Source of the DNA: Pasteurella multocida
Lineage (GTDB): Bacteria; Pseudomonadota; Gammaproteobacteria; Enterobacterales; Pasteurellaceae
Assembly (NCBI RefSeq): GCF_900187275.1
Contig: NZ_LT906458.1
Location: 1,950,001-1,982,000, forward strand
DNA length: 32,000 nt
Direction of reading: 5' to 3'
The first letter of the stretch is position 1. The number at the start of each line of letters is the position of its first letter. Shown here piece after piece: positions 1 to 32,000 of this stretch. Both the position numbers and the translations under genes were made by a program. Under the pieces are notes generated by a model. The model did not search any database, was not told the origin of the DNA, and saw only the letters and a list, made by a program, of their open reading frames with translations.

Positions 1-812
1 CGCAGATTTTTATTTTCCACAATCTTTTCTTTCTCCGATTGTAGAATCAGCACAGGAATCTCAATACGCGGCAAAATAGTCGGTAATTTTTTAATGGCAC
101 TAAAACATAAATGCACCCAACGGAAGGTCGGTCCCCCTAAATGAATATGCGGATACCGACGATTAATTCGATTCATCCAGCGCATACGAGTTCGACAACA
201 ACTTAAATCATTATTATCCAAATCCGCCGGTTGATAACGTCCTTTGCCAAACACATAGCGTGAACCCTGACCTAATAACATCATTAGATTAATAATGAGC
301 TCATCTCGGAAAGAATGTTTGAGAGGAATGCCATAAAATGGCGCAGAAAAGACCGCACTTTTCACCTGATGATCGTAATTGGCAAGGTAATAAGTACTAA
401 TCAATGCACCTAAGGAATGGGCGAGAATATGTTGATTTTCATAAGGATAAAGTGCGCTGATTTTCGCTAATAAAATTGCCATATCGTCCGCATAAAAACG
501 AAACTCATCAATATAACCTTTCTCATGATCTGGCAATAAACGCTGTGAATAGCCTTGCCCACGATGATCAAATACCAAAACGTCGTAGCCTTGTTGATAG
601 AAATCATAAGCCAGTTCAGTCCATTTCAATAAGTTTTCTGCACGTCCATTGACTAAAATCACCAAATTACGCTGTACGGGATTGTCTTGTACAAAATGCC
701 GATAGGTAATACGTACCCCTTTTTTCCCTTGTACGTCTTGCAACGGAAATTGTGCTGCAAAAGGATGTAATTCAGCCAAGGCAAAGTGAGTAAAATGGGG
801 TTCACGGATCAT
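1..812 (-). CDS. pldB: lysophospholipase L2 (alpha/beta hydrolase); N-terminal 270 codons only, C-terminus beyond the left window edge
   Basis: Absent from the ORF track because it runs off the window. My own minus-strand translation from the ATG (complement of 810-812) gives MIREPHFTHFALAELHPFAAQFPLQDVQGKKGVRITYRHFVQDNPVQRNLVILVNGRAENLLKWTELAYDFYQQGYDVLVFDHRGQGYSQRL...HILAHSLGALISTYY..., open to position 1. It is collinear with E. coli PldB as remembered (GR.E...ELAYD, DHRGQG.S.RL, lipase GxSxG box as HSLGA). Confidence 0.8.
   Translation of the reverse strand, partial: MIREPHFTHFALAELHPFAAQFPLQDVQGKKGVRITYRHFVQDNPVQRNLVILVNGRAENLLKWTELAYDFYQQGYDVLVFDHRGQGYSQRLLPDHEKGYIDEFRFYADDMAILLAKISALYPYENQHILAHSLGALISTYYLANYDHQVKSAVFSAPFYGIPLKHSFRDELIINLMMLLGQGSRYVFGKGRYQPADLDNNDLSCCRTRMRWMNRINRRYPHIHLGGPTFRWVHLCFSAIKKLPTILPRIEIPVLILQSEKEKIVENKNL
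352..360 (-). repeat. DNA uptake signal sequence core (Hin-type USS, ACCGCACTT on + strand)
   Basis: Exact 9-mer read in sequence, inside pldB coding sequence. Confidence 0.9.
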
Positions 813-907
813 AGCACTTACCAATTATTGAGAGTGGAGAGAGCATTATTCTAGCATAAAATCGGTTTACCGACTATGTGCCAGGCAGTTAGGATGAGGC
901 GTAGAAA

Positions 908-934
908 GGAAAAAAGCAGGCGTGTTGCCTGCTC
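908..934 (-). terminator. rho-independent terminator downstream of asd
   Basis: Minus-strand reading is AGCAGGC-AACAC-GCCTGCT followed by TTTTT. The stem is 915-921/927-933, 20 nt after the asd stop. Confidence 0.8.
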
Positions 935-953
935 TTTATGATAGGAAAGGGGA

Positions 954-2063
954 TTACGCCACAAGTTGTTTTAAAATACGGCGAAGTGGCTCAGCGGCAC
1001 CCCAGAGTAATTGGTCGCCCACTGTGAACGCGGCTAAATATTCCGGTCCCATTTTGAGTTTACGTAAACGACCAACGGGCACAGATAAAGTCCCTGTCAC
1101 TTTGGTTGGCGTCAGTTCACGTAAGGTCACGTCTTTTTCATTTGGGATCACTTTCACCCATTCATTGTGACTTGCAAGAATTTGTTCAATTTCTTCAAGT
1201 GGTAAATCTTTTTTCATTTTGATGGTGAAAGCTTGGCTGTGGCAACGCAATGCACCGATACGCACACATAAACCATCAACAGGAATTGGACTGTCGTCTA
1301 AGCCAAGAATTTTATTGGTTTCCGCATAGCCTTTCCATTCTTCTTTGGTTTGACCATCTTCCCAGAGTTTATCAATCCACGGAATTAAGCTCCCTGCCAG
1401 TGGTGCACCAAAGTTTTCAATCGGTAAATCACCGCGCATTTTTGCTGTTACTTTACGTTCAATGTCTAAAATGGAGGAGGCTGGATTATCTAAATCCACT
1501 TTCACGCTGTCTTCAAGTTGACCCATTTGTACCAATAATTCGCGCATGTTTTTCGCACCCGCACCACTTGCTGCTTGGTATGTTGCTACAGACACCCATT
1601 CTACTAAATCACGTTCAAATAAACCGCCTAACGCCATTAACATTAAACTCACAGTACAGTTACCGCCAACGTAGGTTTTAATGCCATTTTTTAAGCCTTC
1701 GCTGATGACATTTTGGTTCACTGGATCAAGCACGATAATCGCGTCTTTTTCCATGCGTAATGCGGACGCGGCATCAATCCAATATCCCTTCCAACCTGCT
1801 GCACGTAATTTCGGATACACCTCGTTGGTATAATCACCACCTTGACAGGTCACGATAATGTCTAATTTTTGTAATTCAGCGATATCAAAAGCATCTTTCA
1901 GCTCACCCGCTTGCTTGCCACCAAATACGGGGGCGTTTTGACCCGCTTGTGATGTGGTAAAAAACACAGGATTGATATTGGCAAAGTCATTTTCTTCTTG
2001 CATACGATCCATCAAGACGGACCCCACCATCCCACGCCAACCGATAAAACCAACGTTTTGCAT
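954..2063 (-). CDS. asd: aspartate-semialdehyde dehydrogenase
   Basis: 369-aa ORF with [21 protein letters not shown]...[17 protein letters not shown]...[15 protein letters not shown]...[18 protein letters not shown]. It is near-identical in pattern to gamma-proteobacterial Asd (active-site GGNC). Confidence 0.97.
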
Positions 2064-2332
2064 AAAATTTTCCTTATCTAAAAATATGAATGATATTGTG
2101 TTTGAATAAAGCTAATTAATTACAAGATCGTTTCAATAAATGCAAGCCTTTTTATCTATAAAATAATCAAAGTTAATGATTTTTTGCTTTTTGTAAATAG
2201 CGCATTGATTTTTTTGAAGGATATTTAGTAAAAGTCGGGTAAACATCGTATTGCATACAATCAATGGATTTTTTGGGATGTTTTGTTTCTGCACCTGTCA
2301 GGGATGAGCGCTATCTTTAGTTGGATACACAT

Positions 2333-2370
2333 ATAAAAAATCTGCACATTAAACTATGTTAATGTGCAGA
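2333..2370 (-). terminator. rho-independent terminator downstream of tkt
   Basis: Perfect 12-bp stem TCTGCACATTAA (2341-2352) / TTAATGTGCAGA (2359-2370) with a 6-nt loop. On the minus strand it is followed by TTTTTT (complement of 2335-2340). Confidence 0.85.
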
Positions 2371-2394
2371 TTGTGTGTTGAGCTAAAAGACAGA

Positions 2395-4401
2395 TTAGAG
2401 AATTTCTTTGGCTTTCGCGACCACGTTTTCAACGGTGAAACCAAAGAGTTTGAACAATTGGTCAGCTGGTGCGGATTCACCAAAACTGTTCATCCCCACA
2501 ACACGTCCCTCAAAGCCCACATATTTGTACCAGAAGTCCGCAATACCCGCTTCAATCGCAACACGTTTTGTTATGTGGCTTGGTAACACGCTTTCACGGT
2601 AAGCCGCATCTTGTTTATCAAACACATTGGTGCTCGGCATAGAGACAACACGCACTTTTACCCCTTCTGCATCTAAAACATCCGCTGCTTTCATCGCCAA
2701 TTCCACCTCAGAACCGGTCGCAATCAAGATTAAATCTGGGCAAGTTTGGTTTTCACAGCAGTGACGTAATACATAACCACCACGTGCCACATTGGCTAAC
2801 TGCTCAGCAGTGCGGTCCATTTGCGCAAGATTTTGACGAGTAAAAATTAACGCACTAGGTCCCTCTTTACGTTCCACCGCCGCTTTCCACGCCACCGCCG
2901 ATTCCACTTGGTCACATGGACGCCATGTTTCCAAATTTGGAATTAAACGTAAAGCAGACGTTTGTTCAACCGGTTGGTGAGTTGGACCGTCTTCACCAAG
3001 CCCAATAGAGTCGTGGGTGTAAACAAATAATGAACGTTGTTTCATTAATGCCGCCATACGCACCGCATTGTGTGCATATTCCATAAACATCAAGAAAGTG
3101 GCACCATAAGGAATGAAACCACCATGTAACGCAATACCATTCATAATCGCCGACATACCAAACTCACGCACACCGTAGTTGATGTAGTTACCATCGGCAT
3201 TTTCTACTGCACGGATTGGTTTGGAACCTGACCAGAGGGTTAAGTTTGAGCTGGCTAAATCCGCTGACCCACCTAAAAACTCCGGTAATAATTTAGCATA
3301 GGCTTCAATTGCATTTTGTGACGCTTTACGGCTGGCAATGCTCGCCGGATTCGCTTGTAAATGTTCAATAAAGGCTTGTGATTCTGCCGCCCAGTTTGCC
3401 GGTAGCTCCGCATTCACACGACGGGTAAATTCCGCCGCTAATTCTGGGTAAGCTTTGGCATAAGCTGCCAATTTTTCTTCCCACGCTTTTTCAGCAACTT
3501 GACCTTTTTCTTTCGCATCCCACTGTGCATAAATCTCCGCAGGAATTTCAAACGGGGCATGCTCCCATTTTAAGAATTCACGTGCTGCCGCAATTTCATC
3601 ATCACCTAATGGAGCACCATGACAATCGTGTGAGTTGGCTTTATTCGGTGAACCATAACCGATAATGGTTTTACAAATAATGAGCGTTGGTTTGGTTGTC
3701 TCCGCTTGGGCTTGTTTCACCGCCTCAAGAATTTGTTCTGGATTATGACCATCTACCGCAGGAATCACATGCCAACCATAGGCCTCAAACCGTTTTTGCG
3801 TATCATCAGTGAACCAACCGTCCACATGACCATCAATTGAGATATTGTTGTCGTCATAGAAGGCAATTAGTTTACCTAACCCTAGAGTACCCGCTAAAGA
3901 ACAAGCTTCATGAGAAATCCCTTCCATTAAACAACCATCGCCTAAGAACACATAGGTGTGGTGGTCAACAATTTCATGACCTGGACGGTTAAATTGATGG
4001 GCAAGGGTTTTCTCCGCAATCGCAAAACCCACTGCGTTCGTAATCCCTTGACCTAATGGTCCTGTTGTGGTTTCAACACCCGGCGCATAACCATATTCTG
4101 GGTGTCCCGGTGTTTTGGAATGTAATTGACGGAATTGTTTTAAATCTTCAATAGAAAGGTCATAACCACTTAAATGTAATAAACTGTAAATCAGCATTGA
4201 ACCATGACCATTGGATAAAATGAAACGGTCGCGATCGGCCCAGTGTGGATTGCTTGGGTTATGTTTTAAAAAGTCACGCCATAAGACTTCTGCAATATCT
4301 GCCATCCCCATCGGTGCACCTGGATGCCCTGATTTTGCTTTTTGCACTGCATCCATACTTAAAAAACGAATGGCATTTGCCAGTTCTCTACGTGTTGCCA
4401 T
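2395..4401 (-). CDS. tktA: transketolase
   Basis: The ORF-track protein matches transketolase throughout ([47 protein letters not shown]). I place the start at the internal Met ([15 protein letters not shown] = complement of 4399-4401) because AGGAG lies 7 nt upstream. The 10 extra N-terminal codons in the track have no RBS. Confidence 0.96.
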
Positions 4402-4572
4402 AGTGATTACTCCTAAGTAATTAAGACTCAAATTTGAGCAGTATTTTACGCTATTTTACTGCTAAAGGATAATGAATTTCTTGCTTGTCTATGAGGCTTG
4501 AAGATTCATTTTCTTTTTTTATTAAACACTCTATACTGTATTAAGTAACTTATATTCAATACAGGAAAAAAG

Positions 4573-5388
4573 ATGAAATATCAAGTCATTGCATTTGATC
4601 TTGATGGCACCTTATTAAATCGCCAAGGTCAAATTCTTCCCACCAGTAAAAAAATCATTCAGCATTGTCTGGATAAAGGGCTCAAGGTCATGCTCGTGAC
4701 CGGACGACACCACACTGCAGCATACCCTTATTATCATGAACTGAATTTAACCACGCCGATGATTTGTTGTAATGGGACTTATGTTTATCAACCACAAACC
4801 GATCAAGTACTCAGTGCAAACCCGCTTTCTTTATCGCAAGCGAAAACAGTAGTGCAACTGGCTGAAAAGTATGGGCTTCATTTACTCGTGTATTCGCGTG
4901 ATGCCATGAACTACGCTGTATTAAATGAGCACATGAGAAAATTTTCTCAATGGGTCCAACATTGTCCTCCTCACGTACGCCCGCATTTATGTCAGGTTTC
5001 AGATTTTCACGCGTTGCTGGATGATAAGGAAACTATCTGGAAATTCGTGATCAGTCATCCTGAACGTGACACAATGCTCAAGGCTGTCCAAGCACTTTCA
5101 CCAACGGAGTTTAGTTGCGAATGGTCTTGGGTTGATCGTGTTGATATCGCCAATGCAGGTAACACGAAAGGCGCAAGACTTTTAGAATTACTGAACTCCT
5201 GGCACATTGCACCTCAACATGTGATTGCGTTTGGGGATAATCATAACGATATCTCTATGTTAAGTGCAGTGGGGCTCGGTGTCGCAATGGGCAATGCTGA
5301 AAACGAGGTTAAACAACAGGCGGATTTGATCACGTTGAGCAATGATGAAGACGGAATCGCGTCTGTCCTTGCTACCGTTCTCGACTAA
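4573..5388 (+). CDS. Cof-type HAD-IIB family sugar-phosphate phosphatase
   Basis: 271 aa with HAD motif I FDLDGTLL at residues 8-15, motif GDNHNDISM near the C-terminus, and AGGA 8 nt upstream of the ATG. Substrate cannot be inferred. Confidence 0.8.
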   Translation: MKYQVIAFDLDGTLLNRQGQILPTSKKIIQHCLDKGLKVMLVTGRHHTAAYPYYHELNLTTPMICCNGTYVYQPQTDQVLSANPLSLSQAKTVVQLAEKYGLHLLVYSRDAMNYAVLNEHMRKFSQWVQHCPPHVRPHLCQVSDFHALLDDKETIWKFVISHPERDTMLKAVQALSPTEFSCEWSWVDRVDIANAGNTKGARLLELLNSWHIAPQHVIAFGDNHNDISMLSAVGLGVAMGNAENEVKQQADLITLSNDEDGIASVLATVLD

Positions 5389-5402
5389 TCACCTTTTAAG
5401 GA

Positions 5403-5438
5403 TAAAGAGCTAAAGTACCTCCTTTAGCTCTTTTGCTT
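5403..5438. terminator. bidirectional hairpin terminator between convergent HAD gene and sgbE
   Basis: 12-bp perfect stem AAAGAGCTAAAG (5405-5416) / CTTTAGCTCTTT (5423-5434) with T-rich ends on both strands. Confidence 0.6.
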
Positions 5439-5446
5439 AGCGCGTT

Positions 5447-6142
5447 TTATTGCCCGTAATACGCGTTTTTCCCATGTTTACGTAAGTAGTGTTTATCTAG
5501 CAATTCTTGCTGCATCGACGCTAAATTTGGACGCAGTTGACGACTAAATAAATTCATATAGCCAATCTCTTCCAGAACCACTGCATTATGTACGGCATTA
5601 TCAGGATCGGTACCCCAAGCAAAAGGACCATGAGAGTGCACTAATACTGCTGGTACATCTTTCGGATCGATTCCTCTCACACGGAATGTTTCCACAATCA
5701 CTTTGCCGGTTTCAAGCTCATATTCGCCTTGAATTTCGGCAGGGGTCATTTTACGTGTACAAGGAATTGAACCATAGAAATAATCAGCATGAGTCGTCCC
5801 CGCCGCAATCAAATCTTCACCGGCTTGCGCCCAAATCGTAGCGTGGCGTGAGTGAGTATGAACAATCCCGCCTAAGCTTGGAAATTGACGATAAAGTTCT
5901 AAATGGGTCGCGGTATCTGAGGAAGGTTTTTTGTTGCCTTCCACCACTTGCCCTGTAAAGAGGTCAACTACTACCATATCCTCCACTGTCATGGTGTCAT
6001 ACTCTACGCCGGAGGGCTTAATCACAACTAAATTTTTTTCTCTGTCGATGCCACTCACGTTACCCCAAGTAAATGTCACTAACTTGTATTTGGGTAATGC
6101 CAAATTGGCTTCAAACACTTTTTGTTTCAATTCTTCTAACAT
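5447..6142 (-). CDS. sgbE: L-ribulose-5-phosphate 4-epimerase
   Basis: Matches the AraD/SgbE/UlaF family ([39 protein letters not shown]). The start is set at MLEELKQ (ATG = complement of 6140-6142), which aligns with the E. coli SgbE N-terminus MLEQLK. It overlaps the sgbU stop by 7 nt. The sgb assignment rests on operon context with yiaK. Confidence 0.9.
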
Positions 6143-6996
6143 TGGAAACCACCTTCTTTCATTTTTTGTTCGATCCAACGACGTGCGTTGATAATTTCAG
6201 CAATGGGTTCTTCCGCTTTTTCCGTCCACATTTCAATTAAAAAAGCACCACGGTAATTTAACGCGGCTAGTGTTTTAAAACATTGCGCAAAATCAACACA
6301 GCCTTCACCAAATGGCACATCACGGAATTGCCCTTGACAGGTTTCTGTTACTTTATAGGTGTCTTTTAAATGGATCGCCGAAATTTTGTCGATACCTAAT
6401 TTCAGTTCTTCTGCAACATTATCATTCCACGCCGACAGATTGCCTAAATCAGGGTAAACGGTAAACCACGGGGAGCGAATTAACTCATCCCATTTTTTCC
6501 AACGGCTAATCGAACTCATGAATTTTGTGTCCATAATTTCGACCGCAAGGGTGACTTGATTGCTAGCGGCAAGTGCTACCGCCCATTCCATCCCTTGTTG
6601 AAAACGAGCAATCGTTCCTTCATCTTGTTCTTCATAGTACACATCGTAACCTGCGATTTGAATAGTACGAATACCTAAATCAACAGCAAGTTGGATGGCT
6701 TTTTCCATCACTTCATAAGCTTTTTGGCGCGTGGTTTCATCTCGGCTACCAAATGGGAAGCGACGATGAGCCGATAAGCACATGGAAGGAATCGTGATGC
6801 CTGTTGAAATAATGGCTTTTGCTAATTTAATGCGCTCTTTTTTTGTCCAATCTAAGCGTGCAAGTCGTTCATCAGTTTCATCAATGGAAATTTCAACAAA
6901 GTCAAAGCCACAGGCTTTGGCAATGGAGAGACGATCTTGCCAGCTTATATTTTTAGGGAGGGCTTTTTCATAAATCCCTATTTTATGTTTTCTCAC
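6136..6996 (-). CDS. sgbU: L-xylulose-5-phosphate 3-epimerase
   Basis: 286 aa, [15 protein letters not shown]...[13 protein letters not shown]...AGYDVYYEE...IHLKDT...FLIEMW. It is collinear with E. coli SgbU/UlaE as remembered. Confidence 0.9.
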
Positions 6997-7020
6997 TATT
7001 TGCTCCGTATTTCTGTATTA

Positions 7021-7665
7021 TCACCAATATTTATTAATTTCTGACCGCACTTTTTCTGCAGTTAATTTGCCCGCTTCACCCGTAAAGGCTCTGCCAGCAA
7101 TGAAGGCTTTAGCATTGATTTCTTTAAATAAATGAATATCTTCAGGGATAATGCCGCCTGTAATAGAAAGCGCCAGACCGATATCGGACAGTTTTTTCAT
7201 CGTGTTCAGATCGTCTTCGCTCCAACCTTTGCCTGCTGCTTCCGCATCGCGTGAACGATGATAAATGGCTTGTGTGATGCCTAAATCCACCCACGCTTTT
7301 GCATCGTCAAATGTCCAGTTACCATAGATTTCAATTTGAATCTCTTTGTTGTAACTATCCGCAATTTTTTTACAGCTCGCAATAGTGGCAATGTGAGCCG
7401 CGGCAGAAACGGTGAGCCAGTCTGTTCCTGCCTTGAATGCCATTTCCGCTAAAATTGCTCCTGCATCAGTGGTTTTCATATCACAGACTAAAATGTGATC
7501 TGGGTGCAAGGCGCGCAATGTACGGACTGCGCGCATTCCTTCTGCAAAGGCAAGAATGGTGCCGACTTCAATAATATCGACAGAATCAGCCGCATTTTTT
7601 GCGGTGACAACCGCGCTTTCTAAATCAAGCGAATCTAGTGCAAGTTGAATAAGTGGTTTTGCCAT
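7021..7665 (-). CDS. sgbH: 3-keto-L-gulonate-6-phosphate decarboxylase
   Basis: OMP-decarboxylase-like KGPDC family (LIQLALD, DIIEVGT, CDMKTTDAG, FIAGRA). The start is set at MAKPLIQLALD (ATG = complement of 7663-7665) with GAGGAA upstream. The track's 6 extra codons are unlikely. Confidence 0.9.
   Translation of the reverse strand: MAKPLIQLALDSLDLESAVVTAKNAADSVDIIEVGTILAFAEGMRAVRTLRALHPDHILVCDMKTTDAGAILAEMAFKAGTDWLTVSAAAHIATIASCKKIADSYNKEIQIEIYGNWTFDDAKAWVDLGITQAIYHRSRDAEAAGKGWSEDDLNTMKKLSDIGLALSITGGIIPEDIHLFKEINAKAFIAGRAFTGEAGKLTAEKVRSEINKYW
7044..7052 (-). repeat. USS core (ACCGCACTT)
   Basis: Exact 9-mer, inside the 3' end of sgbH. Confidence 0.9.
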
Positions 7666-7683
7666 ATTGTTCCTCATTATCAA

Positions 7684-9135
7684 TTAAAGCATTGCTTTTA
7701 AGGCAGTAGTAAGTTGTTGATAGCGTTGATATTTAGCTTGGTAAGCTGCAAAATAAGCCGGATTCGGTTCCACATGCAGCATAGATTGTGCTTGAAAGAC
7801 ATCTGCTGATTCATTTGCCCCTTGCATTGCCATTAATGCCGCCCCTAAGCAGCCGGTTTCTTCGATTTGTGGAATTTCTAATCGCATTCCTGTGAAATCA
7901 GCCAACATTTGTAACCAAATAGGGGATTGGGTTGGTCCGCCTGTGACACGCAACAGGTTTGCTTGTGGGAAGCGTTTTCGCATGCGCTCTAAATGATGCA
8001 TTAAACTGAACAGGACCCCTTCGTAAATGGCTTGGAGTAGATGTGCTTGGGTATGGTGAGCTTGCATACCATAGAAACAAGCTTGCATACCTAGTCCTGC
8101 ATTGGAACCGTATAAGAATGGCACAAATAAGACAGAGCTTGAGGCAGGTTCGAGGGATGCAACATGCTGATTAATGTGTGCATAATCCAAATGCCACTGT
8201 TTGACGAACCATTCTAAATTTCCTGCGGAAGTCGGGCTGGCTTCATGGACAATGAATTTGCCAGCTTCCGCATAACATCCATAAACAAAAGGCAGTGTTT
8301 GTTGCTGATCGATATGTTGAGTCACCCCACTCACCACCGACCAAGTGCCCAATACAGCATTCAGTTTGGTTTCATCATCCAGACCGGCACAAAGTGCGGT
8401 TGATACCACATCAAAAAGACCACCGACGACAGCGGTTCCTACAGCCAATCCGGTGAGTTCAGCTGCTTTGGGCGTGACATATCCCGCAATTTGGTTAGCC
8501 GCGATAACCGGTGGGAGCTTCGCAATAATGCCTTCTAACCCGAGCAGCTCGGCAAGTTTGGGATCGTATTGACCGCTATGAATATTGTAGAGATTTGATT
8601 CAGATATATTGGTTTCTTCACAGTGTAGCTCACCAGTTAAACAAAAACGCAAGTAATCATGTGACATCAGAATTGAACCAATTCGTTGATAACGCTCCGG
8701 CTCATGTTCTTTTAACCAACGTAATATAGAAACAGGATGACCTGTCCAGAGCGTTTGTCGTGTATGTGGATATAATTGCTCAGGGATCCCTTGTTCTTGC
8801 CATTGTTTGACAAGCGTTAACGCACGCTGATCGGAAGATAAAATTCCTCGACCAAGCGGTTTATTTTCTTGATCTAATAGGAAAGCCCCTTTGCCCTGTG
8901 CAGAGATTCCTATCCCTTTAATATGTTGAGGGGAAACTTGGCTACGCTCAATCGTTTGACGAATGACACGAGCAAAAATTTGCCATAACTCATCCATATC
9001 ACGTTCAGCATAGCCCGCTTGTTCACTGATGACTTGCACATTTTCACGGACACAACTAAACATTTTTCCCGTTTTATCAAAGAGTGCTGCTTTGATAAAC
9101 GTCCCCCCACAGTCTATGCCTAAGTAATAATTCAC
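7684..9135 (-). CDS. lyxK: L-xylulose / 3-keto-L-gulonate kinase (FGGY carbohydrate kinase)
   Basis: 483 aa with an FGGY N-terminus (MNYYLGIDCGGTFIKAALFD) and a C-terminal FGGY domain (RVTGGPTQSPIWLQMLADFTG). Its position between the transport genes and sgbH is as in E. coli yiaK-S. Confidence 0.85.
   Translation of the reverse strand: MNYYLGIDCGGTFIKAALFDKTGKMFSCVRENVQVISEQAGYAERDMDELWQIFARVIRQTIERSQVSPQHIKGIGISAQGKGAFLLDQENKPLGRGILSSDQRALTLVKQWQEQGIPEQLYPHTRQTLWTGHPVSILRWLKEHEPERYQRIGSILMSHDYLRFCLTGELHCEETNISESNLYNIHSGQYDPKLAELLGLEGIIAKLPPVIAANQIAGYVTPKAAELTGLAVGTAVVGGLFDVVSTALCAGLDDETKLNAVLGTWSVVSGVTQHIDQQQTLPFVYGCYAEAGKFIVHEASPTSAGNLEWFVKQWHLDYAHINQHVASLEPASSSVLFVPFLYGSNAGLGMQACFYGMQAHHTQAHLLQAIYEGVLFSLMHHLERMRKRFPQANLLRVTGGPTQSPIWLQMLADFTGMRLEIPQIEETGCLGAALMAMQGANESADVFQAQSMLHVEPNPAYFAAYQAKYQRYQQLTTALKAML
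8392..8400 (+). repeat. USS core (AAGTGCGGT)
   Basis: Exact 9-mer, inside lyxK. Confidence 0.9.
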
Positions 9136-9144
9136 AGTCCATCC

Positions 9145-10032
9145 TTAATAACAAGTTAACCGATAAAGACTATTTGTCGCTGTAATGAATAAGGTTTTTT
9201 GGTCGGCACCAAATGTACAATTTGAGGTGGTTTTATCTAGGAGGACACGTCCTAAAAGGGTGCCATCCATTAATAAAATGACCAATCCCGTTTCACAGCT
9301 ACAATAAATCACATTCTGTTGATCAATACAAAAACCATCGGGAATCCCCGGTGAGATTTCTGCAATGATGCGTCTATTTTCAAGTTGTTTACCCACCACA
9401 TCAAACGCAACAAGATGGTGTAAACCTGATTTTTCAAACTCGACGGCAGACATGTCTGCGACAATCAATTGCGATTCATCGGCAGAAAAGGCCAAACCAT
9501 TTGGGCGCATAACATGAAAGCTTGCCACATGTAGCGCTGTTGTGGCTGGGTCATAGCAATAAACATAACAACCGATGATTTCACTGGCGGCTTTTTTCCC
9601 TTCCGCATCACTTAAAATACCATAGGGGGGATCGGTAAACCAGATTGTACCATCGGATTTCACCACCACGTCATTCGGTGAATTAAGTTGCTTTTGCTCG
9701 AGTTTATCGACCAGTAACCGACGATGACCTTGTTTATCTGTCAAGCTAATGCCACGCATTTCATGTTCACAAGTAATTAGGTTGCCCATCGCATCGACGG
9801 TATTCCCGTTCGCAAAATAGGAGGGAGAACGAAAAATTTGTGTTCCCTCGTTTGCTGTCCAGCGGTACATCGTATTGCCTTTGACATCACTAAAAATCAC
9901 CGCATTTTCTTCCGCTAACCAGACCGGTCCTTCAGCCCAAATAGCCTGATCAAACAGTTCTTCAATGTGTAAATTTGAGCCAACGAAGTCGTAGAAACGT
10001 GGATCATAAATTTCAATTTTTGCGGGTAACAT
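9145..10032 (-). CDS. SMP-30/gluconolactonase/LRE-family beta-propeller protein (putative sugar lactonase), cytoplasmic
   Basis: 295 aa with family-typical strings NSPNDVVVKSDGTIWFTDPPYG, RPNGLAFSADESQLIVAD and PDGFCIDQQN. No signal peptide. Its stop lies 9 nt from the lyxK start. Confidence 0.8.
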   Translation of the reverse strand: MLPAKIEIYDPRFYDFVGSNLHIEELFDQAIWAEGPVWLAEENAVIFSDVKGNTMYRWTANEGTQIFRSPSYFANGNTVDAMGNLITCEHEMRGISLTDKQGHRRLLVDKLEQKQLNSPNDVVVKSDGTIWFTDPPYGILSDAEGKKAASEIIGCYVYCYDPATTALHVASFHVMRPNGLAFSADESQLIVADMSAVEFEKSGLHHLVAFDVVGKQLENRRIIAEISPGIPDGFCIDQQNVIYCSCETGLVILLMDGTLLGRVLLDKTTSNCTFGADQKTLFITATNSLYRLTCY

Positions 10033-10050
10033 AAGCTCTCCTTATGAGGA

Positions 10051-10059
10051 AAGTGCGGT
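10051..10059 (+). repeat. USS core (AAGTGCGGT), 5' half of an intergenic hairpin
   Basis: Exact 9-mer. GCGGTCGT (10055-10062) pairs with ACGACCGC (10078-10085). Confidence 0.9.
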
Positions 10060-10094
10060 CGTTTTTTACAAATTTTCACGACCGCCATGACGAA

Positions 10095-11204
10095 TTACTT
10101 CACATCCCAAATGCGTTTATAAGCATCTTTATAACCATTTTGTGGGTCGTAAAGATTTTTCTCACCACCGTCAAATGCCACGTTGTCTTTAATGACGAGG
10201 TGGGCTGGGGTGATATAACCAGACGGTTTCTCTTTGGCAAAGGCGCGATTTAGCTCATCGACAAGCTGCCAGCCATGTAAATTTAACGGTTCTGGTACGG
10301 TTGCAAATTGATGATTGTTGGTACGAATACGTTGGTAAGCGGTCACCGAACCGTCGCCAGCCGAAATGTTATAAGGCATCTCGCCTTTATTAGCAGAACG
10401 TAATGATGGCGCCATGAAATCAAAATAGAGGTCGTTGATCGCTAAGGTGTATTGCAGATCATCGCCATATTTTTGCAATAAGCTAAAGGTCAAGCTCGGC
10501 ATACGGCTTGAGGTGTCTGCCAATGGTGTATCAATAAATTCCAATACTTTACATTCTTTGCATTGCTCAATGACGTCTTTCATCACATTTGCTTTGCGTA
10601 ACGCGATTTCATATAACGAGTCGGTCAGAATAACCACTTTGGCTTTCCCATCTGAATTTGCGACCGCAAGTTGTGCAGAGAGTTTAGCAATCTGGTCGGA
10701 GTCTGATGTCACATTGTAGAAAATATTATATTTATCAATTGGACCTGGTTCTGGTGTCGCATGCCAAGCAACAAGAGTAATTCCATTTTTATTGGCTTTG
10801 CCTAAAGGAATTTTTGCCACATTAGGGTTCCAACCGCCAATCACAATCGCATCAGGTTTACGTGCGATCGCTTGGTTTAAGGCAGAAAGTTGGTTGTTCA
10901 CAGAACCCGCCCCATCAAGCACATCAAATTTCCAACCCGCGACCGCAGTGGCTTCTTTCATGCCATCAATCACGCCAAGTACACCGCCATTTTTCATGTC
11001 GGAAGCAACAAAAATCACATTTTTACTTGGTTGTAATTTAGGTCCAGTGGTAGGTCCGTCCCAGACCGTTTGTTGTGCCGTTGCGGCAGCGACATGTTGT
11101 TTGGCTTCTGCCACAAAAGGATCGTTAGCGAGCGCTTGCGTCGCAAAAGAGAGTGTGACTAACGCGGCGAGTGCGCTTAAACCACGATGAAATTGCTGTT
11201 TCAT
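10095..11204 (-). CDS. periplasmic sugar-type ABC substrate-binding protein (PBP1 family)
   Basis: 369 aa with the signal peptide MKQQFHRGLSALAALVTLSFATQALA. It is adjacent to an RbsC-like permease and an RbsA-like ATPase. Ligand unknown. Confidence 0.8.
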   Translation of the reverse strand: MKQQFHRGLSALAALVTLSFATQALANDPFVAEAKQHVAAATAQQTVWDGPTTGPKLQPSKNVIFVASDMKNGGVLGVIDGMKEATAVAGWKFDVLDGAGSVNNQLSALNQAIARKPDAIVIGGWNPNVAKIPLGKANKNGITLVAWHATPEPGPIDKYNIFYNVTSDSDQIAKLSAQLAVANSDGKAKVVILTDSLYEIALRKANVMKDVIEQCKECKVLEFIDTPLADTSSRMPSLTFSLLQKYGDDLQYTLAINDLYFDFMAPSLRSANKGEMPYNISAGDGSVTAYQRIRTNNHQFATVPEPLNLHGWQLVDELNRAFAKEKPSGYITPAHLVIKDNVAFDGGEKNLYDPQNGYKDAYKRIWDVK

Positions 11205-11243
11205 AAAGTTCTCCTCAGTATTAGATGAGTATCAACAACAAAG

Positions 11244-12290
11244 TTATTTTGTTGCTCTTTTGTGTACTGCTTTTTGATTTAATAAACGTTTGCGCTGTGC
11301 ATAGCCGGCAATCGTAATGGACAGTAAAAGTGTTGCGCCATTGAACAATGGTTCCACCCAGAATGCCCCACCAAATTGTTGGATACCGGAGATACCAATC
11401 GCAAGGATAGCAATCCCTACCACGGTTCCCCATACGTTGATCCGCCCTGGTTTTATGGTAGTACTCCCTAAAAATGCGCCAACAAGTGCAGGCAATAAAT
11501 AGTCCATTCCTACGCTCGCTTGTCCAACACCTTGTTGCGCGGCAATTAACACGCCAGTAAAGCCAGTGATTAAACTGGAGACAATGAAAGGGACAATGGT
11601 GTATTTTTTTATGGAGATGCCATTGAGATGGGCAGCGGTAGGATTGCCTCCCACTGCATACATACAGCGCCCTGTTGGAGTATGTTCTGTCACTAGCCAC
11701 ATCACAATCGCAATAATGAGGACATAAAAGGCGGAAATTGGAATGCCAAAGATTTCAGTACTGTTAATAGCAATGAAACCATCAGGTAAGTCACCGACAA
11801 TTTGGCGTCCACCAGAATGCCATAAAGCAATCGCATAAAGGACTGTGCCTGAACCTAAGGTTGCCACGAAACTATCAATATCCGCCAGCGCGACCAGAAT
11901 ACCATTAAGGAGTCCGTAAATGGCGGCGACAATTAATACGGTTACGGTAGCCATTTGCCAAGAGAAACCAAATTGGACTTGTAATGTAATGGCGAGAATA
12001 TGCCACAGGACAATACCGAAACCGACGTTTAAATCGATTTTGCCCACAATCATTGTGGTGGTGGCAGCGAGTGCAAGTAAGGCAATTTTGGATTTACTTT
12101 CTAAAATGGCATTTAACGTTAGCATCGACGCAAAGGAGTCGGTGGTTAACGAGAAAATGATAACAAGCAAAAAGCACAACCATAATAATCCATATCTGGT
12201 GAGCATTTGGGAAAACCAAGCGGCAAATCCATCACGCGCAATAGAGACGGGATGCTCTAGTGCAGTTGATTTGATATTTGTTTGAGCCAT
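11244..12290 (-). CDS. sugar ABC transporter permease (RbsC/AraH-like)
   Basis: 348 aa and multi-span hydrophobic, with the pattern GKIDLNVG...GGNPTAAHLNGI typical of carbohydrate-uptake CUT2 permeases. Confidence 0.85.
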   Translation of the reverse strand: MAQTNIKSTALEHPVSIARDGFAAWFSQMLTRYGLLWLCFLLVIIFSLTTDSFASMLTLNAILESKSKIALLALAATTTMIVGKIDLNVGFGIVLWHILAITLQVQFGFSWQMATVTVLIVAAIYGLLNGILVALADIDSFVATLGSGTVLYAIALWHSGGRQIVGDLPDGFIAINSTEIFGIPISAFYVLIIAIVMWLVTEHTPTGRCMYAVGGNPTAAHLNGISIKKYTIVPFIVSSLITGFTGVLIAAQQGVGQASVGMDYLLPALVGAFLGSTTIKPGRINVWGTVVGIAILAIGISGIQQFGGAFWVEPLFNGATLLLSITIAGYAQRKRLLNQKAVHKRATK

Positions 12291-12310
12291 AGTGCGCTCC
12301 TATTGAGTGT

Positions 12311-12319
12311 AAGTGCGGT
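12311..12319 (+). repeat. USS core (AAGTGCGGT)
   Basis: Exact 9-mer in the permease-ATPase intergenic spacer. Confidence 0.9.
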
Positions 12320-12333
12320 CTAAAATGCAAAAA

Positions 12334-13851
12334 TTAATTAATGCTCGACTTGGAATCTGAAGCGAGTGCCAGTAAGTTGGCGAACGTGACTTGTTCATTG
12401 AACAATTCACCTGCGATCTCACCACGGTTAAAGACGAGAGCTCGATTACATAAATGGGCAATTTCTTCGAAGTCATTTGAAATCACAATAATGGCTATCC
12501 CTTTTTTCAACGCCTGATTTAAGAGATCATAAATTTCTGCCCTTGCGCCGACATCTACCCCAGCGGTGGGATCTTCTAAAATCAGCACGGGCGTATTAAG
12601 GTGCATCCAACGGGCAAGCACGATCTTTTGTTGGTTTCCACCGGATAGCGCACTGACGTCGATAAATAAATTTTTGGGACGAATATCGAATAATTGGAAT
12701 TTGTACCAACTTTCAGCCCATTCTTGTTTCCGCGCATAATTTTTCAGTGGTGAATGACCACTTAGGACAGGATTAATAAATAAATTCTCAGATGTTGTCA
12801 TGGACATAACGAGACTTTCTTTTACCCTATCACCAGCAACCAAAGCGATGCCTTTTTGAATAGCTTCTTTTGGCGATGTGGCATGATAGTCTTGGTTATT
12901 GAAAAGGATATTACCACTTTCTAATTCACGCATACCAAAGAGAAGGCGCCCAATTTCTTCTTGACCTGCGCCACGTAACCCTGCGAGCGCGATCATTTCA
13001 CCTTCATGTAACCTGAAGGAAACAGGACCGGTATCGCCGACAACAATATGATTTAATTGCAATACTTCAGGTGTATTGTGTGGCAATGGTTCTCTTTGTT
13101 TTCCGCGCGTTTCTTCACCCACAATCGCTTTCACTAATGCTTTGACGTCATAATGCTGTGTTTCACCTTGTGCGACAGGATAACCATCTCGCATGACTAA
13201 TATACGATCAGAGATAGTAATGACTTCATCGAGACGGTGAGTGACATAAATCATCCCTACCCCCTGCGAGCGTAGGCGATTTAACACGACAAACAAGTGT
13301 TCCACATCGCTAGCAGGTAACGAAGCTGTGGGTTCATCTAAGACTAAAATTTCTGCATTGATAGCGATCGCGCGGGCAATTGCCAGTAAGGCTTTTTCTG
13401 TTCGGCTCAGATCAAAGACGCGTGTTTCAGCGGACAATTGAATACCGACAAAGTCTAATGCCTCTTGTGCTTGTTGATTGATTTTTTTCCAATCAATTAA
13501 TCCAAAACGACGAGGAAATCCCATAACAAATGCCATGTTTTCTGCAATTGTCATCCATTCAATCAAGCCTAAATCCTGATGGATAAACGCAATGGGCTGT
13601 TTATTGGTATGTGAGAGCGATTGGGCAGACTGGATTTTTTGTCCATGAAAAGTAATGTCGCCTTCATCTCGGGGATAGATGCCCGCCAGAATCTTAATGA
13701 GTGTGGATTTTCCCGCACCATTTTCACCAAGTAAAGCCACGATTTCACCCCGATGAATATCAAGGCTCACCTGATTTACTGCTGTATGGCTACCGAATCG
13801 TTTGACGATGTTCTGTAGGCTAAGAATTGGAGATTGTTCAGTTATCACCAT
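12334..13851 (-). CDS. sugar ABC transporter ATP-binding protein, tandem ABC domains (RbsA/MglA-like)
   Basis: Walker A GENGAGKST, signature region, Walker B ILVLDEPT, and a second degenerate domain GLRGAGQEE...LSGGNQQK...LILEDPT. The start is set at MVITEQSP (ATG = complement of 13849-13851) because AGGAGG lies 5 nt upstream. Confidence 0.9.
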   Translation of the reverse strand: MVITEQSPILSLQNIVKRFGSHTAVNQVSLDIHRGEIVALLGENGAGKSTLIKILAGIYPRDEGDITFHGQKIQSAQSLSHTNKQPIAFIHQDLGLIEWMTIAENMAFVMGFPRRFGLIDWKKINQQAQEALDFVGIQLSAETRVFDLSRTEKALLAIARAIAINAEILVLDEPTASLPASDVEHLFVVLNRLRSQGVGMIYVTHRLDEVITISDRILVMRDGYPVAQGETQHYDVKALVKAIVGEETRGKQREPLPHNTPEVLQLNHIVVGDTGPVSFRLHEGEMIALAGLRGAGQEEIGRLLFGMRELESGNILFNNQDYHATSPKEAIQKGIALVAGDRVKESLVMSMTTSENLFINPVLSGHSPLKNYARKQEWAESWYKFQLFDIRPKNLFIDVSALSGGNQQKIVLARWMHLNTPVLILEDPTAGVDVGARAEIYDLLNQALKKGIAIIVISNDFEEIAHLCNRALVFNRGEIAGELFNEQVTFANLLALASDSKSSIN

Positions 13852-13881
13852 GTTTCCTCCTGAGGTATGAGGAAGGAGCAA

Positions 13882-13890
13882 AAGTGCGGT
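13882..13890 (+). repeat. USS core (AAGTGCGGT), 5' half of an intergenic hairpin
   Basis: Exact 9-mer. GCGGTCGAT (13886-13894) pairs with ATCGACCGC (13911-13919). Confidence 0.9.
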
Positions 13891-13928
13891 CGATCCGCAT
13901 GAAATATTAAATCGACCGCGAATTTCGC

Positions 13929-14915
13929 TTATTTAGCAAGCGCATCAATTTGTTTGACGAGGTCATCACCATTTTTCTCAATGAAAGCTTTACGTACTTC
14001 ACTTTCGATCGCTGCTTTGAATGGTTTGGTATCAACCGTTTCAATCACTTGGATGCCTGCTTTTTGCATTTTTTCAATAATGCCTTTTTCATTATCCAAA
14101 TTGAGTTTTCGTTGATAGGCGCCGGCTTCTTTCGCGGCTTCAAGAATAGCGCTTTGTAGTGCTGGTGACAACCCATCAAATTTGGCTTTATTCATCACCA
14201 CGATAAGTGGGGTATATCCATGATTGGTTAAGCTTAAGTGTTTTTGTACTTCATACAATTTAGCAGACCAAACAATACCGACAGGGTGTTCTTGAGCATC
14301 AACAGCACGTGTTTCTAACGCAGTATAAAGCTCTGAAAGCGGCATTGGCACAGGGTTTGCCCCTAAGATAGAGAACGCTTGAATATACATTGGGTTTTGA
14401 TTAGTACGTACTTTCAATCCTTTAATGTCATCTGGCGTTTTCACGGGATGTTTTGAGTTAGTAAATGAACGGAAACCCACTTCCCAGAAGGCTAACCCTT
14501 TTAAGCCTTGTGCTTCTAATTCTTTTAATAAGCCTTGTCCAATTTCGCCGTCTAACACGGCATAAGCATGCTCACGATTTTGGAAAATAAACGGAATATC
14601 AATCACATTTAATTTAGGCACTAAACCTGAAAAGTTTGGTGAACCTGACATTTCTAAATCAATTGTGCCACCGCGTACCGCACTGATCATGGTTTGTGCA
14701 TTGCCTAACGTGCTGTCAGGGAAAAGACTGAGTTTAATTTCGCCTTTGGTTTTTTCTTTGAGAAGCTCATTGAATTTCTTTGCAGCTTCATGTTGCGTAT
14801 CACTACGCGGTGCCTCGTAACCAAAGCGTAATGTGGTTGCGGCATTTGCTGACGCGGTGAATACTGCCATACCGGCCACTAAAGCTGCGAGCATTTTAAG
14901 ATTGAAGCGTTTCAT
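13929..14915 (-). CDS. yiaO: TRAP transporter periplasmic solute-binding subunit (2,3-diketo-L-gulonate-binding type)
   Basis: 328 aa DctP-family protein with signal peptide MKRFNLKMLAALVAGMAVFTASANA. Operon order is as in E. coli yiaMNO. Confidence 0.88.
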   Translation of the reverse strand: MKRFNLKMLAALVAGMAVFTASANAATTLRFGYEAPRSDTQHEAAKKFNELLKEKTKGEIKLSLFPDSTLGNAQTMISAVRGGTIDLEMSGSPNFSGLVPKLNVIDIPFIFQNREHAYAVLDGEIGQGLLKELEAQGLKGLAFWEVGFRSFTNSKHPVKTPDDIKGLKVRTNQNPMYIQAFSILGANPVPMPLSELYTALETRAVDAQEHPVGIVWSAKLYEVQKHLSLTNHGYTPLIVVMNKAKFDGLSPALQSAILEAAKEAGAYQRKLNLDNEKGIIEKMQKAGIQVIETVDTKPFKAAIESEVRKAFIEKNGDDLVKQIDALAK

Positions 14916-14934
14916 AATATTCTCCTGTTAAAGT

Positions 14935-16215
14935 TTAAGGTTGTAGCCAGCTAAGTGGCGTTAAAATCAATGATGGGAAGAAAATGAATGAAAACAGCAA
15001 AATAATCATCATAAATAAATACGGGAGTATGCCTTTAGCCGCTTGATCAAAAGGTAACTTCGATACACCGGTGATGACATTTAATACATTACCGACAGGT
15101 GGTGTAATAAGCCCAATTGACGTATTCAGAATAAAGAGCACACCAAAATAAACAGGGTCGATGCCGGCTTCTTCGACTAATGGCATCAACACAGGTGTCA
15201 AAATCAATACGGTAGGTGTTAAATCCATCACCATGCCGATGACGAAGACAGAGATCATAATCACGATTAATAATAGGGTTGGCGTGTCAATTAATGGTTC
15301 AAGTAATTCCGTCATCATTTGCGGTAATTCCGCAATAGTGATGAGCCAACCTGTGACCTGCGCAGCCGCAACTAAGAACATGACCACGGCAGTGGTTTTC
15401 CCAGCGGCGAGAATGACCCGATATAATTGTCTGAATTTCAACTCTTTATAGATAAATAAGGACACGACCAGCGCATAAAATGCAGCGACAGCCCCTGCTT
15501 CCGTCGGCGTGAAAATCCCGGAGCGGAATCCGCCAATGATAATGACGGGTAGTAACAACGCCCAAATACTATTTTTAAAGGAAATACACAGTTCTTCTTT
15601 TGTGGCTTTTGAAAAGGTCATCAGATTTAAGCGTTTCGCTTGCCACCACCAAAGCGCCCCTAAACAAATCCCCATGAGAATGCCCGGTGCGATACCTGCT
15701 AAGAATAACTTGGTAATAGACACACCGCTGGCAACACCGAAAATAATAAACGGAATCGAAGGCGGAATGATCGGGGCGATGATGCCCGCTGTCCCAATTA
15801 ATCCTGCGGAGCGATCAAGCGGATATCCCGTGGTTTTCATCATTGGCAATAACATCGCGGCTACTGCGGCGGTGTCTGCGACGGCGGAACCAGATAAACT
15901 TGCCATGATCATTGCCGCAAGGATGGCAACAAAGCCTAAGCCACCCCGTTTGTGTCCGACCAATTTCATTGGCAGATCGATGATCCGTTTTGATAAGCCC
16001 CCTTCATTCATAATTTCACCAGCTAAAATGAAAAAAGGAATCGCCATTAACGAGAAACTGTCTGCACCACTGACGAGCTGTTGAGCAAGAATTTGCGCAT
16101 CAAATAAATCTAAATGTAACATTAATGCGACACCGCACAATAACAGGGCAAACGCAACGGGAATACCTAATAAAATAGCACCTAATAAGACGGAAAGGAA
16201 AATAACGACGGTCAT
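14935..16215 (-). CDS. yiaN: TRAP transporter large permease subunit (DctM family)
   Basis: 426-aa polytopic membrane protein. It overlaps yiaM by 4 nt (ATGA). Confidence 0.9.
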   Translation of the reverse strand: MTVVIFLSVLLGAILLGIPVAFALLLCGVALMLHLDLFDAQILAQQLVSGADSFSLMAIPFFILAGEIMNEGGLSKRIIDLPMKLVGHKRGGLGFVAILAAMIMASLSGSAVADTAAVAAMLLPMMKTTGYPLDRSAGLIGTAGIIAPIIPPSIPFIIFGVASGVSITKLFLAGIAPGILMGICLGALWWWQAKRLNLMTFSKATKEELCISFKNSIWALLLPVIIIGGFRSGIFTPTEAGAVAAFYALVVSLFIYKELKFRQLYRVILAAGKTTAVVMFLVAAAQVTGWLITIAELPQMMTELLEPLIDTPTLLLIVIMISVFVIGMVMDLTPTVLILTPVLMPLVEEAGIDPVYFGVLFILNTSIGLITPPVGNVLNVITGVSKLPFDQAAKGILPYLFMMIILLFSFIFFPSLILTPLSWLQP

Positions 16216-16694
16216 TGTTGTTCTCCTTTAATCAATCTATTGGCATTGGAAAAAAGTCGGATGACAAGTAGTAGTGCAATAGCACAGCCTGCAATGAAAC
16301 TGGCTAAATAGGTGATGCCCATTGGTATCCCTGAGATAGGCGCCATATTATTGAGATTTAATTGGAACTGGACCCAACTACCTTGAATGAGCAGATAGCA
16401 ACAAAATAACATGAGACTATCTGTGACTAAATGTAGTATTTTTTGTTTAGCCAAAGATAGACGAGAAGTGAAGATCGTGACATTAACATGACGATTTTCA
16501 TTAAACGCCAAAATAGCGCCAAGAAAAGCTAGCCAGACAAATAAATAACGGGACACTTCTTCGGTAATGTTAATACTGCTATTGAAGCCATAGCGCAACA
16601 CAACATTGAGAAAGACAAGGCAAGACATGGTGGCTAAAATAACGACCACTAGGCTTTCTAAGAGTTTGGTGACGTATATACTGAGTGATTTCAT
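16212..16694 (-). CDS. yiaM: TRAP transporter small permease subunit (DctQ family)
   Basis: 160 aa with 4 predicted hydrophobic spans. It overlaps the yiaL stop by 4 nt. Confidence 0.85.
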   Translation of the reverse strand: MKSLSIYVTKLLESLVVVILATMSCLVFLNVVLRYGFNSSINITEEVSRYLFVWLAFLGAILAFNENRHVNVTIFTSRLSLAKQKILHLVTDSLMLFCCYLLIQGSWVQFQLNLNNMAPISGIPMGITYLASFIAGCAIALLLVIRLFSNANRLIKGEQQ

Positions 16695-17167
16695 GGTGAC
16701 ACCTCTAATTCACTGACCGCAATTTTCACCACAACTTTACGGATCGACGTGGAATGACCATCAATGCAAGCCGGGCGGTGTACATCACTTGGAAAAAAGA
16801 TAGCAAAATGACCGGGACGCATAATGAGCTGTACTTCATTTTCGACATTCTGATAAAACAGGATATCTCGCGTTGCATCATACGGCTTTGCAATGTCGTT
16901 GTTGCCTAAATCAATGGCGACGCCAATACGTTCGAAACCAGAATGCAAATATTGCACATCAATATAATGGCGATGGACTTCGGGATAAAGCATCGACGGT
17001 TCTTGGGTTTCTAAATCTAAAACTTGGGCATAGATACGATCACCGCGTATAGGATAACGTCCCGCCGCTAACTGGTTAAAGTCAGTGTTTGACAAATAAT
17101 CTAAAGCAATATTGATTGCTTCAGGATACTGCTTTTTGTCAACCTGAGAGAGATGACCAAAAAACAT
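16691..17167 (-). CDS. yiaL: YhcH/YjgK/YiaL family (DUF386) protein
   Basis: 158 aa. Its size and position between yiaK and yiaM are as in E. coli, and the cupin-like pattern (FESHRHYIDVQY-type: EVHRHYIDVQYLHSG) fits the family. Confidence 0.78.
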   Translation of the reverse strand: MFFGHLSQVDKKQYPEAINIALDYLSNTDFNQLAAGRYPIRGDRIYAQVLDLETQEPSMLYPEVHRHYIDVQYLHSGFERIGVAIDLGNNDIAKPYDATRDILFYQNVENEVQLIMRPGHFAIFFPSDVHRPACIDGHSTSIRKVVVKIAVSELEVSP

Positions 17168-17176
17168 ATTCTTTCC

Positions 17177-18175
17177 TTATAACGATTTAATTTTTTCCCA
17201 TACCGTTTCATCAACAGGGATACCATTGGCTTTGTTTTCAGCCCGAATCGCTGTGAATTCATGACCTGGTAAGCGAATAGCCACATCGGGATCGGCGCGT
17301 TCAGCGGTTCTGACGTAATCCATAATTTTGTTTAGTTTTTCGTCTTTGGTGTTACCGTCAATGAGGCGATCAACTTCAATCGCAATAAAGATTTGTGAGA
17401 CACAGTATTCATCGTCTTTTTCTTCGGTCACTTCCGCAACAGACAAGCCATTAGAAAGTAAAGTCGCGATCATATCGAGTACAATGGATAATCCGGAGCC
17501 TTTCCAGAAGCCCATTGGAAGTAAACGACGATTTTTCTCGACGGTGCCCGGATCACGCGTTAAGTTCCCTTCATCATCAAAACCGGCATCAACAAAGGTT
17601 TGGCGACCTGCTAAACGGTGTACTTCTAACATGCCATAGGAATACATAGAGCAAGACATATCGACCATTGTAATCGGGGTTGTCGGCACCGCAATAATCA
17701 AGGGGTTTGTTCCAATACGGCATTCTTTTGCGCCCCAAGGTGGCATAACTGCGATGGAGTTTGTCCAACAGATGCCGATATAGCCTTTTTCGGCGGCTTG
17801 CCAGCCGTATCCACCACCACGCATCCAATGGTTAGCGTTTTTCAGTGCGACCACACCGATACCAAATTGGTCCGCAATTTCCATAGCACGATCCATCATT
17901 TTCTTGGCCGTCAAGTTACCAATTGCTTGATGCGCATCCCATTGTTCAATTGCGCCTAAAGACAGCACTTTCGTTGGTTCTGCATCGGGTACAATATCGC
18001 CTTTTTCAAGTTGAGAAATAAAACGTGGAAAGCGGTTTACACCATGTGAATACACACCAGACTCCGTGGTATCAGCAAACATAGTTGCACATTCTTCCGC
18101 AATGTCTTCACGGACATTTCGAGCGAGTAATACGCGTTTAAATTCTTGTTTAAGGGCTTCGTAACTGACTTTCAT
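17177..18175 (-). CDS. yiaK: 2,3-diketo-L-gulonate reductase
   Basis: 332 aa, highly collinear with E. coli YiaK/DlgD as remembered ([68 protein letters not shown]). Confidence 0.93.
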
Positions 18176-18314
18176 ATTATCCTCACAATTCAGTGTTTTA
18201 TTTCACATATTGAAACGACGTTTTAAAAAATTATAATCGGATTTATGCGGGTTAGCAAATTAAAAAGCAGAATAAAAAATACGATAAATCAATGAGATAG
18301 GAATTTTTAGCGCA

Positions 18315-18336
18315 TTTTGTGATCAAGATCCCATTT
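18315..18336. promoter_or_regulatory. candidate CRP binding site in the yiaK / yiaJ divergent control region
   Basis: TTTTGTGATCAAGATCCCATTT matches the 22-bp consensus AAATGTGATCTAGATCACATTT at 17/22. The left half-site TGTGA is perfect and the right half is TCCCA (4/5). Confidence 0.5.
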
Positions 18337-18391
18337 TTATTTCTCCGATATCTATTTAGAATAGCGAAAGATAGAATCGATTAATTTTTGG

Positions 18392-19201
18392 ATGGATGTG
18401 ATGAAAGAAGAGGATAAAACGAAGAAAGCAGGCAGTAATCAAAGTCTGATTAGGGGCTTACTCCTGATAGATATTTTGAGTAATTTTCCGAACGGTTGCC
18501 CACTCGCAAAATTATCAGAATTATCAAATTTGAATAAAAGTACCACACATCGTATGTTGCAAACGTTACAGTCTTGTGGCTATGTAAAACCTGCAAATAC
18601 GCTAGGGGCTTATCGCTTAACGACAAAATGTTTAACTCTCGGGCAAAAAACGCTGAGTTCATTAAATATTTTGAATCTTACCGCACCTTATTTGGAGCAG
18701 TTGAATTTAGAAACAGGGGAAACCGTTAATTTATCGACCCGTGATCATCACCATGCGGTCATGATTTATAAGTTAGAACCGACCACAGGTATGTTACGTA
18801 CACGTGCCTATATTGGGCAGCGTTTAGAACTCTATTGTTCTGCCATGGGCAAAATTTTTATGGCGTATGAAAAAGGGCATGCGCTAGATGATTAATGGGA
18901 AAAGAATCAAGCGACGATTCAGCAACTGACCGTGAATACGATTGTGACACAAGAAGCAATGGCATTGGAACTGGCGAAAATTCGCGAATTAGGTTACGCC
19001 ATGGATAATGAAGAAAATGAAAGAGGTGTCACTTGCTTAGCATGCCCTGTGTTTGACATTCATGGCAATGTCACCTATTCGGTTTCTATTTCCTTATCTA
19101 CCGCACGTTTGAAACAAATTGGTCAAGACACGTTGTTGCGCCATTTAAAACAAACGACTCAAGCAATTTCACAAGAATTGGGTGCGGTTATGCCGAGTTA
19201 A
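18392..19201 (+). pseudogene. yiaJ: IclR-family transcriptional regulator of the yiaK operon, interrupted by one in-frame TAA (18893-18895)
   Basis: ORF-track pieces 18392-18895 (HTH region, LSELSNLNKSTTHRMLQTL) and 18932-19201 (IclR effector domain, ELGYAMDNEENERGVTCLACPVFD) are in the same frame (540 nt apart). Read-through gives a 269-codon IclR-sized protein, ...GHALDD*WEKNQATIQQLTVNTIV... Confidence 0.75.
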
Positions 19202-19213
19202 TCGCATAAAAGT

Positions 19214-19256
19214 AAAAAAACCTGTCAACACTGTGTATTGACAGGTTTTTGCTTTT
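19214..19256. terminator. bidirectional rho-independent terminator between convergent yiaJ and yqhA
   Basis: AAAAAAA-ACCTGTCAA (19220-19228)-loop-TTGACAGGT (19238-19246)-TTTTTGCTTTTT. The 9-bp stem is flanked by an A-run and a T-run. Confidence 0.8.
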
Positions 19257-19276
19257 TAGTCAGGTAGTGTAATGCC

Positions 19277-19861
<585 letters not shown>

Positions 19862-19950
19862 TTATCGTTTTTCAGCTAAATCAAAAGAAGTGTGCAAAGT
19901 ACCTGTTTTTTAGCCAAAGTTCAACGAATTTTTGTGTTAGCCACAAAATG

Positions 19951-19986
19951 AAATGTGATTCACCTTGAGGCAGGTAAATCACATTT
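19951..19986 (-). terminator. hairpin terminator after the thi operon MFS gene
   Basis: AAATGTGATT (19951-19960) pairs with AATCACATTT (19977-19986), and an inner ACCT/AGGT pair extends the stem. On the minus strand it is followed by CATTTTG. It lies 8 nt after the stop at 19994. Confidence 0.6.
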
Positions 19987-19993
19987 AGGGTGA

Positions 19994-21298
19994 TCAGTGG
20001 TGGCTGAGAGAAAGATGTTTCGTTTCTTTGATTTGCATAACTGCAAAGAAAGAGATTAGGGCATTGAGCGCTAAATAAATGCCCACACCAATCAAACCAA
20101 CGTGCGCATTGATTTTCATTGCCACCATGGTCGCGACACTAGCGCCTAAAATGCCCGCGAGGTTATAGGCTAATGAGGCACCAGAGTAACGCACTTCCGT
20201 CGGAAACAGTTCGGGGAGTAATACGGCCATTGGACCAAAAGACATCCCCATAATGATAAAACCAACAGCTAAGAACATGAAAACGCTTGTTGCGCTTCCT
20301 TCGCTTAAAAAGAGGGGTAATGCCAGTCCAAAAAGGCAGGTGGCGAAACTGACCCACAGCATTAAGCGCCGGCGTCCGATTTTATCCGCATAAATGCCCG
20401 AGAAAACAATAGAAATGGCAAAGATCACCGAAGTAATTAATAAAAAAGCGGTGAAGGTTTTTGCTGGTAAACCTAATCCCATTGGATGCCCGGCGGGTGA
20501 TAATGTGGTTGGGCTTTTGGCATAAATTTGGGCAAAGGCAGCTAAGATATAAAACAGCACATAGCCTGCAGTTGCTAAAAATACTCCACTTAGGAAAGGT
20601 TTAAGATGTTGGCGAAACACCACACGAACCGGAAATGCATGCGTTTTGCCTTCTTTTTCGACTTGAAAAAATACCGCACTTTCGTGAATTTTCGCGCGCA
20701 CATACCAACCAATCGCAATTAATACCGCAGACGCAATAAAAGGTATTCGCCACGCCCATTCCACCAATGCCGCTTGTCCAAACAGTTGCCCAACCAGATA
20801 AAACGCAGCGTTGGCAAGTAATAAGCCAATCGGCGCACCGAGCTGTGGAAAAATACCATATCGTGCACGTTTTTCGGCGGGGGCATTCTCAATTGCCACT
20901 AAGGCCGCACCGCCCCATTCTCCTCCCAATCCAATACCTTGCCCAATTCGGCAAAGGCAAAGTAACACCGTCGCCCAAATTCCAATGCTTTGATATGTCG
21001 GCAGTAAGCCAATTGCTACTGTCGAAACGCCCATTAAGACCAGTGAGGCAATCAAGGTTTTTTTACGTCCAATTTTATCGCCAAAATGCCCAAATAATAA
21101 GGCGCCAATCGGGCGGGCAAAGAACGCCAATGCCAAGGTCGAAAGTGCCGCTAACTGATTGGAAACAGGATCATCGCCGTGGAAAAATTGTTGGTTAAAC
21201 ACCAAGACTGCTGCCATGGCATAAATGTAATTATCAAAATACTCAATGGCGGTTCCAACCATTGTGGCAAGGGCTACATTACGTGGATTATTGCGCAT
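19994..21298 (-). CDS. MFS metabolite:H+ symporter-family transporter, last gene of the thiMDE cluster (candidate thiazole/thiamine-precursor transporter)
   Basis: 434 aa with 12 hydrophobic segments and an MHS-family N-terminus (GTAIEYFDNYIY, GHFGDKIGRKK). The start ATG overlaps the thiE stop by 11 nt. From memory, comparative-genomics work on Pasteurellaceae proposed an MFS gene in this position (HI0418-like, called thiU) as a hydroxyethylthiazole transporter. This needs verification. Confidence 0.8.
   Translation of the reverse strand: MRNNPRNVALATMVGTAIEYFDNYIYAMAAVLVFNQQFFHGDDPVSNQLAALSTLALAFFARPIGALLFGHFGDKIGRKKTLIASLVLMGVSTVAIGLLPTYQSIGIWATVLLCLCRIGQGIGLGGEWGGAALVAIENAPAEKRARYGIFPQLGAPIGLLLANAAFYLVGQLFGQAALVEWAWRIPFIASAVLIAIGWYVRAKIHESAVFFQVEKEGKTHAFPVRVVFRQHLKPFLSGVFLATAGYVLFYILAAFAQIYAKSPTTLSPAGHPMGLGLPAKTFTAFLLITSVIFAISIVFSGIYADKIGRRRLMLWVSFATCLFGLALPLFLSEGSATSVFMFLAVGFIIMGMSFGPMAVLLPELFPTEVRYSGASLAYNLAGILGASVATMVAMKINAHVGLIGVGIYLALNALISFFAVMQIKETKHLSLSHH
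20673..20681 (-). repeat. USS core (ACCGCACTT)
   Basis: Exact 9-mer, inside the MFS gene. Confidence 0.9.
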
Positions 21299-21953
21299 TA
21301 CCCAGTAACTCCTTTACAGTTTTAGCAATATCGGCGGATTGTGTGATCGCGGAAATCACCGCTACGCCATTCGCGCCACGTTGGCGTAATTCCTCGGCAG
21401 TTTGTGCTGTCACACCGCCAATCGCCACGATTGGTTTGTCAATGCCGTGTGCCCGAATAGTTGACACAAAATCCACACCGACCACCGGTTTAGGATCTTC
21501 TTTTGATTGTGTGGGAAAAATAGGACCTGTACCAAAGTAATCAATCAACGGATTGGCTTGTGCTGCGATGCCTTGCTCAAGGGTATTGACGGAGGTGCCA
21601 ATAAAACAATGACTATGGCAAAGTGCGGCAACATCCGCCACCGCCATATCCGTCTGCCCCACATGAATTCCATCTGCGCCAATGTCAATGGCTAATTGCA
21701 CATCATCATTGACCACAAATGGCACCTGATATTGACGGCAGAGGTCGCGACATTGAATGGCTAATGCTTTGATTTTGTCGGGGTCTTGTAGGGCTTTTTT
21801 GCCTTTCTCACGGAATTGATAGCAAGTAATGCCACTTTGCAGCGCTTGTTGTAAAATGTTGAGTAAATTTTGGGCAGGATCACCGTCAAGATGTAAACAA
21901 TCTTGTGTACCAGCGATGAAATATAAGCGCATAAAGGCGTGGACTGGTTTCAT
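21288..21953 (-). CDS. thiE: thiamine-phosphate synthase
   Basis: 221 aa with YFIAGTQDC...CYQFREKG...VNDDVQLAIDIGADGIHVGQTD...GPIFPTQSK...VAIGGV. AAGGAG lies upstream of the ATG. Confidence 0.93.
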   Translation of the reverse strand: MKPVHAFMRLYFIAGTQDCLHLDGDPAQNLLNILQQALQSGITCYQFREKGKKALQDPDKIKALAIQCRDLCRQYQVPFVVNDDVQLAIDIGADGIHVGQTDMAVADVAALCHSHCFIGTSVNTLEQGIAAQANPLIDYFGTGPIFPTQSKEDPKPVVGVDFVSTIRAHGIDKPIVAIGGVTAQTAEELRQRGANGVAVISAITQSADIAKTVKELLGNAQ

Positions 21954-21962
21954 CTTTTCTCC

Positions 21963-22784
21963 TTAACGGCTTTTTTGATTACATTCAGCATAAGCCCAAT
22001 GGTTTGTCGGTCCATGACCATGACCGATATTGAGCGGATGACTAATCGCAGCGGTTATAAAGGCTTTCGCGGTTTTTACTGCATCCACCACTTGTGCTCC
22101 TTTGGCTAATTCCGCGGCAATACAGGCTGAGAAGGTACAACCTGTCCCGTGAGTATGGCGCGTGTTAAAGCGCGGACTGTCGAAATGCAAGATTTCTGTT
22201 GGGGTTAACAACCAATCACGACAGACATCACTTTGTGAGTTTTCACTATGTCCCCCCTTGATCACCGCATGGCGTACACCCATTGCGCGTAATTTTTCTG
22301 CTGCTTCACAGGCGGTGTTATCATCGACAATGTTGATGCCTGTGAGTGCTTCTGCTTCGGGTAAATTGGGTGTGATAACTTCAGCTTTTGGCACCAATAA
22401 GGTGCGCAATGCCTCTACAGCATCAGGTTCTAACAAGGCAGCACCGCCTTTGGCGTACATGACGGGATCCAATACCATTCTGCCAAAATCATATTTTTTG
22501 AGTGCGTGAGCGATACATTCGATAATCGCTGTATTGCCTAACATGCCGATTTTGAATGCATTCACTTGGTAATCGTCTGCAATGGCTTTTAATTGCCCTT
22601 CAATAATATTCAATGGCACCGGATGAATATCATATACACCAAGACTATTTTGCACGGGAATGGCAGTAATGGTGGTCATGCCAAAAACACGTTGCATCTG
22701 GAAAGTTTTTAAATCCGCTTGGAAACCTGCGCCACCACAATTATCTGAGCCAGCGATGGTTAAGGCGATAGGAATGTTACTCAT
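21963..22784 (-). CDS. thiD: hydroxymethylpyrimidine / phosphomethylpyrimidine kinase
   Basis: ThiD pattern [21 protein letters not shown]...[12 protein letters not shown]...[11 protein letters not shown]. The start is set at MSNIPIAL (ATG = complement of 22782-22784), which overlaps the thiM stop as ATGAGTAA. The 27 upstream codons in the track lie inside thiM. Confidence 0.93.
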
Positions 22785-23580
22785 AAGAAATCCTTGCATA
22801 TTGATTGATTGTTTCAAGTGAAAGGTGGGCAAGTTGATCCAGCAAGCCCACATAAAATTGTCCATGTTGTGTTGTTTTTAATCCTTGCGCAGCAAGTTCA
22901 CCAGCAATGGCATAGGCAGTGCAAGCTTCTAACATGGCATCAAAATACTGTTCAGGTTTCGCTACCGCTAAAAAGGCACCACACACCGCACTTAATAAGC
23001 AACCTGACGCGGTGATTTTTGGAAATAAGGGCGTACCATTATGGATTTGCGCATGGTGTTCGCCATCACTAAGATAATCAGTCGCGCCGCTTATCATGGC
23101 AATGCATTGGTATGTTTTTGCCACGATATGCGCAATCTGTGCTAAATCGGCTTCGCCCGATCCCGCGTCCACTCCTTTCGCTTGCCAATTCACCTCTGCG
23201 ATTGTCGCTAGCTCACCAGCATTACCACGAATGGCAGCAAATTTGACTTCTTTTAGTAGCCTTGCCACCGTTTGTTTGCGGAAGGTGATTGCGCCAACAC
23301 CAACCGGATCAAGCACCACGGGAATACCTACTTCATTGGCTGTTTTACCCGCTAAGACCATGGCATCGACTTCTTTGCCCATTAAGGTACCAATGTTGAT
23401 CACTAGCGCTTGGCTAAGACGAGGTACTTCGTGCATTTCTTCCATTGCCGCAGACATCAGCGGTGAGGCACCAATCGCTAACAGTCCGTTAGCGGAAAAA
23501 TTCGCCGCTACCACGTTAGTGATATTGTGGATAAGGGGATTTTGGGATCGGATTTGTTGTAAGTATGTTGTGTTTAGCAT
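22777..23580 (-). CDS. thiM: hydroxyethylthiazole kinase
   Basis: 267 aa with [30 protein letters not shown]...LDPVGVGA...IRGNAGE...[10 protein letters not shown]. It is collinear with E. coli ThiM. Confidence 0.93.
22985..22993 (-). repeat. USS core (ACCGCACTT)
   Basis: Exact 9-mer, inside thiM. Confidence 0.9.
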
Positions 23581-23641
23581 GTTGTTTGTTACTTTTGGGT
23601 TAGGTTTTTGTATTATTTATCGGCTTTCGCCCGATGGGCGA

Positions 23642-23715
23642 CCTTCTTTCTTTTGTTTGCCGAAAAGAAAGAAGGCAAAGAAAAAGGCACCCCCGATTAA
23701 GTTGCTGGACCTCAT
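23642..23715 (-). repeat. left arm of inverted repeat (74 nt) including a perfect 13-bp hairpin (23642-23654 / 23663-23675)
   Basis: The minus-strand reading ATGAGGTCCAGCAACTTAATCGGGGGTGCCTTTTTCTTTG-CCTTCTTTCTTTT-CGGCAAAC-AAAAGAAAGAAGG aligns with the plus strand of 23995-24063. Confidence 0.85.
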
Positions 23716-23860
23716 TTCACCCTCATTTTATTCATAGAATGTGAGCAGACTACGTACTACTACATTGGTGTCACTTTCCTAACAATCATGTTACCGTATG
23801 GGCAACGTACAGGTAGAAAGTGTCTTGTTACGTGTTTAATCAGAAACTTTCCAAAAATGC

Positions 23861-23869
23861 ACCGCACTT
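23861..23869 (-). repeat. USS core (ACCGCACTT)
   Basis: Exact 9-mer in the interior of the inverted-repeat-bounded element. Confidence 0.9.
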
Positions 23870-23994
23870 TCGATTATCTTTGGGTGAACCACTTCCCCGT
23901 GTAAGTTGCCCGAAGGGAAAAGACATTTTTAAGAAAATAACGTTGCGCAACGAAGTGAAGACAACTTATTTTCTGTTAAAAAAATGGCTTTGAC

Positions 23995-24063
23995 ATGAGG
24001 ACCAACAACTTAGTCGGGTCGCCTTTCTTTGCTTACTTTCTTTGGCGAAGCAAAGAAAGTAAG
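23995..24063 (+). repeat. right arm of inverted repeat (69 nt) including a perfect 13-bp hairpin (24032-24044 / 24051-24063)
   Basis: ATGAGGACCAACAACTTAGTCGGGTCGCCTTTCTTTG-CTTACTTTCTTTG-GCGAAG-CAAAGAAAGTAAG. The first 24 nt are 21/24 identical to the left arm, and the stem differs from the left arm only by three compensated base pairs. Confidence 0.85.
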
Positions 24064-24066
24064 AAA

Positions 24067-25014
24067 TCATTTAATCTCTACCGCATAATCGGATAATGGT
24101 TTCACCACTTTCGTCAACCCGTTCGCTTTCAGGAATTCTGCCATGCGCTCATAGCGGTGGCTATCTAACGCTCTTGGACGTAAAGCTAAACGGGGTAAAG
24201 TATCTGTCCACGCAAGACGGTTGAGATCATTGTTTAATTCTTTTTCCTTGTAAGCCACAAATGCCTCCCACGCGGCTTGCGGGTGATTTAAGGTATAGAT
24301 GGTGGCTTGCTCAAGTGCGGTTAAAAATTTGCTGATTTTCTCTGTCGGCATTGTATTTTTATTCGCAACCAAAATGAGCTCATCGTACACTGGGACGCCA
24401 TGTTCTTCCGGATAGAACGCCCGTCCCGGTTGTTTTTCTAATTTCATTTGGTTTAATTCAAAGTTACGGAAACCGCCGATTACAGCATCCACTTGACCAC
24501 TTATTAATGACGGTGAAAGTGACCAGTTAACGTTGACCATTTCGATATCTTTATCCGTTAAGTTTGCCGAACCTAACATCGCTTTTAATAAGGAATCTTC
24601 GAAACCACTGACGGAATAACCAATTTTTTTGCCTTTTAAATCGGCAAGGCTTTTAATTGCACTTTTTTCTAACACAATTAAGCTGTTAAGCGGCGTTGCC
24701 ACTAAGGTGCCAACACGGGTGAGTGGTAAATCTTCTGCCACTTGAATTTGTAACTGGGGTTGATAATCCACCGCTAAATCCGCTTTTCCTGCAGCCACTA
24801 ATTTAGGTGGTAGAGAGGGATCAGCAGGCTCTACAATTTCAACGTCTAACCCCTGTTGAGCAAAATAGCCTTTTTGTTGTGCTACGATAATTGCTGCATG
24901 GTCAGGGTTGACGAACCAATCAAGTAATAAGGTGAGTTTTTCTTTGGCGGATACCGACAGGCTTACTCCCATGGCAAATGCGACAGTAAGGGTTTTTTTC
25001 ACGAGTTTTTGCAT
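24067..25014 (-). CDS. thiY: ABC transporter substrate-binding protein, NMT1/THI5-like (pyrimidine-moiety / formylaminopyrimidine binding ThiY type)
   Basis: 315 aa with signal peptide MQKLVKKTLTVAFAMGVSLSVSA and the NMT1-like pattern LLLDWFVNPDHAAIIVAQQKGYF. It clusters with tenA and the thiX/thiZ-type permease and ATPase downstream of a TPP riboswitch. Confidence 0.82.
   Translation of the reverse strand: MQKLVKKTLTVAFAMGVSLSVSAKEKLTLLLDWFVNPDHAAIIVAQQKGYFAQQGLDVEIVEPADPSLPPKLVAAGKADLAVDYQPQLQIQVAEDLPLTRVGTLVATPLNSLIVLEKSAIKSLADLKGKKIGYSVSGFEDSLLKAMLGSANLTDKDIEMVNVNWSLSPSLISGQVDAVIGGFRNFELNQMKLEKQPGRAFYPEEHGVPVYDELILVANKNTMPTEKISKFLTALEQATIYTLNHPQAAWEAFVAYKEKELNNDLNRLAWTDTLPRLALRPRALDSHRYERMAEFLKANGLTKVVKPLSDYAVEIK
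24313..24321 (+). repeat. USS core (AAGTGCGGT)
   Basis: Exact 9-mer, inside thiY. Confidence 0.9.
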
Positions 25015-25036
25015 TTTTTGTCTCCTTTTTTATTTT

Positions 25037-25690
25037 TTAACTTAAATCCAATCCCATTTGCCAAAACGCTGATTCCATGCGTGTGGCGGTATTAAAAATC
25101 TGTTGTAATTTAGCAAGCTGTGCTTCAGAGCGATCCGCACAAAGTGCATCTAAGGTAGCGATTGCGTTTTGTGCTGCATTTTGGAATTCTTCGCCAGAAT
25201 AGGTATCAATCCATGCTTGGTAAGGGTTGTTTGCTGGGCTTTTGCCACTTTCTACAATATGCTTTGCAATCACGGCATAACCAATCGCACAAGGGGCTAG
25301 CGCGGTATAAAGTTCAGCTAAACCGCCCGTCATACCCGCATCTAAGACATAACGGGTGTAAGCCACACAAGCGGCAGATTCTTCCGTGCGAAATAAGGTG
25401 TTTTCATCAATACCCCAGCTTTCACAGTATTGAATGTGTAGCTGAATTTCATGTAACAGAGCACTAATGGCATCTTGTGCGGCTTTCATTTGTGCAAAGT
25501 TGTCTGCTTTGTAAATCCCTAAGGACAAAGCACGGTTATATTGAAATAAAAATAAATAATCTTGTTTTAAATAGTGCTGAAAACACGCTTTCGGCAAGGT
25601 ACCATCGGCTAACTGTTGCACAAAAGGGTGGTGGATATAATCCAGCCAATAGCGCCCTGAATTGTTGATAAGTTGTTGTGTTGTGGACAT
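25037..25690 (-). CDS. tenA: aminopyrimidine aminohydrolase / thiaminase II
   Basis: TenA/heme-oxygenase-like fold pattern (HPFVQQLADGTLPKACFQHYLKQDYLFL, APCAIGY, ESAFWQM). The start is set at MSTTQQLI (ATG = complement of 25688-25690) with AAGGA upstream. Confidence 0.88.
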   Translation of the reverse strand: MSTTQQLINNSGRYWLDYIHHPFVQQLADGTLPKACFQHYLKQDYLFLFQYNRALSLGIYKADNFAQMKAAQDAISALLHEIQLHIQYCESWGIDENTLFRTEESAACVAYTRYVLDAGMTGGLAELYTALAPCAIGYAVIAKHIVESGKSPANNPYQAWIDTYSGEEFQNAAQNAIATLDALCADRSEAQLAKLQQIFNTATRMESAFWQMGLDLS

Positions 25691-25727
25691 GGTTTTTCCT
25701 TTTCTTGCTAAAACGTTTTTCAAATTG

Positions 25728-25736
25728 ACCGCACTT
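25728..25736 (-). repeat. USS core (ACCGCACTT)
   Basis: Exact 9-mer in the thiX-tenA spacer. Confidence 0.9.
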
Positions 25737-25762
25737 TATCTGGCATCGCCATGATCTGTGTT

Positions 25763-26515
25763 TTATTTAATGTATTGCACCCAAGGTAGCCACTTCCTGA
25801 GGAAATAATCCACGCTGAAATACAAGACGAGGCTGATGACCATCAAAATTAATAAGGCAGAGAACATTAAATCCACCTGCATTCTGGCGTTAGCGTGTAA
25901 CATTAAATACCCTAATCCTTGTGAAGACCCCACCCATTCGCCGACAATCGCGCCAATCGGTGCCACAGAAACGGCAATACGTAAGCCAGAAGCAAAGGAA
26001 GGTAGCGCGGCGGGAAGGCGCACTTTAAATAACATTGCGCTTGCTGAAACCTGCATGGTTTTTGCCAATTCCAACCATTGCATCGAGGTGTTACGTAAGC
26101 CGTCGTAACAGGCAGCTGTCACGGGGAAATAAATGATCAAAATCGTCATCACAATTTTAGAGGCTAACCCATAGCCAAACCAAAGCACCAGCAAAGGCGC
26201 AATGGCGAACACTGGAATGGCTTGGGAAATGACTAACAGGGGTAATAATAATTTAGATAAATAATCAGATGCGCTGAGTAACAGTGCGGAGATAAGCCCC
26301 AAAGACAAGCCAAGGAATAAGCCTAAACCAATTTCAAGTAAGGTAATTTGGCTGTGTTGCCACAATAAATCATAGCGATTGTGTAATTGCGCAAGCACAT
26401 CATTCGGTGGTGGCAACATGTAGCGTGGAATGTCGAAAAAAAACACCGCACTTTGCCATAGCGCTAACAACATCAAGCTTAATAGCACAACATGGATAAG
26501 CGGCTTAATTTTCAT
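25763..26515 (-). CDS. thiX: ABC transporter permease (nitrate/sulfonate/taurine-type, ThiX)
   Basis: Six hydrophobic spans and a BPD-transporter EAA-like region (LAKTMQVSASAMLFKVRLPAALP). The start is probably MKIKPLI (26515), preceded by GAGGGG; the alternative start is 26527. It overlaps the thiZ stop. Confidence 0.82.
   Translation of the reverse strand: MKIKPLIHVVLLSLMLLALWQSAVFFFDIPRYMLPPPNDVLAQLHNRYDLLWQHSQITLLEIGLGLFLGLSLGLISALLLSASDYLSKLLLPLLVISQAIPVFAIAPLLVLWFGYGLASKIVMTILIIYFPVTAACYDGLRNTSMQWLELAKTMQVSASAMLFKVRLPAALPSFASGLRIAVSVAPIGAIVGEWVGSSQGLGYLMLHANARMQVDLMFSALLILMVISLVLYFSVDYFLRKWLPWVQYIK
26445..26453 (-). repeat. USS core (ACCGCACTT)
   Basis: Exact 9-mer, inside thiX. Confidence 0.9.
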
Positions 26516-27233
26516 GTTGCCCCTCAATCAGTTGTGCTAATAATTGTTCTTGTAATAGCCAAAGATCCTGTTGACCAAGTTGTCTTGGCGGCGCACTGCT
26601 AAGTTCGATAGGCTCAGACAAGCGAGCTGGTTGGTTTTTTAGTACATAAATCGTGTCGCTTAAACGGATCGCTTCTTGCGGATCATGGGTAATCAGCAAC
26701 ACCGTTTTATGCTTGAGTAGATCACAAGCCAGATCTTGTAATTGAATACGGGTGACGGCGTCCAATGCCGAAAAAGGTTCATCCATTAAAATGGTATTGG
26801 CGTCTTGCATTAACGTGCGCGCTAAGGCGACACGTTGACGCTGACCGCCAGAAAGCTGATAGCAAGATTTATGCCAGTGATTTGCCATTTTGACTGCGGT
26901 GAGCAGGGCTTTGGCTTTTTCCTCACTTTGTTTATTCTTTTTTCCTTGTAAGTGTAAATGCAATTGCACATTGTCAAGCACGGATAACCAAGGATAAAGC
27001 GCATCTTGTTGCGCCATATAGCTAATCTGTTGTGTGGGTGACAGTACAATTTCACCTTCCGTTATAGCGTGATTTTCTAATCCAGCAATGGCACGGACTA
27101 AAGTGGATTTTCCGATGCCTGATGCGCCTAATAGGGTAGTCCATTTCCCTTTAGGTAACACGAAATTAAAACCAGCAAAGAGAGGTTGCTGATTATAGCT
27201 TAGGCGTAAATCACGGATCTCAACGGCAGACAT
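26505..27233 (-). CDS. thiZ: ABC transporter ATP-binding protein (ThiZ type)
   Basis: 242 aa with Walker A GASGIGKST, signature LSGGQRQR and Walker B ILMDEPFSALD. It is the first gene after the TPP riboswitch. Confidence 0.88.
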   Translation of the reverse strand: MSAVEIRDLRLSYNQQPLFAGFNFVLPKGKWTTLLGASGIGKSTLVRAIAGLENHAITEGEIVLSPTQQISYMAQQDALYPWLSVLDNVQLHLHLQGKKNKQSEEKAKALLTAVKMANHWHKSCYQLSGGQRQRVALARTLMQDANTILMDEPFSALDAVTRIQLQDLACDLLKHKTVLLITHDPQEAIRLSDTIYVLKNQPARLSEPIELSSAPPRQLGQQDLWLLQEQLLAQLIEGQHEN

Positions 27234-27325
27234 GGGCAGAAACCAAGAGGTTAGCGCTTAGCGTTGAAAAAATGAAATGAGATCGGAATGAAGAATGAAA
27301 AAATATGATCGGATTATTGGCATAA

Positions 27326-27413
27326 TTAGTTTCCTACGTCAGTGTTAGCTGTATCAGGTTCACGGGTATCATCTCAGCTTTGTACAATTTGGTTACAAAG
27401 CACCCCGACTAAA
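27326..27413 (-). promoter_or_regulatory. TPP (THI-box) riboswitch aptamer
   Basis: The minus-strand RNA is UUAGUCGGGGUGCUUUGUAACCAAAUUGUACAAAGCUGAGAUGAUACCCGUGAACCUGAUACAGCUAACACUGACGUAGGAAACUAA. It contains every conserved block of the family in the correct order: GGGGUGC, a P3 hairpin, CUGAGA, ACCC, ACCUGAU and CGUAGGAA. P1 is UUAGU/ACUAA. Confidence 0.9.
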
Positions 27414-27504
27414 GTGAAATAAGACTACCTTTTTTCGTCAAAAAGAGAAGAATTTTGTTAAAAAATTGTGATCTTTGTCACGGAATTAATCCTATGTTGC
27501 TTGT

Positions 27505-29154
27505 TTATTGTGCTGTGTTGTCTTTCTGTGGTTGTGCCTCTGGGGTATCGGCTTTAATCACGTCTAAACGTTCTGATTCTACGGCATGGTGTAGCAGTTC
27601 GACATTGGGCATGGTTTTGTTGGCTTTAGCAGAAAGATCTTTAAAACGTTCGACTTTACCGACCAGACCTTGCTGCCCAACCAATGCTGTCACGGTGCTG
27701 TTGTAATGGCTACTCGCAGAGGACAGGGTGTTGCCCAGTTTGCCTAAGCGTTCAGCAATGACACAGATTTGGTTGTAAATATCACCCGCCCGCGCGCTGA
27801 TCTCTTTCGCTTCGGCATTGCCTCGCTCAATTCGCCACAAGTTTGCCACGGTGCGTAAAATTGGCATAAGGGTCGTGTGGGATACTAAAATGACGTTTTT
27901 CTCATAACCGTAATTAAACAACGTTGGATCCATTTTCATGGCTTCAATGTAGGCAGGTTCGACGGCAATAAACATCAGTACAAAATTCGGGCTACGCATG
28001 CCAATTAAATTGCTGTAATCCTTGCGTGAAAGGTCATCAATATGGTTCTTGATCGCTTTAATATGTTCTCGCAATTTATTTTGGCGTTTGAGATCATCTT
28101 CTGCATTGACCGCACTTTCATAAGCAACAAGCGACATTTTGCTATCGATGATTAAATGTTTGTTATCAGGTAAATTCAGCACAAAATCGGGGTAATTGTG
28201 TTTCCCCTCGCCGTCTTTGAAATGCGCTTGAGCGCTGTAATGTTCTCCTTCTAACAAGCCCGCTAATTGCAAGGCACGTTCCAGTTGTACCTCGCCCCAG
28301 TTGCCTAAGGTTTTCTTTTCACCTTTTAAGGCAGAGGTGAGGTTATCTGCTTGTTGCGACATATTTAAGCCGATTTCTAACACTTTTTTGATTTCTGCCT
28401 CTAAGCCGGCATTGCCTTTCACCGATTCAGAATGGATTTCATTGACCCGTTTTTGGAACCCTTCGATTTGTTCACGGAACGGTTTAAGCAAGCTATCTAG
28501 CGCAGTTTGATTGCTTTGGCTAAAGCTACGGCTTTTTTCGTCTAAAATGCGGTTAGCGAGGTTTTGAAATTCAGTGCTCAGTTGTTGCTTACTTTGTTCG
28601 ATATGTTGTTGTTGCTCAGCAAAGTGTTTTTCTTTTTCGCTTAAGGTAGTTTTGAGTTCCGTCAATTCTTGCGAAAGTGCGGTCAATTTTGCCACTAATT
28701 CCTGATTTTCTTGTTCTTTACGGGTGAAATTGGCTTGGCTATGTTCAAGTTGTTTTGCCAAACTTTCCGCTTGAGCAGAGGCAATCCCAAAGCGTTCTTT
28801 GAGTGCGGTGATTTTTTCCGCAATGTCATTATGGCGAGCTTGTTCCTCATCTAACTCTTTTTGCAAATAGGCTAATTTGTCATCACGCTCAATCAAACGC
28901 ACTTGTAAACCTTCTGCGGTGGTTTGATATTTCACCACATGTTGTTCCAATTGATTTTTGGCTTGTTGAACCGCCTCAAATTTGCTTAATAATTGATTAA
29001 AATCCTCAATGGTTTTATTGAGATCCTGTTGTAGCTCTTGGCTATCACGTTGACGACGCGCGCTGATAAAAAATAGCACCACGCAACTGATGATAAGGAC
29101 AGCGATAATGAGCAAATATTGTGTGGTAGTGAGTTCAGACATGCGATTGACCAT
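27505..29154 (-). CDS. rmuC: DNA recombination protein RmuC
   Basis: 549 aa with an N-terminal membrane anchor (YLLIIAVLIISCVVLFF), a long Q/E/K-rich coiled coil and a C-terminal RmuC nuclease-like domain (NYPDFVLNLPDNKHLIIDSKMSLVAYE, NFVLMFIAVEPAY). The start could be 29154 or 29142. Confidence 0.88.
   Translation of the reverse strand: MVNRMSELTTTQYLLIIAVLIISCVVLFFISARRQRDSQELQQDLNKTIEDFNQLLSKFEAVQQAKNQLEQHVVKYQTTAEGLQVRLIERDDKLAYLQKELDEEQARHNDIAEKITALKERFGIASAQAESLAKQLEHSQANFTRKEQENQELVAKLTALSQELTELKTTLSEKEKHFAEQQQHIEQSKQQLSTEFQNLANRILDEKSRSFSQSNQTALDSLLKPFREQIEGFQKRVNEIHSESVKGNAGLEAEIKKVLEIGLNMSQQADNLTSALKGEKKTLGNWGEVQLERALQLAGLLEGEHYSAQAHFKDGEGKHNYPDFVLNLPDNKHLIIDSKMSLVAYESAVNAEDDLKRQNKLREHIKAIKNHIDDLSRKDYSNLIGMRSPNFVLMFIAVEPAYIEAMKMDPTLFNYGYEKNVILVSHTTLMPILRTVANLWRIERGNAEAKEISARAGDIYNQICVIAERLGKLGNTLSSASSHYNSTVTALVGQQGLVGKVERFKDLSAKANKTMPNVELLHHAVESERLDVIKADTPEAQPQKDNTAQ
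28109..28117 (-). repeat. USS core (ACCGCACTT)
   Basis: Exact 9-mer, inside rmuC. Confidence 0.9.
28675..28683 (+). repeat. USS core (AAGTGCGGT)
   Basis: Exact 9-mer, inside rmuC. Confidence 0.9.
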
Positions 29155-29247
29155 TTTTGAAGAAAGTTAATTAGCGTTTAAAGTATAAAGGAATCTGGTG
29201 GATTTATCCTAACAGGTTATAATCTTTTTTATTTAGTCGGTGATCTT

Positions 29248-29850
29248 ATGACAGATTTTCAATTTTATCTTGCCTCTAACAGCCCACGCCGAGCGCAAAT
29301 TTTACAACAGTTAGGTTTTCGCTTTGCTTTGTGTTGTTGCGAGATTGATGAAACCCCGTTGCCTGATGAAAAAGGTGCTGATTATGTATTGCGTATGGCA
29401 ATCGAAAAAAACAACGCCGCACGCCAACAGTGGCAACAGGCAAAATTTTCGCAAAATAGACCGCACTTGCCTTTCCTTTCCGCCGACACATCGGTGATTT
29501 TAGGGGATAAAATTTTAGGTAAACCTAAAAATGAAGCTGACGCGAGAGCGATGTTGCGAGCCTTATCGGCGAGAACACATCAAGTGATCACAGCAGTATG
29601 TGTGGCAGATGAAAACCGAATGCAAACGGTGATACAAACGAGCCACGTGCGTTTTAAAGTGCTGACGGAAAAGGAAATTCAAGGCTACATAGCCACTGGT
29701 GAGCCGATGGATAAAGCTGGTGCCTATGGTATTCAACAACTTGGTGGCGTTTTTGTTGAACACATTGAGGGCAGTTTTAGCGGGGTGATGGGGTTGCCGG
29801 TGTGTGAAACGGTGGCATTGTTGAAAGCCTTTGGGGTAGAATTGTTTTAA
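29248..29850 (+). CDS. maf: Maf-family nucleoside triphosphate pyrophosphatase
   Basis: 200 aa with LASNSPRRAQIL, DTSVILGDKILGKP and KAGAYGIQ motifs. Confidence 0.88.
   Translation: MTDFQFYLASNSPRRAQILQQLGFRFALCCCEIDETPLPDEKGADYVLRMAIEKNNAARQQWQQAKFSQNRPHLPFLSADTSVILGDKILGKPKNEADARAMLRALSARTHQVITAVCVADENRMQTVIQTSHVRFKVLTEKEIQGYIATGEPMDKAGAYGIQQLGGVFVEHIEGSFSGVMGLPVCETVALLKAFGVELF
29460..29468 (-). repeat. USS core (ACCGCACTT)
   Basis: Exact 9-mer, inside maf. Confidence 0.9.
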
Positions 29851-29867
29851 TTTCATTGAGGAACACC

Positions 29868-30425
29868 ATGAGCGAACGCCTTTTTCAACACAAAAAACAA
29901 CAAGAACATTGCCCTCGTTGCGATGCTGTATTACAGCTGAAGCAAGGAAAAAAAGGGTTGTTTTTGGGCTGTTCGGCGTATCCAGCATGTGATTATATTA
30001 AGCCACTTTCATTTCAATCAGAAAGTAAAATCATTAAAGTCTTAGAGGAAACCTGTCCTGAATGCCGACATCCTTTGGTATTGAAACAAGGGCATTTTGG
30101 CATGTTTATTGGTTGTAGCCACTATCCAGAATGCCATTTTGTGGTGCATGACGAACCCGAGGAACAAGCAGAAGAAACGATCCCTTGTCCCGATTGCCAA
30201 CAAGGCGGATTGGTGGCTCGTCGTGGTCGTCAGGGCAAAGTCTTTTATGGCTGTGATCGCTTTCCTCATTGCAAATTTACCTTAGCGGCTAAGCCCTATT
30301 TGGTCGCCTGTCCAGCGTGTGGGAGTTCAGTTTGTACCTTGAAAAAAGAAACGGACACTCAGCGCACTTTTCAATGTGCGAACAAACGTTGTCGCCATAT
30401 TTTTAACTCGGAAATCACATCTTAA
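29868..30425 (+). CDS. yrdD: topoisomerase-type zinc-ribbon protein (YrdD family)
   Basis: Three repeats of CP.C...F.GCS.YP.C (topo I C4 zinc ribbon) plus a fourth CxxC...CxxxxC unit. The ATG at 29868 is preceded by GAGGA; the track start at 29856 is a TTG. Synteny yrdD-tsaC-aroE is as in E. coli. Confidence 0.8.
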
Positions 30426-30976
30426 TGAACATTCAACAAATCGTCGAACAACTTAAACAAAATGAAGTCGTCGCCTATCCGACCGAAGCGGTCTTTGGTT
30501 TAGGTTGTAATCCCAATAGCGAAAGTGCGGTGCAAAAATTATTGGTGTTGAAACAACGCCCCGTCGAAAAAGGGCTGATTTTAGTCGCGCCTTGTTTGGA
30601 CTATTTCTTGCCCTTTATAGACACCACAGCATTTAGCCAAGCCGATTGGGATCGTTTACAGGCTAAATATGATCGCCCTACGACGTGGGTTGTGCCAGCG
30701 AAAACGACGACGCCCAAATTTTTAACAGGACAGTTTGACAGCATTGCGGTGCGTTTATGTGATCATCCGGCTGTGAAACAGCTGTGCGAACAAGCCGGTT
30801 TTGCGTTGACTTCAACCAGTGCCAATTTGACGACTTTGCCACCTTGTCGTACGGCAGAAGAAGTCAAAACACAATTCGGGGCGGATTTTCCGGTATTGGA
30901 TTTGCCTGTGGGAGAAGCAACCAATCCTTCTGAAATTCGTGATCTTTTTACTCATCAACTGTTTAGACAAGGTTAA
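30425..30976 (+). CDS. tsaC: L-threonylcarbamoyladenylate synthase (t6A37 pathway)
   Basis: 183 aa YrdC-domain protein ([23 protein letters not shown]). The ATG overlaps the yrdD stop (TAATG). Confidence 0.9.
30523..30531 (+). repeat. USS core (AAGTGCGGT)
   Basis: Exact 9-mer, inside tsaC. Confidence 0.9.
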
Positions 30977-31789
<813 letters not shown>

Positions 31790-31802
31790 AAAAACTGCAA
31801 AA

Positions 31803-31840
31803 AAACACCGCACTTTTATACAAAGGCGGTGGTTTTTTGT
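31803..31840 (+). terminator. rho-independent terminator after aroE, built on a USS
   Basis: CACCGC (31806-31811) pairs with GCGGTG (31826-31831) and is followed by GTTTTTTG. The USS core ACCGCACTT at 31807-31815 forms the 5' arm. Confidence 0.7.
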
Positions 31841-31853
31841 TGCCAAGCGGGGA

Positions 31854-32000
31854 TTAGAGACCCGGCGCTTTCCACAGCGAAGTGGTTAATCCGCTATCAA
31901 CCAGCTGTAACTGTTTGGCATAGACATCAGCCCATTTTGCTTTATGTTTCTGATAAAGTTGATAATTCTCTGGATTCGGTTGGTGTTGACGTTCAAATTT
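31854..32000 (-). CDS. C-terminal 48 codons of an unidentified protein (5' part beyond the right window edge)
   Basis: My own minus-strand translation gives [48 protein letters not shown], open from position 32000 to the stop (complement of 31854-31856). I do not recognise a family. Confidence 0.45.

What the first reader, a model, noticed from the sequence alone, without database searches (positions are those of the whole stretch)
23642..24063. 422-bp element bounded by ~70-bp inverted repeats whose terminal 13-bp hairpins are preserved by three compensatory base-pair swaps
**Arm alignment (seen directly).**
- The minus-strand reading of 23715->23642 aligns with the plus strand of 23995->24063.
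- The first 24 nt are 21/24 identical (ATGAGG-N-CCA-N-CAACTTA-N-TCGGG).
- A pyrimidine spacer follows, with 3 nt of indel in total.
- Both arms then end in a perfect 13-bp stem.

**Stems.**
- Left: CCTTCTTTCTTTT / AAAAGAAAGAAGG. Right: CTTACTTTCTTTG / CAAAGAAAGTAAG.
- They differ at 5'-arm positions 2, 4 and 13, and each change is matched by the complementary change in the 3' arm (C-G to U-A, U-A to A-U, U-A to G-C).
- The loops are unrelated (8 nt versus 6 nt).
- Pairing is therefore being maintained rather than sequence, either by selection on an RNA/DNA structure or by intra-palindrome correction.

**Interior and setting.**
- The arms enclose 279 bp (23716-23994) with no ORF of 40 codons or more, one USS and small palindromes (for example CGTTGCGCAACG at 23941-23952).
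- The right hairpin starts 3 nt after the thiY stop. The left hairpin ends 61 nt before the thiM ATG.
- The element therefore fills nearly the whole 486-bp gap in an otherwise tightly packed, partly overlapping gene array.
- I see no flanking direct repeat (target-site duplication), and there is no transposase or recombinase in the window.

**Candidate interpretations.**
- A non-autonomous MITE-like insertion.
- A segment invertible by recombination between the arms.
- A divergent pair of structured small RNAs.
- mRNA processing or stability hairpins that split the thi array into two units.
Basis: seen in the sequence. Interest (0 to 1): 0.78.

Follow-up and report, generated by a model that had tools for sequence, protein, structure and literature searches.

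The report
Nested-palindrome repeat element in thi operon
The 422-bp feature between thiY and thiM of Pasteurella multocida is real: it is one copy of a non-coding, hairpin-forming repeat family that also occurs in many copies in Ralstonia, Burkholderia-group and other bacteria, apparently undescribed, and one half of it has stayed almost unchanged while the neighbouring genes diverged by about 20%.

Summary
The whole stretch 23646-24059 is an inverted duplication of a ~205-nt unit. Each unit folds into a ~125-nt rod hairpin plus the 13-bp terminal hairpin; 23 of 48 pairs show compensatory changes. It is not thi-specific. A second copy lies between dapF and yigA in P. multocida. Elements of 420-660 bp with the same ~50-nt end module occur in Ralstonia, Caballeronia, Paraburkholderia, Variovorax and Chitinibacter, at up to 40+ places per replicon. 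A covariance model built only from the beta-proteobacterial modules hits both window arms (65.6 and 48.9 bits) and nothing else in 32 kb. Relatives have empty thiY-thiM junctions (22-37 bp), and a Ralstonia locus is polymorphic for the element. The small ORFs in the arms do not keep their frame, no Rfam family matches, and I found no transposase, target duplication or alternative orientation. Best reading: a REPIN/MITE-like nested-palindromic repeat acquired before P. multocida and Bisgaard Taxon 45 split. Its ends look like bidirectional terminator/hairpin modules. The thiY-proximal half is 98-99% conserved against 80-87% for the flanking genes, so it may have been co-opted. Function and mobilising enzyme are unknown.

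The parts
23627..24066 (.). Whole element: a nested palindrome made of two inverted ~205-nt units that fills the thiY-thiM spacer
   Evidence: Self reverse-complement alignment of 23646-24059, 434 nt at 63%. Spacer fold z = -8.1. Related species have 22-37 bp at this junction.
23853..24066 (+). Unit U-right (thiY-proximal, reads towards thiY): rod hairpin plus terminal module; hyperconserved
   Evidence: 23895-24066 is 98.3-99.4% identical in every pair among P. multocida and three Bisgaard Taxon 45 lineages. thiY and thiM are 80-93% identical, with third codon positions around 60%.
23617..23852 (-). Unit U-left (thiM-proximal, reads towards thiM): diverged paralogue of U-right
   Evidence: Homology to U-right and to the L010 unit. 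Only 85-92% conserved. It carries 1-2 nt indels in the G-run and ATG>ATA in L009.
23896..24018 (+). Rod hairpin of U-right: P1 23896-23908/24006-24018, P2 23919-23930/23980-23991, P3 23932-23940/23966-23974
   Evidence: the repeat finder I14 and I15. RNAalifold consensus on 7 units. 23 of 48 pairs have changes on both sides, against 9.8 +/- 1.8 in shuffles and 3-6 in slid controls.
24017..24067 (+). Right terminal module: CCTTTCTTTG, CTTAC-TTTCTTTG, loop, CAAAGAAA-GTAAG
   Evidence: Covariance model R1, built only from beta-proteobacterial copies, scores 65.6 bits, E = 4.9e-13.
23638..23690 (-). Left terminal module
   Evidence: R1 scores 48.9 bits, E = 3.2e-9.
24031..24063 (.). Right 13-bp hairpin CTTACTTTCTTTG / CAAAGAAAGTAAG. 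An alternative 12-bp pairing exists at 24023-24034/24048-24059.
   Evidence: I4, I8; sequence.
23642..23675 (.). Left 13-bp hairpin CCTTCTTTCTTTT / AAAAGAAAGAAGG
   Evidence: I5.
23627..23641 (+). GC-rich hairpin TCGCCCGATGGGCGA followed by the pyrimidine arm. It reads as an intrinsic terminator for transcription entering the element from the thiM side.
   Evidence: Terminator scan. The same arrangement is found at both ends of the Caballeronia and Paraburkholderia copies. Pairing is kept in L010 through a double deletion, TCGCCATCGGCGA.
23864..23872 (-). Uptake signal sequence (AAGTGCGGT) close to the symmetry centre
   Evidence: family D1; sequence.
23617..23715 (-). 32-codon ORF in the left arm (MRSSNLIGGAFFFAFFLFGKQKKEGRPSGESR). 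Judged non-coding.
   Evidence: The frame is shifted in L002, L003 and L009, and the ATG is lost in L009. No family match, and the sequence is not in the protein collection.
23995..24096 (+). 33-codon ORF in the right arm. Judged non-coding.
   Evidence: No Shine-Dalgarno sequence. The homologous position is CTGAGG in L015. Three of the 4 substitutions among alleles are non-synonymous (read directly).
23966..24070 (-). 34-codon ORF on the operon strand whose ATG overlaps the thiY stop (ATGA). Unresolved; probably non-coding.
   Evidence: Three of the 4 substitutions among alleles are synonymous. The frame is not kept at the dapF locus.

Best explanation
**What it is (shown)**
- The feature is one copy of a dispersed, non-coding, nested-palindromic repeat family, comparable to very large REPINs or to MITE/BIME-type elements.
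- The copy consists of two inverted ~205-nt units. Each unit folds on its own strand into a ~125-nt rod hairpin followed by a ~50-nt end module.
- The end module reads: GC-rich stem, CTTTCTTTG, nTAC-TTTCTTTG, loop, CAAAGAAA-GTAn, then a GC-rich hairpin.

**History (shown by comparison)**
- It entered the thiY-thiM intercistronic spacer in the common ancestor of P. multocida, Bisgaard Taxon 45 and the L010 organism. More distant relatives have a 22-37 bp junction there.

**Why the hairpin changes are compensated (shown)**
- The folded single strand is what is maintained. The inner 8 bp of the end hairpin are invariant across bacterial classes, the outer pairs covary, and wobble pairs point to the outward-reading strand.

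**How it probably works (inferred)**
- The end modules are the cis-acting sites through which the family spreads, recognised as hairpins by an unidentified trans-acting enzyme.
- The same modules act as compact two-way intrinsic terminators, because a GC stem is followed by a U-rich run on either strand.
- In this locus the thiY-side end has no outer GC stem. Riboswitch-controlled thi transcription can therefore enter, and thiMDE must be read through the element.
- In that read-through RNA the two arms can pair into a helix of about 50 bp. Such a structure would block 3' exonucleases or invite RNase III, uncoupling thiY-upstream and thiMDE mRNA levels.
- The near-frozen thiY-proximal unit suggests that this half has acquired a host-level role.
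For: **Family membership**
- A distant BLAST search finds a second P. multocida copy between dapF and a DUF484 (yigA-like) gene. It also finds both arms, at the same ~437-bp spacing, in 134 Ralstonia replicons, and single terminal-module matches in Caballeronia, Burkholderia, Paraburkholderia, Variovorax and Chitinibacter.
- Full copies lie at unrelated intergenic loci, with 15-40+ places per replicon.
- Model R1, built without any Pasteurella sequence, hits both window arms at 65.6 and 48.9 bits and nothing else in the window above 15 bits.
- Every full element has its two modules as an outward-facing -/+ pair.

**Structure**
- RNAalifold and pair counts on 7 Pasteurellaceae units: 92.8% paired, and 23 of 48 pairs with double changes (0 of 500 shuffles reach this; slid controls give 3-6).
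- End hairpin in beta-proteobacteria: 96.9% paired. Position 18-46 is U.G in 8 of 15 copies.

**Acquisition and turnover**
- Empty junctions: P. oralis 37 bp, L013 22 bp. [H.] felis and L012 have unrelated REP-like sequence at the same site.
- The Ralstonia glgX-glgB locus has full, solo-hairpin and empty alleles.

**Non-coding**
- ORF frames differ between copies, the ORFs are absent from the protein collection, and there are no Pfam or NCBIfam hits.

**Terminator-like ends**
-.

**Read-through requirement and long-range helix**
- The only TPP riboswitch is at 27314-27417. The spacer fold has z = -8.1.

**Conservation**
-.
Against: - There is no direct target-site duplication at the window junctions. 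In Ralstonia the flanking 12-mer is duplicated in inverted, not direct, orientation, so the presence/absence polymorphism could reflect hairpin deletion rather than insertion.
- No transposase, RAYT or other partner was found.
- Only two loci are known in P. multocida. Strict pattern scans of genome and metagenome collections found only this locus.
- The conserved module lies inside genus-specific outer repeats, unlike classical terminal inverted repeats.
- The terminator calls come from a simple consensus scan. That scan did not call the Ralstonia ends.
- No sigma-70-type promoter was predicted in the element.
- I have no transcript, end-mapping or RNase data.
- The 98-99% conservation of U-right fits a host function better than a selfish one. 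The L010 unit, from an about equally distant species, is only 79% identical, which is unexplained.
Confidence: 0.6

Rival explanations
1. Domesticated small RNA gene. U-right, and originally both units, would be transcribed outward from the element centre as a structured RNA of about 170-200 nt (rod plus U-rich end). This RNA, antisense to the thiY 3' end, would be the selected function in P. multocida and Taxon 45.
For: - U-right is 98.3-99.4% conserved, with a sharp drop to 76-78% at adjacent synonymous sites.
- Wobble pairs favour the outward strand: 14 G.U against 6 A.C, and U.G in 8 of 15 copies at one hairpin pair.
- The rod is followed by a U-rich tract, and outward-facing terminator-like sites were called in Caballeronia and Paraburkholderia.
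Against: - No sigma-70-type promoter was predicted.
- No Rfam family matches.
- The tail is not a canonical terminator in the window.
- The L010 unit sits in the opposite orientation relative to the operon and is only 79% identical.
- There are no expression data.
Confidence: 0.2
2. Small-protein genes. Either the two arms encode divergent ~32-aa hydrophobic-basic peptides (type I toxin-like), or the 34-codon operon-strand ORF coupled to the thiY stop by ATGA is a real gene.
For: - Both arms start with ATG, and the left one has a GAGG 6 nt upstream.
- In the minus-strand ORF 23966-24070, 3 of the 4 substitutions among alleles are synonymous third-position changes.
Against: - The frames are shifted by 1-2 nt indels in L002, L003 and L009.
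- The ATG is lost in L009 (ATA) and in L015 (CTG).
- Frames differ between genera and at the dapF locus.
- None of the seven small ORFs tested is in a 15-billion-protein collection, and there are no family hits.
- Phe- and Lys-rich peptides follow automatically from a pyrimidine/purine hairpin.
- Conservation continues about 70 nt beyond the ORF.
Confidence: 0.06
3. Invertible DNA switch. Recombination between the arms would flip the 279-bp interior and change which promoter or leader faces thiM.
For: - The arms are long inverted repeats.
- In L010 the sequence homologous to the window's plus strand 23845-24058 faces thiM.
Against: - The window, L001, L008, L014, L002, L003 and L009 all have one orientation.
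- The window contains no recombinase.
- The arms are only about 80% identical.
- The L010 arrangement is explained equally well by the two paralogous halves decaying differently.
- The same architecture recurs at unrelated loci in other genera.
Confidence: 0.03
4. thi-specific cis-regulatory leader, such as a riboswitch or attenuator for thiMDE.
For: - It lies directly upstream of thiM.
- The module allows alternative hairpins (I4 versus I8).
- The left arm contains GGGGUGCC, which resembles a TPP-aptamer segment.
Against: - There is no TPP or other Rfam match in the spacer at E <= 10.
- The same element sits between dapF and yigA, glgX and glgB, next to glyA, and at other unrelated loci.
- Relatives do without it.
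Confidence: 0.03
5. Neutral local inverted duplication with no family and no function.
For: In the window alone the arm occurs only at this locus.
Against: - Homologous modules occur in at least seven genera.
- R1 scores 65.6 and 48.9 bits on the window arms.
- Covariation is strong.
- Conservation exceeds that of the flanking genes.
Confidence: 0.02

Closest known systems
REP/BIME elements and REPINs (REP doublets forming hairpins, mobilised by RAYT transposases)
   Same: - Non-coding, intergenic and often intercistronic.
- Palindromic, with two inverted halves that fold into a long hairpin as single strands.
- Mosaic arrangement with other short palindromes.
- Many copies have a CTAC...GTAG stem head.
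- Presence/absence turnover at a fixed site.
   Different: - 420-660 bp rather than 20-150 bp.
- The core hairpin is AT-rich and 85-94% identical between Pasteurella (about 40% GC) and Ralstonia (about 67% GC), whereas REPs are species-specific.
- Low copy number in P. multocida.
- No RAYT link has been shown.
Correia elements (CREE/NEMIS) of Neisseria
   Same: - A MITE-like palindromic element in transcribed intergenic regions.
- Correia elements fold into a long hairpin in mRNA, are cut by RNase III, and can carry promoter or terminator activity (my knowledge of the literature). The same effects are plausible here.
   Different: - There is no sequence similarity to the Correia inverted repeats.
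- There is no TA duplication.
- The element is about three times longer and built of two rod-forming units.
- The family spans several bacterial orders.
ERIC/IRU and other enterobacterial imperfect palindromes
   Same: A conserved imperfect palindrome that is co-transcribed with its neighbours and varies in presence between species.
   Different: - No match in 5,426 E. coli genomes.
- Different sequence and size.
- Double-unit architecture.
Classical MITEs (non-autonomous derivatives of insertion sequences)
   Same: - Terminal inverted symmetry.
- No coding capacity.
- Dispersed copies.
- Empty sites in relatives.
   Different: - No target-site duplication.
- No cognate transposase-bearing element found.
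- The most conserved part is subterminal in Burkholderiaceae.
Bidirectional intrinsic terminators
   Same: Each end offers a GC stem followed by a U-rich run on both strands.
   Different: - The sequence is conserved across classes, which termination alone does not require.
- The ends are embedded in a large mobile-looking palindrome.
- Termination is untested.

Membership tests
CTTTCTTTG-hairpin nested-palindrome repeat family (defined here from beta-proteobacterial copies) | End module of about 50 nt: pyrimidine tract, nTAC-TTTCTTTG, loop, CAAAGAAA-GTAn | tested here: met
   R1, trained on 15 beta-proteobacterial modules only, scores 65.6 bits (24017-24067 +) and 48.9 bits (23638-23690 -). 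Training-set copies score 54-75 bits.
CTTTCTTTG-hairpin nested-palindrome repeat family (defined here from beta-proteobacterial copies) | Two modules in outward-facing inverted orientation, 400-600 bp apart, enclosing two mutually inverted halves | tested here: met
   Window modules are -/+ and 327 nt apart, as in L016, L017, L019, L020 and L024-L028. Self-inverted alignment covers 434 nt.
CTTTCTTTG-hairpin nested-palindrome repeat family (defined here from beta-proteobacterial copies) | Each half folds into a long rod hairpin | tested here: met
   Ralstonia rods are shown (I7, I8).
CTTTCTTTG-hairpin nested-palindrome repeat family (defined here from beta-proteobacterial copies) | Several dispersed copies in the same genome | tested here: inconclusive
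   Two loci are known in P. multocida, thiY-thiM and dapF-yigA, but they come from different strains. I could not scan a whole genome. Caballeronia and Paraburkholderia have 15-40+ places per replicon.
MITE | Terminal inverted repeats and no coding capacity | tested here: met
MITE | Direct target-site duplication flanking the element | tested here: not met
   No direct repeat is seen when the window junctions are compared with the empty P. oralis junction. The flank duplication in Ralstonia is inverted, although a GGGG(A/C)CGA direct-repeat reading cannot be excluded.
MITE | Filled and empty sites among related genomes | tested here: met
   Pasteurellaceae; Ralstonia.
MITE | Cognate autonomous element with matching ends and a transposase | not testable with these tools
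   The tools cannot list all places of a repeat in a genome. Nothing was seen in the roughly 3-6 kb fetched around 13 copies.
REP / REPIN-RAYT | Short palindrome with a GTAG/CTAC head, in inverted doublets | tested here: inconclusive
   CTAC...GTAG is present in the Ralstonia-left, L010, L015-left and YI23-left copies. The window has CTTAC/GTAAG and CCTTC/GAAGG.
REP / REPIN-RAYT | Associated RAYT (Y1 transposase) gene flanked by the repeats | not tested
   None was seen in the fetched loci, and no genome-wide search was possible.
Correia element | Characteristic 26-bp inverted repeats and a TA duplication | tested here: not met
   The sequence read bears no resemblance. The Correia consensus is recalled from memory.
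Any Rfam 15 family (including the TPP riboswitch) | Covariance-model match | tested here: not met
   Only sub-threshold generic miRNA-hairpin hits were found in the window spacer, L015 and L016. The TPP riboswitch matches only at 27314-27417.
Type I toxin-antitoxin locus | Conserved small hydrophobic ORF with a maintained reading frame | tested here: not met
   Frame shifts and start-codon loss among orthologous and paralogous copies. No PADLOC search was run; Pfam and NCBIfam were negative.
Invertible promoter/segment switch | Both orientations present in populations and a site-specific recombinase nearby | tested here: not met
   Seven assemblies share one orientation. No recombinase ORF lies among the neighbours.

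The most novel reading that the evidence does not exclude
The ~50-nt AT-rich hairpin module could be the cis-site of an unrecognised hairpin-dependent system: a mobilising enzyme, or a dedicated termination or RNA-processing factor. The module is 85-94% identical between Pasteurellaceae and GC-rich Burkholderiales and is absent from Rfam. Such a system would be shared across beta- and gamma-proteobacteria. In P. multocida and Taxon 45, one half-element (23895-24066) would have been domesticated into a sequence-constrained functional RNA or DNA site at the 3' end of thiY.
Probability: 0.25. Interest if true: 0.8.

Novelty: new variant of a known kind. Interest (0 to 1): 0.6.

Why it matters
- **The finding changes scale.** An apparently local oddity turns out to belong to a repeat family that spans bacterial orders. 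Its core hairpin sequence is held almost constant in genomes of 40% and 67% GC, while the rest of the element drifts with the host.
- **That pattern implies a partner.** It is the signature of a cis-site read by a conserved partner that has not been identified.
- **It is a usable test case.** The P. multocida copy is single, sits inside a riboswitch-controlled operon and has a near-frozen half. It could show whether such palindromes act as terminators or insulators, RNase III or exonuclease barriers, or small-RNA genes.
- **It affects annotation.** The arms produce spurious small ORFs and N-terminal extensions; in L010, thiM is called as 311 aa.

Tried and rejected
- **Rfam.** Scans of the spacer (E <= 10), the whole window, and the Ralstonia and dapF copies gave only generic miRNA-precursor hairpin noise. 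There are no tRNA or tmRNA genes.
- **Small ORFs as genes.** Pfam and NCBIfam were negative. An exact look-up of seven ORFs was negative. Frames are not conserved. Rejected.
- **Degenerate TPP aptamer in the left arm (GGGGUGCC).** No covariance-model support. Rejected.
- **pheL-like Phe leader (FFFAFF).** This follows from the pyrimidine tract and the frame is not conserved. Rejected.
- **Strict arm-pattern scans.** The genome contigs, metagenome contigs and viral-contig scans found only the orthologous locus, which at first suggested a single-copy feature. Only blastn with short words against the plasmid/chromid collection revealed the family.
- **Other collections.** Phage and E. coli collections gave no match.
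- **Literature.** Searches by raw sequence, MITE/Ralstonia, GTAG/CGTC repeats, REPIN/RAYT and P. multocida sRNAs found no description. This does not prove that none exists.
- **Considered from memory and dropped without a formal test.**
  - attC, IS200/IS605-type ends, group IIC introns and IncP iterons: none fitted the two-fold symmetric ends.
  - Triplex/H-DNA potential of the repeated CTTTCTTTG tracts: noted only.
- **Recent inter-species recombination as the cause of U-right identity.** Disfavoured, because synonymous-site identity in thiY falls to 76-78% immediately next to the element, and all lineage pairs show 98-99%.
Full report
**Setting.** The window comes from Pasteurella multocida: its ThiM sequence is found under that name on 484 contigs. 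All relevant genes are on the minus strand. A TPP riboswitch lies at 27314-27417 and is the only Rfam match in the 32 kb at gathering threshold. It is followed by ABC-transporter genes, tenA, and an NMT1/ThiY-type binding protein at 24067-25014. A 486-bp gap comes next, then thiM (22777-23580; NCBIfam equivalog, 333 bits), thiD, thiE and an MFS transporter.

**The observation.**
- The 24-nt arm core occurs twice in the window, against 0.00 expected by chance.
- The three hairpin differences are each compensated.
- The symmetry is larger than reported. 23646-24059 aligns with its own reverse complement over 434 nt at 63% identity. The feature is therefore an inverted duplication of a ~205-nt unit: U-right on the plus strand (23853-24066) and U-left on the minus strand (23852-23617).
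- A GC-rich hairpin at 23627-23641, just outside the stated left end, also belongs to the element.
- The statement that the interior has no ORF of 40 codons is not strictly right. A 57-codon GTG ORF lies at 23820-23993. Nothing supports it as a gene.

**Coding or not.**
- Each arm begins with ATG and opens a 32- or 33-codon ORF encoding a Phe-rich and then Lys-rich peptide. I took this seriously as a possible type I toxin pair.
- In Bisgaard Taxon 45 the left arm carries 1- and 2-nt deletions in the G-run. In one strain the start codon reads ATA.
- At the paralogous dapF locus one arm reads CTGAGG.
- Frames differ again in Burkholderiaceae.
- None of seven small ORFs is present in a 15-billion-protein collection, and Pfam and NCBIfam are silent.
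- A pyrimidine tract followed by its complement yields Phe/Leu and then Lys/Glu in any frame.
- I conclude that the arms are non-coding.
- One loose end remains. A 34-codon ORF on the operon strand (24070-23966) starts with an ATG that overlaps the thiY stop (ATGA). Three of the four substitutions seen among alleles are synonymous in it. The frame is not kept at the dapF locus, and conservation runs about 70 nt past its stop.

**Orthologous junctions (identities below are for the ThiM protein).**

| Organism or locus | ThiM identity to window | thiY-thiM spacer |
|---|---|---|
| P. oralis | 82% | 37 bp |
| Metagenomic relative L013 | 79% | 22 bp |
| [Haemophilus] felis | 80% | 141 bp of unrelated REP-like palindromes |
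| L012 | 82% | 128 bp of unrelated REP-like palindromes |
| P. multocida, three Taxon 45 lineages, L010 | 84-100% | the element |

The element was therefore acquired once, in the ancestor of the P. multocida, Taxon 45 and L010 group. The junction is also a turnover hot spot: felis and L013 share 93.6% thiM nucleotide identity yet differ by about 120 bp here.

**Conservation.**
- Between P. multocida and Taxon 45, thiY and thiM are 80-87% identical at the DNA level, and third codon positions are about 60% identical.
- U-right (23895-24066) is 98.3-99.4% identical in every pairwise comparison. This includes Taxon 45 lineages that are themselves only 84-93% identical in the flanking genes.
- Synonymous-site identity in thiY is 76-78% in the 150 nt next to the element, so the boundary is sharp. 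This argues against a simple recombination tract.
- U-left is less constrained, at 85-92%.
- In L010 the roles appear swapped. The well-preserved unit faces thiM and is 79% identical to U-right. The thiY-side unit has a different rod.
- I cannot explain why an about equally distant species shows 79% where Taxon 45 shows 99%.

**Structure.**
- Each unit folds into a rod followed by the 13-bp hairpin. In U-right the rod helices are:
  - P1: 23896-23908/24006-24018
  - P2: 23919-23930/23980-23991
  - P3: 23932-23940/23966-23974
- On seven Pasteurellaceae units, RNAalifold recovers this structure.
- Pair counting gives 92.8% standard pairs. Twenty-three of 48 pairs have changes on both sides, against 9.8 +/- 1.8 in shuffles (0 of 500 reach this) and 3-6 when partners are slid.
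- G.U pairs outnumber A.C mismatches 14 to 6 on the outward-reading strand.
- In the read-through (minus-strand) RNA of the whole spacer, the predicted minimum-energy fold is -161.8 kcal/mol, z = -8.1. In that fold:
  - the terminal hairpins fold locally;
  - the two arms pair with each other over about 50 bp.

**The family.**
- Strict pattern scans of the genome, metagenome and viral collections returned only the orthologous locus.
- A short-word blastn against the plasmid/chromid collection changed the picture:
  - A second P. multocida copy lies between dapF and a DUF484 (yigA-like) gene. Its hairpin starts 6 nt after the dapF stop.
  - Both arms match at 85% identity and the same ~437-bp spacing in 134 Ralstonia megaplasmids.
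  - The terminal module alone matches at 89-94% in Caballeronia, Burkholderia, Paraburkholderia, Variovorax and Chitinibacter.
  - Reading the Caballeronia/Burkholderia, Paraburkholderia and Variovorax loci shows full two-ended elements there too. Only one full module was found in Chitinibacter.
- In Caballeronia and Paraburkholderia, copies of 550-640 bp sit at unrelated intergenic sites, with 15 to more than 40 places per replicon.
- Interiors are genus-specific (GC-rich in Ralstonia) but keep the two-rod architecture and an apical GAGCG(A/T)AGCGAG motif.
- The end module is nearly the same everywhere.
- A covariance model built only from 15 beta-proteobacterial modules scores the window's right arm at 65.6 bits (E = 5e-13) and the left arm at 48.9 bits (E = 3e-9). 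Nothing else in the window scores above 15 bits.
- In every full element the two modules form an outward-facing -/+ pair.
- Within the module the inner 8 bp are invariant and the outer three pairs covary. One pair is U.G in 8 of 15 copies, which would be a C.A mismatch on the other strand.

**Mobility.**
- The Ralstonia glgX-glgB spacer exists in three states among strains:
  - full element;
  - a solo 13-bp hairpin flanked by inverted CCCCTGCCGGGG;
  - empty, a CGTC-type REP-like hairpin whose apex is that 12-mer.
- The flank duplication is inverted rather than direct. I therefore cannot tell insertion at a hairpin apex from deletion of an unstable palindrome.
- I found no target-site duplication in P. 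multocida either.
- I did not find a transposase or RAYT partner, and the tools could not enumerate all copies in a genome.

**Ends as terminators.**
- Reading inward, each end is a GC-rich hairpin followed by the pyrimidine arm. A simple scan calls this as an intrinsic terminator at both ends in Caballeronia and Paraburkholderia, and at the left end in the window.
- Reading outward, a GC stem (or the base of the rod) is followed by the first CTTTCTTTG tract. This is called in Caballeronia and Paraburkholderia too.
- The scan did not call the Ralstonia ends, so this reading is suggestive only.
- In the window, the thiY-side end abuts the stop codon and has no outer GC stem.
- thiMDE has no riboswitch of its own, so transcription must cross the element.

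**Comparison with known systems.**
- The element works like a REPIN/BIME, or like a Correia- or ERIC-type palindromic repeat.
- It fails the MITE criterion of a direct target duplication. It bears no resemblance to the Correia repeats as I recall them. It has no match in 5,426 E. coli genomes, no match in the phage collection and no Rfam family.
- Literature searches by sequence and by topic found no description.
- I class it as a new variant of a known kind. An existing description may lie outside the searchable library.

**Verdict.**
The invertible-switch reading is unsupported. The small-RNA and mRNA-processing readings remain open.
- What is shown:
  - membership of a dispersed cross-order repeat family;
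  - the folded architecture, with strong covariation;
  - acquisition at this junction;
  - non-coding status;
  - unusual conservation of the thiY-proximal half.
- What is inferred:
  - hairpin-dependent spread by an unknown enzyme;
  - terminator or insulator activity of the ends;
  - the effect on thi mRNA.

Noticed in passing
window 27314-27417 (-): This is the only TPP riboswitch in the window (66.6 bits), upstream of the transporter/tenA/thiY genes. thiMDE has none of its own, so thiamine control of thiMDE implies transcription across the palindromic element.
   Followed up: partly
window 23966-24070 (-): A 34-codon ORF (MISYFLCFAKESKQRKATRLSCWSSCQSHFFNRK) starts with an ATG that overlaps the thiY stop as ATGA. 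Three of the four substitutions among P. multocida and Taxon 45 alleles are synonymous third-position changes. The ORF is not in the protein collection, and its frame is not kept at the dapF copy.
   Followed up: partly
L004 2360-2500; L012 2112-2239; L013 2479-2500: In [Haemophilus] felis and a metagenomic relative the same junction holds unrelated REP-like palindromes (GTAGGGA...TCCCTAC, GGACGCCAGCGTGGCGTCC). L013 has 93.6% thiM nucleotide identity to felis but only 22 bp here, so small palindromes turn over quickly at this site.
   Followed up: partly
L003 (window-orientation) about 700-770: One Taxon 45 strain has extra sequence between U-left and thiM. It looks like a partial duplicate of the module plus a GC hairpin (AAAGAAAGTCACTCGCCACCGGCGAAG).
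   Followed up: no
L008 (P. multocida CP196965.1) 1065-5487: thiY, thiM, thiD, thiE and the MFS gene are all called as fragments in this assembly (for example thiY as 143 + 170 aa and thiM as 205 + 69 aa). This could be decay of the thi locus or homopolymer errors in the assembly.
   Followed up: no
L010/L011 370-1305: In this relative the arm ORF runs in frame into thiM, and the gene is called as 311 aa instead of 267. This is an annotation artefact caused by the element.
   Followed up: partly
L019 3560-4095; L021; L022; L023: The Ralstonia glgX-glgB spacer has three alleles: full element, solo 13-bp hairpin, and empty. The element sits at the apex of a CGTC-type REP-like hairpin, and the outer ~42-nt units (TTGGTGGTGCATCC...CCCCTGCCGGGG) are themselves tandemly repeated.
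   Followed up: yes
L026 1036-1086 (-): Burkholderia sp. RPE67 has a third end module about 480 bp upstream of a complete element. This suggests tandem or array-like arrangements. An annotated hypothetical protein (1234-1497) lies between the modules.
   Followed up: no
window 23864-23872: A Hin-type uptake signal sequence sits almost at the symmetry centre of the element. The L010 unit has a degenerate version (ACCGCTCTT) at the corresponding place.
   Followed up: no
L017, L028, window 23716-23730: A short motif ATGAGGG(C/T) recurs about 15-100 nt inside the end module in Pasteurella, Caballeronia and Paraburkholderia (AAGGAGGGTG in Ralstonia). Its role is unknown, and no conserved ORF follows it.
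   Followed up: partly
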